From an uncultured Patescibacteria group bacterium (lineage in GTDB: Bacteria; Patescibacteriota; Patescibacteriia; Veblenbacterales; UBA10138), in NCBI GenBank assembly GCA_937929825.1, contig CALFUV010000004.1, forward strand, positions 1,042-65,041: a stretch of DNA of 64,000 nt, in the 5' to 3' direction. Positions 1 through 64,000 of this stretch are shown here, piece after piece; within the stretch, counting starts at the first letter, position 1, and every line of letters starts with the position of its first letter. The notes below the pieces were generated by a model. It did no database searches. It worked only from the letters and a program-made list of their open reading frames with translations, and had not been told where the DNA came from. Position numbers and translations under genes: made by a program.

Positions 1-1754
1 TTGACTGTTAAACTTTTATCAATGGAAAGGCGCTGCACAGAAAGATTATTAATACCGGCATTACCTAAAACTCCCAAACTGTTAGCAAAAATATGGCCAG
101 TAGCTTCAATAGTACCAGCCGTTAAACGAGTAGCTTCAATTCTTCCGGCATCAACTGTATCTAAAATAGCAGGGCCAAATACCTGCAATTCCTGCATCTT
201 GGTTAATCCTAAACCGCCTTCTAAATTTAGAGCACCGCGCAGAGTTAATGGTCCTTGAATAACAGCCCCACCACTTCTAACTTGTAAACTATAAACATCT
301 AGTAAACCAGTTGGTTCAGAAAACACCAATTGACGAGGTTCTGTGCCAGCTGTTAAACCACCGACTAAAGTCATAGGACCTGTGACAGATAAAGATTTTA
401 TTGATGATGAATCAGCCGATAAATTACTAAATGAACCTGTACCAGAATTTAAATTAACAGCCGATAAATTGTTAGTTATTAATTTTCCGGAAACAGTAAA
501 ATTAGTAACAGTTGACGGCCATACATTACTGGAAATATTTTGAGGTTTTTCCTTTTCAGCTGTTGTTCTAGTCTCAACAGCAATTTTATCTTCTTTAACT
601 TCAATTGGTTCTAAATTTTTAACCTCTTCTAAATCTTTATCTATTTTATTGTCAATAATAATTGAACCATCATCAGACGGTAATAAATCTTTTTTTTCAT
701 CATCACCCCGTAACAAAGGAGGAGCTTCAATTTTTTTATCTTCAACTACCAATTTATCAATCTTAGTGCTTGGAGAAATATTTACAGCCACAGAAGAACT
801 GCTACGCCGGAAAAATGCTATCGCGCTGGTACGAATACCATCAAGCCAACGTAAAAATCTTGTGTAACTAAATAAACTTTCTTCATCTGCTACTGTACCC
901 AAACCCTTAACTCTACCAACTTGATATATTTCAGATTCATCTATGCGATTGAAGGCTATTTTAATTGCTTTACCAAAACTATTTATCCCAGGTGATAATC
1001 TTTGGCCTAGAGCAATTTGAAAATAAAATGGTTTATAAGCCAGTGGTTCAGTAATAGATGCGAAATTTTTACCGAAGGCTAAAAATTTCGGATAACTAAC
1101 CCGATCATAAGGTTGTAAACCATTTGATATTTTTTTGCCGATCTGCATCTGCAAATCTACTAATTTAGAAGACAAATGATACAGAATGCTACTCTCTGAT
1201 ATAAAAGCTATTACAATATCTTCTGATAAACTTTTTATTCCAACTTTGGTTTGTTTAACATAAGCTGGGGCGAAAATTACACCCATTAAACCAATTACTA
1301 TTAAAAAGATACTAACCGTTACAGGTTTAAAACTAAATAATTTAAAAGACCATGCCTTGTTCAAAATGAACTTAACATGATCTGTAAATGCATCAAATAT
1401 CTCAGAGATTAAGTCAATAATCAGTTTTTGCCCTTGACTCAAGATTAATTTAACTGGTTGTTTAGTTTCTAGTTCTTCTACAACCTCAATAGTCTCTGTT
1501 TCGGGCCTATTCTTAATCTCAAGAGCGTTATTGCCGGAATGTATAACAGAAGCATAACGTCTTACTGAATAATGAGCCATGTACTCATTAACCCACTCTC
1601 GGGTAGTAAACCAGACCTTACCTAATTTTACCGCTTTTAGTTTCCCCTGCCCTGCTCTTAAACGAAAATAATCAGCTGAATAAGGTGAACCCTCTGCTGC
1701 TTGTTGCAGGGTTAAAAATTGCTGTGAAATTGTCTGGTCTTTTTTCTCCGGCAT
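1..1754 (-). CDS. Partial (3'-truncated at window edge) membrane protein: N-terminal HTH_17/excisionase-MerR-like DNA-binding domain, one TM helix, long Gly/Thr/Leu-rich beta-repeat extracytoplasmic region
   Basis: My own translation of the minus strand from ATG (complement of 1752-1754) gave no stop codon down to position 1. The ORF track omits it because its stop lies off-window. The N-terminus QQFLTLQQAAEGSPYSADYFRLRAGQGKLKAVKLGKVWFTTREWVNEY matches the HTH_17 pattern. VTVSIFLIVIGLMGVIFAPAYV is a hydrophobic TM segment. The C-terminal part has repeats such as LSVTGPMTLVGGLTAGTEP and ATRLTAGTIEATGHIFAN. The plus-strand ORFs 1..258, 343..543 and 649..867 overlap it and are likely spurious. 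Confidence 0.55.
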   Translation of the reverse strand, partial: MPEKKDQTISQQFLTLQQAAEGSPYSADYFRLRAGQGKLKAVKLGKVWFTTREWVNEYMAHYSVRRYASVIHSGNNALEIKNRPETETIEVVEELETKQPVKLILSQGQKLIIDLISEIFDAFTDHVKFILNKAWSFKLFSFKPVTVSIFLIVIGLMGVIFAPAYVKQTKVGIKSLSEDIVIAFISESSILYHLSSKLVDLQMQIGKKISNGLQPYDRVSYPKFLAFGKNFASITEPLAYKPFYFQIALGQRLSPGINSFGKAIKIAFNRIDESEIYQVGRVKGLGTVADEESLFSYTRFLRWLDGIRTSAIAFFRRSSSSVAVNISPSTKIDKLVVEDKKIEAPPLLRGDDEKKDLLPSDDGSIIIDNKIDKDLEEVKNLEPIEVKEDKIAVETRTTAEKEKPQNISSNVWPSTVTNFTVSGKLITNNLSAVNLNSGTGSFSNLSADSSSIKSLSVTGPMTLVGGLTAGTEPRQLVFSEPTGLLDVYSLQVRSGGAVIQGPLTLRGALNLEGGLGLTKMQELQVFGPAILDTVDAGRIEATRLTAGTIEATGHIFANSLGVLGNAGINNLSVQRLSIDKSLTV

Positions 1755-1857
1755 AATCCCGGAATAAGTACTATATTTATTTAGATTTTTATTTTTTGGC
1801 TTATTTTAGCCGTATATGTCTTAATTATAGCATGGTTAAGAGAAAAAATCAATATCG

Positions 1858-1874
1858 TATACGATTACGTATAC
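1858..1874. promoter_or_regulatory. Operator-like site TATACGAT-N3-GTATAC, copy A, embedded in the perfect inverted repeat GTATACG-ATTA-CGTATAC
   Basis: About 100 bp upstream of the HTH-membrane gene start. The same 14 fixed positions recur at 2239-2255. Confidence 0.4.
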
Positions 1875-2201
1875 TATAAAAAATATTAAAAAATATCATT
1901 TGTTATAACTACTAAAATTTGTATTATTCAACACGCAATATATAAACAAATTTTGTTTATTAATTACATGAAATTTTACATAATTTACAAGCTAGTTATA
2001 CTGAATATTAAATTTAATTAAAATCTTGAACGAACTCCTTAATCCTAGATCATTAAGGCTTTAAGTTTTATACAAAATTCTTTAGCTATAATTTGCTGAG
2101 GTAAATCTATTTATTAAAAATGTTTATAATTTTCTAGATCTAAAAACCATAACAATTATTGACAGATTAATTTTTTATTTGTCTGGTAATAAATTTAAGA
2201 T

Positions 2202-2228
2202 CTTGACACACTTGACACATTTGACACG
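2202..2228. repeat. Three tandem 9-bp repeats CTTGACACA / CTTGACACA / TTTGACACG, each a TTGACA (-35-like) box, plus a fourth TTGACA at 2159-2164
   Basis: Read directly from the sequence, in the 530-bp intergenic region between mltG and the HTH-membrane gene. Confidence 0.6.
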
Positions 2229-2238
2229 TAAAAAAGCA

Positions 2239-2255
2239 TATACGATGAAGTATAC
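2239..2255. promoter_or_regulatory. Operator-like site TATACGAT-N3-GTATAC, copy B
   Basis: Sits immediately downstream of the TTGACA repeats. It shares TATACGATnnnGTATAC with copy A, 380 bp away. Confidence 0.4.
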
Positions 2256-2286
2256 GCCTTAAAAAATGGTGTAATATAAATATCTT

Positions 2287-3336
2287 TTACTTTAAATATT
2301 TAATCTTAGCCGCTTTATGTTCTTCAAAGTTTCTAGAATATATTACTTGGCCAGAAGGAGTTGTCAGAAAAAACCAATAATCATTAGGTGTTGACTCAAA
2401 TACTGCCTGTAAAGAACTAAGACCAGGATTGGAAATTGGCCCCGGCGGCAATCCTGTATATTTATATGTATTATAAGGTGAATCCACTTGCAAATCAGCA
2501 GCAGTAACAGCGGGTAATTTTTTCCCTGTAATATAATTTATAGTTGAATCAGCTTGTAGAGGAATTCCAGCTTTCATACGCTTATAAAATATATCTGCTA
2601 CTAATTTACGGTCATTAAATCCCGGTACTTCCATCTCAATTATGCTGGCTAATGTCAGGGCTTTATGTATAGTCAAGCCACGACTGCTTAAAGTTTCATT
2701 CCAATCCTCCTGCCACTTTTTTTCTAAATTATTGAGCATCCGCATAGCCACCTCTTCGGCAGTTGATGAGGCATATACTCTGTAAGTATCGGGGAAAAGA
2801 TAACCTTCTAAACTACCTCCGGGCCAGCTATTCAATATGGTGCCTTTAAAATTTTTTACTAAATTTTCAGTTCTTTCACCGCCACCTACTGCTGCCTCAA
2901 AATCTCCCTTGGTCAAAAAATTGATTTGTGACAAATACTCATCTATTTGTTTAATATTCCAACCTTCAATTAAACGAATAGTTAACTCTTTCGGTGTAAT
3001 AATAGATCCTGTAATCATTCGCACTAAATTATAAATATTCACATTGCTTGGCAAATTATATTCACCAATTTTAATTTCGTCATCTTTCCCTGAAATAAAT
3101 AACCAACTCCTAAACCAAAATTTACTTTTTATCAATTCAACTGTTTTAAGTTTTTGTGCTATTTCCCCTATAGTCTGCTCCGGTGTTATATCTATTTTTA
3201 TATAACGACCAGCTGGACCAACTGGTCTGCTTAATTGATAATTAACTAATAAACTGCCAATTATGAGTAGTATAAATAACAAACTGACCTTACTCATAAT
3301 TTTCCTAATAGAAACTCTCCTCTTCATAATATACAT
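2287..3336 (-). CDS. mltG: Endolytic murein transglycosylase MltG (YceG-like)
   Basis: 349-aa ORF with an N-terminal TM anchor. It has YceG-family motifs, including the GLPPGPI segment near the C-terminus. Confidence 0.8.
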   Translation of the reverse strand: MYIMKRRVSIRKIMSKVSLLFILLIIGSLLVNYQLSRPVGPAGRYIKIDITPEQTIGEIAQKLKTVELIKSKFWFRSWLFISGKDDEIKIGEYNLPSNVNIYNLVRMITGSIITPKELTIRLIEGWNIKQIDEYLSQINFLTKGDFEAAVGGGERTENLVKNFKGTILNSWPGGSLEGYLFPDTYRVYASSTAEEVAMRMLNNLEKKWQEDWNETLSSRGLTIHKALTLASIIEMEVPGFNDRKLVADIFYKRMKAGIPLQADSTINYITGKKLPAVTAADLQVDSPYNTYKYTGLPPGPISNPGLSSLQAVFESTPNDYWFFLTTPSGQVIYSRNFEEHKAAKIKYLK

Positions 3337-3427
3337 GTAAATTAATTTTCTTTATTTTATAACTTAATTGCTTAAATTACCAGTTTAAATAAAAAATAGC
3401 AATAAATAATTATTGAGGATATAAATC

Positions 3428-4057
3428 TTATTCACTTATAAGTGGTACAAAAACAAAACCCGGATATTCAGTGATATCAAAACTACTGCCTTTTTTTATA
3501 ATTCTTAACATGGTTTGAGTTTCCTTACCAACCGGCACAACCATTACTCCCCCATCTTTAAGTTGTGAAATTAACGCTTCAGGAATTCTACTTGCAGCTG
3601 CTGAAACTATTATACGGTCATATGGTGAATTTTTTTTATAGCCTTGAGTACCATCACCTATAATATATTGAACTCTTTTTCCCAATAAATCTTTAATATT
3701 CTCTCTGCCCTGCTTGGCTAAAATTTTTATTCTTTCCATAGCCACTACCGAACCTTGAAGACCAACAATAGCAGCCAACAATGCAGTTACATAACCAGAA
3801 CCAGCGCCAATCTCTAATATATTTTGACCAGACTCCGGCGATAGTAATTCCAGCATAAACGCCACGGTACTAGGTTGAGAAATAGTCTGTCCCTCACCTA
3901 TTGGGAGAGGTTGATCAGCATACGCTAACCCTTGCCATTTTTTATTTATAAAATGCGCTCTGTCAACTTTTATAAACCCGTTTATTAACGCCGGTGTTTT
4001 TAAAACACCCCGGGCAATCATAAAATCAACCAGAGCTTGGTTGGATTCAAAAATCAT
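3428..4057 (-). CDS. pcm: Protein-L-isoaspartate O-methyltransferase
   Basis: TISQPSTVAFMLELL, ILEIGAGSGY and DRIIVSAAA motifs, typical of PCMT. Confidence 0.85.
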   Translation of the reverse strand: MIFESNQALVDFMIARGVLKTPALINGFIKVDRAHFINKKWQGLAYADQPLPIGEGQTISQPSTVAFMLELLSPESGQNILEIGAGSGYVTALLAAIVGLQGSVVAMERIKILAKQGRENIKDLLGKRVQYIIGDGTQGYKKNSPYDRIIVSAAASRIPEALISQLKDGGVMVVPVGKETQTMLRIIKKGSSFDITEYPGFVFVPLISE

Positions 4058-4058
4058 A

Positions 4059-4595
4059 TTACTTACTTTTTTCTGTAGAACTAAACAAAAAATCTGATAT
4101 TTTCACAGTTAAATAACCAAAACTAACTCCTACTAACGCACCGGCTAATACATCCAAAGGATAATGAACACCGACCGCTACCCGGCCTAAACTAACCAAA
4201 AATGCTAGCGCATATACCCAACGCCATTGCGGTCTCCTTTTGCTAATCAAAAATGCTAAGAAAAAAGCTAAAGTCGCATGATCAGAAGGAAAAGATTTAG
4301 TTTGTGCCCCCACATCAATTAAAGAAGGTAAATCAAGAGTAAAAAAAGGACGAGGCCGCCATAACCACACAGAAACTAAAGCATTAAAAATATAGGCAGT
4401 CAAAACACCCCAAAAAACAGACAGCAATCCCACAGGTTTAGATTGTTGATCTAACAATATGCTAAGCAATAACCAAATAACCAGTAACCAAATTAAACCT
4501 GAGGCCGCTATAACAGCTAAGGCTTGCCAATAAATTGATTTGGCAATCAAAGAAACTATTATTTCATAAATTTGCCTATCTAAGCCTAAGCACAT
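4059..4595 (-). CDS. PAP2-superfamily phosphatase (likely undecaprenyl-diphosphate/phosphatidylglycerophosphate phosphatase)
   Basis: Multi-TM protein carrying the three PAP2 motifs: KX6RP (WLWRPRP), PSxH (FPSDHA) and (S/G)RX5HX3D (GRVAVGVHYPLD). Confidence 0.6.
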   Translation of the reverse strand: MCLGLDRQIYEIIVSLIAKSIYWQALAVIAASGLIWLLVIWLLLSILLDQQSKPVGLLSVFWGVLTAYIFNALVSVWLWRPRPFFTLDLPSLIDVGAQTKSFPSDHATLAFFLAFLISKRRPQWRWVYALAFLVSLGRVAVGVHYPLDVLAGALVGVSFGYLTVKISDFLFSSTEKSK

Positions 4596-4611
4596 CTACT
4601 TTATTTTAACT

Positions 4612-5472
4612 CTAAAACTGACATTGTGCACAATAATGAGTACCTCTTCCGGCAATAATTGTTTTATTTATAGCCCGACCACAGCGTCGACAGGGTTCAT
4701 CTGTTCGACCATATACATAACGATTCTGCCAATATGAACCATTCTTACCCAAAGCATCCACATAATTGCTAAAAGAAGTACCACGTGCCATAATTGCTCG
4801 TCTTAATACTTGTTTAATAGACCTATGTAAATTTCTTAGCTGTTGAAGTTTTAATTCAGCTACCTGCCGGTCTGGTTTAATTCTTGCTAAAAATAAACTC
4901 TCATCTACATAAATATTACCCAAACCGGCTACCACTTTTTGATCAAGCAATACTGATTTTATCTTGGAGCGACTACGCTTCTTTAAAATTTTTATAAACC
5001 TGCTTAGGGTAAAACTACTACTTAAAGGCTCCGGTCCATATTTTGATAACCATAATTCTATTTCCTGCTGATTAACTAACTGCCAATAACCAAACTGCCT
5101 GACATCATTATAAAAAAGTTTAGAACCGTTTAATAAACCCAATGTAATATAAGTATATTTATTAGGCACCTTACTAACTCCAACAATGGGATGACCACCG
5201 CTTTTAACACCACCAGCTCGACCACGCCAAACTAACTGCCCAGTCATCTTTAAATGAATAATAAGATAATACCCGCTAGACAACTCAATTAATAAAAGTT
5301 TAGCCCGTCGTTTAACAGACAAAATTTTTGCGCCAAGTAGATAGTGATTAAAAAATATTAATTTATTCCTCAATAATTTAGGTTTATTAACCTTAAAATA
5401 ATTTATTCGTTGATTTACTAACACAGAAGCTAAATCACGTTTAATTGTTTCCACTTCTGGTAATTCGGGCAT
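4612..5472 (-). CDS. mutM: Formamidopyrimidine-DNA glycosylase (Fpg/Nei family)
   Basis: Canonical N-terminal MPELPEVE. C-terminal zinc finger CRRCG...HYCAQC. Confidence 0.85.
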   Translation of the reverse strand: MPELPEVETIKRDLASVLVNQRINYFKVNKPKLLRNKLIFFNHYLLGAKILSVKRRAKLLLIELSSGYYLIIHLKMTGQLVWRGRAGGVKSGGHPIVGVSKVPNKYTYITLGLLNGSKLFYNDVRQFGYWQLVNQQEIELWLSKYGPEPLSSSFTLSRFIKILKKRSRSKIKSVLLDQKVVAGLGNIYVDESLFLARIKPDRQVAELKLQQLRNLHRSIKQVLRRAIMARGTSFSNYVDALGKNGSYWQNRYVYGRTDEPCRRCGRAINKTIIAGRGTHYCAQCQF

Positions 5473-5564
5473 AAAAGTTTCCAGCCTAAAATTAAATAAT
5501 TTATCTATATTGGTATGCTAATATAAATTCTACTGCTTACTTTACTTTCTTATACTTATTGTAA

Positions 5565-7142
5565 TTATAATAGACTGTGACCGGTCATAGTCCTTGGTTT
5601 TGGCAAACCCATTATTTTAAGAATAGTTGGCGCTACATCAGCCAATACTCCTGCCGGTGTCAATTTAGAAAGATCATCAGTCACTAATTGACCAGTTCCA
5701 GCCTTATCTTCCAATTCCCGAGCCACAATAATACAGGGCACGGGATTATTAGTATGCTCTTTATTAATAGTCCCTGTCTGTATATCAATAATACACTCAG
5801 CATTGCCATGATCTGCTGTTACTATAACTGCCCCACCATATTCCAGTGTACCAGCAACTACCTCACCTATACATTCATCTAATATATTTATAGCTTTTAC
5901 CGTTGCTGGTAAATTGCCAGTATGTCCCACCATATCGGCATTAGCAAAATTTATTACATAAAAATCATATTTACCAGTTCTGATCTCTTGTAAAAATCTA
6001 TCGGTTATACCGCGAGCTGACATTTCCGGTTTAATATCATAAGATGACACAACTGGCGAGGGTATCAAAATATGATCCTCACCTTCATAAGCTTGTTCCC
6101 TTCCACCATTAAAAAAATAAGTCACATGAGCATATTTTTCTGTTTCAGCTAAATGAAGTTGTTTAAATCCAGCTTCCGAAATTATTCTAGCTAACGGATA
6201 TTCAATCACCTGAGGAGGAAAAGCTACCTCTACCGGCATATTTTTCTCATATTCTGTCATGGTTACAAAATGAAGTTTATTTAGGGTGTGTCGGGGAAAT
6301 TTTTCAAAACTAGGTAAAACAAAAGCCTGTGTCAATTGTCGCGCTCTGTCTGCCCGGAAATTAAAAAAAATCACCACGTCATTATCTTTAATTGTAGCTA
6401 CCGGTTTACCACTTTCAATAATTACTGTTGGTACAACTTGTTCATCAAAAACCTTGGCTTCATAAGAAGCAGTTAAACCACGAATAGCTGACACTACTGG
6501 CTTACCCTTTCCTTCCACTAAACAATCATAAGCTGCCTGAATTCTATCCCAATGATTATCCCTGTCCATAGCGTAATACCGACCCATAATCGTGGCAATT
6601 TTACCTACACCTATTTTTTTTATTTTACTAGATAATTCCTCCAAATATAATTTAGCAGAATCAAATGGAGTATCACGTCCATCAAGAAAAGCATGTACAT
6701 AAACATCTTTAAGTCCAGAATACTTAGCCAATTCCAATAGTGCATATAAATGATCAATTGAGCTATGAACACCGCCAGGACTAGCCAAACCCATAAGATG
6801 CAAACTACTACTTCTTTTTTGGGCAACAAACATAGCCTCCGTCAAAACAGAATTTGAAAAAAAGGTTTTATCTACTATGGAGTTGGTGATGCGAGGTAAT
6901 TCCTGAAATAAAATAGTGCCGGCTCCCAGTGTCAAATGGCCAACTTCACTGTTGCCTATTTCTCCCCACGGCAAACCAACTGCCTCACCTGAGGCTTGTA
7001 GGATAAGGGTCGGATAAGTAACTATTAAACGATGCCAAACAGGTGTTTGAGCTAAATTAATAGCATTAGCCCGGGAGGGCGGCGCTACCCCCCAGCCGTC
7101 TAATATCACAAGTACCACCGGCTTTGGTCTTTGCTGAAACAT
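5565..7142 (-). CDS. gpmI: 2,3-bisphosphoglycerate-independent phosphoglycerate mutase (iPGM), copy 1
   Basis: VVLVILDGWGV and the catalytic-Ser motif GNSEVGHLTLGAG. Length 525 aa. Confidence 0.9.
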   Translation of the reverse strand: MFQQRPKPVVLVILDGWGVAPPSRANAINLAQTPVWHRLIVTYPTLILQASGEAVGLPWGEIGNSEVGHLTLGAGTILFQELPRITNSIVDKTFFSNSVLTEAMFVAQKRSSSLHLMGLASPGGVHSSIDHLYALLELAKYSGLKDVYVHAFLDGRDTPFDSAKLYLEELSSKIKKIGVGKIATIMGRYYAMDRDNHWDRIQAAYDCLVEGKGKPVVSAIRGLTASYEAKVFDEQVVPTVIIESGKPVATIKDNDVVIFFNFRADRARQLTQAFVLPSFEKFPRHTLNKLHFVTMTEYEKNMPVEVAFPPQVIEYPLARIISEAGFKQLHLAETEKYAHVTYFFNGGREQAYEGEDHILIPSPVVSSYDIKPEMSARGITDRFLQEIRTGKYDFYVINFANADMVGHTGNLPATVKAINILDECIGEVVAGTLEYGGAVIVTADHGNAECIIDIQTGTINKEHTNNPVPCIIVARELEDKAGTGQLVTDDLSKLTPAGVLADVAPTILKIMGLPKPRTMTGHSLL

Positions 7143-7146
7143 ACTT

Positions 7147-8724
7147 TTATAACAAACTATGGCGTTTCATTTCCTTTGGTTTATCTTTACCCAAATAATC
7201 AAGTATGGTTGGTGCTACATCGCCTAGCACACCACGACGATGACGAAATGATTTGCCACGATAAGCTGTATTATAAAGTATGAATGGCACTGGATTGTTA
7301 GAATGCTCAGTATCAACTTCCCCTGTATCACGATTTATAAATTCCTCAACATTCCCATGGTCAGCAGTAATAAACATAGTACCATGCAATTTTCTTATTT
7401 GTCCGGCTATGGTATTCAAAGCTCTATCTACTGCTTCCATAGCCAAAATACCGGCCTCTAAATTACCGGTATGACCAACCATATCTGGATTTGCAAAATT
7501 AACGGCAATAAAATCATATTTTTTGGCTTTAAGCACCCGCACTACGTAACTGGTTATTTTATCGGCTGACATCTCCGGAGTGGCGTCATAGGAATCAACT
7601 TTTGGAGACGGGACTGATACTCTATCTTCGCCGGCTACCGGATGATCATAACCACCATTAAAAAAGAAAGTTATATGAGCAAACTTTTCGCTTTCTGCTA
7701 TATAAAGCTGTCTTAATCCCCTAAGCGCAAAAGGTAAACTATTTCTAATATCACGACTAGGATAAGCTGTTAGTATGTGATCCAAATCTGGACCAAAATC
7801 AGTCAAAGCTACAAAGCATAAATTTTTTAAAACCTTCCAGCGTTTAAAAGCACCCTTATTAACTTTTTCAAAATCAATTTGCACAAAAGGCTTAGCTAAT
7901 TGCCTAGCTCTGTCTGATCTTAAATTAAAAAATATTACTGCATCATTATCACGAATAACCCCCTTGGGCATACCGCGTTTATCAGTAATTATGGCAGGAC
8001 TAATAAATTCATCACTCTCTCCTCGATTATAAGCGTGCCTAATAGCTGCTTCAGCTGATATCTCAGCTCGGCCACGTCCTCGCGTTAATAAATCATAAGT
8101 TAAAGCAGTGCGGGACCATTCTTTTTTTCTATCCATAGCATATAAACGTCCGCAAATAGAAGCTATCACTTCACCATTCTTCAATCTTTTCTTTACTTCA
8201 CCTATAAATTTTATGGCATCATAACGAGCTGAATCACGCCCATCAGTAAAAAAATGTAAATACACTCTCTTTAAACGGTGTAACTGTATTAGTTTTAATA
8301 AAGCCATAAAGTGATCAGGTGATGAATGTCCGCTATTGTAATTTGATAACAATCCCATTAAATGTAGGTTTGATTTTTCCGACTTAACATGCTCAATAGC
8401 TGTACGAAAAGTCTGATTTTTGAAAAAAGTTCCGTCACGAATGCTTTTACTAATAATCACTGCGTCCTGATCTACAATACGGCCAGCTCCAAGATTTAAG
8501 TGTCCAGCCTCTGAATTACCAACCTGACCCTTTGGTAACCCCACTGCCTCACCTGAAGCCTTAAGTAGGGCACGGGGATATTTTCCGCTAATCTCTTTAA
8601 GAAAAGGTGTGCGTGCTATTACAGTAGCATCACTATCTTCGCCGCCATGTAGATTTACTCCCCAACCATCTAAAATTGCTAAAACTACGGGATGGTATTT
8701 AGTATTAGTATTTTTTTTATCCAT
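7147..8724 (-). CDS. gpmI: 2,3-bisphosphoglycerate-independent phosphoglycerate mutase (iPGM), divergent paralog copy 2
   Basis: HPVVLAILDGWGV and GNSEAGHLNLGAG. Same length (525 aa) as copy 1 and directly in tandem with it. Both copies look intact. Confidence 0.85.
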   Translation of the reverse strand: MDKKNTNTKYHPVVLAILDGWGVNLHGGEDSDATVIARTPFLKEISGKYPRALLKASGEAVGLPKGQVGNSEAGHLNLGAGRIVDQDAVIISKSIRDGTFFKNQTFRTAIEHVKSEKSNLHLMGLLSNYNSGHSSPDHFMALLKLIQLHRLKRVYLHFFTDGRDSARYDAIKFIGEVKKRLKNGEVIASICGRLYAMDRKKEWSRTALTYDLLTRGRGRAEISAEAAIRHAYNRGESDEFISPAIITDKRGMPKGVIRDNDAVIFFNLRSDRARQLAKPFVQIDFEKVNKGAFKRWKVLKNLCFVALTDFGPDLDHILTAYPSRDIRNSLPFALRGLRQLYIAESEKFAHITFFFNGGYDHPVAGEDRVSVPSPKVDSYDATPEMSADKITSYVVRVLKAKKYDFIAVNFANPDMVGHTGNLEAGILAMEAVDRALNTIAGQIRKLHGTMFITADHGNVEEFINRDTGEVDTEHSNNPVPFILYNTAYRGKSFRHRRGVLGDVAPTILDYLGKDKPKEMKRHSLL

Positions 8725-8792
8725 AATTTAAACTAGATAAAAACTAGGGCTAATTCAGCTTGTTGTTGAAATTATACTTTAAAAATGTCAGC

Positions 8793-10073
8793 TTAGCCAA
8801 TTTTTACCGATTTAATTTCAGTTTCAATTTCCATTAACCTATTATATTTAGCTACCCTTTCACCTCTAGAAGTTGGTCCGCTTTTAATGTATTCCGCCCC
8901 TACAGCCACTGCTAAATCAGCAATGAAGGTGTCCATAGTTTCGCCCGAGCGATGCGAAACAATAATTTTATAATCCGCTTTCTTAGCCTGTTCCACGGTA
9001 GAGATCGTTTCTGTTAACGTGCCGACCTGATTGGGTTTAATTAAAATGGCATTAGCTGCCCTAAATTGCAATCCTAATTGCAAACGTTGAAAATTGGTAA
9101 CAAATAAATCGTCACCCACCAAAATTACTTTTTTACCCAAACGTTTATTCATCTCTATCCAGCCCTGCCAATCATCTTGTGCCAAACCGTCCTCTAAAGA
9201 GACTATGGGATATTCTTTAAGCCATTTTTCATATAAATCAATCATTTGTTCTGAAGAATTAGTTTGCCCTTCATATTCATAATGTCCTTGCTGAAAAAAT
9301 TCTGAAGCGGCCACATCTAATGCTAAATTAACCTCCCGACCGGCTTTATAACCAGCTCTACTAATTGCTTCCAGTAAATAATTAATCGCCTGCTCGCTTG
9401 AATCAAGTTGGGGGGCATAACCTCCTTCATTACCAACACTGGTCTCAAGTTTACTGCTTTTCAAAACTCTACCAAGCGCATGAAAAACTTCCGCCCCCAC
9501 TCTAATACTTTCGGCTATATCTGCTGACTGACCTCGCCTGAACTCTGGAACTATCATAAATTCCTGTACTGCTAAATTATTATCAGCATGCACACCCCCA
9601 TTAAGAATATTCATCATTGGGACGGGCATCATATTATCTTTTGCGTTCAATTTAAAAATATTTTTTATATGTTTATACAAAGGCAATCCTGAGACAATCG
9701 CGCCGGCTCGAGCTACAGCCAAAGAAACTCCTAAAATGGCATTTGCTCCTAAATTATGCTTATTGCTGGTACCGTCCACCTCGGTCATTATAGTATCCAC
9801 TCTTTGCTGATCAATCACGGATACGCCTCGCAAAACCTGTCTTAACTCTTTATTAACATGACCAATGGCCCGTAAAACACCCTTGCCGTCATAGCGACTT
9901 TTGTCTCCATCTCTTAGTTCAAAAGCTTCATGAATACCGGTGGATGCCCCTGAAGGCACAGAAGCAGTACCAATCAAACCACCTTCAGTTAAAACAGTAA
10001 CTTCAATCGTAGGATCGCCTCGTGAATCTAATATTTCTCTAGCTTGTAAATCACTAATTATATCTTTTTTCAT
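8793..10073 (-). CDS. eno: Enolase
   Basis: SRGDPTIEV at the N-terminus, plus IKPNQVGTLTET and SHRSGET motifs. Confidence 0.95.
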   Translation of the reverse strand: MKKDIISDLQAREILDSRGDPTIEVTVLTEGGLIGTASVPSGASTGIHEAFELRDGDKSRYDGKGVLRAIGHVNKELRQVLRGVSVIDQQRVDTIMTEVDGTSNKHNLGANAILGVSLAVARAGAIVSGLPLYKHIKNIFKLNAKDNMMPVPMMNILNGGVHADNNLAVQEFMIVPEFRRGQSADIAESIRVGAEVFHALGRVLKSSKLETSVGNEGGYAPQLDSSEQAINYLLEAISRAGYKAGREVNLALDVAASEFFQQGHYEYEGQTNSSEQMIDLYEKWLKEYPIVSLEDGLAQDDWQGWIEMNKRLGKKVILVGDDLFVTNFQRLQLGLQFRAANAILIKPNQVGTLTETISTVEQAKKADYKIIVSHRSGETMDTFIADLAVAVGAEYIKSGPTSRGERVAKYNRLMEIETEIKSVKIG

Positions 10074-10082
10074 ATAAAATAA

Positions 10083-11261
10083 TTATTTTTTCTGATAATA
10101 ACCCAAAGCGGCTAAGCCGGGTAATTTTTCACCAGCCAAAAAAGCTAACATCGCGCTGCCGCCGGTTGAAAAATAATCAGCGCTTAAACTATGTTGATAG
10201 AAAAAACTGGTTGTATCACCACCGCCTACTACTACATAAACACGACGGCGAGCTAAGGCTGAAACCAAACGTCCAATAGCCAGTGTAGCATGCCGCCAAT
10301 TAGGTTCCTCTACCAATCCCAAGGGACCGCTCCAAAAAATTGTTCCAGCTTTTTTCAAATAATTAGAAAAAATAATGCAACTTTCAATGCCAATATCAAC
10401 TATTTTATCATTAAAAGAAATTGCATTAACTTTTTTTAACCAAGCTTCAGCTTGCTTAGTTTTTGGTTGATCAACCAAAACATCGACCGGTAAAATTATT
10501 TTTTTACCAGCGCGTCTCAATAGACTTTTGGCAATTTTCACTTCAGCTTGACTGTATAAAGACCGGCCTATTTTATAACCCTTAGCTTTTAAAAAATTAT
10601 TAGCCACACCGCCACCCACTAAAACCGCTTTTAAACGGGGTAAAAGCTTGGCAATTACTGGTAATTTATCACTAATTTTAGCACCACCAATTATGGCTAG
10701 TACTGGTTTTCGACCACTACGTCTAACTTTTTCTAAAGCCTCCACTTCATGAACCAAACCCAAACCGGCAAAAGAAGATAATTTAGAAGGTAAGGCTACT
10801 ATTGAAGCTGCCTGACGATGAGAGCAAGAAAAAGCTTCATTAACGTAAATTTGCCCCAAACCAGCTAAACGTTTAGCTAAATCAGAACTATTTATATCCT
10901 CACCCTTATCAAAACGAATATTTTCCAAAAGTACTAAGCCTTGGGCAGTCGCTTGTTTAATGACCTCAGCTGAAGAAGATAACGGCATAACCCTCACAGG
11001 CTGACGCAGTAATTTTCCTAAAGCATAGCCAATTGGTTTAAGGGATAATTTTGATTTAAACTTGCCTTTTGGTCTACCTAAATGACCTAGTAAAATAATT
11101 TTTGCTCCTCTTTTTTCTAAAAACCGAATAGTCGACACCGCCTCCTTAAGACGTGAATCATCTAAGACCTTTTTACCTAATAAAGGAACATTGGTATCAA
11201 TCCTGACTAAGGCTGTTTTGCCGTGTAAATTTTTAGCTGTGGCAATTGATTTAAAAATCAT
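10083..11261 (-). CDS. pgk: Phosphoglycerate kinase
   Basis: RIDTNVP N-terminal motif. 392 aa with typical PGK architecture. Confidence 0.9.
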   Translation of the reverse strand: MIFKSIATAKNLHGKTALVRIDTNVPLLGKKVLDDSRLKEAVSTIRFLEKRGAKIILLGHLGRPKGKFKSKLSLKPIGYALGKLLRQPVRVMPLSSSAEVIKQATAQGLVLLENIRFDKGEDINSSDLAKRLAGLGQIYVNEAFSCSHRQAASIVALPSKLSSFAGLGLVHEVEALEKVRRSGRKPVLAIIGGAKISDKLPVIAKLLPRLKAVLVGGGVANNFLKAKGYKIGRSLYSQAEVKIAKSLLRRAGKKIILPVDVLVDQPKTKQAEAWLKKVNAISFNDKIVDIGIESCIIFSNYLKKAGTIFWSGPLGLVEEPNWRHATLAIGRLVSALARRRVYVVVGGGDTTSFFYQHSLSADYFSTGGSAMLAFLAGEKLPGLAALGYYQKK

Positions 11262-11341
11262 ACCTTATAATTATAAGCCAAGATAGGTTAAAATACGAGT
11301 TTTTAAAAAACTCCAGTTTGAAACAAACAAAATTAAATAAT

Positions 11342-12382
11342 TTAAACTAAGCTGGCAGCTATTTCTACCAAACGGTTAGCATAACCCCATTCGTTGTCGT
11401 ACCAAGCAATAACTTTTACCATATTACCACCCACCACTTGAGTCAAGGAAAGATCAGCAATAGCCGAAGCAGAATTACCTATAATATCGGAGGAAACTAT
11501 AGGTTCACTGGTAACTTGCAAAATACCGCGGTACCGGGAACTTTTAGCTGCTGTGCGTAAGGCGTTATTAACTTGAGCTTTAGTTACTTTTTTGCGTTTC
11601 AAAACAAATGTAAAATCTGACAATGAACCACAAGGTGTCGGTACACGAATAGATAATCCATCAAACAATCCTTTTAACTGTGGGATAGTTTCAGTAGTAG
11701 CTATGGCAGCGCCGGTTGTTGTAGGCACAATATTCTGAGAAGCAGCTCGGGCGCGACGTAAATCTTTATGCGGTCCGTCAACTAAATTTTGATCTGCTGT
11801 ATAACTATGAATAGTAGTCATCATAGCTTTCTCTACACCAAAAGCTGATACCATTACTTGAGCAATAGGCGAAATACAATTAGTTGTACAAGAAGCATTG
11901 GAAAATATGCTATCATTAATTTTTTGTTTATCTCCAGCATTAACTCCTAAAACATAAGTTGGCACTCCTCCACCCTTAGCCGGCGCAGACAATATAACCC
12001 GCCGCGCACCGGCTTTAAGGTGCCAAATCGCGTCATTTTTTTTAGTAAACCTGCCAGTGCACTCCAATACTACTTCTACACCCATTTTTTTCCAAGGCAA
12101 ACGTGCTGGTTCTTTTTCAGCCAACACCGGATACTTTTTCCCTTCTACAATTAAATTTTTGCTGTCAGCTGATACTTTTTTATCGTATAAACCATACACA
12201 GTATCATAGCGCAGTAAATGCGCCAATACCCGCGGCGCTACTAAATCATTAATAGCTATGACTCTTAAATTTGGTTTAGTAAGAGCAATTTTAAAAGCCG
12301 CTCGGCCAATGCGTCCAAAGCCATTAATAGCTATATTAATTTGCTTATTTGTTTTGGGGTTTGTTGAGATATTTGGGAGCAT
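11342..12382 (-). CDS. gap: Glyceraldehyde-3-phosphate dehydrogenase
   Basis: INGFGRIGR Rossmann motif, the ASCTTNC active site and WYDNEWGY. Confidence 0.9.
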   Translation of the reverse strand: MLPNISTNPKTNKQINIAINGFGRIGRAAFKIALTKPNLRVIAINDLVAPRVLAHLLRYDTVYGLYDKKVSADSKNLIVEGKKYPVLAEKEPARLPWKKMGVEVVLECTGRFTKKNDAIWHLKAGARRVILSAPAKGGGVPTYVLGVNAGDKQKINDSIFSNASCTTNCISPIAQVMVSAFGVEKAMMTTIHSYTADQNLVDGPHKDLRRARAASQNIVPTTTGAAIATTETIPQLKGLFDGLSIRVPTPCGSLSDFTFVLKRKKVTKAQVNNALRTAAKSSRYRGILQVTSEPIVSSDIIGNSASAIADLSLTQVVGGNMVKVIAWYDNEWGYANRLVEIAASLV

Positions 12383-12516
12383 AAAAATTTAAGCTAATTA
12401 GTACGTATTAAGTATAACTCATCTTTGCTAATAAAAAAATAAGCTCTCTAGATATAAAGATAGCCTTATTTACTTCTTCTGAAGACATTAAGAATTTTTT
12501 AAACATTTTTATCAAG

Positions 12517-12553
12517 CTGTAAAAAGAAAGGTCTTTGCTTAACGCAAAGACCT
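12517..12553 (-). terminator. Rho-independent terminator (minus-strand orientation)
   Basis: Perfect stem GGTCTTTGC / GCAAAGACC with a 5-nt loop. On the minus strand it is followed by CTTTCTTTTT. Confidence 0.5.
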
Positions 12554-13094
12554 AATTCCGTAAATTAAAACTTTTTAAAAACAGACTACTAATTTTGCTA
12601 ACCGCAAAATGGTTTTTAGATGGTACTTTTATGTGTACCTTGCCATTTGTTCGCTACACGGTTGCGTGTTTTTTCTTTTTTAACCAATGTTGGCTTATTT
12701 CCCAAAAATCCTGGGAGCCTTAGCGGCCATACCGCAAGGAAAGAAAAAATGAGTCTGTTAAGTTTTATTTACTTATTTTGCGAACTTTGCTGATTGATTT
12801 TTCTCCTGTTGAAGAATATAGTATTTTTTGTACCGAAGGTACAGCCTTTAACAAGGAGTGGCACGAAAATCGTGCAATCAGCTTTTATTATATCCACACA
12901 TCGTAAACTGATTTTTTCTCCAAACTTGGAGTAACTCACCGTTTCTCCGGAAGTCCGGCGTAATCAATTCCGCTGTGGAATATTACCAACCTAGCTAAGC
13001 TAAGTAACGGTAATGATAATAATATAGTGAATTATTATTTAGGTCAATAATTATATCTTGGGATAAATTGTGGAAAGATAAAAATTATATCTTG
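12554..13094 (-). ncRNA. Candidate structured non-coding RNA of unknown family. It occupies the slot where frr normally follows pyrH
   Basis: About 540 bp with no ORF of 60 aa or more in any frame. It is locally GC-enriched. It contains many short GC-rich hairpins: GUACC-UUCG-GGUAC, GCACGA-UUU-UCGUGC, CCGGA-CU-UCCGG, CUCCAA-GU-UUGGAG and CCUUGCGG...CCGCUAAGG. It is bounded by a hairpin just after pyrH (about 13096-13114) and by the terminator at 12517-12553. The strand assignment rests on the orientation of that terminator. Confidence 0.25.
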
Positions 13095-13130
13095 GCTTAT
13101 TTAAGCCAAAATTAATAAATATTCACAATT

Positions 13131-13844
13131 TTAATAAGGTTTAATAAATGTACCAATTGATTTACCAAAAATCACCCTTACTAAAGCATTTTTTTGCCAG
13201 CGACAAACTACCACCGGTATTTTATATTTTAAACAAAAAGCAAAAGCCGATTTATCCATTATACCTAATTTTTCCCGAATAGCTTGCGATAAGGAAATAT
13301 CCTGATACTTTACGGCATTGGAACTACGCTTAGGATCTTTTGAATAAACCCCATCAGCTGGTCCACACTTAATTATTACTTGAGCATGTATATCACGTGC
13401 CCGCAGCACCGCCGCTGTATCGGTAGTAAAAAAGGGCTTACCTGTTCCACCGGCAAAAATAACAATTTCTCCTCGTCGTAAACTGCCGCGGGCAGCGACT
13501 GTATCTAGCACTTGAACACCTGGCAAATCATAAGCTATTGGTGATTGTAAAACTGCTGATAGTTTCTTTTTTTGTAAAGCCTCCCGCAATGCTAAACCAT
13601 TCATAACCGTGGCCAACAAACCTATATAATCAGCCGTGATATCACCTAATCCTTGACCATGCGTACGCCTTCGCCAAATATTACCGCCACCCACCACTAC
13701 CGCTGTTTCTATTTTTAGCTTTCTTAATTTCCTTAACTCCTCAATTATCATACTTAAATATCTCTTCTGAATACCACCTGATTTGCTACTAAAAGCTTCG
13801 CCTGAAAGCTTAATTAACACACGTTGATATTTAAATGTTGACAT
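13131..13844 (-). CDS. pyrH: UMP kinase
   Basis: KYQRVLIKLSGEAF N-terminus. Amino-acid-kinase-fold motifs. Confidence 0.9.
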   Translation of the reverse strand: MSTFKYQRVLIKLSGEAFSSKSGGIQKRYLSMIIEELRKLRKLKIETAVVVGGGNIWRRRTHGQGLGDITADYIGLLATVMNGLALREALQKKKLSAVLQSPIAYDLPGVQVLDTVAARGSLRRGEIVIFAGGTGKPFFTTDTAAVLRARDIHAQVIIKCGPADGVYSKDPKRSSNAVKYQDISLSQAIREKLGIMDKSAFAFCLKYKIPVVVCRWQKNALVRVIFGKSIGTFIKPY

Positions 13845-13937
13845 AACTTAATTAATTTTATCATGACATTAAAAATAAACCAACAAAAAACAGCTTTGTA
13901 GTATAAGACGGCTTATTTTAATATCAAATCTTATTCC

Positions 13938-14528
13938 TTATCCTCCAAGAACGAATCTGGCAAATCTTTTTACTTTAATATTTTCACCTATAGTAGCCAC
14001 GGCTTCAGCAATAACATCACCAACTGTCTGTTTATCATTTTTAAAAAATGGTTGTAATAATAAACAAACTTCTTGGTAATATTTATTAAGCTTACCTTCT
14101 ATTATTTTTTCCGCTATATCTCCGCTTTTGCCCTCAGATGCTAATTGTTCGCGATAGACACTTTTTTCACGAGCGATAATTTCTGCCGGAATTTGTGATG
14201 GATCTAAATAAAGAGGGTTCGCGGCGGCAATTTGCATAGCTATATCATGAGCTAGTTCCTTAAACTTATCCGTTCTAGCTACGAAATCAGTTTCACAAGC
14301 CACCTCCACCAATACACCCAAACGACCTCCAGTATGAATATAAGCTTCTACCAAACCTTGTCCAGTAGCTCTCTCTCCTTTGGCGGCTGCCACTTTTACA
14401 CCACGCTGTCGCAGTAAATCAACCGCCTTATCAAAATTACCTCCAGCCTCTTCTAAAGCTTTTTTGGCCGCCATCATACCCGCGCCTGTTTGTTCTCTAA
14501 GTTTTTGCACTTCTTTTAAATCACTCAT
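13938..14528 (-). CDS. tsf: Elongation factor Ts (short form)
   Basis: LREQTGAGMMAAKKALEEAGGNFDKAVDLLRQRG is a UBA-like N-terminal signature. Confidence 0.9.
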   Translation of the reverse strand: MSDLKEVQKLREQTGAGMMAAKKALEEAGGNFDKAVDLLRQRGVKVAAAKGERATGQGLVEAYIHTGGRLGVLVEVACETDFVARTDKFKELAHDIAMQIAAANPLYLDPSQIPAEIIAREKSVYREQLASEGKSGDIAEKIIEGKLNKYYQEVCLLLQPFFKNDKQTVGDVIAEAVATIGENIKVKRFARFVLGG

Positions 14529-14545
14529 ATTGTAAAAAATAATAA

Positions 14546-15259
14546 TTATTTACTTTGTCTTTCATGATTGCTTGATTCTTTTTTACCCTCTCTAATAGCT
14601 TGAACCACCAAATCAACCACCAGCTTAATTGAGCGTAGGGCATCGTCATTTCCGGGAATAACATACTGGATCATTTTCGGATTGGTGTCAGTATCTACAA
14701 TACCTATCACCGGCACATTAACTTTGTTAGCCTCACGAATAGCGTTTTTACCCTCCCTAACACCAACTATAAAAACAGCTTCCGGCAACTTAGTAAGTGT
14801 ACGAATGCCGCCAACCGTCAACATTAAACGATCTAAATCCTTTTGCAATTCTAACTGCTCTTTTTTGGTATACTGATTCCAAACACCTCTGTTCTTTTCT
14901 GCTTCCAGTTTATCCAAACGCTGAATAAGTTTACTAATTACACCCCAATTAGTAAAAACACCACCCAACCACCGCTCTACTATATAAGGCATACCAGTAT
15001 CTAAGGCGGCTTGACGTATAACTTCATCAGCTTGTTTTTTTAAACCAGTAAACAAAATCTGCCCGCCAGCTGCAGTCAATTCCTTAATAAAAACCAGAGC
15101 GCGATTAAGCTCCACAACCGTCTTTTCCAAATCAAGTATATGAATGCCCTGTCTTGATGTATAAATATACTGCCTCATGCGCGGGTGCCACTTTGAAGTC
15201 TGATGACCAAAGTGCACACCGGCTTTAAGCATTTCTACTAATGATGGGATTTCTGGCAT
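14546..15259 (-). CDS. rpsB: 30S ribosomal protein S2
   Basis: LKAGVHFGHQTSKWHPRM, the canonical S2 N-terminus. Confidence 0.95.
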   Translation of the reverse strand: MPEIPSLVEMLKAGVHFGHQTSKWHPRMRQYIYTSRQGIHILDLEKTVVELNRALVFIKELTAAGGQILFTGLKKQADEVIRQAALDTGMPYIVERWLGGVFTNWGVISKLIQRLDKLEAEKNRGVWNQYTKKEQLELQKDLDRLMLTVGGIRTLTKLPEAVFIVGVREGKNAIREANKVNVPVIGIVDTDTNPKMIQYVIPGNDDALRSIKLVVDLVVQAIREGKKESSNHERQSK

Positions 15260-15324
15260 AAAAAAATTATCTCCTTTACGCGAATGAGCTATAGCCCTCG
15301 CCTGCTACTGTATTGGTTTTTAGG

Positions 15325-16101
15325 CTAAGGAAGTCTGATATTATCAGACCAAGGTATAAGCCCCAAAACAGTATGATTAATTAGTGAGAACATTATAAAC
15401 GATTCATTCTTTCTTGACAAGGGATAAAAGAAAACCCCCGGCCTGTTGAAATTATTCAGGCAGAGGGGGTGTCTATAAAATGATATTTTTACTAAAATTA
15501 ATCGACCTAATGGCAAATAGCGTGGGGTGCTGGCTATATATTTTTTATAATCATCACCAAAACGACTTAATAAAAATTTTTCCTCAGCTAATATCACTTG
15601 ATGATAAATATAAGCCGATTTTATGAGGATCACAAAAAATAAAACCAAAAAAATTGGTTCGGTTAAAAAAGGCCAAGTATAAGTAATCAACATACCAAAC
15701 CATTCTATAGCTAATCCTACATAAATAGGATTACGGCACAAATAATAAGGTCCGTTTACAACTAACGGCTCGGGACTTTTTGTTTTTTCGGCAAAACCTG
15801 CCCATGAACGCCCAATAGTTATTCTCCCCCAAACTACTAAAATAAAACCCATAAAAAACAAAATAACACCGCTTACCAAGGCAAAATAATTTATGGGGAA
15901 AATAATAAAAACTATTACTGAAAAAATAATTACCAAAAACTTTGCTAACCCGCTAATTTGATACAATATAATACTGGCATCAGGAATAAGGGATTCGTAT
16001 TCTACTCCGTTATCTTCTTCAAGTTGACCCCATAACCAACAGCGATATACCCAGGTTGCCAAAAATAAAACTAAAACAGCTATTTTTAATAAGACTTCCA
16101 T
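15325..16101 (-). CDS. Isoprenylcysteine carboxyl methyltransferase (ICMT/PEMT) family membrane methyltransferase
   Basis: Multi-TM protein with the RNPIYVGL and EEKFLLSRFGDDYKKY signature. The last ~56 codons read through a terminator-like hairpin, so the true C-terminus may be earlier or at a mutated stop. Confidence 0.7.
   Translation of the reverse strand: MEVLLKIAVLVLFLATWVYRCWLWGQLEEDNGVEYESLIPDASIILYQISGLAKFLVIIFSVIVFIIFPINYFALVSGVILFFMGFILVVWGRITIGRSWAGFAEKTKSPEPLVVNGPYYLCRNPIYVGLAIEWFGMLITYTWPFLTEPIFLVLFFVILIKSAYIYHQVILAEEKFLLSRFGDDYKKYIASTPRYLPLGRLILVKISFYRHPLCLNNFNRPGVFFYPLSRKNESFIMFSLINHTVLGLIPWSDNIRLP
15421..15469 (-). terminator. Terminator-like GC hairpin plus U-tract lying inside the 3' end of the ICMT ORF
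   Basis: CCCCCGGCCTG...CAGGCAGAGGGGG stem. On the minus strand it is followed by TTTTCTTTTATCCC. Confidence 0.4.
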
Positions 16102-16232
16102 AACTTACTCCTTTTTTAATGAACTACCTTTTTTAATGAACTATTTATTATTTATTTTATTTTTAATCAATAAATATACCCCATTTAATATCTCTTGTCA
16201 ATATTTTAAGAATATGATAAACTATTTCCATT

Positions 16233-16481
16233 ATGAAAAAAGATATTCACCCTACTTATTATCCTAAAGCCAAAGTCGTTTGTGCTTGTGGCAATAGTTT
16301 TACTATCGGCTCAACTGTTGAACAAATGAGTGTGGAAATATGTTCAACTTGTCATCCATTCTTTACCGGTAAACAAAAACTGATGGATTCAGCCGGACGG
16401 GTAGAACGCTTTCGTAAGCGAGCGGAAAAAAGCCACTCCGCTACTGGACGAAAACTTAAGGCTAAAAAAACTGACAAGTAA
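16233..16481 (+). CDS. rpmE: 50S ribosomal protein L31
   Basis: [10 protein letters not shown]...CxC...[10 protein letters not shown] zinc-ribbon L31 signature. Confidence 0.9.
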
Positions 16482-16563
16482 ATTTATTTTTAAACAAACC
16501 CGACTCAAAGTTTGTATATGAATACCGAGCGGGTTTTTGATTATGGTGATAAAATAATCACAT

Positions 16564-17616
16564 ATGAACTTAGGTGATAAATTAAAAATACTGCGAAAAC
16601 AAGCGGCTGAACTGGAAACAAAACTTCAGAATCCAGAAATTTTTTCCAATGCTGAAAAAATAAGGTACTTAAACAAAAGTTATGGAGAAATCCGGGCTGC
16701 TATAGAATTAGCCGAGCAAGCTGAAAAACTTGAACAACAAATAAAAGAGCTTAACCATTCTTTGCGTACAGAAAAAGAAACCGACTTACAAAAATTAATG
16801 TCTGAAGAGTTAATTAATCTGAATAATAATTTAGCTAAAATCCAATATGAGTTGAGTGAATTACTTGAGCCGTCAAACCCCTTGGATAATAAAAACACCA
16901 TCATTGAAATTCGCGCCGGTACTGGTGGCGATGAAGCAGCCTTGTTTGCGGCTGATCTCTATCGCATGTATGCCCGCTTTGCTGAACGTAAGGGCTGGCA
17001 TGTACAAGTGTTATCAGAAAACCGAAACACTTTAGGCGGCTATAAGGAAATTATCTTTGAAATCACCGGCCAAAAAGTTTATTCCAATTTAAAATACGAA
17101 AGCGGTGTTCACCGGGTACAAAGGGTACCAGTAACGGAAAAAAATGGTCGGGTGCATACTTCAACTGCTACGGTAGCAGTTTTACCTGAAGCCGAAGAGG
17201 TAGATATTGAACTTAAACCGGAAGAATTGAAAATTGAAGCTACCACCTCCTCTGGTCATGGTGGCCAAAGTGTAAATACAACTTATTCAGCTATACGTAT
17301 TGTCCACTTACCAACTGGACTGACAGTTATTTGCCAAGATGAACGCTCACAAAAACAAAACAAAGAAAAGGCTTTGGCTGTTCTCCGCTCTAGACTTTAC
17401 GCCCTGCAGCAAGAAAAACTTCGCCAAGAAAGAGACTCCGCACGTCGTGGACAAATAGGCACTGGTGAACGATCGGAAAAAATCCGCACCTACAATTATC
17501 CTCAAGACAGATTAACTGACCATCGCACCAAAGATTCATGGCATAATTTAACAGATATCTTAGATGGCAACTTAGATGACATTATTAATAGGCTTAAACA
17601 AGCAAACATAGCTTAA
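16564..17616 (+). CDS. prfA: Peptide chain release factor 1
   Basis: GGQ motif (SSGHGGQSVNTT). PVT tripeptide, which is RF1-type. RAGTGGDEA. Confidence 0.9.
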   Translation: MNLGDKLKILRKQAAELETKLQNPEIFSNAEKIRYLNKSYGEIRAAIELAEQAEKLEQQIKELNHSLRTEKETDLQKLMSEELINLNNNLAKIQYELSELLEPSNPLDNKNTIIEIRAGTGGDEAALFAADLYRMYARFAERKGWHVQVLSENRNTLGGYKEIIFEITGQKVYSNLKYESGVHRVQRVPVTEKNGRVHTSTATVAVLPEAEEVDIELKPEELKIEATTSSGHGGQSVNTTYSAIRIVHLPTGLTVICQDERSQKQNKEKALAVLRSRLYALQQEKLRQERDSARRGQIGTGERSEKIRTYNYPQDRLTDHRTKDSWHNLTDILDGNLDDIINRLKQANIA

Positions 17617-17627
17617 AGCAACATATT

Positions 17628-18476
17628 ATGACCTATGGTCAGGCTTTAATTTGGGCCATACGACTCTTAAAAAAAACATCTCACTCCCCAGAACTTGATG
17701 CTGAGTTAATTTTGTCTTCTACTGACGAATGTTCACGGGCTACTTTGTTGACTAGAGTAAACAATCAGCTAAATTTTTGGAAATTTATTAAATTTAAAAA
17801 ATATATTTATCAAAGATTATCGGGCTACCCAGTAGCTTATATAACAGGTAAGAAAGAATTTTATGGCAGAGAATTTTTTGTTAATACTCACACTTTAATT
17901 CCCCGACCAGAAACAGAAATTTTAGTAGAGGAAGCCATCCTTCTGATTAACTCTAATAAAGAAATAAAAAAACTAATAGATGTTGGCACAGGCTCCGGTT
18001 GTATTGCTATTAGCCTAGCTTGTAAACTACCGCAGATAAAAATATTGGCTACAGATATTTCTAAATCAGCTCTGCGTATAGCTCATCAAAATGCTATTCG
18101 CTTTGGGGTTGATAATAAAATAGTTTTAAGACATGGTAATTTGCTTGAACCAATAATGGAACAATTGCAACCTAATTCAGTAATTATTGCTAATTTACCA
18201 TACTTGAAAACAGAAGAAATTAATGAAAGCTTAAAATACGAACCGACCCAAGCTTTAGATGGTGGATTTGATGGAATGAAATTTTATAAAGCCCTTCTTT
18301 CACAAATAAAAAAACCACTCCCAAAACTTAAACCATTATTTATTTTACTGGAAGTACATCCACCAACCATATTATTACTTAAATCTCTTATTTCTAAATA
18401 TCTGCCTTCAAATCAAACAGAAATCATAGCTGATTTATCCGGCAAACAGCGGTTACTCAAAATAGGACTAAATTAA
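17628..18476 (+). CDS. prmC: Release factor glutamine N5-methyltransferase PrmC/HemK
   Basis: SAM motif IDVGTGSGCIA and an NLPY variant of NPPY. It sits immediately after prfA. Confidence 0.85.
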   Translation: MTYGQALIWAIRLLKKTSHSPELDAELILSSTDECSRATLLTRVNNQLNFWKFIKFKKYIYQRLSGYPVAYITGKKEFYGREFFVNTHTLIPRPETEILVEEAILLINSNKEIKKLIDVGTGSGCIAISLACKLPQIKILATDISKSALRIAHQNAIRFGVDNKIVLRHGNLLEPIMEQLQPNSVIIANLPYLKTEEINESLKYEPTQALDGGFDGMKFYKALLSQIKKPLPKLKPLFILLEVHPPTILLLKSLISKYLPSNQTEIIADLSGKQRLLKIGLN

Positions 18477-18615
18477 ATAAAAACGACGCTTATAGTGTGC
18501 TAATAATATCATTAATTACAAATACCCACATTTTATCCACCAAGATAACAATGATGATATTTTATTTTTTTGTTAAAATATCTTCGCAAACACAATAATA
18601 AAAAGAGAGGTAAAA

Positions 18616-18912
18616 ATGAAAACACTTCTTAAAATAACAGACATTATTAAACAGTGGCAATTTATTGCCCAAGAATATTGCCAAAGTAAAGAAAACTTGC
18701 CCCTACGGGTAATAATAAATAAATCTAAAGAAAAAATACATGCTGAAATTTTTAATATTATTACCAATGATGGCGAAAATGAAGTAATTCTAGTTACTGA
18801 ACATGGCCCACTAATTATTAATGAAAATAATCAATGGGCTCTATACTTGGGTCAAACTGCCGGTAAAAAGACAATATTCACAAAAAATCTAAATAAAAAC
18901 GAAGAGGAATAA
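18616..18912 (+). CDS. Hypothetical small protein (98 aa)
   Basis: Good Shine-Dalgarno (AAGAGAGGT) 6-7 nt upstream of the ATG. No recognisable motifs. It is followed by the terminator at 18934-18972. Confidence 0.4.
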   Translation: MKTLLKITDIIKQWQFIAQEYCQSKENLPLRVIINKSKEKIHAEIFNIITNDGENEVILVTEHGPLIINENNQWALYLGQTAGKKTIFTKNLNKNEEE

Positions 18913-18933
18913 TTATGTCTGTTAAAAAATAAA

Positions 18934-18972
18934 AAGCCGACTCTTTACCAAAATAGATTCGGCTTTTTTATA
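18934..18972. terminator. Bidirectional rho-independent terminator
   Basis: AAAAAGCCGA...TCGGCTTTTTT hairpin with flanking A and T runs, between convergent genes. Confidence 0.5.
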
Positions 18973-19002
18973 TTTTAATCTTCAAACCTTAATCTAGAAA
19001 AA

Positions 19003-19674
19003 TTACTTATCAGCCTCAGCTGGACCTTTTTCCTCAATCTTACCTTTTTCTTCAACTTTAACAGCTTCCACATCTTCTTTTACTTCGGCTTTCAATTCTG
19101 CCAATTCAGATTCACTGCGCGGTTGAGTAACTGTAGCTACAACCTCATCATCATCAAGAGAAACAATTTCTAAACCAGCTGGTAAATCAATTTGTCCGGC
19201 TGTTATAACATCATTAAACTGCTTTAAGCCGGCCAAATCAACCGTAATTTCATGCACTAAATCTTTAGGTAAACACTTAACTTTAACTTCATTAACAGCT
19301 CTAACCAAAATCGCCCCCAGCTCTTTAACCGCTGGCGATTCGCCTACATACTTTAAGGGAATATCTACCTCAAGCTTCTCATCCATTCGTACTTGATGAA
19401 AATCAACATGCTGAATAATGCCAGTTACCGGATGACGTTGTATATCCTGTATTAAAACCTTAACCGGCGGTTGACTATCAATAGATAAATCAAATAAAGT
19501 TGTTTCTCCAACTTGGCGATACACCTTATTAAAAGCTTTCTCGTCAACTGATATAGATTGATTGCTAATACCATGACCATATACCACGCCTGGTATTAAA
19601 CCTTGGTGACGTAAATGTTTAACCTCTTTACCTGAAGCTGTTCGTAAATTAACAGATAATACACTCATATACAA
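19003..19674 (-). CDS. rplY: 50S ribosomal protein L25 / general stress protein Ctc
   Basis: N-terminal L25 fold signature LRHQGLIPGVVYGHG. Acidic C-terminal tail. Confidence 0.85.
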   Translation of the reverse strand: MYMSVLSVNLRTASGKEVKHLRHQGLIPGVVYGHGISNQSISVDEKAFNKVYRQVGETTLFDLSIDSQPPVKVLIQDIQRHPVTGIIQHVDFHQVRMDEKLEVDIPLKYVGESPAVKELGAILVRAVNEVKVKCLPKDLVHEITVDLAGLKQFNDVITAGQIDLPAGLEIVSLDDDEVVATVTQPRSESELAELKAEVKEDVEAVKVEEKGKIEEKGPAEADK

Positions 19675-19698
19675 CTAATGTAATATCAACTAAAAAAT

Positions 19699-20019
19699 TT
19701 AATTGGTAGGAAATAAGAATTGATGGAAAGAAATAACTTCATCTGTTTTGACTGTCGTTTGATCCTTAAAACGAAGAACGTCATCACTTGTTAAATCTGT
19801 AACCAAACCGATTGAAGTTGGTCCGGCACCTGAAGTAAAAAGTAATGCCACTACCGAGCCACCACAATTAGAGCATTGTATATGCAATAAATGAGCTTCA
19901 TCTTTTTCCTCTAAAACCTTGGCTCGCAAAGGATTATAGTTTGATTCACACAAAGGACAATAAGACAGGAGTTTTAAAACCTCTCCTGATAAATAATGTG
20001 GTTTTTTTCTGGATTGCAT
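19699..20019 (-). CDS. Hypothetical zinc-ribbon protein (106 aa)
   Basis: CPLC...CSNC, a four-Cys arrangement. No other recognisable motif. Confidence 0.4.
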   Translation of the reverse strand: MQSRKKPHYLSGEVLKLLSYCPLCESNYNPLRAKVLEEKDEAHLLHIQCSNCGGSVVALLFTSGAGPTSIGLVTDLTSDDVLRFKDQTTVKTDEVISFHQFLFPTN

Positions 20020-20106
20020 AATTCAAACTCCTCTTGTATAATTTATCAATTTAAAACAATATTATTTACTTAAAAATTTAGCACTAATAATTATTTTTGT
20101 CAAATT

Positions 20107-21234
20107 TTATTTATTTCTTATTTCATCTGATGGGGCTTGCCAACCATATTGCTTCACGAAATTTTGTAAAATACCAACTGCTAATAAACTAACTACTAAA
20201 GAAGATCCTCCGTAACTTATAAAAGGCAAGGTAATACCAACCACCGGGGCCAAACCCAAATTCATTCCAATATTAAGCAAGGTTTGCGTTGCCAAAAGAC
20301 TAAAAATACCAATTGTAACCAAAACACCAAAATCATCTCTTAATCTTCTTAATAATCTCCAAATACGGCCAAAAAACCCTATCCACAATGAAATAATTAT
20401 CAAACTGCCAGCTAAGCCTAATTCTTCAGCTAAAGAGGCAAAAACAAAATCCGTGTGCTGTTCTGGTAAAAATTTTAGCTGACTTTGAGTACCAACACCC
20501 AAACCTCTACCCCATAATCCACCTGAACCAATAGCAATAACTGATTGGGTAACATTATAACCACTACCTAAAGGATCTTGTCGAGGATTGAAAAAAATTT
20601 CCAATCTTTGTTTTTGATAATCTTTCAAAAAAAGACTGGTCAGCAAAACAACCAGCAAAACTAAAAAAGTCATGGCCAACCACCAACTAACCGGCTTAGG
20701 TATAACCGCCAGCATAACTGATAAAACAACTACTAACATAAAACCAGAACCAAAATCAGGCTGCATTAAAATAAGGCCCAATAAAGGTAAAAGCAATAAA
20801 AAAGCAATAATTGTTTTTTTAACATCCAAGGGTGCACCCACATGGGACAAATAACTTGCCAAAACAATGATCCAGACTAATTTAACTAATTCCACCGGTT
20901 GAAAACTAACCCCACCCCACTGTAACCAGCCTGTTGTACCACGCAGTGTTTGACCAAAAAATAATACTAATAGCAAAAGTACAAGGGCAGCTACATATAT
21001 TATTTTGGACCATGATCTATATAGGCGATAATCAATTAAAGAAATACCAATCATGCCACAAAAACCTACTGCTACAGCCAAAATTTGTCTGTCAAAAGCT
21101 GCTGAAAGTTCTGGTCTGGTTATGGAACTAGAATAAAGTTCGGCTAAACCAACTAATAATAAAAGAATTGTAAAAACTAATAGTAAAATATCCCAACCTC
21201 GCCATAGAGACAAAAACCTTTGCCACATAATCAT
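20107..21234 (-). CDS. ftsW: SEDS-family peptidoglycan glycosyltransferase FtsW/RodA
   Basis: About 10 TM segments. GSGGLWGRGLG and PEQHTDFVFA motifs. Confidence 0.8.
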   Translation of the reverse strand: MIMWQRFLSLWRGWDILLLVFTILLLLVGLAELYSSSITRPELSAAFDRQILAVAVGFCGMIGISLIDYRLYRSWSKIIYVAALVLLLLVLFFGQTLRGTTGWLQWGGVSFQPVELVKLVWIIVLASYLSHVGAPLDVKKTIIAFLLLLPLLGLILMQPDFGSGFMLVVVLSVMLAVIPKPVSWWLAMTFLVLLVVLLTSLFLKDYQKQRLEIFFNPRQDPLGSGYNVTQSVIAIGSGGLWGRGLGVGTQSQLKFLPEQHTDFVFASLAEELGLAGSLIIISLWIGFFGRIWRLLRRLRDDFGVLVTIGIFSLLATQTLLNIGMNLGLAPVVGITLPFISYGGSSLVVSLLAVGILQNFVKQYGWQAPSDEIRNK

Positions 21235-22058
21235 TTTATTGTTCTGGGATCAAGCACATTAACTTCAGGCTTAATAATTACACTATCAGCTGATATCACC
21301 ATATTTGGCCAATAAAACTCCACTACTCTCTGGCTTTGACTAATAACATTTACTATTGATTTTTGTGCTACTGCCTGAATACTACCGAAACGACTTAAAA
21401 TGGCTGTTAAGTTAACTTGCCAATAACTATCATTATTTTTATTATTCAACTTAAAAGTTAATTTGGTGGCGGTTGGCGAATTGTAATCATTAGGTATTAG
21501 ATGTTCTATTTCCTGTTCGCTAATCTCAAAAGAAGGAATATTTAATTCGGATAAATCTCTTATTCTCTGCCATTCAATTCCATCAAAAGTTACCTCAATT
21601 TTCTGCGGTTTTGTTTGTAAGGGAACTCCTAATTTAATCAAATACTTTTCCTCCATAGGCAGAAAAAAAGCATGCCCTTGAGAATTAACTCCATCAGCTG
21701 TAAAGGTGAATGATAAATTTGTTATAGCCCACTTCATATTTGGATTTTTAACTTCTGCCACCAAATCGTACAAATTCTTGGCAGAAGGTACGGCCGTAGT
21801 TAACTTTATTTCCAAAGGAACAGGCCGGCTAGAACGACGATAATCATCAACATTGATATTTTGGCTTACCAACTGTCTCAGAGCATCTTCTTCAGCTTGT
21901 CGACTGGTTAACCAATCAGTCAGCTGCCATAAGGCATAACCACAAAATGACAAGGCAATAACTCCTATTATTACCACAGCCAGACGATGAAAAGTGGCTC
22001 GGTGAAGAATCCACCAATACCCTAATTTTAATTGTTTATCAGTTAAATTATCAGACAT
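21231..22058 (-). CDS. Hypothetical membrane-anchored protein, co-transcribed with ftsW by a 4-nt overlap
   Basis: One N-terminal TM segment (LAVVIIGVIALSFCGYALW). The rest is predicted extracytoplasmic. No family recognised. Confidence 0.5.
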   Translation of the reverse strand: MSDNLTDKQLKLGYWWILHRATFHRLAVVIIGVIALSFCGYALWQLTDWLTSRQAEEDALRQLVSQNINVDDYRRSSRPVPLEIKLTTAVPSAKNLYDLVAEVKNPNMKWAITNLSFTFTADGVNSQGHAFFLPMEEKYLIKLGVPLQTKPQKIEVTFDGIEWQRIRDLSELNIPSFEISEQEIEHLIPNDYNSPTATKLTFKLNNKNNDSYWQVNLTAILSRFGSIQAVAQKSIVNVISQSQRVVEFYWPNMVISADSVIIKPEVNVLDPRTIK

Positions 22059-22153
22059 TTATTATTCACTATAACTTTATTCTACCACACTCCTCTCCAC
22101 AACCAATAGTTAAGGTGTTATAATTAATAAAGATTATTAATTACTTATATTCT

Positions 22154-22441
22154 ATGATAGAAACAAGCAAGGATATACTTAATCTTTCTTTGGCAGTTTC
22201 AGTTTTTGGTTTAGCTTTTTTAATTGGGTGGATCTTAGTTTATTTTCTCATAATAATCCGACGAATGGTTAAAATAATGGAAGGGGTTGAACAATCTATG
22301 AATAAAATTGGCAGTTTTGTAGACCTGGCACGGGAAAAACTCAACCATTCAGCTGGCTATCTTTCCATATTAGCCAACGGCATTCGAGATTTGGTCAATT
22401 ATCTTATTTTTAAAAAATCAATTAAAAATAAAAAAAAGTGA
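22154..22441 (+). CDS. Hypothetical small membrane protein (95 aa)
   Basis: One TM helix. It is followed by an AAAAACCGG...CCGGTTTTT hairpin at about 22469-22503. Confidence 0.35.
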   Translation: MIETSKDILNLSLAVSVFGLAFLIGWILVYFLIIIRRMVKIMEGVEQSMNKIGSFVDLAREKLNHSAGYLSILANGIRDLVNYLIFKKSIKNKKK

Positions 22442-22577
22442 ACAATCTATTATTAATTTGATAATCAATTTAAAAACCGGATTTATTTGATAAACCCGGT
22501 TTTTAAATTATGATACAATTGACTTATATAAGCACACATCCTTCTTCCTTATTATTTCCATTATTAAATTTTATTAA

Positions 22578-25500
22578 ATGGCTTTTACACACCTCCACGT
22601 CCATTCTCACTATTCCCTGCTTGATGGACTACCTAAAATTCCGGATTTAGTGGCTAATGCCAAAAACAAGGGCTTTACCAAACTAGCACTTACTGATCAC
22701 GGCGCGGTTTATGGTTTAATTGAATTTTATAAAGAATGTCGGAATCAAGAAATATTACCGATTTTAGGGGTAGAAACCTACGTTGCCCCACGACGTTTAA
22801 CAGACAAACAAGCTAAAATTGATGACCAATCTTACCATCTGATTCTTTTAGCCAAAGATTTAACTGGTTACAAAAATATCATTAAATTGGTGACTCTAGC
22901 ACATTTACAAGGTTTTTATTACAAACCACGTGTTGATCACCAAGCTTTAGAGATGTACAGCCGTGGTTTAGTGGCTCTCTCCGGTTGCTTGAAAGGAGAA
23001 ATACCACAAGCCATCATGCGAGGTGATGAAGTTCAGGTTAAAAATCTTATTCAATGGTATTCGTCTGTGTTTGGTGAAAATAATTTTTATTTGGAAGTAC
23101 AATCCCATCCGGAACTTGAGGAACAAATCAAGGTTAATCAGGAACTTAGACGCTTAAGCAAAGAATTCAACCTACCGCTAATTGCTACCAATGATAGCCA
23201 TTACTTAGAATCAGAAGATAAAGATGCTCAAGATATACTGGTTTGTATTCAAACCGGTAAAAAAGTAACTGATGAAAAAAGACTTGATATGCGATTAATT
23301 GATACTTCACTTAAAACTGAGGATATTATTAGACAGGAATTAAAAGATTATCCTGATGCTGTTGATCAGGCTGATATTCTAGCCCAACAACTTGCCGTAG
23401 AATTACCTCTTGGACAAAGGTATTTTCCCAGCTTCCCTACGCCACAAGGCGAAACCCCGGAAGCTTATCTCCGACTACAAGCCGAACAAGGATTAGCTAG
23501 ACAATTTCCAGGTGGTGTCAATCAAGAAACGCGTGAACGACTTGAATATGAAATGGATATTATTAATAAAAAAGGCTATGCCAGTTACTTTTTGGTGGTG
23601 GCTGATTTTGTTAACTGGGCTCGTTCTCAAAAAATCATTGCTACCACACGCGGCAGCGCTGCGGGATCTTTGGTTTCTTATCTTATTGGTATTACCACTG
23701 TCAATCCCTTGAAATACCAATTACCTTTTGAAAGATTTTTAAATCCCCATCGACCAAGCCCTCCTGATATTGATATGGACTTTGCCGATAACCGACGTGA
23801 TGAAGTGATTGCCTATGTTACTGCCAAATATGGAGTTGATCGAGTGGCACAAATAGTCACTTTTGGCACCATGGCGGCCAGAGCAGCTGTTCGTGATGTT
23901 GGCCGAGCTCTAGGTCTGCCTTATGGCTTATGTGACAGAGTGGCCAAACTTATACCCTTTGGCAGTCAAGGTTTTCACATGACTATAGAACGGGCTCTAC
24001 GGGAATCACCTGAACTTAAAAATCTTTCCGAAACAGATCCTCAAGTAAAAGAATTACTTTTGTTGGCCCAAAAAGTAGAAGGTTGCGTTAGGCATGCCTC
24101 TATTCATGCCGCCGGGGTAGTAATCTCCCCTACTCCTCTAACTGATTACGTGCCTCTACAATATGATGTTGATGGAAATCATATAATAACCCAATACGAT
24201 ATGTGGTCATGCGAAGATGTTGGTTTAGTAAAAATGGATTTTTTGGGTATCAGAAACCTATCGATTTTAGGCAGCGCCGTTAATATAATTAAAAAAACTA
24301 AACAAATTGAAATTAATCTTGATAACATACCCCTAAATGATAAAAAAACCTACGATCTTATGTCTAAGGGTGAAACTATGGGTATTTTTCAGTTATCTGG
24401 TTCAGGTATGACACGATATTTAAAAGAACTTAAACCTTCTTCCATAACTGACGTAATGGCTATGGTGGCCTTATTCCGTCCCGGTCCTATGGAATCAATA
24501 CCTGAATTTATTAAACGAAAACACAACCCTAAAACTATAAGCTATCTTGATCCAAGACTGAAAGATATTCTCAAAGACTCTTATGGCATCATTACTTATC
24601 AAGATGATGTTTTGATGATCGCTATTAAACTAGCTGGCTATACTTGGGAAGAGGCAGACAAACTCAGAAAAGCCATGGGTAAAAAAATTCCCAGAGAAAT
24701 GGCTCGTCAAAAAGAAAAATTTATCTCCGGTTGTATTGTTAACGGTCTAAGTGAAGATAAGGCTAAAAAATTATGGGAGTTAATTGAACCTTTTGCCGCC
24801 TATGGTTTTAATAAAGCTCATGCCGCTTCTTACGGCATTGTCGCTTATCAAACAGCATATCTTAAGGCTAACTTCACTACAGAATTCATGGCCGCCCTTA
24901 TGACGGCTGAAGCTGGAGATTTGGAAACGGTGGCTCAAGCTGTTAATGAATGCAAGCGCTTCAATATCACAGTTCTACCGCCGGATGTAAATGAAAGTTT
25001 AGCTACTTTTACCGTAGTTAATGATAATTGTATAAGATTCGGCCTCTCGGCAATAAAAAACTTAGGCACACAAGTAGTAGAAACAATCATCACAGAAAGA
25101 AAAACTAATGGGCCCTTTACCTCTTTAGCAAACTTCATGGCCAGAACCTCGGGACGCGAATTTACCAAAAAATCACTGGAAAGCCTTATTAAATGTGGGG
25201 CTTTAGATAGTTTACATACCGAAAGAGAACAATTATTGCAAGCTATGGATCTTCTTTTGAGTTATGCCAAAAAATCCCAACAAGCCAAAGTAGCTCAACA
25301 AACAAGTTTATTTTCAGGATCAGCTGTTATAGAACCAACTTTAAAATTACCAGCTGGCCAACCGGTTGATAAACAAGAAAAATTGTCTTGGGAAAAAGAA
25401 CTATTAGGTTTATATGTTACCGAACACCCCTACTTACAATATTACCAGCAACTATCTGAACTTGTAACTTCAATATCGGAAATTGATCATTTAAAAAATG

Positions 25501-26048
25501 ACTCCTCGGTTTTTGTGGCTGGTATAATAACCTCCATTAAAATTGTTACTACTAAAAAAGGAGAAGAAATGATGTTTATTGGCTTTGAAGACCTGACTGG
25601 TAATTTAGAAATGATTGCTTTTCCTGATACGTTGCGATCAGAGCGCGGCAAATTAACAACTGACTCCATCATATTAGTTAAAGGTAAATTAAGCCGTAAA
25701 AACGGAGATAAAAAAATAATTATTCAATCAGTTCACAAACTAACTTCACCTAGTAACGCTGGCGAAGAAGCAAAAAAATTTTTTAACGGTTTCAGTACCT
25801 CAAATCCTATAAACCCAGACAACAATTTGATTATTTCTTTGCCTGAAAATACTACCACCAAAATAATTAGCCTAACACAGGAAATATTATCTCGTTACCA
25901 GGGCAATACCATCGTAATAATGGAACTAAAACATGCTGGCAAAACAAGAAGAATATCAACCGATTATAGAGTACAACTAAACCCCAATTTAAAAGAAGAA
26001 TTGCGCTCTTTACTCGGACCAAATTGTCTGCCTAACGAACAGGTTTAA
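22578..26048 (+). CDS. dnaE: DNA polymerase III alpha subunit
   Basis: N-terminal PHP domain (HLHVHSHYSLLDG). 1156 aa with typical DnaE architecture. Confidence 0.95.
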   Translation: MAFTHLHVHSHYSLLDGLPKIPDLVANAKNKGFTKLALTDHGAVYGLIEFYKECRNQEILPILGVETYVAPRRLTDKQAKIDDQSYHLILLAKDLTGYKNIIKLVTLAHLQGFYYKPRVDHQALEMYSRGLVALSGCLKGEIPQAIMRGDEVQVKNLIQWYSSVFGENNFYLEVQSHPELEEQIKVNQELRRLSKEFNLPLIATNDSHYLESEDKDAQDILVCIQTGKKVTDEKRLDMRLIDTSLKTEDIIRQELKDYPDAVDQADILAQQLAVELPLGQRYFPSFPTPQGETPEAYLRLQAEQGLARQFPGGVNQETRERLEYEMDIINKKGYASYFLVVADFVNWARSQKIIATTRGSAAGSLVSYLIGITTVNPLKYQLPFERFLNPHRPSPPDIDMDFADNRRDEVIAYVTAKYGVDRVAQIVTFGTMAARAAVRDVGRALGLPYGLCDRVAKLIPFGSQGFHMTIERALRESPELKNLSETDPQVKELLLLAQKVEGCVRHASIHAAGVVISPTPLTDYVPLQYDVDGNHIITQYDMWSCEDVGLVKMDFLGIRNLSILGSAVNIIKKTKQIEINLDNIPLNDKKTYDLMSKGETMGIFQLSGSGMTRYLKELKPSSITDVMAMVALFRPGPMESIPEFIKRKHNPKTISYLDPRLKDILKDSYGIITYQDDVLMIAIKLAGYTWEEADKLRKAMGKKIPREMARQKEKFISGCIVNGLSEDKAKKLWELIEPFAAYGFNKAHAASYGIVAYQTAYLKANFTTEFMAALMTAEAGDLETVAQAVNECKRFNITVLPPDVNESLATFTVVNDNCIRFGLSAIKNLGTQVVETIITERKTNGPFTSLANFMARTSGREFTKKSLESLIKCGALDSLHTEREQLLQAMDLLLSYAKKSQQAKVAQQTSLFSGSAVIEPTLKLPAGQPVDKQEKLSWEKELLGLYVTEHPYLQYYQQLSELVTSISEIDHLKNDSSVFVAGIITSIKIVTTKKGEEMMFIGFEDLTGNLEMIAFPDTLRSERGKLTTDSIILVKGKLSRKNGDKKIIIQSVHKLTSPSNAGEEAKKFFNGFSTSNPINPDNNLIISLPENTTTKIISLTQEILSRYQGNTIVIMELKHAGKTRRISTDYRVQLNPNLKEELRSLLGPNCLPNEQV

Positions 26049-26080
26049 AATTTGTTATAATAAATACATCAACTAAATTT

Positions 26081-27226
26081 ATGAACAGAACCTCTTCTCA
26101 TCTATCTGAAAAAAACACCGGCAAACCAATGAAAAAGATTATTATCAGTTTTAGTTTAGCGGTGATTGCTTTAATTGTACTAATTCTTTATTATGCTCTA
26201 GCTAAAGCGGTAATTACCTTGGAAGTAGTGCAGGATAGTATGACTATGGAAACAGTTTTGGAATTAAAACAATATAACGAAGAAGGTGAGGTTACCGGCA
26301 CAATAATGGAAACTGAACTTACCCAAAGTAAGATTTTTCCAGCTAGCCCTTCAGGGGAACTAGAAGAAAAAGCCTCAGGCACTGTTATGCTGGTGAACAC
26401 CAATAATTCACCACAAACACTTATTGCCACTACCCGCCTACTTTCGCCACAAGGAGTCCTTTTCCGTTTAAGCCAAACAGTTACTGTGCCAGCTAATAGC
26501 CAACTACAAAATATAAAAGTGATAGCCGATCAACCAGGTGAAACCAGCGCTATTGCACCGACTCGCTTTACAATTCCGGGGTTAAATCCAACTTTAAGAG
26601 AATTAATATATGCTGAATCAACAGAACCTATGCGACGCTTGCCTAAAGCAGGTTCTACACAAATTACACCCATTGACCTTGATCAAGCCAGAAAAATCTT
26701 GACTGATCTTTTAATCCCGCAAGCGCTGGCTAATCTTCGTGAACAGCTACCAAGTGAAAAAAGAAATTTGAGTGTAGTTTACAAAAGTGAAATTATCAAA
26801 GCTGAATCAGATGTACCGGCTGGCTCAAAAAACAGCCAATTTAATTATACAGTTACTGTCAAAGTAACAGCTGTTTTTTACAATCCCGACGAATTACGTG
26901 AACTGGCTCTGAAAAACCTACAAACTAATTTATCGTCTGGCAGAAAAATTTTGAATCTGGAACCGGAAAGTCTGGCTATCAGTATTGAAGATGTGGCTGG
27001 AGATTTAACCACTGCTTATTTACGGATTAAATTTTTAGCTCAAGTAATTATTACTGATCCTGAACTGGTTTTCCGCATATCTGATTTGCTTGGTCGTACA
27101 CCTGAAGAAGTACAAAACTATTTTAGCGCCTTTCGGGAAGTTAAAAATGTTAAAGTAGAACTTTCACCTTTTTGGGTAAAAAGTGTGCCCACAGTGGAAA
27201 ATCATATTACCTTAAAACTACAATGA
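26081..27226 (+). CDS. Hypothetical membrane-anchored secreted protein
   Basis: N-terminal TM/signal anchor (KKIIISFSLAVIALIVLILYYALA). No recognisable domain. Confidence 0.5.
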   Translation: MNRTSSHLSEKNTGKPMKKIIISFSLAVIALIVLILYYALAKAVITLEVVQDSMTMETVLELKQYNEEGEVTGTIMETELTQSKIFPASPSGELEEKASGTVMLVNTNNSPQTLIATTRLLSPQGVLFRLSQTVTVPANSQLQNIKVIADQPGETSAIAPTRFTIPGLNPTLRELIYAESTEPMRRLPKAGSTQITPIDLDQARKILTDLLIPQALANLREQLPSEKRNLSVVYKSEIIKAESDVPAGSKNSQFNYTVTVKVTAVFYNPDELRELALKNLQTNLSSGRKILNLEPESLAISIEDVAGDLTTAYLRIKFLAQVIITDPELVFRISDLLGRTPEEVQNYFSAFREVKNVKVELSPFWVKSVPTVENHITLKLQ

Positions 27227-27261
27227 TATTGATAAAACAAATAATAAGTGGTATTTTAAAT

Positions 27262-27445
27262 TTGTACCTGATTGTGGCGGCAACCAACCGCTAGATCCAA
27301 TATTTTGGATATCCCCATCTTATTAAGGGACTAAAGGTACAAACAATCTGCGAGCGGTCCGATATCTATCGGACAAGTTGGGTGGAACCCTCCGATTTAT
27401 ATCGGAGCCCAAACGTGGTTATCTCGTTTGGGTTATTTTATTTTA
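27262..27445 (+). promoter_or_regulatory. T-box riboswitch-like leader (Thr specifier) with intrinsic terminator, upstream of thrS
   Basis: Stem I base TTGTACC(27262-27268)/GGTACAA(27336-27342) with a GA (K-turn-like) motif. Candidate specifier ACU+A at 27330-27333, or ACC+A at 27283-27286. T-box-like sequence AAGTTGGGTGGAACC at about 27375-27390, against the consensus AATTAGGGTGGTACC. Terminator CCCAAACG...CGTTTGGG plus a U-tract at 27408-27445, overlapping the antiterminator. Confidence 0.5.
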
Positions 27446-27476
27446 TAATTAATCTTAGATTTAATATCTAAAATAT

Positions 27477-29234
27477 ATGCCTTCTTCGCTTGAAGTTAAA
27501 CGCCACTCCTTGGCACATCTATTAGCAGCTGCTGTTTTGGAACTTTACCCTCAAACTAAACGTGCTATTGGTCCAGCTATAGATGATGGGTTTTATTATG
27601 ACTTTGATTTTGGTGATATTAAAATCAGCGAATCCGATTTACCTGAGATTCAAAAAAAAATGCTGGAGTTGTTGCCAAGTTGGCAAAATTTTGAACGTGA
27701 AGAAATATCATCAACAGAGGCACAAAAAATTTTTCGGGACAATCCTTATAAACTTGAACTTATAGAAGAATTGTCTTCTGAAGGTCAAACCTTATCCATC
27801 TATACCAGCGGAACTTTTACTGATCTTTGCCGCGGCGGGCATACTGAAAACATGGCAGAAATTGCTGAAGGATCTTGGCAATTAGATAGAATTGCTGGCG
27901 CTTACTGGCGTGGCAATGAAAAAAATAAAATGCTAACCAGAATCTATGGCTTAGCTTTTGAAACTAAAAAAGAATTAGATAATTATCTCAAACAACGCGC
28001 AGAGGCAGCTAAACGCGACCATCGCAAACTAGGTAAAGAACTTAAACTGTTTACTTTTTCTGATTACGTTGGCCCTGGACTGCCATTATGGCTACCTGCT
28101 GGCGCAGTACTGACTGAGGAATTAGAAAAGCTAGCTAAGGAAACTGAATTCAAAGCTGGTTATAAAATTATCCGCACACCTCATATTGCCAAAGAATTAA
28201 TGTATAAAACTTCCGGCCATCTTCCTTATTATGCGGACAGTATGTTTCCTCCGCTAACTACGGAGGATGAAAATGAAAAAACAGTTTATTATCTTAAAGC
28301 TATGAACTGCCCACATCATCATCAAGTCTACTTAGCTGAACCCAGAAGCTATCGCGACCTACCTCTACGTCTCGCTGAATATGGCACAGTATATCGCTAT
28401 GAAAAATCTGGTGAACTTTTTGGTTTAATGCGCGTGCGTATGCTTTCTATGAATGACGCCCATATTTACTGCACACCGGAACAATTCAGTGCTGAATTTC
28501 AAGCGGTGAATAAAATGTATATTAATTACTTCAAACTTTTTGGCATTACCAAGTATATTATGCGTTTTTCCACCCATGATCCAGCTGAACTTGACAAAAA
28601 ATATGTGAACGAACCAGAAATCTGGCTCCAAACTGAAAATATGGTCAGACAAGTACTTAAAGATAGCAACATAAATTTTGAGGAAGTACCAAACGAAGCC
28701 GCTTTTTACGGGCCTAAAATAGATGTACAGGTTTGGAGCAGTATTGGTCGCGAATTTACACTAGCGACTAATCAGGTCGATTTTGTTCAACCTAAACGCT
28801 TTAACTTAACTTATATAGATAAGGGCGGAGTGGAAAAAACTCCCTTGTGTATTCACCGCGCCCCCTTAAGTACACATGAAAGATTTATAGGTTTCATAAT
28901 TGAGCATTATGCCGGTGCTTTTCCAGTTTGGCTATCACCAATTCAGATTAAATTATTACCAGTTGGCAGTACTCATATTGATTATTGTCAAAAATTAGCC
29001 GGGGAATTAAGAGAAAAAATGATTAGAGTGGAAGTGGACGATGCTAACGAAACTATTGGTAATAAAATCCGTAAAGCAGAAAAAGAGAAAATACCCTACG
29101 CTTTAGTAATTGGTAATAAAGAAATAGAATCTGGTAATTTAGCTATACGCCAACGTGGTAACAAAAAAATTACATTAATTGAAAGAAATAAATTTATAAA
29201 TTCACTATTGGAAGAAATTACCAACAGAAAATAA
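27477..29234 (+). CDS. thrS: Threonyl-tRNA synthetase (lacks N-terminal TGS domain)
   Basis: The protein starts in the editing/SAD domain (RHSLAHLL, CRGGHTEN). Class II core and C-terminal anticodon-binding domain follow. 585 aa against about 640 for full-length enzymes. Confidence 0.9.
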   Translation: MPSSLEVKRHSLAHLLAAAVLELYPQTKRAIGPAIDDGFYYDFDFGDIKISESDLPEIQKKMLELLPSWQNFEREEISSTEAQKIFRDNPYKLELIEELSSEGQTLSIYTSGTFTDLCRGGHTENMAEIAEGSWQLDRIAGAYWRGNEKNKMLTRIYGLAFETKKELDNYLKQRAEAAKRDHRKLGKELKLFTFSDYVGPGLPLWLPAGAVLTEELEKLAKETEFKAGYKIIRTPHIAKELMYKTSGHLPYYADSMFPPLTTEDENEKTVYYLKAMNCPHHHQVYLAEPRSYRDLPLRLAEYGTVYRYEKSGELFGLMRVRMLSMNDAHIYCTPEQFSAEFQAVNKMYINYFKLFGITKYIMRFSTHDPAELDKKYVNEPEIWLQTENMVRQVLKDSNINFEEVPNEAAFYGPKIDVQVWSSIGREFTLATNQVDFVQPKRFNLTYIDKGGVEKTPLCIHRAPLSTHERFIGFIIEHYAGAFPVWLSPIQIKLLPVGSTHIDYCQKLAGELREKMIRVEVDDANETIGNKIRKAEKEKIPYALVIGNKEIESGNLAIRQRGNKKITLIERNKFINSLLEEITNRK

Positions 29235-29238
29235 AAAC

Positions 29239-29262
29239 TGCCAATTCGTTATTGGCAGTAAA
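29239..29262. terminator. Bidirectional terminator hairpin between convergent thrS and the REC-like gene
   Basis: CTGCCAAT-tcgtt-ATTGGCAG with flanking A and T runs. Confidence 0.45.
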
Positions 29263-29266
29263 AAAT

Positions 29267-29677
29267 CTAATTGAGATTAATAGGTAAATATATAGGATTA
29301 TAAAATTTTTGTAAATCTCTCTGTAATAAAGAAAAAATAATTAGAGGATCAATATTATTATTTATTACAGATACCCTTCTCATCAATTTACTACAACTTT
29401 CAATAAACGGAACATCCATTATGGCTGGAGGGACCAAAATATAAATTAAACCCCAATAATTTACAACTTTTAGCTCATGTAGAAATTCTAGGGCTTCACT
29501 TTGATTTATAAATTCACCGATTATTATATCCGGTGAATCTACACCTGAACTCGCCCATTGAAAAGCTGCTTCTTTTTCCCCAATATAAACTTCAAATTTA
29601 TTTTCTATTAATATATATTGAAGATTTTTAAATACATCATCAACAAATAAAATTTTACCCTTAATTTTCTTCATTTT
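29267..29677 (-). CDS. Stand-alone, degenerate response-regulator receiver (REC)-like domain protein
   Basis: KILFVDD (β1 acidic pair), PDIIIGEF (β3 phospho-acceptor Asp) and IYILVPP (β4). The canonical T/S and K are not evident. The start is probably the internal Met (MKKIKGKILFVDD) rather than the ORF-track start at 29746. Confidence 0.3.
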   Translation of the reverse strand, partial: KMKKIKGKILFVDDVFKNLQYILIENKFEVYIGEKEAAFQWASSGVDSPDIIIGEFINQSEALEFLHELKVVNYWGLIYILVPPAIMDVPFIESCSKLMRRVSVINNNIDPLIIFSLLQRDLQKFYNPIYLPINLN

Positions 29678-29739
29678 TAATACCTTTATTTTATTTTTAA
29701 ATAAATTGATTTTCTGTTTTTGATTATTTATGCTTTTAA

Positions 29740-30723
29740 TTGTCATTTATAACAGTCAATATGAATTCTGTCAAACCGCCAATGATAACTATAATCGGAC
29801 AAACAGCTTCTGGCAAATCTATTTTAGCTATAAAACTTGCCAAAAAATTTAATGGTGCAGTAATTTCTGCTGATTCACAACAAATATACAAATATGCAAA
29901 AATTGGCACTAATCAACCAACTGGCCAATGGCTAAAAGCAGATAAAAAATGGCAAAAAGTGATTAACAAAGACCAGCTCTACTTTGTTGCAGGCATCCCA
30001 CACTTTTTTATTGATGTTTTATCACCTAATAAACAGTATTCAGCAGCTCAATTTCAAAACAATACCAATAAATTATGCACAAAGTTATCAACAGCCAAAA
30101 TTTTACCAATATTAGCCGGAGGAACTGGTTTATATGTTTCAGCTATTGTTGAAAACTATAAATTTCCAAAAACAAAAGCTAATTTAAGTCTTAGAAAAAG
30201 GCTTAATAAGTTATCCACAACTGTCTTACAAAAAAAACTCAAAAAACTTGATTTAATCACTTGGCAATCAATAGATAAAACTAACCGACGTCGCTTGATA
30301 CGGGCCTTAGAACATATTATTACAACAGGTGAATCTTTTCGTGGCAGCCAACAAAAAAATATACGGCCTAATACTTTGATTATTGGCTTGAAAAAAAATA
30401 AAAATACTTTACACCAAGCAATAGTTAAACGTACTAATAAAATGTTTGATCAAGGTTTAATAAATGAAGTTAAGTTTTTACAAAAAAAATACCCCCATTC
30501 TCCACTACTACATTCAATTGGCTATCGTGAAGTGATAGATTATTTAAAAAATAAAATTACACAAACTGAATGCAGGCAAAAAATAATAAACCATACTTGG
30601 CAATATGCACGACGACAATTAACTTGGTTTAAAAAAATGTCTAATATTAAATGGGTTAATAATTACCAACAAGCCGAAAAAATTATTAAACATTTCTTAA
30701 AAAATTATTCTAATATTAACTAA
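29740..30723 (+). CDS. miaA: tRNA dimethylallyltransferase
   Basis: P-loop GQTASGKS. Typical IPP-transferase layout. Confidence 0.85.
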   Translation: MSFITVNMNSVKPPMITIIGQTASGKSILAIKLAKKFNGAVISADSQQIYKYAKIGTNQPTGQWLKADKKWQKVINKDQLYFVAGIPHFFIDVLSPNKQYSAAQFQNNTNKLCTKLSTAKILPILAGGTGLYVSAIVENYKFPKTKANLSLRKRLNKLSTTVLQKKLKKLDLITWQSIDKTNRRRLIRALEHIITTGESFRGSQQKNIRPNTLIIGLKKNKNTLHQAIVKRTNKMFDQGLINEVKFLQKKYPHSPLLHSIGYREVIDYLKNKITQTECRQKIINHTWQYARRQLTWFKKMSNIKWVNNYQQAEKIIKHFLKNYSNIN

Positions 30724-32176
30724 TTCCAGCCTGTTTTTTAATTTCTTCCTCTATCAATACAGGATTAATTTTACCTTTAGTATTTTTCATAACTAAACCA
30801 ACAAAATATTTTATCAAAACAGTTTTACCTCTTCGCAATTCCTCAGCCTGAGTTAAATGTAAATTAATGACTTTACCAACCTCGTCTTCAACATTAAAAC
30901 TATTTTCCAGCTGTGATAAATCTTCATTTTTTATAATTTCAAAAGGAGGCTGACCGCTTTCTACCATTTTACGCAATAAAACTTGGGCATTAGTGGAATT
31001 TACTTGTCGTCGCGCCACCATTAGTAAAAACTGCACAAAATCAGAAACCCCAAACGGTAATTCGTTCAGACTTATTTTTTTATCAGCTAAAACTTCAGTT
31101 AATTTATTCACAATCCAATTAACTGCTAATTTGGCTGTAGCTCCAACACTGCCATCCAATTCACCTGCCAATTCAATAATTACCCGCTCAGTATAATCAC
31201 CTAACTGCTTATCTTCAGTTAAAAGACGGGCGTCAGCTGGTTTTAAATCATAACTTGACTGCCAGCGTCGACGACGAGCGGCTGGTAATTCCGGTAACTC
31301 TTCACGCCACATATCAACTTGTTCTTGAGTTAACCGTAAAAAGTGGATATCGGGCTCTGGAAAATAACGATAATCATTCTCAGCTTCTTTTTCTCTTTGA
31401 GCAATCGTTTCTCCCCTCAACTCATCCCATCCCCGAGTATTGGTGACTGAAACCGGCTGACCATTATGCCAAAGTTCACTTTGGCGTTTTATTTCATACT
31501 TTAAGGCTTTTTCTACTGAACGGAAAGAATTCAAATTCTTAATTTCTGTTTTAGAATATAAGTTATTATCACCCTTAGGTCGCAGAGAAATGTTAGCATC
31601 ACAACGTAAATGACCTTTTTCCATATCAGCATCAGATGCACCAATATAACGCATTATTAACCTTAATTCCTGTAAAAAAATTCTGGCTTCTTCCGGTGTT
31701 TTAATTGATGGCGTGGTAACTATTTCTAACAAAGGAATCCCAGCCCGATTAAAATCAATCAATGATTTTTTATTTTGATGTATCAATTTAGCTGTATCTT
31801 CTTCTAAATGTAATCGTTCTAAATCTATTTTTTTTAAACCAGCCGATGTTTCAATTTCCAAATAACCATTACTGGCTAAGGGTTCATCATACTGAGAAAT
31901 TTGATAACCCTTGGGTAAATCAGGATAAAAATAATTTTTACGATCAAATTTAGAATTTAAGTTTATATTAAAATTTAAAGACAAGGCTGCTTTTACCCCT
32001 ATTTCAATAGCTGCAGCATTTGGTACAGGTAAAGTACCCGGGTGGCCTAAACAAATAGGACAAACAGTAGTGTTGGGTGATTTATTTTCACCGCTGTTAT
32101 CACAAGAGCAAAACATTTTACTCTTGGTCTTTAGTTGAAGATGTATTTCTAAACCAATAATAGGTTCTAATTCCAT
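30716..32176 (-). CDS. gatB: Asp-tRNA(Asn)/Glu-tRNA(Gln) amidotransferase subunit B
   Basis: LEIHLQLKTKSKMFCSC N-terminal signature. 486 aa. Confidence 0.9.
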   Translation of the reverse strand: MELEPIIGLEIHLQLKTKSKMFCSCDNSGENKSPNTTVCPICLGHPGTLPVPNAAAIEIGVKAALSLNFNINLNSKFDRKNYFYPDLPKGYQISQYDEPLASNGYLEIETSAGLKKIDLERLHLEEDTAKLIHQNKKSLIDFNRAGIPLLEIVTTPSIKTPEEARIFLQELRLIMRYIGASDADMEKGHLRCDANISLRPKGDNNLYSKTEIKNLNSFRSVEKALKYEIKRQSELWHNGQPVSVTNTRGWDELRGETIAQREKEAENDYRYFPEPDIHFLRLTQEQVDMWREELPELPAARRRRWQSSYDLKPADARLLTEDKQLGDYTERVIIELAGELDGSVGATAKLAVNWIVNKLTEVLADKKISLNELPFGVSDFVQFLLMVARRQVNSTNAQVLLRKMVESGQPPFEIIKNEDLSQLENSFNVEDEVGKVINLHLTQAEELRRGKTVLIKYFVGLVMKNTKGKINPVLIEEEIKKQAGIS

Positions 32177-32245
32177 ATGTTGTTAAGTGTAGCAAAAATT
32201 CATATAAAAAGCCTAGCCCCAAAAAGGTACTAGGCAAAAATTTAA

Positions 32246-33118
32246 TTAATAGACGGCCGGCATAAAACAACGATGTAATTCTAGTAATTTTTTTTCCTCC
32301 AAACTCAATATTGGAGTAAAAATAATTTTTTCTGAATATTTTCTCTCTATCCAAAAAACATCTCCTACCAGATTATAAAAACCTGGCGTTCTTTCTCGTA
32401 GCCATTGGGCTACGGCATTTCTAATTTTTTCCGGAGTGGTTAATTCGGTTGAGCCAAAATATTTTTTCTCCTGTTCTATTATTTCCTCAAGCAGAGCTTG
32501 GGAAAATTTTTTTTGTTCAGGATTTAAATTTTTACTGAATAGTTCCTTACACATCTGTTGAACTCGACCTCGCCAATGAAGAAGTATTTTAGCGGCTAAA
32601 CCTCGTAGCAATTTGGATTCAAAAGCGCCTAACCTAAATAATTGACGACGGAAAATATCAGCAGCACAAAAATCTTCTAATTGTTTTTTGGAGTATACCA
32701 TGGCTCCATAAACCTTGGAAACTAAAGGCAAATCCAAAAAACTTGAAAAAGCTACTAAGGTACCAAATGCGCCAGCGTCGTCTAGTTGAATGAGGGGCTT
32801 AACACAATAATTAAAACCCTCATTTTTCTCATCTAGAGTAACTTCATTAAGTGGTTTACCAATACCACTAGCATAAGCTGGAGTAAAAAAAGTTATATCA
32901 AAAGGACCGCTTGACAATGGTGATTCTAACCATGATGAGTCATTAATAACTTCACTAGACAATTTTATTATCATTATCTCGTTAGCTAATGGAATTGGCT
33001 TATAACTGGTAGTAGTGGCTACAATATAAGCTCCGTGACTATAAACTTGACGGACGGCTGCAATGGCAGCCTGTCCAACGACACCACTGGCGCCGATGAC
33101 CAATATTTTCTTTTTCAT
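32246..33118 (-). CDS. NAD(P)-binding Rossmann-fold protein of unclear function
   Basis: KKILVIGASGVVGQAA, a GxxGxxG-type dinucleotide-binding N-terminus. The remainder was not recognised. Confidence 0.4.
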   Translation of the reverse strand: MKKKILVIGASGVVGQAAIAAVRQVYSHGAYIVATTTSYKPIPLANEIMIIKLSSEVINDSSWLESPLSSGPFDITFFTPAYASGIGKPLNEVTLDEKNEGFNYCVKPLIQLDDAGAFGTLVAFSSFLDLPLVSKVYGAMVYSKKQLEDFCAADIFRRQLFRLGAFESKLLRGLAAKILLHWRGRVQQMCKELFSKNLNPEQKKFSQALLEEIIEQEKKYFGSTELTTPEKIRNAVAQWLRERTPGFYNLVGDVFWIERKYSEKIIFTPILSLEEKKLLELHRCFMPAVY

Positions 33119-33131
33119 AATTATCTCCTTT

Positions 33132-33839
33132 TTAATTTACTTTTTTGATGGTTGGTTTAATTACTATTTTATCCCAAACCTTATGATGTATTTCCTTGGG
33201 TGTCAAGAGCCTGCCTGCTTCTAGACATTTAATAACTTTGGCTTTAATTAAACTTGCCAGCTGTAAATATCTCTCTTCGGCAGCTTTTAAATGTGTCAAA
33301 TCAGCCTCATGAAGATCTTTTTTAACACCTGATTTTATGTAACCTCTGATATTCTTTTTAATAACCAACTTTTGAGCAATTTCAGCTGGTACATGCAATA
33401 ATATTGTTAGATTTGGTTTAGGCAAACCTAAAACATTAAATTCCAAATTAAACAACCACTGCCAATATTTCTTTAATTCTCTACTTGACTTTATCTTTCC
33501 GCCTTGATGAGCCGCGTTAGAAAGAGTAAATCTATTAGCTACTACTATCCTGCCTTGTTTAAGCCATAAATGAAGCTTATTCTTAACGGAATAACGATCT
33601 AGGGCATAAAAAAGAGAAGCAATATAAGGTGAAACATTTTTACCATATTCACCGTTTAAATATTTCTCCACATAATAAGCCGATGGTTTGCCGTATTGTG
33701 GAAAATCCAACTTAGAAACTTTATAACCACAACGTCGCAAAGCCGAAACTAATAACTTAAATTGTGTACCTTTACCAGAGCCGTCTGTTCCCTCAATAGC
33801 AATAAAAAAACCTTTTTTAACTTTTTTCATAAACCACAA
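33132..33839 (-). CDS. tmk: Thymidylate kinase
   Basis: IAIEGTDGSGKGTQ P-loop and the DRY motif (ALDRYS). Confidence 0.85.
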   Translation of the reverse strand: MWFMKKVKKGFFIAIEGTDGSGKGTQFKLLVSALRRCGYKVSKLDFPQYGKPSAYYVEKYLNGEYGKNVSPYIASLFYALDRYSVKNKLHLWLKQGRIVVANRFTLSNAAHQGGKIKSSRELKKYWQWLFNLEFNVLGLPKPNLTILLHVPAEIAQKLVIKKNIRGYIKSGVKKDLHEADLTHLKAAEERYLQLASLIKAKVIKCLEAGRLLTPKEIHHKVWDKIVIKPTIKKVN

Positions 33840-34323
33840 ACTTATAAGTAATATGGCCTTCGGTTATTGGCTCGGATTCACTTTTTTTAATAAACTGGGC
33901 CGGAATCTCGGGGAAAAAAGTATCACAATTAAAATTACCTTGTATTTCTGTTAAATACAATTTTTGACACAAGGGATGAACTATGGCTTGCCTATATACT
34001 TGCCCGCCACCAATGACAAAAATTTGCTCTACAGACTTGCTGATAAGTGTTGCAAGAGCCTCATCAATGGATTGTGCCTTATAAACCCCTTTAGGTAATT
34101 GAAAATACTTTTCTGTTAAAACTATATTTATTCTTTGCGGCAATGGCCTAAATTTCTCAGGTAAAGAAAGCCAAGTAGTTCGGCCCATAATAATGCCATT
34201 ATTCCCCCTACCTACGGTAATCTTTTTAAAATACTCCATATCACCTTGTAAATTCCAAGGCAAACCTCCTTTTATACCAATGCCTCTCTTATCATCAATT
34301 GCTGAAATAATAGAAAAATACAT
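33817..34323 (-). CDS. folA: Dihydrofolate reductase
   Basis: ISAIDDKRGIGIKGGLPW...GRTTW...VIGGGQVY, the DHFR signature. Confidence 0.85.
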   Translation of the reverse strand: MYFSIISAIDDKRGIGIKGGLPWNLQGDMEYFKKITVGRGNNGIIMGRTTWLSLPEKFRPLPQRINIVLTEKYFQLPKGVYKAQSIDEALATLISKSVEQIFVIGGGQVYRQAIVHPLCQKLYLTEIQGNFNCDTFFPEIPAQFIKKSESEPITEGHITYKFVVYEKS

Positions 34324-34375
34324 AATCTTTATTTATTCTACTATATTAATATAAATATATCTTTTAAATTATTTA

Positions 34376-35302
34376 CTAAACCGCAATTTGAAACTTAATA
34401 AAGGGATGGCTTTGATAATTTTCCAACACAAAATCGTCTGGTGTTAATTCGTCCATAGGTTTGGATGATATTTTTAATGTTGGTAAAGGCAAGGGTTGAC
34501 GATCAAGTTGTTCTTTTATACCTTCTAAATGATTTTGGTAAATATGAGCATCTCCAAAAGTGTGAATAAAAATCCCAGGAGTAAGATTGGTCTCTTGAGC
34601 AATTATGGTTAAAAGGGTGGCATAAGAAGCAATATTATAAGGTACACCCAAAGCCATATCAGCACTGCGCTGATAAAGCTGTAAATCAAGCCTGCCTTCT
34701 TGTGAAACATAAAACTGAAAAACAGTATGACAAGAAGGCGGCGCATAATGACGGGCCTTTATGAGGCCCTGCATCTCTCCTACATTCCAACCGTTTACAA
34801 TCAAACGACGGGAATATGGGTCATTCTTAATTGTCTTTATTATCTGTTGGATTTGATCTATTTCCCGTCCATCTTTTGTACCCCAACGACGCCACTGTTT
34901 ACCATAAACAGGTCCAAGCTCACCCCATCTCTGGGAAAAATCATCATCATTTTTTATTCTCTCTACAAATTTAGCCATTTCAAACTGCCATTCTTCAGAA
35001 TAACGGGGAAATTTTTCTAATAACTTATTCTCTTCTAAATAAATCTCAAAAGCCCATTCGTTCCAAATATTCACACCGTTCTGCACCAAATATTGAATAT
35101 TAGTATCGCCACGTAAAAACCATAATAATTCCACCACTATATTACGGTAATTAACCTTTTTAGTGGTAACTAAAGGAAAACCTTGTCTTAAATCAAATTT
35201 CCTTTGAGCACCAAACAAAGAAACTGTACCAATTCCCGTACGATCTTGACGCACTTCACCTTTATCTAATATTTCCTGCAATAGACTCAGATATTGCTGC
35301 AT
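34376..35302 (-). CDS. thyA: Thymidylate synthase (ThyA, folate-dependent)
   Basis: [16 protein letters not shown] and the active-site region PPSCH (catalytic Cys context). Confidence 0.9.
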
Positions 35303-35439
35303 AGATAATAGTTACGATTGATAAGTACTATACTGTAAGATAGCGCTAAATCAAATATATCACAACTTAACAAAAAATTACTCACCACCTTACAAACTGG
35401 TGAAAAATTAATTTAATTACTCTACTAAAAATCAGCCTG

Positions 35440-35865
35440 TTATTTACCCGTACTGCCAAAACCACCTTCACCTCTTGAGGTCTCCGATAAAACTTGAACT
35501 TCCTCTACTTCAACTCTTTCCACTTTTTGAAGAAGCATTTGCATGACTTTTTCACCCTGCTTGAAATGATAATCAGTATCACTGGTATTAAGAAGTGTTA
35601 ATAGTAATTCTCCTCTATAACCAGAATCTATTACTCCTGCCATTACCTTTAATCCATGTTTAGCTGCTAAACCTGATTTATCCCAAAAAAGACCTACATA
35701 ACCATCTGGTATAGCCACAGCCAGTCCTGTGCGAATACCTGTCCTACGACCACGGGCTGGTACCACAAAATCTTCTAAAGCGTAAAAATCAAGGCCGGCA
35801 TCTCCTAAATGTTCATAAGACGGCAACTTAGCCTGTGGATCAAGTTTTTTAACTTGTAATTTCAT
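35440..35865 (-). CDS. dut: dUTP diphosphatase
   Basis: GDAGLDFYA, GLAVAIPDGYVG and IDSGYRGEL, the dUTPase motifs. Confidence 0.9.
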   Translation of the reverse strand: MKLQVKKLDPQAKLPSYEHLGDAGLDFYALEDFVVPARGRRTGIRTGLAVAIPDGYVGLFWDKSGLAAKHGLKVMAGVIDSGYRGELLLTLLNTSDTDYHFKQGEKVMQMLLQKVERVEVEEVQVLSETSRGEGGFGSTGK

Positions 35866-35975
35866 AATATTAGGGGGAGGAATTAATATTTTCTTAATTA
35901 ATATACTGATTCATATTCAATAATCATCTTTTTTAAATTTTTAAGATTAAATAAAAAATATCACACCTCATATTA

Positions 35976-36548
35976 TTATAAATATTTTTTAACCAACTCT
36001 TTTTCAATTTTATTATACAATTCTTGTATTGTGCCGTCATTAATAATTTTTAACTGGGCTCTTCTTCCTAGTTTGCTAATATAAACTTCGGTTACTGCTT
36101 TTTCTTCACGCTTAAAATCAGTTAAACTTACTTTATTCTCACCGACTTTTTCCCTGCGCTGTCTAGCTCGTTCATAACGCAATGATAAAGGAGCTGTTAA
36201 ATATACCAATAAAAATCCAGGCAATTTTTTTAATAAATCATATTCAGCCGGATGACGCAGACCATCTATCACCACTCTCTTATAACCGTGAGAAATTATA
36301 TCCTGCTTAATTACTTGGGCTAAAATTCCTCCGCCAAATCTTTCTCTAAGCGCACTTACTAAATTAATTTGATTAGATCGGCTAATTGGTAAATGTAAAC
36401 GATTTAAAATATCCGATATAATACGGGAAAAATGATAACCGTAAAAATTGTGTCTCTTAATAAGATACTGCGCAGCCACTTCTTTACCAGCAAGTTTTTC
36501 CCCCACAAAAACTACTACTGCCGGTTTTATTTTTTTCTTTAATGCCAT
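35976..36548 (-). CDS. P-loop nucleotide/nucleoside kinase-family protein (possible dNMP kinase)
   Basis: Walker A VVVFVGEKLAGKE and a VIDGLRHPAE lid/NMP-binding-like motif. It is embedded in the dTTP-synthesis cluster. Confidence 0.45.
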   Translation of the reverse strand: MALKKKIKPAVVVFVGEKLAGKEVAAQYLIKRHNFYGYHFSRIISDILNRLHLPISRSNQINLVSALRERFGGGILAQVIKQDIISHGYKRVVIDGLRHPAEYDLLKKLPGFLLVYLTAPLSLRYERARQRREKVGENKVSLTDFKREEKAVTEVYISKLGRRAQLKIINDGTIQELYNKIEKELVKKYL

Positions 36549-36553
36549 AATAA

Positions 36554-37135
36554 TTAATCTTGATTGCTTAATTCCTCTGATAACTTAGAAGCTAATGGCT
36601 TAGTTTGTCCTGAATATTTATTGCTATGCTTAGCATAATAGGGCACTTCTACTGGTCCCGATACCTCTTCAAAAGTAAAAGCACATATTCTTATACCTGG
36701 ATACAATGCCACCGGCATAACTCCTAAATTACCTAATTCCATAGTTGGCACACCACGCCAGCCGGGATCAAAAATTGAAGCTGTGCCGTGAACTATTATT
36801 CCTAAACGACCCAGTGAACTTCGACCTTCAATTCTACCTAAAATATCATCAGCTAACTCTAAATTTTCCTCTACACTGGCAAGGGCAAAATCACCCGGCT
36901 GTATAATAAAAGGTTCATCAGTTGAAATAATTATTTCATCCATTAACTTATCAATATCCACTTGTCTTTTTAAATCAATATAAGGATAACGCGAATGCCT
37001 AAAAACCCGAAAGTTTCTGCCCAAATGCAAATCAATGGAACATGAACCTAATTGTTTTGCCAAATCAGGCGCTGGTGTTATTTTTATTCTTCCCGTCGAG
37101 AGCGCCTTTTTAATATCTCGGTCAGAAAGTATCAT
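36554..37135 (-). CDS. dcd: dCTP deaminase
   Basis: MILSDRDIKKAL N-terminus. dUTPase-like fold motifs (IDLHLG, GxxxHGT). Confidence 0.85.
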   Translation of the reverse strand: MILSDRDIKKALSTGRIKITPAPDLAKQLGSCSIDLHLGRNFRVFRHSRYPYIDLKRQVDIDKLMDEIIISTDEPFIIQPGDFALASVEENLELADDILGRIEGRSSLGRLGIIVHGTASIFDPGWRGVPTMELGNLGVMPVALYPGIRICAFTFEEVSGPVEVPYYAKHSNKYSGQTKPLASKLSEELSNQD

Positions 37136-37138
37136 AAA

Positions 37139-37825
37139 CTAAACTATGTTCAATTTAATAGACGGGCTCATAGAAGCAGCTAGGGTAATATTTTTAAAAT
37201 ATGTTCCTTTAGCAGCCGCTGGTCTGGCTTTTTTCAAGGATTCTATAACAGCATTAATATTTTCTAATAATTTATCATCAGAAAAAGAAAGCCGCCCAAC
37301 TACCAAATGAACATTACCGGTATCATCAGCTTTATAACTTACCTTACCAGCTAGTAATTTACCTACCACCTCACCCACATTTGGTGTTATGGTTTCTGTT
37401 TTTGGATTAGGCATTAATCCTTGCTGGCCAAGTATTTTAGCAATTGGTGCTAATAGTTTCATCATTTCAGGTGTAGCTATAGCAATATCAAAATCGCACT
37501 TCTTACTGGCTTGTATATCTTTAATTAATTCTTCTCCACCTGCAATATAAGCACCGGCGGCTTTGGCTTCTTTTACTTTTTCCTCGCCGCAAAAAACCGC
37601 TACTCTTATTTTTTTGCCTGTGCCATGAGGTAAACTTACACTGCTGCGTACTAGTTGATTGACCTGTTTAACATCTATACCAAGTTTAGCATGAAGTTCA
37701 ACGGCTGAATCAAATTTAGTTGACGGCATTTGTTTTAATAACTTAATAGCCTCGCTGGGGCTATAGGCCTTGCCTTGTTCAATCAACTTAACAGCGGCCT
37801 GATATTTTTTACTTCTGATTGCCAT
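37139..37825 (-). CDS. rplA: 50S ribosomal protein L1
   Basis: KYQAAVKLIEQGKAYSPSEA...VRSSVSLPHGTGK. Confidence 0.95.
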   Translation of the reverse strand: MAIRSKKYQAAVKLIEQGKAYSPSEAIKLLKQMPSTKFDSAVELHAKLGIDVKQVNQLVRSSVSLPHGTGKKIRVAVFCGEEKVKEAKAAGAYIAGGEELIKDIQASKKCDFDIAIATPEMMKLLAPIAKILGQQGLMPNPKTETITPNVGEVVGKLLAGKVSYKADDTGNVHLVVGRLSFSDDKLLENINAVIESLKKARPAAAKGTYFKNITLAASMSPSIKLNIV

Positions 37826-37927
37826 ATTTATTCCTTTCAGGTGGTGCTAACCTTTATTTTTATAAAGTCCCACCAGATTAATAAATAATATTAATTACTT
37901 AATTATAATTTATTTGATTAAAATTTA

Positions 37928-38356
37928 CTAACCTTCCACCACAATACCCATATTCCTAGCCGTGCCTTCAATAATTTTCATAGCCGCGGCCAAGTCATTG
38001 GCATTAAGATCAGGCATCTTAATTTTGGCAATCTCTTCAATTTGTGCTCTTGTCACCTTGCCAACTTTCTCCTGTAAGGGCTTGCCCGAACCTTTTTCAA
38101 TTTTAGCCGCTTTTTTCAACAATTCAGCCGCCGGTGGAGTTTTCAGAATAAAAGTATAGGTTCTGTCCTCATAAACTGTCATTTCTACAGGGGTCACCTC
38201 GCCCAGCCTGTCCTGTGTGGCGGCATTAAATTTTTGCACAAATTCGGCAATATTAAGGCCATGTGGACCTAAAGCTGTACCTACCGGTGGGGCTGGTGTA
38301 GCTTTACCACCAGGAATTTGTAATTTGATAATTGTTTTAACTTTCTTTGGTGGCAT
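37928..38356 (-). CDS. rplK: 50S ribosomal protein L11
   Basis: [26 protein letters not shown]. Confidence 0.95.
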
Positions 38357-38392
38357 AATAAAAAATCAAAATTTAAATATTAAAAATAAAAA

Positions 38393-38938
38393 TTATAATT
38401 TCTGAATTTGTAAACTATCAAGCTCTACCGGAGTTTCACGACCAAACATAGAAACCAGTGCCTTAATCTTACCCCGAGCCTCATCCACTTCGGCTACTTT
38501 GCCTTCAAAATCCTTAAATGGACCATCAATAATTTTAACCGGTGTGCCGGGCGAAACATCAATCTGATATTTAGGCTCCTGAATACCCATACGCTTTTGA
38601 AGTTCTTTAATTTCTGATTCATCAATCGGCGTAGGAGTAGTACCTGTGCCAATAAATCCAGTAACATTAGGGGTATTACGCACTACATACCAACTATCAT
38701 CAGTTACTATCATTTCCACCAGTACGTAGCCGGGAAATATTTTTTCCTCTATCACCCGACGCCTACCGTTCTTGATACGAATTTTTTTTTCAGTTGGAAT
38801 AAGTACGTTGAATATTTTATCCGACATATCCATGGATTCAATTCGTTGTTTTAAATTACGCGCAACATTCTCCTCATACCCGGAATATGTATGAATAGCA
38901 TACCAGCGTTTAGCTTGTTGCCCTGTTTGACGAGACAT
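38393..38938 (-). CDS. nusG: Transcription termination/antitermination factor NusG
   Basis: KRWYAIHTYSGYE NGN domain. C-terminal KOW (GTPVKIIDGPFKDFEGKV). Confidence 0.9.
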   Translation of the reverse strand: MSRQTGQQAKRWYAIHTYSGYEENVARNLKQRIESMDMSDKIFNVLIPTEKKIRIKNGRRRVIEEKIFPGYVLVEMIVTDDSWYVVRNTPNVTGFIGTGTTPTPIDESEIKELQKRMGIQEPKYQIDVSPGTPVKIIDGPFKDFEGKVAEVDEARGKIKALVSMFGRETPVELDSLQIQKL

Positions 38939-38977
38939 AAGTATTATAATTCTAAAATTAACTTTAAAAAATAAGTA

Positions 38978-39169
38978 TTAGCCGAGGAATAATATTTTTT
39001 CCAATCCCAAATTAAGTAAAAAATCAACCGCTCCCAAAAAAGCTGCCAAAAAAACTGATAAAGCTATAACTATCAGCGTATGTTGAATTATTTCATTTTT
39101 AGTAGGCCAAACAACTTTTTTCAACTCTTCCCAAGCCCCCTTAAAATATGAAATTAATGTATTTACCAT
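38978..39169 (-). CDS. secE: Preprotein translocase subunit SecE
   Basis: 63-aa protein with EELKKVVWPTK followed by a single TM helix. It sits in the conserved position upstream of nusG. Confidence 0.75.
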   Translation of the reverse strand: MVNTLISYFKGAWEELKKVVWPTKNEIIQHTLIVIALSVFLAAFLGAVDFLLNLGLEKILFLG

Positions 39170-39340
39170 AAAAAATTTGCTAAAATTAGGCTTTTTTAAA
39201 AGGCCTTTGTGGGCCTTTGTTTTAACAAATATATAATACCAGCTAAGTTAAATTATGGCAAGTATCACATAATAAAAATTAAAAATCGGCCCAAAGCATA
39301 TTATTAATTAATGCTGAGCCGATCATTTGATGATATTATT

Positions 39341-40819
39341 TTACTCTTTACAAATTTGAGATGTTACTTTTTCAAAGTGTAATCCCATAATAGCTAATTC
39401 TATGGCCACGGGAACTGCTTTTATTTTTGTAAAGAAAGTTTTTATCAATAACCACCAATAAAGCCAACGCTTTTGAGAAATTACGCCTATATACCAAGAA
39501 CTCTTAATCACAGCTATAATTTCGCTGGTCTTAATCCGATTTTTAACTGTCGGCTGATAATTTTTTATAAAAGTCCAGATGCGCTGATAATAATTCTTGG
39601 CAGAATAAATGGTGTCTAAAATCATCTTATAGCCGGCAATAAGCTGTTCTTTGTCCATCTGGGGTTTAAAATTCAGCTTGGCGCTAGTATTATTGCCGCT
39701 TGAATCTTCAAGCAATCTTCCTTCATTTTTAAGCCTATTCCATAAATCAGTGCCCGGAACAGCCTGAAGCAAACCAACCATGGCATTTACTATGCCCGTA
39801 CTTTGAATATAATTGATAAGTTGATCAAAGACTGAAGGCGGATCATTATCCAAACCCACAATAAATCCGCCAAAAACCTGCATGCCATGACTTTGAACTT
39901 TTTTTACTACTGCCACTAAATCCCTTTTAGCATTTTGATCTTTATGACAGCCCAACAAGCTCTCTTTATTTACAGTTTCAATTCCCAAAAAAACTTTGGA
40001 AAAATTAGCCTGCTGCATTAGCAATATAAGATCATCATCATCAGCCAAATCAACACTAGCCTCAGTGGTTAACTGGAACGGATAATTACGCTGACGTTGC
40101 CAGATTATAAATTCCTTAAGAAATTTTTTGACATGCAATTTATTGCCGATGAAATTATCATCTACTAAGAAAATCGTGCCGCGATAACCGCGTATATAAA
40201 GAGAATTGAATTCAGCTATCATCTGCTCTGTTTTTTTAACTCTGGGCACACGCCCAAACATACCAGTAATATCGCAAAAATCGCAATTCCACGGACAGCC
40301 ACGGGAATACTGCAATAACATAAAAGCATAATCGCGAAAATCAATTAACTCCCACATCGGCAGAGGCGTTTTTGTTAACGCCGGCTTTTCTATTGAACTG
40401 TATTCTGGTTGCGGAGTACCAGCAGCAAGATCTGCTAAAAAAGGCGCCAGAGTAACCTCAGCCTCACCTTTAATAAAATGATCCACATTGGTAAATAAGT
40501 GTGACATATTATTAAATACTGGTCCCCCAGCTACCACTTTTTTGCCAGCTGCTTTAGAGCGATTTATAACTTCCTGAGCGCTTTTACTTTGCACCAGCAT
40601 GGCGCTAACAAAAACCATATCAGCCCAAGCAATCTGCTCATCAAGCAATGGCCTAACATTTAAATCAACCAACTGTTTACTCCATTCCTTAGGCAAAATT
40701 GACGCTACTGTCAAAAGACCCAAAGGAGGCATACTAGCCTTACGGCCAATGAATTTTAGGGCAGTTTTAAATGCCCAAAACGCGTCCGGGTATTCCGGAT
40801 AAACCATTAATACTTTCAT
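39341..40819 (-). CDS. B12-binding-domain radical SAM enzyme (with C-terminal DUF4070-like region)
   Basis: N-terminal cobalamin-binding-like region. CxxxCxxC radical SAM cluster motif in YSRGCPWNCDFCD. Terminator hairpin after the stop at about 39307-39340. Confidence 0.8.
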   Translation of the reverse strand: MKVLMVYPEYPDAFWAFKTALKFIGRKASMPPLGLLTVASILPKEWSKQLVDLNVRPLLDEQIAWADMVFVSAMLVQSKSAQEVINRSKAAGKKVVAGGPVFNNMSHLFTNVDHFIKGEAEVTLAPFLADLAAGTPQPEYSSIEKPALTKTPLPMWELIDFRDYAFMLLQYSRGCPWNCDFCDITGMFGRVPRVKKTEQMIAEFNSLYIRGYRGTIFLVDDNFIGNKLHVKKFLKEFIIWQRQRNYPFQLTTEASVDLADDDDLILLMQQANFSKVFLGIETVNKESLLGCHKDQNAKRDLVAVVKKVQSHGMQVFGGFIVGLDNDPPSVFDQLINYIQSTGIVNAMVGLLQAVPGTDLWNRLKNEGRLLEDSSGNNTSAKLNFKPQMDKEQLIAGYKMILDTIYSAKNYYQRIWTFIKNYQPTVKNRIKTSEIIAVIKSSWYIGVISQKRWLYWWLLIKTFFTKIKAVPVAIELAIMGLHFEKVTSQICKE

Positions 40820-41269
40820 TTTTTCTCCTATTATTTATTTTTTAAAGAATTATTTTATTTACTTTTAATAATTCTGATTATATACCAACTCTATAATAAC
40901 CACCAAAATTATTTCATGGCACCTGATTTTATAGAGCAGAAAATAAATTGTTTTGGTTATGTTATAAAATATCCAAAAACAAACTCACAACCAAAAAATA
41001 AAACTTCAAAAATCAAATAAAGTCTAATAAAAATTATCCTTATACTCTGTCTCCCTAAAATACAAAAAAGTAATCTCTTAAGTGCTCTTTACTTATTTTT
41101 TAAATTATGTTATAATATATAAACATAATTTTAATAATTTAATAAGCAAATAGCTGTTGTTTAAATTTAAATCACTTATAAACCACTTAAAACCTTCTTT
41201 TTTTAAAATAAACCAAATATACTATACTTTTACTTTTATAAATTATCTTTTTTAACTTGCTATATATTT

Positions 41270-44053
41270 ATGATGGAGAAGCCTCAAATACCAAGATTTC
41301 AAGAAAGAAAAGAAAAAAGAGAGGAATTAAAAGAATTCCTGCCTGCTGATCTCCAGCTTATTTACGGGACAGATGTAAAGCCCTCAAAATGGCATTTTGG
41401 GGGTGAGTTGCTAAAAAGAAGGCAGTCTGAAGAAACAGCTGATAAGCTATTTTTTAAAGCTCTTGATGAGTATAACAATAACAAAACAATAGAAACCAAC
41501 CTTTTTTCTGAAGTGTTAAAAGACAAACAAGAAACAGCCCAGTTGATGATTTATGATTGCCAACTGCAAACTGGTTTAAAAGAATTAGCAGATAATCATG
41601 AGTGGGACGACTACGCCTATCTTTTGATTAAAATGTCTGACCTGGGGAAGGTGAATTTTAATAATCCTCAATACAAAAGAATAAATGAATATATCAAAGG
41701 CCAGCCTGAAGAAGATGGCGCTTTTCTTTTGTACAACATTTCTGCCAACCTTGTTTTAGACAAAGATCTTTTAAAATATCAAAAAGACCAGTATCATCCC
41801 TGGCAGGCTTTGCGGCAAACCAGCCTAGAAATAAACAAAGAGCAAACAGAAAACAAACAGGTGAAAAATCCGGAAAAGTGGTGGCAGGAAAACAGCTATT
41901 TCTTGGGCCGTTTTCTGGCGCTTGGCAATTTAGCCATAGCCCTTGTTAAGGAAAAGTTGCCAGATGGCATTCCTTATCTTGAAGGAATGAAAAGAGTATA
42001 CAAGGAAGCTATAGAAAACAACCAGTCTTTGGCGCTTATTTACAAAACCATTGCTGACAATAAATTAAGCTATCCTCATGAACTGGGGACTTTTGTTGAA
42101 ATCACCAGCGCTTTCACAAAAGCCAATAAACTGGATATTTTAGCCCAAGTGGTGGAAACAACAGAAGCCGGCAAAATAAATGAAACTGCCTCCCGCGAAC
42201 TTTTAAAAATCACTGTTCAGGAGCTGGGCATTTCTCCGGAAAAGATAGCAGACTCAGACCTTAAAAAATGGAAAGCGGACTATCTCCCCAACCTTATTTC
42301 CAACGACGTGATAATGCAGGGGTTAATAAAAGATGGAGATAAGGGCTATGAAAACGCCCGGGAGCTATACCGCGAACTTTTAAAGTCTGTGTTTGAAGGC
42401 AGGTTTGATGATTTCCTAACCAATGAACATCAAGCCGGCGAAGTGGGCCGAGATGTTGCCCGCCACAACGCCCAAATCAAACAAACATATGAAAAACTGG
42501 GCATTCCTTGGGATAAATGGCTTAATTATGATAAAACCCAAGATTTTATTGTTTCCACAGAAATTAAGGTTAATGCCCGAGAAAGAAACCAAAAGCTTTT
42601 GGCTGAAAGAGCCGGAGCGGTTTTGAGGGCTCTAAAACCGCTTGAGGCTAAACTGACTGAAAGAGAATACCAGCCTCTTATTCATATTCTTTCCGGAACA
42701 AACAAGAAAAAGGATTTAAGTCAGGTTAAGGGCGAGGAACTTAAAACTTTGCTGGCAAATTTGGAAGAACGCCTGCAAAACCTTTGCTCTAAACAAGAAT
42801 ACCAGGATTGGGCTGAATGGAACCATATCTTTGAACACATGGGACATTTGCGAGAAGCAGTGGAAACGGTTTTGAAAACAGGAGAAAGCCTAAGCGAAAC
42901 AAGAGAAAAAGGTTTTCGCATCAAACTTTGGGATCGTGATCCGCGCAAGGATTTCTTCCAAGGCAACTATACTCACTGCTGTATTGCTGTGGGGGTTAAA
43001 AACACCCCGCCTGAGGGGGGTCTGACTACTCATGACCCAAGCACAATCATGCATTATCTGGCTGATCAGGGTATTCAGGTGGCAGAAATTCTTGACGAGA
43101 ATGAAAGAGATCCCATTGGCAATACCTGGCTTTTTGTTTCCCAAAACGAACTGGGAGAACCGATTTTAATCGCTGATAATGTTGAAATTAACAAAAGATA
43201 TAAAGATGTTCACGTCAATAACGCTATTCGCGACAATCTTCTGAAGTTTCTTGAAAATTACGCCAGGGAAACCAATATGGCTGGGGCTTATCTTGGCAAA
43301 GTGTCAACTAACGATATTGATGACGATAACCTGGGAACTAAAAAACTGCCGCCAGTGGACAAAGTGGGCGGGTATCTGGCTGAATACACTTCACATAGAA
43401 TCAGGCCGGGACGTTATTATTTGGAAACCTATAATCACCAAGAGTTGGCGGTTATCTGGGATGGCCAAGAAAACAGGCATCTTCAAAAAGAAAAAAGCGA
43501 GAAGAATAAAAACGGCTTTGTGATTATCTCTGATTTGGATGGCCTAACCAGAGCTGAACCCCTTACCCCAGAAACAATCCGCGCCGCCCAGCAAAGCGGC
43601 AGAATAGCCGGGCTGGATATATCTCAAATCAGACAATCAATAGAAGAGATTGAAAACAAATCGTTTGAAGGCGCTGCCCGCCAGTCTACAGACGAGATTT
43701 GGGAAACAATTCAAAATCCCAGAGGCCTTCAAATGATAGTCAGGAAAGAAGGCCGGATTGTGGGATACCTCTCTTCCCGACCAGCTGATACTTTCCTGCC
43801 CCCGGTCAGCCATGCTGAATACGACTCCTCACCTGAGGTTCTTTATATTGAATCCATTGCCGGCAACTTTGACCCATTTGAAACAATCAGGATTATTAAG
43901 GAAAAAGCCCAAGAAGCCGGTTACAAGAAAATAGCCCTTCACGGCATAAACCAGCAGTTAAACAAAGCTCTGGCCAGATTTGGTTTTAAAACCAAAGCAA
44001 CAGTTAAAAACTGGCTTGGCGCTACAGCAGCCTATATGGAAATGGAGTTGTAG
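41270..44053 (+). CDS. Large orphan protein (927 aa). The N-terminal ~560 aa are of unknown, mostly helical nature; the central region has an HCC motif; the C-terminus is a GNAT-like acyltransferase fold
   Basis: Long intact ORF. The C-terminus LYIESIAGNFDPFETIRIIKEKAQEAGYKKIALHGINQQLNKALARFGFKT fits the GNAT motif A/B pattern. Central conserved-looking segment WDRDPRKDFFQGNYTHCCIAVG. Its codon usage is visibly richer in GCC/GGC/CTG/CCC than that of neighbouring genes. No TM segment or signal peptide. No obvious SD upstream. Confidence 0.5.
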   Translation: MMEKPQIPRFQERKEKREELKEFLPADLQLIYGTDVKPSKWHFGGELLKRRQSEETADKLFFKALDEYNNNKTIETNLFSEVLKDKQETAQLMIYDCQLQTGLKELADNHEWDDYAYLLIKMSDLGKVNFNNPQYKRINEYIKGQPEEDGAFLLYNISANLVLDKDLLKYQKDQYHPWQALRQTSLEINKEQTENKQVKNPEKWWQENSYFLGRFLALGNLAIALVKEKLPDGIPYLEGMKRVYKEAIENNQSLALIYKTIADNKLSYPHELGTFVEITSAFTKANKLDILAQVVETTEAGKINETASRELLKITVQELGISPEKIADSDLKKWKADYLPNLISNDVIMQGLIKDGDKGYENARELYRELLKSVFEGRFDDFLTNEHQAGEVGRDVARHNAQIKQTYEKLGIPWDKWLNYDKTQDFIVSTEIKVNARERNQKLLAERAGAVLRALKPLEAKLTEREYQPLIHILSGTNKKKDLSQVKGEELKTLLANLEERLQNLCSKQEYQDWAEWNHIFEHMGHLREAVETVLKTGESLSETREKGFRIKLWDRDPRKDFFQGNYTHCCIAVGVKNTPPEGGLTTHDPSTIMHYLADQGIQVAEILDENERDPIGNTWLFVSQNELGEPILIADNVEINKRYKDVHVNNAIRDNLLKFLENYARETNMAGAYLGKVSTNDIDDDNLGTKKLPPVDKVGGYLAEYTSHRIRPGRYYLETYNHQELAVIWDGQENRHLQKEKSEKNKNGFVIISDLDGLTRAEPLTPETIRAAQQSGRIAGLDISQIRQSIEEIENKSFEGAARQSTDEIWETIQNPRGLQMIVRKEGRIVGYLSSRPADTFLPPVSHAEYDSSPEVLYIESIAGNFDPFETIRIIKEKAQEAGYKKIALHGINQQLNKALARFGFKTKATVKNWLGATAAYMEMEL

Positions 44054-44084
44054 ATAAGACAACCGCGCTTGTTTAAAATAAACT

Positions 44085-48396
<4,312 letters not shown>

Positions 48397-48399
48397 AAA

Positions 48400-49422
48400 C
48401 TAAAACTGTTCCAAAAATCTTAAATCACCAGACAACAACAATCTAATATCATCAATTTTATATCGCATCATAACAAGCCGCGATAAACCAAGACCAAAAG
48501 CAAAGCCGCTGTATTCTTTTGGATTAAGACCACCAAATTCCAATACGCGAGGATGAACTAATCCACAACCAATAAGCTCGATCCAACCGCTTTGTTTACA
48601 AGACCGACATCCTAAACCATTACAAACCAAACACTTCATATCTAATTCAAAACCCGGCTCCACAAACGGAAAATATCCCGGCCTTAAACGCACCTCCACT
48701 TCACGCTGAAAAATACCAGAAAGAAAAACTTTCATGGTCCCAATTAAATTAGCTATGGATATATCTTTATCAACTACCAAGCCTTCCAGCTGCCAAAAAG
48801 TATGATCATGTGAAGCGTCGGTAGCTTCATAACGAAACACCCGCCCAGGCACCACTGCCCGTAAAGGTGCGCCATATTTCTCCAACGCTCTCACTTGCAT
48901 AGCTGAGGTGTGAGTACGTAATAACCAGCGGTTATCTGGTTTACCTCCCTTAATATAAAAAGTATCTTGCATATCACGTGCTGGATGCCAAATTGGAATA
49001 TTCAAACTTTCAAAATTATAATACTCACTTTCCAACTCAGGACCGTCTAATACCATAAAACCCATCGAACGAAACAAGTCTTCTAATTCTCTCTGTACCC
49101 TCATTAACGGATGCAAGTGACCGATTGGCGGTTTAATACCCGGTAAAGTAAAATCAATTCCTTGTGATTTTCTATCACCAATAGTTTTAGATACTCTCAA
49201 AAAAGCGATTTCTAACTCACGCTTAACTTGATTAACTAATTTACCCAACTGCGGCCTTTCTTCCTTTGCTACTTGTTTTAATAAAGCCATAATAGAGGCC
49301 AATTCGCCCTTACGACCAAGATATTTGATTCGTAATGCCATTAAACTGTCTTGATCTTTTATTTGTTTCAAGTCAGTTAATGCTTTACCGCGAAGTTTGT
49401 CTAATTCTTGGTGTAAAGACAT
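48400..49422 (-). CDS. pheS: Phenylalanyl-tRNA synthetase alpha subunit
   Basis: Class II motifs (FRYEATDASHDHTFWQLEGL, GFAFGLGLSRL). Confidence 0.9.
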   Translation of the reverse strand: MSLHQELDKLRGKALTDLKQIKDQDSLMALRIKYLGRKGELASIMALLKQVAKEERPQLGKLVNQVKRELEIAFLRVSKTIGDRKSQGIDFTLPGIKPPIGHLHPLMRVQRELEDLFRSMGFMVLDGPELESEYYNFESLNIPIWHPARDMQDTFYIKGGKPDNRWLLRTHTSAMQVRALEKYGAPLRAVVPGRVFRYEATDASHDHTFWQLEGLVVDKDISIANLIGTMKVFLSGIFQREVEVRLRPGYFPFVEPGFELDMKCLVCNGLGCRSCKQSGWIELIGCGLVHPRVLEFGGLNPKEYSGFAFGLGLSRLVMMRYKIDDIRLLLSGDLRFLEQF

Positions 49423-49425
49423 AAA

Positions 49426-49815
49426 TTAAACAGCCGGTGGTATTCGCCTAACGGATAACCAAAAAAATTCCAACAAAGTAAGTCCAACTACCAATAAAGA
49501 AAGATTCCACCATGTCAATAAATTATTAGCCTGCAGCCACAAAGAAATAACAACCGCTAAAGACAATAATATTCCTTGACGAAAAGATATAGAAACATGG
49601 CGAAAAAGAATATCATCGCGATGTCGCCAGTACCTCCAACCAAATCCCAATAAAGTAATAGTTCCAGCTAAACTAAGGAATAAGGAAGCATAAAAGAAAA
49701 TAAGTCCTGTTTGGCCTGTTGTTTCAGGATTTAAATATGTTAATACCAAAAAAAATCCCAACCAAGCTATTAAGGTACCAATAGCAAACCAGACAAGATA
49801 TTGTCGAAGTGTCAT
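49426..49815 (-). CDS. Hypothetical small membrane protein (about 4 TM)
   Basis: Hydrophobic segments only. No recognised family. Confidence 0.4.
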   Translation of the reverse strand: MTLRQYLVWFAIGTLIAWLGFFLVLTYLNPETTGQTGLIFFYASLFLSLAGTITLLGFGWRYWRHRDDILFRHVSISFRQGILLSLAVVISLWLQANNLLTWWNLSLLVVGLTLLEFFWLSVRRIPPAV

Positions 49816-49931
49816 AATTTGGCTAAAACAAAAGAAAAAATAACAAGTTTAATACCTTTTTATTTTAGCAAATTTTACTATAAAAGACAAGCTATAAAAT
49901 GTTTTCATTAAACTTTTAAAAATCGCTTAAG

Positions 49932-50222
49932 TTAGCCAAAAATTTCCAATCTATAATTTCCTTTTGGTAAACGAGTTTCAAGTTCCTGCAAAATTTCCAG
50001 TTGTCTTAGTCTTAACTCAGATGCTAATTGCGGGGAACCAGCACTAACCCGTAAAATATTATCACGCCAAGATACTTGCCTTAATGTTTGATAAGCTTTC
50101 GTCCCCAAACGTTCTTTAATAATATCCCGAAAAATTTGAGTTACTTGAGCGGCTTCTACTGCCTGTTGTATACCTTTTTGTTGTAAACTTTGCTTGAGTA
50201 TTGATCTTAATTCATGAAACAT
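49932..50222 (-). CDS. DUF721 (DciA-like) small protein
   Basis: QVSWRDNILRVSAGSPQLASELRLRQLEILQELETRL matches the DUF721 pattern (W..ivG...L.v.v.s..w..EL). The stop of the upstream helicase-nuclease gene abuts its start. Confidence 0.5.
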   Translation of the reverse strand: MFHELRSILKQSLQQKGIQQAVEAAQVTQIFRDIIKERLGTKAYQTLRQVSWRDNILRVSAGSPQLASELRLRQLEILQELETRLPKGNYRLEIFG

Positions 50223-50223
50223 A

Positions 50224-53200
50224 TTATTTCAAACCTAACTGACGATAACGACAATCATGTTTAGGAGCTTCTTCGTCAGCCAATAAAAACGAATCGTTAA
50301 TCGCTGCTTGTACAATATTTTCTATTATTGACAGATACTCAATCTTAAGTTGTTCTTTCTCCTGACTATTTGCCAAAAAATCAGGTGAAAATTTATTCGG
50401 TTGTAAATACCAATAACGAGCTCCTTTAACTTTCTCATGAAAAAATTCCTCAGCCGCTAATTGATAAATAATAAGCTGATCGCGATCAACTTTAGCTAAA
50501 CCTTTAGCCGGTTCGCTGCCTGTTTTGTAATCAATTATAAAAACCCCGTCCGTACTTTCATCTATTCGATCAACTTTGCCGACAAACTTATACCGGCCAA
50601 AAGCAATCTTAAAAAATGCCTCCAAATATTTGGGTCGTGGCGGATGAGCTATTATTTCTTCAAAAAAATTATGCAATTGTTCTGGCCCCCGCTTTTCTTT
50701 ATACTCCTTTTTTTGTTCGACTGACTCATACCAATCATCAATCCACACTTGATTAAATATTTTTTGTAAATCTGATAAAGATGGTGGCTGGCCAACTGAT
50801 CCACGACTGCTAAATAATTCTCCCTGCACAATATTAATCTGCTGTTGCCAACGTCGTAAATACAACTCCAAGGTTTTGTGTATAGTGGAACCAAAACTCA
50901 AACTAGCAGAGCCAGGTTCTGGTAATTTAAGTAAATAACGATACTTATATTCCAACGGACATTTCTTAAAAGCTGAAACTGAACTAAAAGAAAAACTATC
51001 AGGTGGTTTATACCCGGCGCGAAAAGCTGTAGGCACATAAAATGACCGTAAAATCTTGGTTGATGAACTTTTAATATCTTCTTCTCCTACTAAACCAAGT
51101 TCAAATAAAAAACGTGAAGGTTTTTTGGTTGTTTTACCGTAATAATCCATAGCCCGGGTTAAAAAAACACCGTCACAGGCTCGAGTTAAAGCAACGTAAA
51201 AAAGCCGCCTTTCTTCCTGCAAATGAACATCACCTTCTGGCAGAGTTTCCTTAATTAGTTCACGCGGTAATTCTATAGCTTCTCTACGCTCTAATGACGG
51301 AAATCTTTTATCTACTAACTGAACTATAAAAACATAAGTCCACTCTAATCCCTTAGCCGAATGAATGGTGACAACTTTAATTGTCTCTGGGCCTACTTCA
51401 GTTTCTGGTGGTAATTCTCCTTCTTCTCCTGATTCCAATTCCAAAGCTAAATAACGCATAAAACCGGCTAAAGTACGATCACCTGTATCTGCTTCATAAC
51501 GTTGCAAGTGTTGATAAAAAGCTGTTAAAAATTCCGCCTCGCGTGAAGCAGCTGGGTGCTGCAAGCGTTCATTAATAGCTAAATCTTCCACCACCATCAC
51601 ATAAAGCTCACTCATACTCCGCTGACGGGCCGTTAAAGTATGTTTATCCACTAAATGCAGAAATTTGTCTATTTTAACCAAACTATCCCGACTTAAATCA
51701 AAAGAAGATGCTCTTTTTAATGCTTCGTATAGTGAAATGGTATTTTTATTAGCGTTAAAAGATAATTTAGCTAAATCTTCCTGCGCTAAAAAAAATGGCT
51801 CATGAGATAAAACATGATAAAGAGCGGCGGATTCGTGATAATTATCTAGTAGTTTAAAATAATTAACCAAGAAAACTATAATATCTTCCTGATACAGACC
51901 TCGGTTAGCCACATAAGTATGCGGCAGACGAGCCTGGCGTAAGGCTTGCAAAAAAGGTACGGCTTGAGAATTAGCTCTGACTAAAATAGCAAAATCACTC
52001 CAATCAAGTTTTTTTTCCTGTTTAAGCAACATAATTTTATCTACTACACCTCTGGCTTCAGACTGAACATCATTAAATACTAAATGATCCACTATCCCCT
52101 GCCCTGAGCGATGACTAATTAATTTTTTAGACAGTGATTTTCCTTTACTGGCCAATTTAACCTCTAAACGATAGGGGTTATTTAGTTGAATAAATTCATA
52201 AGCCGTATCCAAAATATTCTGATAACTGCGGTAGTTGACGGTTAAAAAAACTTCACGGGCGTCAGGATAATCTTTTTTAAATTCTAAAATATTGGAAATA
52301 GAAGCTCCTCTGAACTTATAAATTGACTGATCATCATCTCCAACCACAGTAATATTATTAGCTGGCCGAGCCAAAAGTTTTAACATTTCATATTGAGCGT
52401 GATTGGTGTCTTGAAATTCGTCCACTAAAATATATTTGAACTTTTGCTGAAAATATTTTAAAGCACGGGGACGGGTTTGAAAAAGTCTCAAAGTATAATT
52501 TATTAGATCGCCAAAATCAAGGGCTCCAGCCTCATGTAAAAGTTTTTGATAAACAGCGTAAGCTTCTGCCACTTCAATTAGACGTGATATTTCGCTTTCT
52601 TCTGATTGTAAATCAAATAAATCCGAGGTTTTATTTTTCTTAACTTTTCTTTTATTAATTTTATTTTTTGATTTATGTAAATACTCGCCAGCACCGCTAT
52701 CCAATCTCTTTGACTCCACAAATTTTAAATACTCTTCCGGATAAACAGCTTCGTCTTTAGCACGCGAAAAATGAGTAAGCAAAGCATGAATAAATTTAGT
52801 AGGATTACCAAGCGGTTTGTAATAATCAAGTTTAAAATTACTTAAATTATTACGCACTAGCATCCATTGCTCGGCTGTGGTTAATACACGAAAATTATTG
52901 GGTAAACCTATTTCCACAGCCCAATCCTGCAATACTTTTTCGCCAAAACTATGAAAAGTTGACACCCAAACATTAACAAAACCCATTGGCAGTAATCTAT
53001 CTACCCTCTCTTCCATTTCAACTGCAGCCTTATCAGTAAAAGTTAAGGCTAAAATCTCTTCGGGCTTAGCTAAGCCCTGATCAATAAGCCAAGCAATGCG
53101 CCGGGTAACAACTGTTGTTTTCCCGGTACCCGCACCAGCCACTATTAAAAGAGGGCCTGAGGTATGAGTAACCGCTGTTAATTGATCTTTATTTAAATCC

Positions 53201-53247
53201 TTTAATACGTTATTTTCTTTAATCAAAGCCATAATACTGTCTATCAT
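50224..53247 (-). CDS. UvrD-family helicase fused to a C-terminal PD-(D/E)XK (RecB/Cas4-like) nuclease domain (AddA/PcrA-nuclease type)
   Basis: N-terminal Walker A GAGTGKTT and UvrD motifs. C-terminal FKKCPLEYKYRYLL, IDYKTG and the terminal Cys cluster (…DCRYRQ). Confidence 0.8.
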   Translation of the reverse strand: MIDSIMALIKENNVLKDLNKDQLTAVTHTSGPLLIVAGAGTGKTTVVTRRIAWLIDQGLAKPEEILALTFTDKAAVEMEERVDRLLPMGFVNVWVSTFHSFGEKVLQDWAVEIGLPNNFRVLTTAEQWMLVRNNLSNFKLDYYKPLGNPTKFIHALLTHFSRAKDEAVYPEEYLKFVESKRLDSGAGEYLHKSKNKINKRKVKKNKTSDLFDLQSEESEISRLIEVAEAYAVYQKLLHEAGALDFGDLINYTLRLFQTRPRALKYFQQKFKYILVDEFQDTNHAQYEMLKLLARPANNITVVGDDDQSIYKFRGASISNILEFKKDYPDAREVFLTVNYRSYQNILDTAYEFIQLNNPYRLEVKLASKGKSLSKKLISHRSGQGIVDHLVFNDVQSEARGVVDKIMLLKQEKKLDWSDFAILVRANSQAVPFLQALRQARLPHTYVANRGLYQEDIIVFLVNYFKLLDNYHESAALYHVLSHEPFFLAQEDLAKLSFNANKNTISLYEALKRASSFDLSRDSLVKIDKFLHLVDKHTLTARQRSMSELYVMVVEDLAINERLQHPAASREAEFLTAFYQHLQRYEADTGDRTLAGFMRYLALELESGEEGELPPETEVGPETIKVVTIHSAKGLEWTYVFIVQLVDKRFPSLERREAIELPRELIKETLPEGDVHLQEERRLFYVALTRACDGVFLTRAMDYYGKTTKKPSRFLFELGLVGEEDIKSSSTKILRSFYVPTAFRAGYKPPDSFSFSSVSAFKKCPLEYKYRYLLKLPEPGSASLSFGSTIHKTLELYLRRWQQQINIVQGELFSSRGSVGQPPSLSDLQKIFNQVWIDDWYESVEQKKEYKEKRGPEQLHNFFEEIIAHPPRPKYLEAFFKIAFGRYKFVGKVDRIDESTDGVFIIDYKTGSEPAKGLAKVDRDQLIIYQLAAEEFFHEKVKGARYWYLQPNKFSPDFLANSQEKEQLKIEYLSIIENIVQAAINDSFLLADEEAPKHDCRYRQLGLK

Positions 53248-53310
53248 TAGTGTAGCATTTTAGAATAAATAAAAAAACGCCTGGTTTTACTGTGCCCAGA
53301 CGTTTATATA

Positions 53311-53755
53311 TTAAATTCTCACCAGATAAACAGACCAATGCTGGTCTTGATATATCAAATGAGCTAAATAAGTTGATAATTCAATATTAGGGTATCTCGT
53401 CTTTATCAACTCAGCTGCTTTTCGTAGCTCATTATAATGAAAACTATGCTCTTCATCAGAGTTTTTAAATTTTTGACTACCACCATAAGCTCCGCAGTCA
53501 GTATGATTGATAAGAACTATTTTAGAAACATGGTTGAAGTTTATCAGCAATGTCCAACTGACGGAGAGTAAAAGCGATATTGCTTTCTTCTTGAGTTGAA
53601 GCTAAATTTTTAACTCCTCCACCTATTACAACCCTATCGAAGCAGGAGGAATCAACCACTTTATCTTTAATAAGAAGTTCATCAATATTTGCTCCTCCCG
53701 GCCCTAAACGCCAGTCTATGCAGTAAAGTAAACAGGTTTTACAATCGTGTAACAT
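53311..53755 (-). pseudogene. Beta-class (Cab-type) carbonic anhydrase-like gene split by a +1 frameshift
   Basis: ORF 53522..53755 carries the CxDxR motif (CIDWRL). The overlapping ORF 53311..53550, in the +1 frame, carries INHTDCGAYGG (HxxCG). Together they recreate the beta-CA zinc-ligand layout, compare Cab CMDSRL...VGHTDCGM. The frame switch lies near 53528-53545. Confidence 0.45.
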
Positions 53756-53792
53756 TTTTATTTCCTTTTTTGTTTATGTTTATAATTATAAT

Positions 53793-54245
53793 TTATAATG
53801 TTTGTTGATTAGGTGTAAAATTTGGCTTTGTCCGACGCTTACGCACCACTTTCAAACGTGCTAATTCCTTTTCCAATTTAGCAGCCAAAGCAGCGTAATC
53901 TGTACTTTCTGCTGTTCGCTGTTGTTGCATAAGTTGACGGGCACGGACACGAGCTTCCTCAGCTCTCTTCTCGTCTATTTCCTCTGCCCTCTCGGCTGTA
54001 TCTGCCAAAACCGTAACTTTACTTGGACTAACTTCAATAAAACCACCGGAAACTGCCAAAAATATTTCCTCACCACCAATTCTTACTATCATCTCACCTG
54101 GCACTAAATTAGCCACTAAAGGCAAATGATCCGGCAAAATAGTAATTTCGCCCATTTCAGTGGGCAGAGTAATAGATTCAACTGCTGAGGCGCTAAAAAC
54201 CACACGTTCAGGAGTAGCGATTTGAAATTTAATAGTTTTAGCCAT
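53793..54245 (-). CDS. atpC: F1 ATP synthase epsilon subunit
   Basis: N-terminal beta-sandwich signature (ITLPTEMGEITILPDH), a C-terminal helical region, and its position after atpD. Confidence 0.85.
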   Translation of the reverse strand: MAKTIKFQIATPERVVFSASAVESITLPTEMGEITILPDHLPLVANLVPGEMIVRIGGEEIFLAVSGGFIEVSPSKVTVLADTAERAEEIDEKRAEEARVRARQLMQQQRTAESTDYAALAAKLEKELARLKVVRKRRTKPNFTPNQQTL

Positions 54246-54249
54246 TATA

Positions 54250-54582
54250 TTAAAATTTATTTTTATTTATAATAGAAAATTGATCTTTGGCCTCATTTAT
54301 CATTTTCAAAATACTATCATCTGATATTGTAACATTAGAAGAAAAACTTAAATAACCAACGGTATTTTTAACTAAAGATAATAATTGATCATCAGAAGTT
54401 TCGGGATTATTATTAACTATTCTAACTAAATCAGAGGCCAAATTAAAACAACGTATTTTCATAGAATTATCATCCATACCCGCAGATAATTTGTAAGCTA
54501 ATAAATCTGCTACTAAAACTACTGGCTTATCTGTTTTTTCTTTACTGTTATCGTCTTGATTAGAGAGTTGTTCTATAGTCAT
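54250..54582 (-). CDS. Hypothetical acidic protein (110 aa) inserted between atpD and atpC
   Basis: No recognisable motif. Tight spacing within the atp operon. Confidence 0.4.
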   Translation of the reverse strand: MTIEQLSNQDDNSKEKTDKPVVLVADLLAYKLSAGMDDNSMKIRCFNLASDLVRIVNNNPETSDDQLLSLVKNTVGYLSFSSNVTISDDSILKMINEAKDQFSIINKNKF

Positions 54583-54601
54583 AACTTATAAAACTATAAA
54601 T

Positions 54602-55978
<1,377 letters not shown>

Positions 55979-56035
55979 TTAATTAATGATCTTGAATAAT
56001 GAATTAATAATGATGTTAATATTTATAATTTGCAA

Positions 56036-56968
56036 TTATCCTTCAACTGCTACTCTGCCTCCGGTAATATCTGCCAGTTCTGCAGTGATAGCCGCCTGAC
56101 GCGCTTGGTTAAAAGCCAGAGTCAATGAATCTATCATCTCTTTAGCGGCATCGGAAGCATTGCGCATAGACATCATGCGGGCTGAATGCTCGGAAGCATC
56201 TGATTCCAACAAGGCTTGATAAATTTGTATTTCAATCAAACGGGGCAAAAGATTATTCAATACTTTTTCAGGTGATGGTTCAAACTTATATTCATAATTA
56301 AAGCGATTTTGTTTTATATCTTCCTTTACAGGAGTTGTTTGAGTAGCCCGGGCCTGGCCCAAATATTCATCCGATTCCTCTTCCATGGGTAATATCTGTT
56401 TAAGACGCGGCCTTTGGTTAACCGGGGAAATAAAATCTGTATAAGCAATGACTACGCGATCATATTTACCGGCCAAATAATCAGTAATAGCTAGTTTAGC
56501 CACTGGCGTGATTTCTTCAATTTTGGTAGTAATATCTGGCTTAGTAAACTCAGCAGTTATATCATAACCTAAACGCCAGGCAATATCTCTACCTCTACGA
56601 CCAATTGCTATTAAACTAACTGTTAATTCAGGCTCTAGCCGTTGTTCTTTGATAATATACTGATGAGCTTTATTAACCAGTTGATGATTAAATCCAGCAC
56701 ATAGTCCCCGATTGGAAGATACCAGAATAATTCCTAAACTTTTTACCGGATAACGTTTGATCAATAAAGAGTGTTGTGAAGAATCTGTGCGAGATGAAAG
56801 TTCAGTTAATAACTGCCATGCCAACGTAGCATAAGTACGGGTAGCTAAAACATTAGCTACCGCTCGCCTCATTTTAGCTGCCGATACCAGCTCCATCGCT
56901 TTAGTAATTTGACGGGTATTTTGAATAGAGCGTATACGCCTTTTAATTTCTCTAGTTGCCTGAGGCAT
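56036..56968 (-). CDS. atpG: F1 ATP synthase gamma subunit
   Basis: IKRRIRSIQNTRQITKAMELVSAAKMRRA N-terminus. Conserved C-terminal helix. Confidence 0.9.
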   Translation of the reverse strand: MPQATREIKRRIRSIQNTRQITKAMELVSAAKMRRAVANVLATRTYATLAWQLLTELSSRTDSSQHSLLIKRYPVKSLGIILVSSNRGLCAGFNHQLVNKAHQYIIKEQRLEPELTVSLIAIGRRGRDIAWRLGYDITAEFTKPDITTKIEEITPVAKLAITDYLAGKYDRVVIAYTDFISPVNQRPRLKQILPMEEESDEYLGQARATQTTPVKEDIKQNRFNYEYKFEPSPEKVLNNLLPRLIEIQIYQALLESDASEHSARMMSMRNASDAAKEMIDSLTLAFNQARQAAITAELADITGGRVAVEG

Positions 56969-57008
56969 ATTAATAAATTAAAAATTTAAATCTAAATATA
57001 AATACAAT

Positions 57009-58505
57009 CTACATTTTCTTAAAATCATCAATAGCTTGCTTAAGTCTTTCTTCTATCTCCGAAGTTAGTTCTTTATGTTCAGACAATTCTTTAAGAACGG
57101 CTTGACCTTTCATAAACTGGTGGAATCTTTTTTCCCAATCTTTTACCATTTCAACTGGTATATCATCAAGATAACCATTAGTCACGGCGTATAATATAGC
57201 TACCTGGTGTTCAACCGGCATCGGTTCATACTGACCTTGCTTTAAAATTTCAGTAACACGCTTACCGCGCTCTATCTGCTGTTTAGTAATCTCATCCAAA
57301 TCAGAACCAAACTGCGCAAAAGCAGCCACGTTTCTATATTGTGCCAAATCTAAACGCAGACGTCCGGCAACTTTTTTCATAGCTTTCACTTGCGCCGCAC
57401 TACCTACACGCGATACTGATAAACCAACATTTAAAGCCGGCCTTATACCTTGGTAAAACAAATCACTTTCCAAATAAATCTGTCCGTCGGTGATGGAAAT
57501 AACATTAGTAGGAATATAAGCCGAAACATCACCGGTTTGAGTTTCAATTATCGGTAAAGCAGTCAAACTGCCACCTCCATAATTTTTGTTAAGCTTAGCG
57601 GCCCGTTCTAAAAGGCGTGAATGCAAATAGAAAATATCACCCGGATACGCTTCTCTACCCGGGGGCCGTCGCAACAATAATGAAACCTGCCGATAAGCTA
57701 CCGCGTGTTTAGAAAGATCATCATAAATAACCAAAACATCTTGACCCTTATCCATAAAATACTCACCCATGGCGCAGCCGGCATAAGGGGCTAAGAAAGC
57801 TAAAGAAGCCGGATCTGATGCTCCAGCTACCACCACAGTAGTATATTTCATGGCTTCACGCTCTTTAAGTTTAGCTACTAATCTAGCTACTTTTGATTCT
57901 TTTTGACCTATTGCCACGTAAATACAAATTACATTTTGTCCCGCTTGATTAATAATCGTATCAATAGCCAAAGCTGTTTTGCCTGTTTGCCTATCACCAA
58001 TAATAAGTTCACGTTGCCCCCGGCCAATTGGAATCATGGAATCAATGGCTTTTATGCCGGTTTGTAATGGTGTATTAACACCCTGTCTGGTAATAACCCG
58101 CGGAGCAATACGTTCCACCGGATAAATATCCTCAGCTTTTATAGGCCCCTCGCCATCTAACGGTTCACCTAAAGGATTAACCACTCGCCCAACCACACCT
58201 TTGCCAACCGGAACGGAAAGAACTTTACCGGTTGACTTTACTATATCGCCTTCTTTTATTTCCAAATAATCACCCAAAATTATGGCTCCAACCTGACTTT
58301 CTTCCAAATTTAAAGCCACACCCTTAACTCCTTTAGAAAATTCCAACATTTCAGAGGCTAAACAATCTTTAAGACCGGCAATACGAGCGATGCCGTCACC
58401 CACCTCGATCACTGTACCAACTTTATCAGTACTAATCTTAGACTCAAAACCCTTAAGCTCAGCTTCTAATGTTTGTAAGAGAGAATTAGTATTTATTTCT
58501 GACAT
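57009..58505 (-). CDS. atpA: F1 ATP synthase alpha subunit
   Basis: Walker A GDRQTGKT. Typical alpha-subunit length. Confidence 0.95.
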
Positions 58506-58529
58506 AAATCTATTTATTGATTATATAAT

Positions 58530-58940
58530 TTAATAATTATCATCACCGGCCAGTTTCTTATACAAAGAATCAAGCCTGCCTTTTAAAGAACCATCATAAC
58601 GTTCATGGTCAAAAGTAATTACCACGCCGGCCAAAAGATGAGGTTTAACAGTACAAACAAGTTCCACTGGTTGACCAATACTCTTTTGTAATTCACTCAC
58701 TAAATTATCTTTTTGCTTTTTATCTAAATCACGCGGAGTGTAAATTTCTACTAATTTTAGGCCTGACTGAATCCTTTCTAAAGAACGTACCTCAGACAAA
58801 ATCTGATGCTTCCATTTAATGTGCCCTCGTCGCCAAACTAACCGCCAAAAATTACTTGCTATTTTTACCCGCTCCGCAGACGGCACAGATTGTGCGGCAG
58901 ATAAATAAACTTTGGCATAATCTTTGGGAGTAATTTTCAT
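58530..58940 (-). CDS. atpH: ATP synthase delta (OSCP) subunit, short form
   Basis: C-terminal LLAGVVITFDHERYDGSLKGRLDSL pattern. Position between atpF and atpA. Confidence 0.7.
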   Translation of the reverse strand: MKITPKDYAKVYLSAAQSVPSAERVKIASNFWRLVWRRGHIKWKHQILSEVRSLERIQSGLKLVEIYTPRDLDKKQKDNLVSELQKSIGQPVELVCTVKPHLLAGVVITFDHERYDGSLKGRLDSLYKKLAGDDNY

Positions 58941-59449
58941 AATTTTGACCTCCGGCGACCAACTTCTTCCACCGCCTCATTAATTAATCTGCTATCAACC
59001 TCAGAAACAGGTAATTTACCTATCACCTTGGTAAGTGCTTGTGTAATAAGCCTAGCCGCCTCTTGCCTTAAATTCCTCATAGCTTTATCTTTTTCAACAT
59101 CAAACCTTTGTTTAGCTTCAGCTAAAGTTTGTTCTGCTTCAGATTTCATTTTAGCAATTATCTCTTGACGCCGATTTTCGGCTTCTTTTTCAGCTTGAAT
59201 AATAATTTCTTGAGCTTGGCGTTTGGCTTCAATCTCAGACTGCTGACGTTTAATTTCTAAATTTTTTAATTCCTCTTCTATGCGCTTAGCTTCCTGCAAG
59301 CTATTCTCTATCTTACCGCGTCGATCATCTAAAAATTTAAGCAAAGGTTTATAAAGTAATTTATAAAGCACACCTAAAACAATCAAAAAATTTACCGCTT
59401 GAGCAAGCAATAATTTCCAATCAATGCCTAGTTTAGTTAATAGTTCCAT
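58937..59449 (-). CDS. atpF: ATP synthase Fo subunit b
   Basis: N-terminal TM helix, then a long charged coiled-coil. Confidence 0.8.
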   Translation of the reverse strand: MELLTKLGIDWKLLLAQAVNFLIVLGVLYKLLYKPLLKFLDDRRGKIENSLQEAKRIEEELKNLEIKRQQSEIEAKRQAQEIIIQAEKEAENRRQEIIAKMKSEAEQTLAEAKQRFDVEKDKAMRNLRQEAARLITQALTKVIGKLPVSEVDSRLINEAVEEVGRRRSKL

Positions 59450-59563
59450 AAAATAGAATTGAAAATTAGAAATCTAGAATTAGAGTATAATTTACAGCTT
59501 AAAACTGTCATCGCCGCTTCCGGCCCACCGATAAAAAGCAGTAAGCCGGGAAGCATCGACGAT

Positions 59564-59830
59564 CTAAACAAACTTAATAATCAAAGCCATAACCAAAGCA
59601 TAAATAGCAATTGCTTCACAAAAAGCAATGGCTAAAATCATAGCTGTTTGCACTTTGGAAGCAGCTTCGGGATTGCGACCAATTGATTCCATGGCCTTAG
59701 CGGCTAAACGACCTATAGCTAGGGCCGGAAAAATACCGCCAATGGCAATGGTAGCACCGGCAGCTATACTCTTTAAAGTTTCCGGATTTAGACTGGAAAC
59801 TGTTTGTACAAGTTCATTTTCTACTGCCAT
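59564..59830 (-). CDS. atpE: ATP synthase Fo subunit c
   Basis: Two-helix hairpin with a GRNPE loop and a carboxylate in the AFCEAIAIYALV helix. No Na+-site Gln is evident, so it is probably H+-type. Confidence 0.9.
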   Translation of the reverse strand: MAVENELVQTVSSLNPETLKSIAAGATIAIGGIFPALAIGRLAAKAMESIGRNPEAASKVQTAMILAIAFCEAIAIYALVMALIIKFV

Positions 59831-59960
59831 ATTTTATAGACCTTTCTTAAATACCTCTTGATTCCGCTACAGATGTATCAATTTTTTATATCTGTCGGTT
59901 CAAAAGGCGATTAGTGATTAGCGCGTTTTAGCTATTAATCTAACTAAAACGCGCCAAGCT

Positions 59961-60734
59961 CTAATCATGAGCATGTTCAACTGTAGCAATAGTCAGGAAA
60001 ACAAGTGTTAATAAAGAAAAAACCAAGGCTTGAACAAAACCAACAAAAACCTCCAAAAACAAAAAAGGTATTGGGGCCAAATAAGGCACCAGAGTTGCCA
60101 CCACTATTAAAAGAACTTCACCGGCAAATACATTTCCGAAAAGACGAAAAGAGAATGAAACAACTTTGGCAACTTCTGAAATAATCTCCAAAATACCAAC
60201 AAAAAATAAAATTATGTTTTGAAAACTAAAATTTTTAAAAAGACTGCCTAAATTAATATATTTGGCGGCCTGTTTAAAAAATCCAAGAGCTGCTATACCA
60301 AAAATCTGAGTGCCCAGCACGGAAATCAAGGCAATAGCTAGGGTGGCATTAAGATCAGCTGATGTTGATCGTAAAAAAGGAACCAAAACTGGATGACCGT
60401 TATGAATCTGATTAAGACCTATGGTGCCCACACCGGGCAATAAACCAATCCAATTAGACAATAAAACAAAAAAGAAAATTGTGGCAGTGAGCGGTAAAAA
60501 TCTTTTAGCTTGTTCACGATTAGCGGTCACACTTTCAATAAAAGACAAAGCTCCTTCTAATATAACTTCTACTACATTTTGTAAACCCTGAGGCACATCA
60601 GCTAATTGACGACGGCTGATTATAAAAGCTAAACCGCAAAAAAATAAAGAAACAATTAAACCAACGAGTAACGAATTAGTAAAAGCAAAAGATCCTATGT
60701 AAAAAAGCGGTTCAGCGGCTAGCGAGATATTCAT
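59961..60734 (-). CDS. atpB: ATP synthase Fo subunit a
   Basis: Conserved Arg context SFSFRLFGNVFAGEVLL. Confidence 0.9.
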   Translation of the reverse strand: MNISLAAEPLFYIGSFAFTNSLLVGLIVSLFFCGLAFIISRRQLADVPQGLQNVVEVILEGALSFIESVTANREQAKRFLPLTATIFFFVLLSNWIGLLPGVGTIGLNQIHNGHPVLVPFLRSTSADLNATLAIALISVLGTQIFGIAALGFFKQAAKYINLGSLFKNFSFQNIILFFVGILEIISEVAKVVSFSFRLFGNVFAGEVLLIVVATLVPYLAPIPFLFLEVFVGFVQALVFSLLTLVFLTIATVEHAHD

Positions 60735-60738
60735 ATCA

Positions 60739-61059
60739 TTATTGTTTATTCAGCTTCTTCTCGGATTTATTTTCCAAATGACTAACTGTCAAAGACGAAG
60801 AAACTATTACTTTAGTCTTTTTATAAACCAACCAAGTGGAAATTACAATGGAAAATAAAACTCCGCCAAGCAGTAACCAAGGCGAAGTAAAAAATACTTT
60901 ATCTGCTAATCTACCAGCCAAAGCTAATACCACTAACGGTATGGCTATAGTATAACCAAGCTCCCAAGCTAAAGACAAGGCCTGCCACATTGGCTTGTTT
61001 TTTATGAGTTGGTTATTTGCTTTAGACATGCAATTAAATTTATAAAATACAAACTTCAA
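60739..61059 (-). CDS. atpZ: AtpZ/AtpI-family small membrane protein at the head of the atp operon
   Basis: WELGYTIAIPLVVLALAGRLADKVFFTSPWLLLGGVLFSIV matches the AtpZ pattern (LG...G...G..LD....T.P......G...G). Confidence 0.55.
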   Translation of the reverse strand: MKFVFYKFNCMSKANNQLIKNKPMWQALSLAWELGYTIAIPLVVLALAGRLADKVFFTSPWLLLGGVLFSIVISTWLVYKKTKVIVSSSLTVSHLENKSEKKLNKQ

Positions 61060-61186
61060 GCGATAAATATAACTAAATAATAATTACTTGTCAATGGTAA
61101 TTTAAAAAAATGGCTAATATTAAAGAAAAAATGTCACTTCGTAAATTAAATAACAAAATTATAAAATAAAATAATGAATTTTTTCA

Positions 61187-62254
61187 TTAATCTTCCTTTA
61201 TCCCCCTAGGCTTTTCTAGCTGTAAGGGCTCAATACCTGAAGCTGAACCTGAGATCTTTAAAACATCTTTATCTACTTTTTTTAGTTCAACATAAGCGTC
61301 GTTATAGGCATTCACCGTACTACTTAAACGTTCCCCCAATTTTTTCATATAATCCTCATAACTGGAAAGATGTTTGCCTAACAACTCCACATTTTTCCGT
61401 ATCTCTTTAGCTGATTCTTCTATTTCCATTCCACGTAGTCCTTGAAGAACAGTCTGCAAATAAGCTAAAAAAGATGTAGGTGAAACAATAATTACATGAT
61501 ACTTTCCGGCCGCACGTTGCATAAGGTTCTCTGTATCTTCTGTTGTAGCTCCAACCTTGTTAATAAGTAAATCATAATAAATTGCTTCATGAGGAATAAA
61601 CATAAACGCAAAGTCAGTTGTCCCCTCTTCTGGTTTAATATACTTTGATGTTTCTACAATACGATTTTTTAAATCACCTAAAAAAGCTTTCTCTAGTCTT
61701 TCTTTTTCAGATACATCTCGCGCTTCTATTAACCTGTTATAATTTTCCAATGAAAATTTTGAATCAATTGGTACTATCTTCTTATCTTTTTTAAGAGAAA
61801 CAAAAACAGCGGCATCAACTATACTGCCGTCTTTAAATTGATACTGCATCTTATACATCTCGGGTGGTAAAACATTCTTCAATAAAGTTTCCAAATAATA
61901 CTCACCTAATACGCCGCGTTGTTTAGGATTTTTTAAAATATCCTGCAGACTTTGTAATTGATCAGCAAAATTAATCACTTGACGGTTAGTTTCATCAAGC
62001 TTAGTTAATTTTTCGGTGACATCGCGGATAATCTTGGCACTTTCTCCAAATTGACTCTGTAAAATCTTAGTAGACTCACCCAATTTAGTATCCAAAGTTC
62101 GCCTCATTTCATTAAGTTCGTTCTGTAACATAAGTAATGATTGTCCGTCGCCTGACTGCTGTGCTTGCTTTTTTAAAGTCAAAAACAAAACAATAAATCC
62201 AACTATAACAACTACTATAAAAACGAGCGCTAAAATAATAATTTCCCATGACAT
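61187..62254 (-). CDS. rmuC: DNA recombination protein RmuC-family
   Basis: N-terminal TM, a coiled-coil, and a C-terminal region FAFMFIPHEAIYYDLL...HVIIVSPTSFLAYLQTV that resembles the RmuC nuclease-like domain. Confidence 0.55.
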   Translation of the reverse strand: MSWEIIILALVFIVVVIVGFIVLFLTLKKQAQQSGDGQSLLMLQNELNEMRRTLDTKLGESTKILQSQFGESAKIIRDVTEKLTKLDETNRQVINFADQLQSLQDILKNPKQRGVLGEYYLETLLKNVLPPEMYKMQYQFKDGSIVDAAVFVSLKKDKKIVPIDSKFSLENYNRLIEARDVSEKERLEKAFLGDLKNRIVETSKYIKPEEGTTDFAFMFIPHEAIYYDLLINKVGATTEDTENLMQRAAGKYHVIIVSPTSFLAYLQTVLQGLRGMEIEESAKEIRKNVELLGKHLSSYEDYMKKLGERLSSTVNAYNDAYVELKKVDKDVLKISGSASGIEPLQLEKPRGIKED

Positions 62255-62275
62255 ACTTTTATTCTAACACTTTAA

Positions 62276-63049
62276 TTATAAAATTCCGAATAATTGACGG
62301 GCATTATAAGAAGTTGCTTTATCAACTTGTTCTAAACTAATACCTTTCAGGTCAGCAATTTTCTTAGCAACCTCCATGACATAAATCGGCTCATTACGTT
62401 TACCACGATAAGGCACAGGTGCCAAAAAGGGCGAGTCCGTCTCAATTAACAAACGTTCTAAGGGAACTAATTTAACTACCTCTAATAAATCTGATGATGA
62501 ATTTTTAAATGTTATTATACCAGTAAAAGAAATGTAAAAACCCATATTTAGCAAAGATTTAACTGTATGAGTATCACCTAAAAAACAATGGATCACTGCT
62601 CGAATATCCTGATAAGCTTGTAAAACTTGCAATAAATCATTATAAGCATCTCGACAATGCACAATTAAGGCTAGTCCTGCCTGACGAGCAATAGCTATCT
62701 GCGCCTGAAAAACTTTCATCTGAATCTGTTTTTCAGCAGTTTCCTGTCCCGGCTTAAGTCTAGCGTAATCCAAACCACATTCACCAACAGCCACTACCTT
62801 TTTTTGTTTAGTTAAGATGGATAATTTATCTAAAATTTGATCTGTAACCAAGCTAGCGTCGTGCGGATGAATACCTACACTTGAATAAATAAAATCATAC
62901 TCCTGCGCCAACTTCACAGCATAATTACTGCTCCTAAGATCAGTTCCCACATTAACTACAAATTCAAGTGTTTGTTGAGTACGGCTTAAAACTTCTGAAA
63001 AATCTGTCTGATAATCAGGAAAATCTAAATGACAATGACTATCTATCAT
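62276..63049 (-). CDS. tatD: TatD-family metal-dependent DNase/hydrolase
   Basis: MIDSHCHLDF N-terminal motif. TIM-barrel metal ligands (HCRDA, ETDSPFL). Confidence 0.85.
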   Translation of the reverse strand: MIDSHCHLDFPDYQTDFSEVLSRTQQTLEFVVNVGTDLRSSNYAVKLAQEYDFIYSSVGIHPHDASLVTDQILDKLSILTKQKKVVAVGECGLDYARLKPGQETAEKQIQMKVFQAQIAIARQAGLALIVHCRDAYNDLLQVLQAYQDIRAVIHCFLGDTHTVKSLLNMGFYISFTGIITFKNSSSDLLEVVKLVPLERLLIETDSPFLAPVPYRGKRNEPIYVMEVAKKIADLKGISLEQVDKATSYNARQLFGIL

Positions 63050-63602
63050 AAATTGGAGGTAATGTTACGGGTATTTCTATACTACCAGGCATATAAGGTT
63101 GAGTATAACGAAGGATATCCGGCAAAAGTGGTACCAAAATACCAGCTAAAACCTGAAAAGCCAAAGCTAGTCTTGAAGAGTTAATAGCCTGTGAAATAAA
63201 ATCTGGTATAGTTAAATGATTATTAACTAATATCAAGGCAAGCCCTATTACAAATATACCTTCAACTATACCCAATACTCCACCCGCTAAACGGTCAATT
63301 GTTTTAAGAAAAGGTAAACGAATAAGAACAGCAAAAGATTTATCAAACAAATAAAATCCGAAACCAACTAAACGATTTATTAAAATAAAAATAACCAAAA
63401 AAGCTACTAACTTTAACCAAGGACCTTGATAATTAAAAAGTTTTTCAATTGGCCCTGCTAAATTATAGTAAAAATGACCAGCCAACCAAGCTCCGGCCAC
63501 CGTACCCACCAAACCGCCGAGGGCGTGGATAAGTCCAAACCAAAACCCAAACCACAAAAAACCAAACAAACATATTAATAATATTAAATCTAATATTGTC
63601 AT
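63039..63602 (-). CDS. cvpA: CvpA-family membrane protein
   Basis: N-terminal pattern ILDLILLICLFGFLWFGFWFGLIHALGGLVG, typical of CvpA. Four TM segments. Confidence 0.7.
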   Translation of the reverse strand: MTILDLILLICLFGFLWFGFWFGLIHALGGLVGTVAGAWLAGHFYYNLAGPIEKLFNYQGPWLKLVAFLVIFILINRLVGFGFYLFDKSFAVLIRLPFLKTIDRLAGGVLGIVEGIFVIGLALILVNNHLTIPDFISQAINSSRLALAFQVLAGILVPLLPDILRYTQPYMPGSIEIPVTLPPIYDR

Positions 63603-63606
63603 GTGT

Positions 63607-64000
63607 TTAATTATTTAAACGAGGAAATAAAGGTTGAGATTTTGTTATTTTATTTTGCCTTAAAAATTTTTCCATCTTAATAGCAGTTTCAGGCATAAAA
63701 GGTTTTAAATACCAAGCTACATCTAAGAGCATGGTACCCCATTTATCTAACAATAGTTGAATATCGGCTATTTGACCAGTTCTAGCCATTACCCATGGTT
63801 TAGTTTGATCAATCTCTACGTCTATCTCTGCCAGTAAATTAAAAACAGCCAACAAAGCTTTATCAAACTGAAAATTTCTTAAATGATATTCTATAGCCTT
63901 AGCAGTACCGCTGGTATAAGCATTAATATTTTCAGCTTGATTGAATTTTCCTTGTCCAAACCTTTCTATCATATTAGTAACACGGGAAAAAGTGTTGCCT
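63607..64000 (-). CDS. metG: Methionyl-tRNA synthetase, C-terminal part (gene continues beyond the right edge of the window)
   Basis: Anticodon-binding-domain pattern (F..ALLAVFNLLAEIDVEIDQTKPW). The reading frame stays open upstream of the first in-window Met (…GNTFSRVTNMIERFG…). Confidence 0.7.
   Translation of the reverse strand, partial: GNTFSRVTNMIERFGQGKFNQAENINAYTSGTAKAIEYHLRNFQFDKALLAVFNLLAEIDVEIDQTKPWVMARTGQIADIQLLLDKWGTMLLDVAWYLKPFMPETAIKMEKFLRQNKITKSQPLFPRLNN

What the first reader, a model, noticed from the sequence alone, without database searches (positions are those of the whole stretch)
1..1754. Membrane-tethered HTH protein with a large beta-repeat extracytoplasmic domain (gene missed by the ORF track)
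The minus strand of 1-1754 is one uninterrupted reading frame starting at the complement of 1752-1754 and running off the window edge. The six-frame track only lists ORFs with an in-window stop, so it is hidden. The product combines a cytoplasmic HTH_17/excisionase-like DNA-binding domain, a single TM helix and more than 350 residues of Gly/Thr/Leu-rich repeats (…LTLRGALNLEGGLGLT…ATRLTAGTIEATGHIFANSLGVLGNAGINN…) that suggest a beta-helix or fiber. A DNA-binding domain fused through the membrane to a large external sensor or adhesin-like domain, in the manner of ToxR/CadC-like one-component regulators, is unusual. Its upstream region carries paired operator-like motifs.
Basis: seen in the sequence. 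Interest (0 to 1): 0.55.

Follow-up and report, generated by a model that had tools for sequence, protein, structure and literature searches.

The report
Membrane-anchored DNA-binding head on giant fibre
The window edge cuts through the start of a giant cell-surface fibre gene of an ultra-small (CPR/Patescibacteria) bacterium; its cytoplasmic tip is an excisionase-like DNA-binding fold shared by a large undescribed protein family whose genes carry matching palindromes in their own promoters.

Summary
The minus strand of 1-1754 is an uninterrupted 584-codon ORF that runs off the window. It encodes an N-terminal winged-helix module, one TM helix and a beta-rich exterior. Orthologs show the full protein exceeds 1,854 aa and continues into phage-tail-fibre-like repeats. 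Every assembly breaks inside this gene. The module scores below Pfam's HTH_17 cutoff, but it folds confidently as an excisionase/BldC-type winged helix.

It is not a one-off. At least 1,464 protein clusters, all named ones Patescibacteria, carry 1-3 N-terminal copies. In the 109 top-scoring hits of 200 aa or more, 92 have a TM segment after the last module (87 have exactly one), followed by a variable exterior; hits range from about 100 to 4,384 aa. Topology is N-in (positive-inside, p=9e-12).

The promoter-proximal palindrome GTATACG-N4-CGTATAC is conserved in three genomes beside an invariant promoter. This region is more conserved than the neighbouring housekeeping genes. The second "operator" is most simply the yceG terminator.

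Other module genes in nine independent genomes carry a different palindrome, TATC(G/C)GATA, usually inside their -35/-10 spacer (p about 1e-8), and their recognition helix differs too. The best reading is a membrane-anchored surface fibre whose cytoplasmic head binds DNA and autoregulates. This resembles ToxR in topology only. DNA binding is inferred, not shown.

The parts
1..1754 (-). 5' part (584 codons) of a giant bitopic surface-fibre gene. It runs off the window edge, and the full protein is longer than 1,854 aa.
   Evidence: Orthologs are P0001 (965 aa, frameshifted at the 3' end) and P0152 (1,854 aa, cut by its contig end).
1551..1727 (-). Cytoplasmic excisionase/BldC-type winged-helix module (aa 10-68).
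   Evidence: HTH_17 is sub-threshold here (E=0.05) but above cutoff in relatives. AF2 pLDDT is 93-97. Foldseek matches Pukovnik Xis, RdfS, TraN and BldC. PHROG excisionase match E=0.0075.
1347..1454 (-). Cytoplasmic juxtamembrane helix (aa 101-136).
   Evidence: AF2 helix with pLDDT about 92 for aa 110-130. Conserved among orthologs.
1269..1325 (-). Single transmembrane helix (aa 144-162) acting as a signal-anchor, N-in/C-out.
   Evidence: Hydropathy 2.52. AF2 helix 144-161. Family-wide positive-inside bias: the N-side has more K+R in 65 proteins and fewer in 5, p=9e-12.
765..1256 (-). Extracytoplasmic juxtamembrane domain (aa 167-330), specific to the ortholog group. A unit of about 95 aa is triplicated in P0002.
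   Evidence: No Pfam or PDB match.
510..764 (-). Lys/Asp/Glu-rich low-complexity linker (aa 331-415). It is Thr/Pro/Gln-rich in orthologs.
   Evidence: Composition; alignment.
3..509 (-). Beta-rich Gly/Ser/Thr/Leu region (aa 416-584). Residues 465-584 (nt 3-362) form a conserved 120-aa domain at the fibre base, shared with P0155, P0156 and P0222.
   Evidence: The AF2 model is all-beta but low confidence.
1824..1852 (-). Promoter: -35 TTGATT, 17-nt spacer, extended -10 TGcTATAAT. The spacer is conserved too (one substitution, in L001) across three genomes.
1857..1874 (.). Proximal palindrome GTATACG-N4-CGTATAC (two CGTATACG-type boxes 12 bp apart), 4 nt upstream of the -35. Candidate operator.
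   Evidence: Conserved in the window, L001 and L002 with a variable centre and one symmetric G..C to A..T change. 3 hits against 0.11 expected in the window. It forms only a weak RNA hairpin with no adjacent U-tract.
1755..1823 (-). Conserved 5' leader of about 63 nt: an (A/G)TATACG box at about the transcription start, a small stem-loop GGCT-N6-AGCC (1798-1811), an A-rich tract, and no clear Shine-Dalgarno sequence.
   Evidence: From palindrome to ATG the region is 79-81% identical to the other genomes (79-86% from palindrome to the leader A-run), against 61-75% for coding DNA and 29-59% for other intergenic regions.
2230..2260 (-). Distal copy of the box pair. It is an 11-bp hairpin followed by U6 and is most simply the intrinsic terminator of yceG.
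   Evidence: -12.2 kcal/mol, z=-4.6, 0 of 200 shuffles fold as well. The homologous stretch in L001 does not fold (z=-0.3), and L002 uses a separate GC-rich terminator.
2202..2228 (.). Three tandem 9-nt repeats (CTTGACACA x2 plus TTTGACACG on the + strand, which read TGTGTCAAG in the gene direction). One copy is conserved in L001. Function unknown.
2287..3336 (-). yceG/mltG, the upstream neighbour in a gene block that is syntenic in three genomes. It is separately terminated.

Best explanation
Window 1-1754 (minus strand) encodes the first third or less of a giant single-pass membrane protein (longer than 1,854 aa) from a Parcubacteria/Veblenbacteria-like CPR bacterium.

Shown:
- An N-terminal excisionase/BldC-type winged-helix module of about 60 aa.
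- A cytoplasmic helix, then one TM helix oriented N-in/C-out.
- Outside the cell: a juxtamembrane domain, a charged linker and a conserved beta 'base' domain. In orthologs this continues into phage-tail-fibre-like repeats.
- The protein belongs to a large Patescibacteria family not described in the literature I could search. In that family 1-3 copies of the module sit at the N-terminus of proteins of about 100 to 4,384 aa; in most of the top-scoring members (87 of the 109 that are 200 aa or longer) exactly one TM segment follows the module.

Inferred:
- The exterior is an oligomeric surface fibre or adhesin.
- The cytoplasmic module binds DNA sequence-specifically at a palindrome in the gene's own promoter, so the fibre gene is autoregulated from the membrane. 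The membrane-bound protein may also hold its own gene at the membrane.
- In the window group the site is GTATACG-N4-CGTATAC abutting the -35, with a further box at the transcription start. In the mainstream of the family it is TATC(G/C)GATA inside the -35/-10 spacer.
For: Architecture.

Fold: AF2 pLDDT 93-97. Foldseek top hits are all DNA-binding excisionase-type winged helices: Pukovnik Xis (rmsd 1.8 A, prob 1.0), RdfS, TraN and BldC (TM 0.70-0.76). Relatives pass the HTH_17 cutoff, e.g. P0212 at 44.9 bits.

Family: 1,464 representative clusters at E<=1e-3. Of the 109 listed hits of 200 aa or more, 92 have a TM segment after the last module, 87 have exactly one, and none has a TM before it. 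All named members are Patescibacteria.

Fibre: the C-termini of the orthologs match tail-fibre repeats and a PHROG tail-fibre family. Other family members carry Peptidase_S74, and two have sub-threshold collagen-repeat matches. Post-TM composition is 36% S/T/G/N.

Window-group operator: the palindrome and promoter are conserved in three genomes whose proteins are only 40-50% identical. The region is 79-86% identical, against 61-75% for coding DNA and 29-59% for other intergenic regions. The arms are conserved, the centre varies, and one change is symmetric.

Family-wide operator: in nine independent loci TATC(G/C)GATA is exact within 160 nt upstream in 5 of 9, against 2 of 467 control tiles (p=1.3e-8). 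It is among the most widely shared 9-mers in an unbiased scan. In five loci it lies in or overlaps the -35/-10 spacer.

Co-variation: the window group differs from the mainstream at recognition-helix and wing positions (SQ[DE]YLSLRARQ..GRNW against S[AP]DY[FL]RLRAGQ..G[KR][VS]W), in parallel with its different palindrome.
Against: No experiment shows DNA binding, and the module's sequence match to HTH_17 is below threshold in this protein. A deeper profile finds no PDB sequence hit.

The palindromes could be bound by another regulator, for example a soluble single-module paralog such as P0027. The co-variation rests on only two clades.

The window-group palindrome sits upstream of the -35, not in the spacer as in the mainstream. 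The promoter is near-consensus, so neither activation nor repression is obvious.

The module is nearly invariant across paralogs with unrelated exteriors. That pattern would also fit a common protein partner. The recurrent neighbourhood of cell-wall and division genes (yceG, ftsW/rodA, ftsEX, mreB) fits a RodZ-like role.

The fibre fold is unconfirmed (pLDDT 54.5), and the C-terminus of every ortholog is missing.
Confidence: 0.5

Rival explanations
1. ToxR/CadC-like one-component sensor. The external domain senses a signal, such as host contact, and the membrane-tethered HTH changes transcription of target genes in response.
For: It has the same N-in HTH, single TM and external-domain topology. 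An operator-like palindrome lies beside the promoter. Transmembrane transcription regulators are a recognised and widespread class (PMC10269533).
Against: There is no OmpR-type DNA-binding domain and no known sensor domain. The exterior is a fibre of more than 1,700 aa, not a 100-250 aa sensor. Some family members, e.g. P0022 at 107 aa, have the module and TM but essentially no exterior, so sensing cannot be the family's common function. No target genes other than the gene itself were found in 64 kb.
Confidence: 0.15
2. The winged-helix module is a cytoplasmic protein-protein anchor and does not bind DNA. As in RodZ, whose HTH binds MreB, it would couple envelope proteins and fibres to the cell-wall or division machinery. 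The promoter palindromes would be bound by some other factor.
For: Module genes recur next to peptidoglycan and division genes: yceG/mltG in three genomes, ligA-ftsW/rodA in two, prfB-ftsEX in two, and an mreB locus. The module is nearly invariant across paralogs with unrelated exteriors, as expected for one conserved partner. HTH+TM proteins of the RodZ type are counted among 'TTRs' although they are not regulators (RodZ-MreB from my own knowledge).
Against: There is no homology to RodZ (no HTH_25 or DUF4115 hit). All the closest folds bind DNA. The only features these otherwise unrelated genes share are the module and the palindrome, the usual signature of autoregulation. The window gene is transcriptionally separated from yceG by a terminator and has its own promoter.
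Confidence: 0.17
3. The module binds DNA non-specifically or at many chromosomal sites and tethers the nucleoid to the envelope. This would be RacA/Noc-like anchoring or transertion in an ultra-small cell. The conserved palindromes would be RNA or DNA hairpins (terminators or mRNA 5' structures), or sites for another regulator.
For: The fold is excisionase/BldC-type. These proteins often bind cooperatively as multimers on repeats (my own knowledge for BldC and Xis). Modules occur in tandem, up to 3 copies. The distal box pair in the window is a good terminator hairpin. The modules are only mildly basic.
Against: The proximal palindrome is a weak hairpin (z about -2) with no adjacent U-tract. 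It lies upstream of the promoter, so it is not in the mRNA. Exact palindromes are almost confined to module-gene promoters: 2 of 467 control tiles, and a lone copy in the 64-kb window that lies inside a coding region. That argues against many chromosomal sites.
Confidence: 0.13
4. Artefact or mobile-element remnant: a prophage excisionase fused to a tail-fibre gene, or a chimeric assembly.
For: The N-terminus weakly matches a phage excisionase family and the C-terminus of an ortholog matches a tail-fibre family. Every contig breaks or frameshifts inside the gene.
Against: The same gene sits at the same place in a housekeeping block (gap-pgk-eno-iPGMx2-fpg-PAP2-PCMT-yceG) in three divergent genomes. 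The ORF is continuous across module, TM and exterior. More than a thousand clusters carry the module, and most of the examined ones share the module-TM layout. No other phage genes are nearby.
Confidence: 0.03

Closest known systems
Transmembrane transcription regulators (ToxR, TcpP, CadC, VtrA; surveyed by Demey et al. 2023, PMC10269533)
   Same: An N-terminal cytoplasmic winged-helix DNA-binding domain, a single TM helix and an extracytoplasmic C-terminus. A promoter-proximal repeat is the likely binding site. VtrA-type regulators have been linked to transertion (PMC9977878 abstract).
   Different: The DNA-binding domain is excisionase/HTH_17-type, not OmpR-type Trans_reg_C. HTH_17 makes up only 0.30% of surveyed TTRs, and Patescibacteria are not mentioned. 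Modules can be tandem (1-3 copies). The exterior is a fibre of more than 1,700 aa rather than a small sensor. Some family members have no exterior at all.
Excisionase/Xis, BldC and TraN: small MerR-like winged-helix DNA binders (PDB 4j2n, 8dgl, 6ama, 4p0y)
   Same: The same beta-alpha-alpha-beta-beta-alpha fold (rmsd 1.8 A over 47-49 residues), with a shared GKLKAV(K/R)LG wing motif with Pukovnik Xis. TraN, like many family members, has two such domains in tandem.
   Different: Those proteins are small, soluble and cytoplasmic. Here the fold is the head of a membrane protein and is fused to a giant exterior.
RodZ (HTH_25-TM-DUF4115)
   Same: A bitopic protein with a cytoplasmic N-terminal HTH, and a genomic association with cell-wall genes.
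   Different: The HTH class is unrelated (XRE-type). RodZ's HTH binds MreB, not DNA (my own knowledge). There is no DUF4115 here.
Phage tail fibres / Peptidase_S74-capped fibres, and MYRF
   Same: Orthologs and family members carry tail-fibre-like repeats (GNVGIGTxxP...), a PHROG tail-fibre match and S74 chaperone domains. Like this family, MYRF combines a DNA-binding domain, a membrane anchor and an S74-like domain (PMC13294678 abstract; domain details from my own knowledge).
   Different: These are chromosomal cellular genes in a housekeeping block, not phage genes. In MYRF the S74-like domain lies on the same side of the membrane as the DNA-binding domain and releases it by cleavage. Here S74 is at the far extracellular end.
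MerR-family regulators
   Same: A related winged-helix superfamily. In the mainstream of the family the palindrome lies in the -35/-10 spacer, the position MerR operators occupy.
   Different: There is no C-terminal coiled-coil dimerisation or effector domain. The spacers are 17 nt, not 19-20. In the window gene the palindrome is upstream of the -35.

Membership tests
HTH_17 / excisionase-type winged helix (Pfam PF12728) | Score at or above the Pfam gathering threshold (27 bits) | tested here: not met
   The window module scores 14.3 bits, E=0.05, and the whole protein gives no HTH_17 hit. Homologous modules in relatives do pass: P0212 44.9, P0203 33.2 and P0217 31.0 bits. PF12728 is precomputed for several hits.
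HTH_17 / excisionase-type winged helix (Pfam PF12728) | beta-alpha-alpha(HTH)-beta-beta(wing)-alpha fold | tested here: met
   AF2 pLDDT 93-97 with elements E13-15, H16-21, H27-36, E42-44, E47-51, H52-. Foldseek matches Xis 4j2n, RdfS 8dgl and BldC 6ama with probability 0.9-1.0.
HTH_17 / excisionase-type winged helix (Pfam PF12728) | Binds DNA | not testable with these tools
   Indirect evidence only: conserved palindromes in the promoters of module genes.
ToxR/CadC-like receptors | OmpR/PhoB-type Trans_reg_C DNA-binding domain | tested here: not met
   No Trans_reg_C hit at E<=1. The fold is excisionase-type.
ToxR/CadC-like receptors | Single TM helix with cytoplasmic N-terminus | tested here: met
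   One hydrophobic segment at 144-162. Family-wide positive-inside bias, p=9e-12.
ToxR/CadC-like receptors | Compact periplasmic sensor domain | tested here: not met
   No Pfam, NCBIfam or PDB match. The exterior is longer than 1,700 aa and has tail-fibre-like repeats.
Transmembrane transcription regulators (operational definition of PMC10269533: a DNA-binding domain plus at least one TM region) | A recognised DNA-binding domain and a TM region in one protein | tested here: inconclusive
   The TM criterion is met. The DNA-binding domain is recognised by fold and by homology to HTH_17-positive relatives, but it is below the Pfam cutoff in this protein.
RodZ | HTH_25 (XRE-type) N-terminal domain and DUF4115 C-terminal domain | tested here: not met
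   No such Pfam hits.
Phage-tail-fibre-like proteins | Match to tail-fibre families or repeats | tested here: inconclusive
   The in-window part (aa 399-584) has no PHROG hit. Ortholog P0152 matches phrog_1980 (tail fiber, E=1.6e-6) at aa 1501-1566. The region of P0001 beyond the window matches fibre-repeat proteins.
Phage-tail-fibre-like proteins | C-terminal Peptidase_S74 intramolecular chaperone | not testable with these tools
   The C-terminus is missing in the window and in all orthologs. S74 is present in another family member, P0188.
MerR-type regulation | Operator palindrome within an elongated (19-20 bp) -35/-10 spacer | tested here: not met
   In the window gene the spacer is 17 nt and the palindrome lies 4 nt upstream of the -35. 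Mainstream family genes do have the palindrome in a 17-nt spacer.

The most novel reading that the evidence does not exclude
Patescibacteria possess a large, previously unrecognised class of proteins in which a sequence-specific excisionase-type DNA-binding head in the cytoplasm is wired through one TM helix to surface structures, up to giant tail-fibre-like adhesins. Each protein binds a palindrome in its own promoter. The state of the surface fibre (assembly, host contact, shedding or cleavage) would then feed back directly on transcription, and/or the gene would be held at the membrane for co-transcriptional, co-translational insertion and local oligomerisation. That would be a Notch/MYRF-like or transertion-like logic in the smallest known bacteria.
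Probability: 0.2. Interest if true: 0.85.

Novelty: new variant of a known kind. Interest (0 to 1): 0.62.

Why it matters
CPR/Patescibacteria are thought to live attached to host cells, yet very little is known about how they regulate or anchor their surface structures. Most of their envelope proteins are annotated as 'hypothetical'.

This finding defines a lineage-wide architecture (excisionase-like head, TM helix, variable exterior), together with a matching cis-element code in the promoters. That yields directly testable predictions: module-palindrome binding, autoregulation and surface localisation. It also explains a practical nuisance, namely that these genes systematically break metagenome assemblies.

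If DNA binding is confirmed, the repertoire of membrane-tethered transcription regulators would extend to a new DNA-binding fold, a new phylum and ectodomains 10-20 times larger than any known sensor. It would also offer a handle on host-contact signalling in organisms that are barely culturable.

Tried and rejected
- Pfam, NCBIfam and PDB sequence searches of the whole fragment gave nothing usable. A deeper 101-sequence profile against PDB also found nothing.
- Rfam and tRNA scans of the window and of L001/L002 were empty, so no known RNA explains the conserved leader or intergenic islands.
- The first combined 108-sequence structure job failed. The C-terminal model was too poor (pLDDT 54.5) to justify a fold search.
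- The genome contigs and metagenome-contig scans recovered only the L001 organism again (L003-L007), so no fourth independent ortholog promoter was obtained. P0002 has no contig on record.
- I considered that both box pairs are operators. I rejected this for the distal one in the window, which is a terminator hairpin, while noting that L001's copy does not fold.
- The extra CGTATACG at 56931, TTATCCACA at 30211 and TATCCGATA at 36410 all lie inside coding regions and have no partners, so I treated them as chance.
- A prophage origin is rejected on synteny.
- Literature searches found no description of this family or of its motifs. The CPR pilus preprint is unrelated.
Full report
OBSERVATION. 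Translating the minus strand from 1754 to 1 gives 584 sense codons with no stop, and the frame runs off the window. The ORF lister omits it only because it needs an in-window stop. At 33% GC an open frame this long is not chance; my own estimate is about 1e-20. The start codon is supported by orthologs that begin MPE/MEE at the aligned position. So the gene is real, and the window holds only its 5' part.

ANATOMY OF THE IN-WINDOW PROTEIN.
- aa 10-68: a conserved basic module.
- aa 101-136: a cytoplasmic helix.
- aa 144-162: the only strongly hydrophobic segment (Kyte-Doolittle 2.52).
- aa 167-330: a juxtamembrane domain found only in the ortholog group.
- aa 331-415: a Lys/Asp/Glu-rich linker.
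- aa 416-584: a Leu/Gly/Ser/Thr-rich beta region.

THE N-TERMINAL MODULE. Pfam on the whole fragment reports only a sub-threshold DUF7447 hit. Scanned alone, the module hits HTH_17 at E=0.05 (14.3 bits, cutoff 27), and five of eight aligned homologous modules hit HTH_17. Other family members exceed the cutoff, up to 44.9 bits.

With a 101-sequence alignment AlphaFold2 predicts residues 11-70 at pLDDT 93-97, with beta-alpha-alpha-beta-beta-alpha topology. Foldseek's best PDB matches are all DNA-binding excisionase-type winged helices: RdfS, mycobacteriophage Pukovnik Xis (rmsd 1.8 A, 32% identity, probability 1.0), TraN and BldC (rmsd 1.8 A, TM 0.70-0.76). The E-values are modest (0.04-0.9) because the domain is small. 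PHROGs gives a weak 'excisionase and transcriptional regulator' match. The fold assignment is therefore sound. DNA binding itself is not shown.

TOPOLOGY. There is no N-terminal signal peptide; about 140 hydrophilic residues precede the TM helix. In the window protein alone the flanking charges are balanced. Across 79 family members with a single TM helix, the 20 residues on the N-side carry 4.0 K+R against 2.1 on the C-side. The N-side is higher in 65 proteins and lower in 5 (Wilcoxon p=9e-12). The post-TM parts are 36% Ser/Thr/Gly/Asn and poor in Lys/Arg/Glu.

FULL LENGTH AND EXTERIOR. The word-based search found two full-coverage homologs, P0001 (Parcubacteria GW2011_GWD2_43_10, 965 aa) and P0002 (977 aa). 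The exhaustive HMMER search added P0152 (Candidatus Veblenbacteria, 1,854 aa).
- P0152's gene runs off its 81-kb contig.
- P0001's gene ends in a frameshifted tail, and the following ORFs continue the fibre repeats.
- A metagenome copy of the same gene is frameshifted.

The true protein therefore exceeds 1,854 aa, and the gene breaks every assembly that contains it.

Beyond the window, the orthologs carry repeats of the type GNVGIGTxxP...LAG.TSG.VT.Q.AAAAGT. These are shared with many fibre-like proteins, including one with a Peptidase_S74 chaperone. P0152 residues 1501-1566 match a PHROG tail-fibre family at E=1.6e-6.

Window residues 465-584 form a conserved 120-aa domain that also sits at the base of the variable exteriors of P0155, P0156 and P0222 (Patescibacteria, Kerfeldbacteria). 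An AF2 monomer model of aa 399-584 is all-beta, with implausibly long strands and pLDDT 54.5. That is compatible with an oligomeric fibre, but it is not evidence for any particular fold.

THE FAMILY. A profile of the module finds more than 800 proteins in the word-indexed database. Those with names are nearly all Patescibacteria (Nealsonbacteria, Azambacteria, Gribaldobacteria, Parcubacteria), and some are annotated PF12728 or 'excisionase family'. The exhaustive search gives 1,464 representative clusters at E<=1e-3.

Among the best 142:
- The module is N-terminal in 136.
- It occurs once in 51 proteins, twice in 86 and three times in 4.
- Of the 109 proteins of 200 aa or more, 92 have a TM-like segment within 200 aa after the last module, 87 have exactly one, and none has one before the module.

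Lengths run from about 100 to 4,384 aa. The exteriors are mostly unannotated. Exceptions are Peptidase_S74, Gly_rich_2 and a Hint/intein domain above Pfam's cutoffs, and two sub-threshold collagen-repeat matches. At the other extreme P0022 is a complete 107-aa protein consisting of module plus TM only.

I found no paper describing it. The 2023 survey of transmembrane transcription regulators lists 50,302 such proteins, only 151 of them (0.30%) with HTH_17, and does not mention Patescibacteria.

GENOMIC CONTEXT. In the window, L001 and L002 the gene follows the same housekeeping block: gap-pgk-eno-iPGM-iPGM-fpg-PAP2-PCMT-yceG. Neighbouring proteins are 45-81% identical between the genomes. This excludes a prophage or a chimeric assembly.

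UPSTREAM REGION. The 532-nt spacer between yceG and the gene contains two islands that are conserved with L001, around a non-conserved AT-rich core of about 380 nt.

Proximal island, conserved in all three genomes. In the direction of the gene it contains:
- GTATACG-N4-CGTATAC, i.e. two CGTATACG-type boxes 12 bp apart. The centre is variable, and in L001 one pair changes symmetrically from G..C to A..T. L002 has a third box 10 bp further upstream.
- A gap of 4-5 nt.
- TTGATT, a 17-nt spacer conserved apart from one substitution in L001, and the extended -10 TGcTATAAT.
- In the window and L001, a further (A/G)TATACG at about the transcription start.
- A small GGCT-N6-AGCC stem-loop and an A-rich leader.

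From palindrome to ATG the region is 79-81% identical between the window and the other genomes, and 79-86% from palindrome to the leader A-run. The most conserved coding DNA in the block is 68-75% identical, the fibre gene's own 5' part 61-65%, and other intergenic regions 29-59%. The GTATAC-N5-CGTATA pattern occurs only here in 64 kb (3 hits against 0.11 expected). GTATAC itself is under-represented in the window, at 8 observed against about 21 expected.

As RNA the proximal palindrome is a weak hairpin (-8 kcal/mol, z=-2) with no adjacent U-tract, and it lies upstream of the promoter. It therefore behaves as a DNA site.

Distal island. In the window the distal box pair folds into an 11-bp hairpin followed by U6 (-12.2 kcal/mol, z=-4.6). 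This is a canonical terminator for yceG. The homologous L001 stretch does not fold (z=-0.3), and L002 has a separate GC-rich terminator. So 'paired operators' is only half right.

A FAMILY-WIDE CIS CODE. I fetched nine other module-bearing genes from independent contigs: L009-L017, encoding P0004, P0022, P0106, P0027, P0008, P0035, P0094, P0056 and P0117. Their upstream regions are otherwise unrelated (58-64% identity, which is the AT-rich background). An unbiased k-mer count over seven of them ranks two 9-mers first: TTATCCACA (5 of 7) and TATCCGATA/TATCGGATA (4 of 7). In 500 shuffles the maximum sharing was almost always 2-3.

Over all nine loci:
- The palindrome TATC(G/C)GATA is exact within 160 nt upstream in 5 of 9, against 2 of 467 control tiles from the same loci (Fisher p=1.3e-8).
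- TTATCCACA is exact in 5 of 9, against 3 of 467 (p=3.5e-8).
- Three further loci carry a one-mismatch copy upstream (two of them within 160 nt), and L017 has three tandem TTCCGAT half-sites.
- In L009 and L010, which encode different proteins in different genomes, the two motifs lie at identical offsets: -54/-55 and -26 from the ATG.
- A computed promoter scan puts the palindrome inside the 17-nt -35/-10 spacer, or overlapping the -10, in L009, L010, L014, L015 and L016. That is the position of a repressor or MerR-type operator. These mRNAs would be nearly leaderless.

The only things these genes share are the module and the motif. In comparative genomics this is the usual signature of an autoregulated DNA-binding protein.

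The window group has a different palindrome. It also differs systematically at the N-terminus and middle of the recognition helix and in the wing: SQ[DE]YLSLRARQ...GRNW in the mainstream against S[AP]DY[FL]RLRAGQ...G[KR][VS]W. This counts as co-variation, but only across two clades. The 9-mer TATACGATA, part of the L001 palindrome, also occurs in the mainstream promoter of L013. That hints that the two site types are related.

MECHANISM.

Shown: the protein is bitopic and N-in, its head has an excisionase-type fold, and orthologs have a very long fibre-like exterior. It belongs to a big Patescibacteria family. Its own promoter is strongly constrained and carries a conserved palindrome.

Inferred (about 0.5): the head binds that palindrome and autoregulates the gene from the membrane. 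Because the bound protein is membrane-embedded, its own gene would also be held at the membrane. This could favour co-translational insertion and local oligomerisation of a giant fibre. A related link between membrane-bound regulators and transertion has been proposed for VtrA/VtrB (PMC9977878 abstract).

Whether binding activates or represses is open. In mainstream genes the spacer position argues for repression. In the window gene the sites flank a near-consensus promoter, which also favours repression, but their position at about -57 to -40 would allow activation.

RIVALS.
(a) A ToxR-like sensor. The topology fits, but there is no sensor domain, the exterior is a fibre, and some members have no exterior.
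(b) A RodZ-like protein-protein anchor. This is supported by the recurrent neighbourhood of yceG/mltG, ftsW/rodA, ftsEX and mreB and by the near-invariance of the module. It is opposed by the DNA-binding fold neighbours and the promoter palindromes.
(c) A non-specific nucleoid tether, with the palindromes bound by another factor.
(d) An artefact or prophage remnant, which synteny excludes.

COMPARISON AND NOVELTY. The protein works like a transmembrane transcription regulator in topology and, probably, in binding a promoter-proximal repeat. It is not a member of the ToxR/CadC family, because the defining OmpR-type domain and the sensor domain were tested for and are absent. Its head belongs structurally to the excisionase/BldC/TraN group, while failing Pfam's HTH_17 threshold in this copy. 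Its exterior resembles phage tail fibres.

The combination is not described in the literature I could search: a tandem-capable excisionase head, a TM helix, an exterior ranging from nothing to 4,000 aa, and a matching promoter palindrome. I rate it a new variant of a known kind. Interest is moderate to high for CPR biology and for membrane-tethered gene regulation. It is tempered by the lack of any direct evidence for DNA binding and by the missing C-terminus.

Noticed in passing
L009:9947, L010:5946, L011:5912, L013:2891, L014:2924 (upstream of module genes): The exact 9-mer TTATCCACA, which is the classical DnaA-box consensus (my own knowledge), lies on the coding strand upstream of 5 of 9 mainstream module genes, about 8-23 nt upstream of the predicted -35 in four of them. 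It occurs in only 3 of 467 control tiles (p=3.5e-8). This suggests cell-cycle (DnaA) control or a second site for the module. It is absent from the window gene's promoter.
   Followed up: partly
window 2202-2228: Three tandem 9-nt repeats (CTTGACACA, CTTGACACA, TTTGACACG) lie just downstream of the yceG terminator. One copy is conserved at the same place in L001. Each contains a perfect TTGACA on the + strand. Function unknown.
   Followed up: partly
whole window: The palindromic hexamer GTATAC is under-represented: 8 observed against about 21 expected from base composition. Three of the eight lie in the 532-nt yceG-fibre intergenic region. The avoidance might reflect a restriction-modification system.
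   Followed up: no
window 5565-7142 and 7147-8724 (minus strand): Two tandem 525-aa iPGM (cofactor-independent phosphoglycerate mutase) paralogs. The duplication is conserved in L001 and L002, and each copy is 74-81% identical to its counterpart.
   Followed up: no
L010:6001-6324, L013:3001-3300, L014:3001-3241, L009, L012: Short module genes recur next to cell-wall and division genes. P0022 and P0008 follow ligA-ftsW/rodA in two genomes. P0035 directly follows prfB-ftsE-ftsX, and the same three genes lie about 7 kb upstream of P0004. P0027's locus holds mreB. The window group follows yceG/mltG.
   Followed up: partly
L001:12898-13866, L002:15562 (contig end), L007:1897-3327: Every available copy of the gene is cut by a contig end or disrupted by a frameshift. 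The ORFs after P0001's annotated stop continue the fibre repeats. Repeats in this gene evidently break short-read assemblies, so database lengths (965, 977 and 1,854 aa) are all underestimates.
   Followed up: yes
P0002 aa 180-450 (homolog; no contig on record): The juxtamembrane unit of about 95 aa (…PYNRFSLPKFYAVGKHISKVTAPL…QLELGKRISPSV…), which is single-copy in the window protein (aa ~190-280), is triplicated almost identically in P0002.
   Followed up: no
L017:2860-2890: The upstream region of module gene P0117 lacks the palindrome. It has three tandem TTCCGAT repeats, which are half of TATCCGATA, about 120 nt before the ATG.
   Followed up: no
L009, L010, L015 promoters: The predicted -10 elements of mainstream module genes end 7-9 nt before the ATG, so these mRNAs would be essentially leaderless. 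In contrast, the window group has a conserved A-rich leader of about 63 nt with no clear Shine-Dalgarno sequence.
   Followed up: partly
whole window; 42001-44000: There are no tRNA genes and no Rfam family hits anywhere in the 64 kb. The 42-44 kb segment has a locally higher G+C (0.43 against about 0.35) and a reversed GC skew. It lies within a 927-aa ORF (41270-44053, + strand).
   Followed up: no
P0177 aa 1415-1499; P0188 aa 2533-2586: Among giant family members, one carries a Hint/intein splicing domain and another a Peptidase_S74 tail-fibre chaperone in the exterior. Both are autoproteolytic modules that could process or release the fibre.
   Followed up: no

Follow-up and report, generated by a model that had tools for sequence, protein, structure and literature searches.

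A candidate gene for a large structured RNA of a new orphan family between pyrH and gap in Patescibacteria

What occupies the stretch downstream of pyrH, the place where frr would ordinarily stand, in this Patescibacteria genome? The window, that is, the whole 64,000-nt stretch of DNA analyzed here, carries a spacer of 748 bp (12383 to 13130) between the pyrH stop codon (13131) and the gap start codon (12382), which matches the roughly 750 bp free of ORFs of at least 60 aa reported in the initial annotation. Its longest ORFs are 57 aa (plus strand) and 56 aa (minus strand), stop codons are present in six of six frames, and none of its small ORFs matched an NCBIfam family. Reading TGA as a sense codon under an alternative genetic code gave a longest open stretch of 104 codons, on the strand opposite to the neighboring genes, and no convincing ORF. 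The earlier identification of rpsB, tsf, and pyrH was confirmed by Pfam and NCBIfam, as was gap, and the genes flanking the spacer on both sides lie on the minus strand, as follows.

13131 to 13844, minus strand: pyrH (UMP kinase), the upstream neighbor (Pfam AA_kinase; NCBIfam TIGR02075 pyrH_bact, E 1e-68)
11342 to 12382, minus strand: gap (type I GAPDH), first gene of gap-pgk-eno (Pfam, NCBIfam)
12383 to 12519, minus strand: spacer from the predicted RNA terminator to gap, with an apparent remnant promoter TTGATA followed by gap's own promoter

The description of the region as GC enriched is accurate relative to neighboring noncoding DNA (0.37 to 0.40 versus 0.23 to 0.30), though not relative to coding DNA (0.35 to 0.47). 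Among the other long gaps in the window, 59450 to 59960 corresponds to an unlisted 88-aa atpE, and the remaining ones fold near chance, with the exception of 27227 to 27476.

The notion of an frr slot applies outside Patescibacteria, where frr directly followed pyrH in 69 of the 72 loci fetched (tblastn, E 1e-30 to 1e-74), and fails within the lineage, since the nine Patescibacteria relatives with a readable stretch behind pyrH all gave no frr there (tblastn with E. coli RRF, E≤10). The same search detected neither frr nor a remnant of it in the 64-kb window, the spacer included. The order in this lineage is pyrH followed by gap-pgk-eno; given the nine relatives, the predicted RNA described below is no substitute for frr, and judged from gene order it occupies a variable pyrH-gap spacer rather than the place of frr.

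The spacer contains signals of a separate transcription unit on the minus strand, which are listed below in the direction of transcription.

13119 to 13127, minus strand: 9-mer TGTGAATAT, resembling an inverted DnaA box, upstream arm of a putative operator (sequence, alignment A1)
13089 to 13112, minus strand: hairpin with the 18-bp palindrome TTGGCTTAAATAAGCCAA (13109 to 13092), which looks like a pyrH terminator
13058 to 13076, minus strand: tandem 9-mers TTTCCACAA and TTATCCCAA, about one helical turn apart, putative operator
13019 to 13047, minus strand: sigma-70-type promoter TTGACC-17-TATTAT, agreeing with the consensus at 10 of 12 positions
12520 to 12553, minus strand: intrinsic terminator with a 10-bp stem, AGGUCUUUGC/GCAAAGACCU, followed by UUUCUUUUU (terminator search)

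The −35 element, the 17-nt spacer, and the distance to TTACCG(T) are identical in five related loci, designated L001, L006, L082, L087, and L140, with L001 counted together with its near-identical copies L086, L098, L110, L116, and L117. Thus, the promoter hexamers, their spacing, and the first transcribed bases UUACCGU are kept across six diverged loci, the window included, all of which show the family pattern CACA-N3-TATYC-N13-TTGACC-N17-TAnnAT-N5-TTACCG; its upstream portion, CACA-N3-TATYC-N13-TTGACC, is likewise preserved in all six, and the full pattern occurs once in the window. The tandem 9-mers lie 10 nt upstream of the −35 element (13 nt counted from the TATCC core). The 9-mer at 13119 to 13127 takes the form TGTGGATAA or TGTGGATTA in L001, L006, and L082, in which the sequence of the palindromic hairpin is also kept, there behind another gene and another terminator. 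Transcription is probably controlled by a DNA-binding protein whose recognition sites would be the conserved 9-mers of the TTATCCACA type, along with the palindrome that precedes the −35 element. At the other end, equivalent terminators close the RNA in L087, L082, L001, and L140, and three terminator-like sites were found versus 0.5 expected. Both terminator-like hairpins previously proposed to flank the region exist (13112 to 13089, and 12553 to 12529 with a U-tract). Of the interval 12517 to 13115 initially delimited, the part from about 13013 to 12520 stands as the predicted RNA, while the approximately 100 nt at 13014 to 13115 are promoter/operator DNA.

Folding of 12500 to 13130 favored the minus strand, as had been suggested, with −180.6 kcal/mol versus −119.9 ± 5.8 for shuffled sequences (z −10.5), compared with z −4.7 for the plus strand; moreover, 12 of the 161 predicted pairs are G-U pairs, which are compatible with the minus strand only. 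The predicted RNA has unpaired termini and a multijunction fold, arranged from 5' to 3' as P1, the D1 long stem, the D2 junction, the long-range helix, the D3 junction, the D4 hairpin string, and the terminator.

12520 to 13013, minus strand: predicted RNA of about 495 nt, with its predicted start at UUACCGU (13013 to 13007) and its predicted end at the terminator U-tract
12984 to 13012, minus strand: P1, predicted pairing of UUACC with GGUAA, closing a short hairpin
12884 to 12964, minus strand: family core in domain D1 (D1 being 12890 to 12983), hairpins X and Y followed by GGAUA...AAAAG
12789 to 12882, minus strand: domain D2, predicted five-way junction with the closing stem GCUGAUU/AAUCAGC and four hairpins, one of them the GUACCUUCGGUAC hairpin
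12751 to 12772, minus strand: 5' strand of the predicted long-range helix, GUAAAUAAAACUUAACAGACUC, pairing with 12560 to 12590 and enclosing D3 and D4
12670 to 12748, minus strand: domain D3, predicted four-way junction with a U-rich/A-rich closing stem and three hairpins
12592 to 12669, minus strand: domain D4, candidate hairpins (assigned by eye, weaker support) between conserved single-stranded stretches (CGAACAAAUGG, ACCAU, and the GGUUA loop)
12560 to 12590, minus strand: 3' strand of the predicted long-range helix

Predicted independently, the minimum-energy structures of the window and L087 RNAs agree in junction order and in the long-range helix. In D1, hairpin X (CCGG-ACUU-CCGG) and hairpin Y (CUCCA-AGUU-UGGAG) present invariant loops that are mutually complementary. 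The UUCG hairpin pointed out initially is real, with its letters corrected from GUACC-UUCG-GGUAC to GUAC-C-UUCG-GUAC (12842 to 12830, 13 nt), and its homologue in L087 is the canonical GGUAC-UUCG-GUACC. In L006, L087, and L082, which were compared with one another by nhmmer, the P1-type closing stem holds an extra domain of 120 to 250 nt that the window RNA lacks.

Because MAFFT misaligns hairpins with sequence turnover, RNAalifold was uninformative there, and single-sequence covariance models were used instead. Model R1 (D2) matched L006 (E 2e-6) and L087 (E 0.04), both at the syntenic position, and model R2 (D3) matched L087 at 3359 to 3447 (E 0.07), again at the syntenic position; the two L087 matches are marginal taken alone, and across the window and 18 related loci, covariance-model matches were confined to syntenic positions. 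The best pair counts come from structure-fitted alignments: for D2, covered by three sequences (window, L087, and a truncated L006), 92% of cells were paired, with eight double changes versus zero to one in slid controls, and for D3, covered, like D4, by two sequences, 100% of cells were paired, with nine double changes versus none in slid controls. On unfitted alignments, D1 (MAFFT) was 75.7% paired versus 28 to 42% in slid controls, with seven double changes versus one to two, helix 1 of the long-range helix was 83% paired, and the 3' half was 70% paired versus 40 to 48% in controls, with 11 double changes versus 3 to 7, a modest support. Model R3 (D1 core, X and Y with ACUUC and RAGUU loops, GGAU...AAAAG) scored 73.5 bits in the window, 81 in L006, 88 in L082, and 100 in L001, the four sequences from which it was built and which it therefore matches by construction, and it detected nothing in L087 and L140. 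These compensatory changes show selection on the predicted base pairing, at least along some branches. With its own conserved promoter and terminator, the independent minus-strand RNA of 450 to 550 nt that had been postulated is thus supported, at a predicted length of about 495 nt.

Homologous RNAs, about 0.45 to 0.87 kb long, are present in Patescibacteria relatives (labeled Veblenbacteria, Kerfeldbacteria, and Parcubacteria) that share the rpsB-tsf-pyrH-gap-pgk-eno arrangement. In nhmmer searches, the window RNA matched L006 (E 6e-26) and L087 (E 4e-11), and the relatives were chained among themselves (L087-L006, 2e-10; L087-L082, 8e-9; L082-L001, 4e-10), with whole domains gained or lost between genomes at fixed insertion points. 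Retrieval anchored on twelve GAPDH relatives brought in the new members L082, L087, and L140, while the RNA was missing from the GAPDH-anchored loci L081, L083, L084, L088, L138, L139, and L168. For instance, the pyrH-gap spacer of the close relative L081 measures just 150 bp and holds no RNA, and that of L083, L084, L138, and L168 has other contents, indicating that the RNA is dispensable and could be drifting; its presence or absence differs even among genomes with GAPDH about 80% identical. A metagenome scan with the promoter and 5'-end pattern returned 49 matches, the real ones being four near-identical L001 copies that added no diversity, organisms of the L001 type being recurrent in several JGI metagenomes (L098 to L117); no relative was found among the viral contigs scanned, and models R1 to R3 revealed no second copy in the 64-kb window or the 18 related loci. 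As far as sequence comparison goes, the family is small, fast evolving, and patchily distributed, and it matches no catalogued RNA family (Rfam 15).

Known RNAs were excluded at several levels. Rfam 15 gave no match at the gathering threshold in the whole 64-kb window, and at E≤10 only terminator-like noise (Lnt, PyrR, rliB, and similar), far below threshold, in 12300 to 13250; the relatives' RNAs likewise gave nothing at threshold and nothing consistent when it was relaxed, and ARAGORN found neither tmRNA nor tRNA in the window (0 genes). The initial impression that the RNA is not RNase P RNA, tmRNA, SRP RNA, or 6S RNA was correct. Besides lacking an Rfam match to RNase P RNA (type A/B), the sequence on reading lacks the P4 strands (GGAAAGUCC ... 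ACAGAA-N-CGGCUUA); there is no tRNA-like end as in tmRNA; and, next to the roughly 180- to 200-nt rod of 6S RNA, the predicted molecule of about 495 nt has a multijunction fold with unpaired termini, with no Rfam match to SRP RNA or 6S RNA. It shares with such housekeeping RNAs a stand-alone gene with a strong promoter and terminator, a core-gene neighborhood, and a size near that of RNase P RNA and tmRNA, but close relatives lack it at this site, and it changes much more rapidly in sequence. A TIGR or CRISPR-like guide array was rejected, as no tandem repeats at a score of at least 30 and no effector-like neighbor were present, and so was a replication origin, as GC skew is uniformly negative over the 64 kb and both flanks are on the minus strand; window-wide, DnaA-box matches numbered 30 versus 18.8 expected, marginally above chance.

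OLE, ROOL, GOLLD, raiA, and HEARO gave no covariance-model match in the window or the relatives, and the neighborhoods typical of large orphan RNAs (oap genes, tRNA/prophage, IscB) are absent, the neighbors being pyrH and gap-pgk-eno. With OLE RNA (RF01071), the pyrH-gap RNA has in common a size of about 0.5 to 0.6 kb, many helices, multihelix junctions, conserved single-stranded stretches, a restricted taxonomic range, and stand-alone expression, predicted in our case; however, it shows no model match at E<10, belongs to Patescibacteria rather than Bacillota, adjoins no oapA-type gene, can be dispensed with by close relatives, and varies through the gain or loss of entire domains. Mobile DNA often carries large orphan RNAs, GOLLD and ROOL among them. 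ROOL and GOLLD (RF03087, RF01998) resemble it as large ornate RNAs of unknown function with variable domains and a patchy, accessory-like distribution, whereas the pyrH-gap RNA matches neither model and adjoins no tRNAs or phage genes. Both are reported to form homo-oligomers (PMC12286853), and, as pure speculation by analogy, the ACUUC/AAGUU loop pair could mediate similar multimer contacts. What the locus has in common with stand-alone noncoding RNA genes generally is its own promoter, an intrinsic terminator, no ORF, and structure kept by covariation. No description of such an RNA was found in the literature searched.

Given these observations, our preferred reading, held with moderate confidence and resting on sequence comparison, is that the pyrH-gap spacer contains a complete, separately transcribed minus-strand gene for a stand-alone, trans-acting structured noncoding RNA of about 495 nt that represents a new orphan family. 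Of the refuting outcomes considered beforehand, none occurred: no Rfam match explains the region, no frr remnant is present, and the region and its hairpins are conserved.

Alternatively, and rather unlikely in our estimate, the spacer is what remains, without function, of a variable accessory island: the untranslated portion of an mRNA for a small protein, its coding partners having been lost. The island in relatives comprises a secreted 127-aa protein and small ORFs with their untranslated regions; the relatives' spacers carry signal-peptide proteins of 127, 128, or 148 aa and small ORFs of 39 to 68 aa, all of which are missing from the window, where only the remnant promoter at about 12520 to 12440 is left, apparently that of a small-ORF unit retained in L001 and L087. 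The spacer is also hypervariable among close relatives, and the conserved promoter in L140 drives a transcript with a 68-aa ORF of the island's small-ORF family, so that the RNA family is not everywhere strictly noncoding. Nevertheless, the window copy shows no decay (promoter at 10 of 12 positions, terminator and every helix intact, z −10.5), the RNA in L001, L082, and L087 stops at its own terminator before any small ORF, and the compensatory changes point to selection on pairing, at least in some branches.

Improbable as well is a long cis-acting leader (riboswitch or attenuator) of gap-pgk-eno, in which the terminator at 12553 to 12520 would be regulated and gap would be supplied by read-through. 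In favor are the central place of glycolysis in these organisms, the position of the RNA immediately before gap on the strand they share, 138 nt away from the start codon, and a size and multijunction fold that would suit a ligand- or protein-sensing leader; like riboswitches, T-boxes, and ribosomal-protein leaders, it is a structured RNA upstream of a same-strand operon that ends in an intrinsic terminator. Unlike these, it is preceded by a conserved promoter of its own, and its length of about 500 nt greatly exceeds that of known leaders; an alternative antiterminator pairing is not apparent, and no riboswitch family scores at E<10. Moreover, gap keeps its own promoter just after the terminator in every locus read (−10 element TATACT at 12416 to 12411, minus strand, in the window), a TATACT-type −10 element standing right after the T-tract upstream of gap in six of seven loci read, and L081, which has no RNA, having TATAAT. 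The RNA terminator of L001, L086, and L087 is separated from gap by an entire small-ORF unit, equipped with a promoter and a terminator of its own.

Decidedly improbable is a part played in a mobile or defense-type element that has entered the pyrH-gap spacer, with the RNA serving, for example, as its guide-like or scaffold component. The uneven occurrence among genomes with about 80% identical GAPDH would fit, as would the inverted TGTGGA...TCCACA arms around the palindrome at one end and the frequent location of GOLLD, ROOL, and other large orphan RNAs on mobile DNA, as covered in part by PMC12286853. On the other hand, the genes adjoining the RNA in the window and the relatives include no transposase, integrase, reverse transcriptase, nuclease, or phage gene, and tandem repeats, a second copy in the 64 kb or 18 related loci, and viral relatives are all lacking. 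A degraded frr pseudogene in its ancestral slot is favored by position alone and can practically be dismissed, as tblastn was negative in the spacer, the window, and the nine readable relatives and as a promoter, a terminator, and compensatory pair changes are traits of an RNA gene.

If the pyrH-gap RNA is indeed a stand-alone gene product, we infer that it would act in trans as a folded molecule, rather than as an mRNA or as a gap leader, most likely as a scaffold for proteins or as part of a ribonucleoprotein and less likely as a ribozyme. The invariant D1 loops ACUUC and AAGUU are the best candidate functional site; they could kiss within or between molecules, or D1 could switch from two hairpins to a single extended helix and back. 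The absence of the RNA from close relatives suggests an accessory rather than an essential role. A more ambitious proposal, which we regard as doubtful, is that the pyrH-gap RNA gives a first view of a so far undescribed class of large, modular RNAs that act in trans and are confined to one clade of Patescibacteria. Such an RNA would serve as the scaffold of a ribonucleoprotein, assemble with itself, or be a ribozyme, with ACUUC/AAGUU as its active or assembly interface, and a regulator binding the TTATCCACA-type sites, which resemble DnaA boxes, would set its transcription and might thereby tie its level to replication status.

To our knowledge, bacterial noncoding RNAs longer than about 400 nt with several multihelix junctions are rare, and nearly all classes described so far have proved to be ribozymes, cores of ribonucleoproteins, or particles that assemble themselves. 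In the very small genomes of Patescibacteria, which can spare little DNA, a noncoding gene of 0.5 to 0.8 kb whose promoter is conserved and apparently regulated is probably not idle. Since standard annotation (Rfam, tRNA finders) detects nothing here, the RNA biology of Patescibacteria appears almost unexplored. As a merely drifting accessory transcript, the RNA would be of modest, chiefly annotational value. If real and functional, it would add a new member to the large orphan RNAs open to structural and biochemical work, offer a set of naturally occurring domain gains and losses from which the essential core can be read, and serve to mark the hypervariable island that separates two housekeeping operons.

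The window has a low GC content (about 36%) and derives from a Patescibacteria (CPR) bacterium, with pyrH most closely related to that of Parcubacteria bacterium GW2011_GWD2_43_10 (62% identity) and the nearest GAPDH relatives labelled Veblenbacteria, Kerfeldbacteria, and Komeilibacteria. The majority of its genes lie on the minus strand, and GC skew is negative throughout the 64 kb. The locus is arranged as follows.

14546-15259, minus: rpsB
13938-14528, minus: tsf
13131-13844, minus: pyrH
12383-13130: pyrH-gap spacer, 748 bp
13014-13127, minus: promoter and putative operator
11342-12382, minus: gap, then pgk and eno

This order, rpsB-tsf-pyrH-[variable spacer]-gap-pgk-eno-gpmI, is kept in the clade. 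Of the 72 non-Patescibacteria loci fetched, 69 had frr directly after pyrH (tblastn with E. coli RRF; 1e-30 to 1e-74), while tblastn at E up to 10 found no frr in the window (same query) or in nine Patescibacteria relatives with a readable stretch after pyrH. Considering this absence and the clade order, in which the spacer is variable, the RNA does not stand in for frr, and an frr remnant was likewise rejected, there being no tblastn match.

The spacer proved to be non-coding as claimed, with a longest ORF of 57 aa, stops in all frames, no NCBIfam match, and no long ORF on the gene strand when TGA was read as sense. Strong folding was also borne out: the minus strand of 12500-13130 had a minimum free energy of -180.6 kcal/mol against -119.9 ± 5.8 for dinucleotide shuffles (z -10.5; plus strand, z -4.7). 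A consensus scan located a promoter (TTGACC-17-TATTAT, 13047-13019), a strong terminator at 12553-12529 followed by a U-tract, and the hairpin previously noted after pyrH, at 13112-13089, with three terminator-like sites against 0.5 expected. The predicted transcript thus runs only from ~13013 to 12520 (about 495 nt), the remainder of the annotated region being promoter and putative operator; the direction of promoter and terminator, together with G-U pairs (12 of 161 predicted pairs), assigns it to the minus strand. Two details needed correction: the UUCG hairpin is present but reads GUACCUUCGGUAC, one base shorter than described, and GC is enriched relative to adjoining non-coding DNA (0.37-0.40 versus 0.23-0.30) but not relative to coding DNA.

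Rfam 15 at gathering threshold yielded no match across the 64 kb, where no tRNA or rRNA was found either; at E up to 10, the spacer region gave only sub-threshold terminator-like matches, and the relatives' homologous RNAs gave no consistent match. ARAGORN detected no tRNA or tmRNA, no tandem repeats were found, and the literature searched held no earlier description of such an RNA.

Among the related loci fetched for comparison (L numbers), the pyrH-gap spacer is hypervariable.

L081: 150 bp only, without the RNA
L084: 352 bp, a different ~190-nt hairpin-rich unit
L083, L138: other genes
L001/L086, L082, L087, L140: 1.0-2.1 kb
L006: at least 1.1 kb, contig ending within the spacer

Six distinct loci (the window, L001, L006, L082, L087, and L140) share the architecture CACA-N3-TATYC-N13-TTGACC-N17-TAnnAT-N5-TTACCG, comprising two tandem TTATCCACA-like 9-mers, a -35 and a -10 separated by 17 nt, and the bases with which the transcript begins; four of the six also carry, upstream of this, an inverted 9-mer together with the palindrome TTGGCT...AGCCAA. 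Behind this promoter, an intrinsic terminator closes the structured stretch in L001 (RNA of about 455 nt), the window (495), L087 (600), L082 (820), and L140 (about 870 nt, containing a small ORF). The members are chained by nhmmer (window-L006, 6e-26; window-L087, 4e-11; L087-L006, 2e-10; L087-L082, 8e-9; L082-L001, 4e-10), and their module order is constant: 5' UUACCGU with closing stem P1, optional 5' domain, optional middle insert, X/Y hairpin core, and optional 3' domain set; the window RNA combines a minimal P1 hairpin with the core and the complete 3' set. A metagenome scan gained only duplicates of L001. The L006 and L003 contigs, labelled "uncultured Gammaproteobacteria", are probably mis-binned or mislabelled, since both have a Patescibacteria-type pyrH, L006 carries the RNA family, and L003 has a Patescibacteria-type gap.

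Folded separately, the window and L087 RNAs gave minimum-energy structures of the same order, with D2, a five-way junction, followed by a long-range helix, then D3, a four-way junction, and last the terminator. Because MAFFT mis-aligns hairpins with turned-over sequence, covariance models were built on a single sequence, that of the window, and the structure predicted for it. The D2 model matched L006 (38 bits, E 2e-6) and L087 (21 bits, E 0.04) and the D3 model matched L087 (18 bits, E 0.07), the L087 E-values being marginal taken alone; every match lay where synteny predicted it, and the rest of the 188 kb searched gave none.

Pairing across the few homologues, which number three in D2 and two in each of D3 and D4; slid, slid controls
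D2, 12789-12882, model-fitted: 92% of cells paired (slid 34-50%); 8 pairs changed on both sides (slid 0-1)
D3, 12670-12748, model-fitted: 100% paired (slid 39-56%); 9 changed (slid 0)
D1, 12890-12983, unfitted MAFFT: 76% paired (slid 28-42%); 7 changed (slid 1-2)
3' half, window and L087 with partial L006, unfitted MAFFT: 70% paired (slid 40-48%); 11 changed (slid 3-7)

Given these counts on the unfitted alignment, the structure of the 3' half is only modestly supported. The X/Y core model, built from four members, scored 73-100 bits. The X and Y loops, ACUUC and (A/G)AGUU, are invariant, and their sequences complement each other, while RNAalifold alternatively paired X with Y in one extended helix; the data would fit equally well with loops that kiss, a switch between two states, or one long stem.

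A cis-leader role for gap is unlikely, as every locus read, whether or not it has the RNA, retains a promoter of gap's own right after a T-tract (-10 TATACT; TATAAT in L081), and a separate unit with its own promoter, strong Shine-Dalgarno, ~40-aa ORF, and terminator intervenes in L001, L086, and L087. A replication origin was rejected despite DnaA-box-like 9-mers, since GC skew showed no switch and gene orientation no divergence.

Such boxes, TTATCCAC(A), adjoin -35 elements at other promoters of the spacer in L002 (~5088-5140), L003 (~5183-5235), L007 (~5026-5075), L083 (~3490-3520), and L084 (~2340-2385), mostly 3-5 nt upstream (13 nt in L007), and recur just after the -10 in L002 and L003, there also at promoters of protein-coding genes. 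The operator may be that of a lineage-typical regulator rather than of this RNA alone.

The relatives' spacers also hold small protein genes (L001 2750-3113; L087 3590-3950; L140 2790-3160 and 3376-3582; L083 3659-3766), each with a strong Shine-Dalgarno and most with their own promoter and terminator; a 68-aa ORF in L140 uses the RNA's promoter. One family, MxxLI(R/K)APL(I/V)GRVxPQAGEKV (39-68 aa; L001, L086, L087, L140), has a 3' UTR whose conservation between L001 and L087 exceeds that of the large RNA; the other is MI(H/Y)(V/I)P...ARS(L/M)GKHxSG (54-55 aa; L087, L140). Between pyrH and the RNA promoter, relatives encode a fast-evolving 127-148-aa signal-peptide protein with a SANSPP-type motif after the hydrophobic segment and no Pfam match (L001 1744-2127; L006 795-1178; L140 1722-2108; L087 2071-2517). 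The window has neither this protein nor the small genes; just past its RNA terminator (12440-12520, minus), the sequence CAGCTTGATAAAAATG lines up with the small-ORF unit's TTGACA promoter in L001 and L087, apparently a deletion scar from which the small ORF is gone.

Elsewhere in the window, the 250-bp gap between two plus-strand genes at 27227-27476 (plus; MFE -70.5, z -4.1 versus shuffles; no Rfam match at gathering) has a promoter-like TTGATA-17-TATTTT at 27229-27257 and folds into a three-way junction with additional hairpins, finishing in what resembles a terminator (CCCAAACG...CGUUUGGG, then a U-rich tail). It is a candidate for either a small RNA of ~190 nt or the leader of the gene at 27477, which encodes 585 aa. 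A strongly folding 511-bp "gap" at 59450-59960 was ruled out as non-coding, since it contains atpE (59564-59830, minus), an 88-aa ATP synthase c-subunit gene between atpB and atpF, under the 100-aa ORF cutoff. In the more distant Patescibacteria L007 and L003 (pyrH about 50% identical), 1.4-2 kb between pyrH and gap (L007 4323-6310, with promoter-like sites; L003 6202-7608) has no ORF above 90 aa and may hold further unannotated RNAs.

Taken together, the sequence comparisons and structure models show the predicted pyrH-gap spacer RNA to be a real gene that is transcribable on its own, is under structural constraint, and belongs to a family Rfam does not contain. It is a genuine large structured orphan RNA, and probably a new one. 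Its size, junction-rich fold, conserved single-stranded stretches, and domain modularity suggest that it would act in trans, as an RNA of the scaffold, ribonucleoprotein, or ribozyme kind; conservation of the putative operator suggests regulated expression, and the patchy distribution an accessory role. This RNA is of real interest for RNA biologists.
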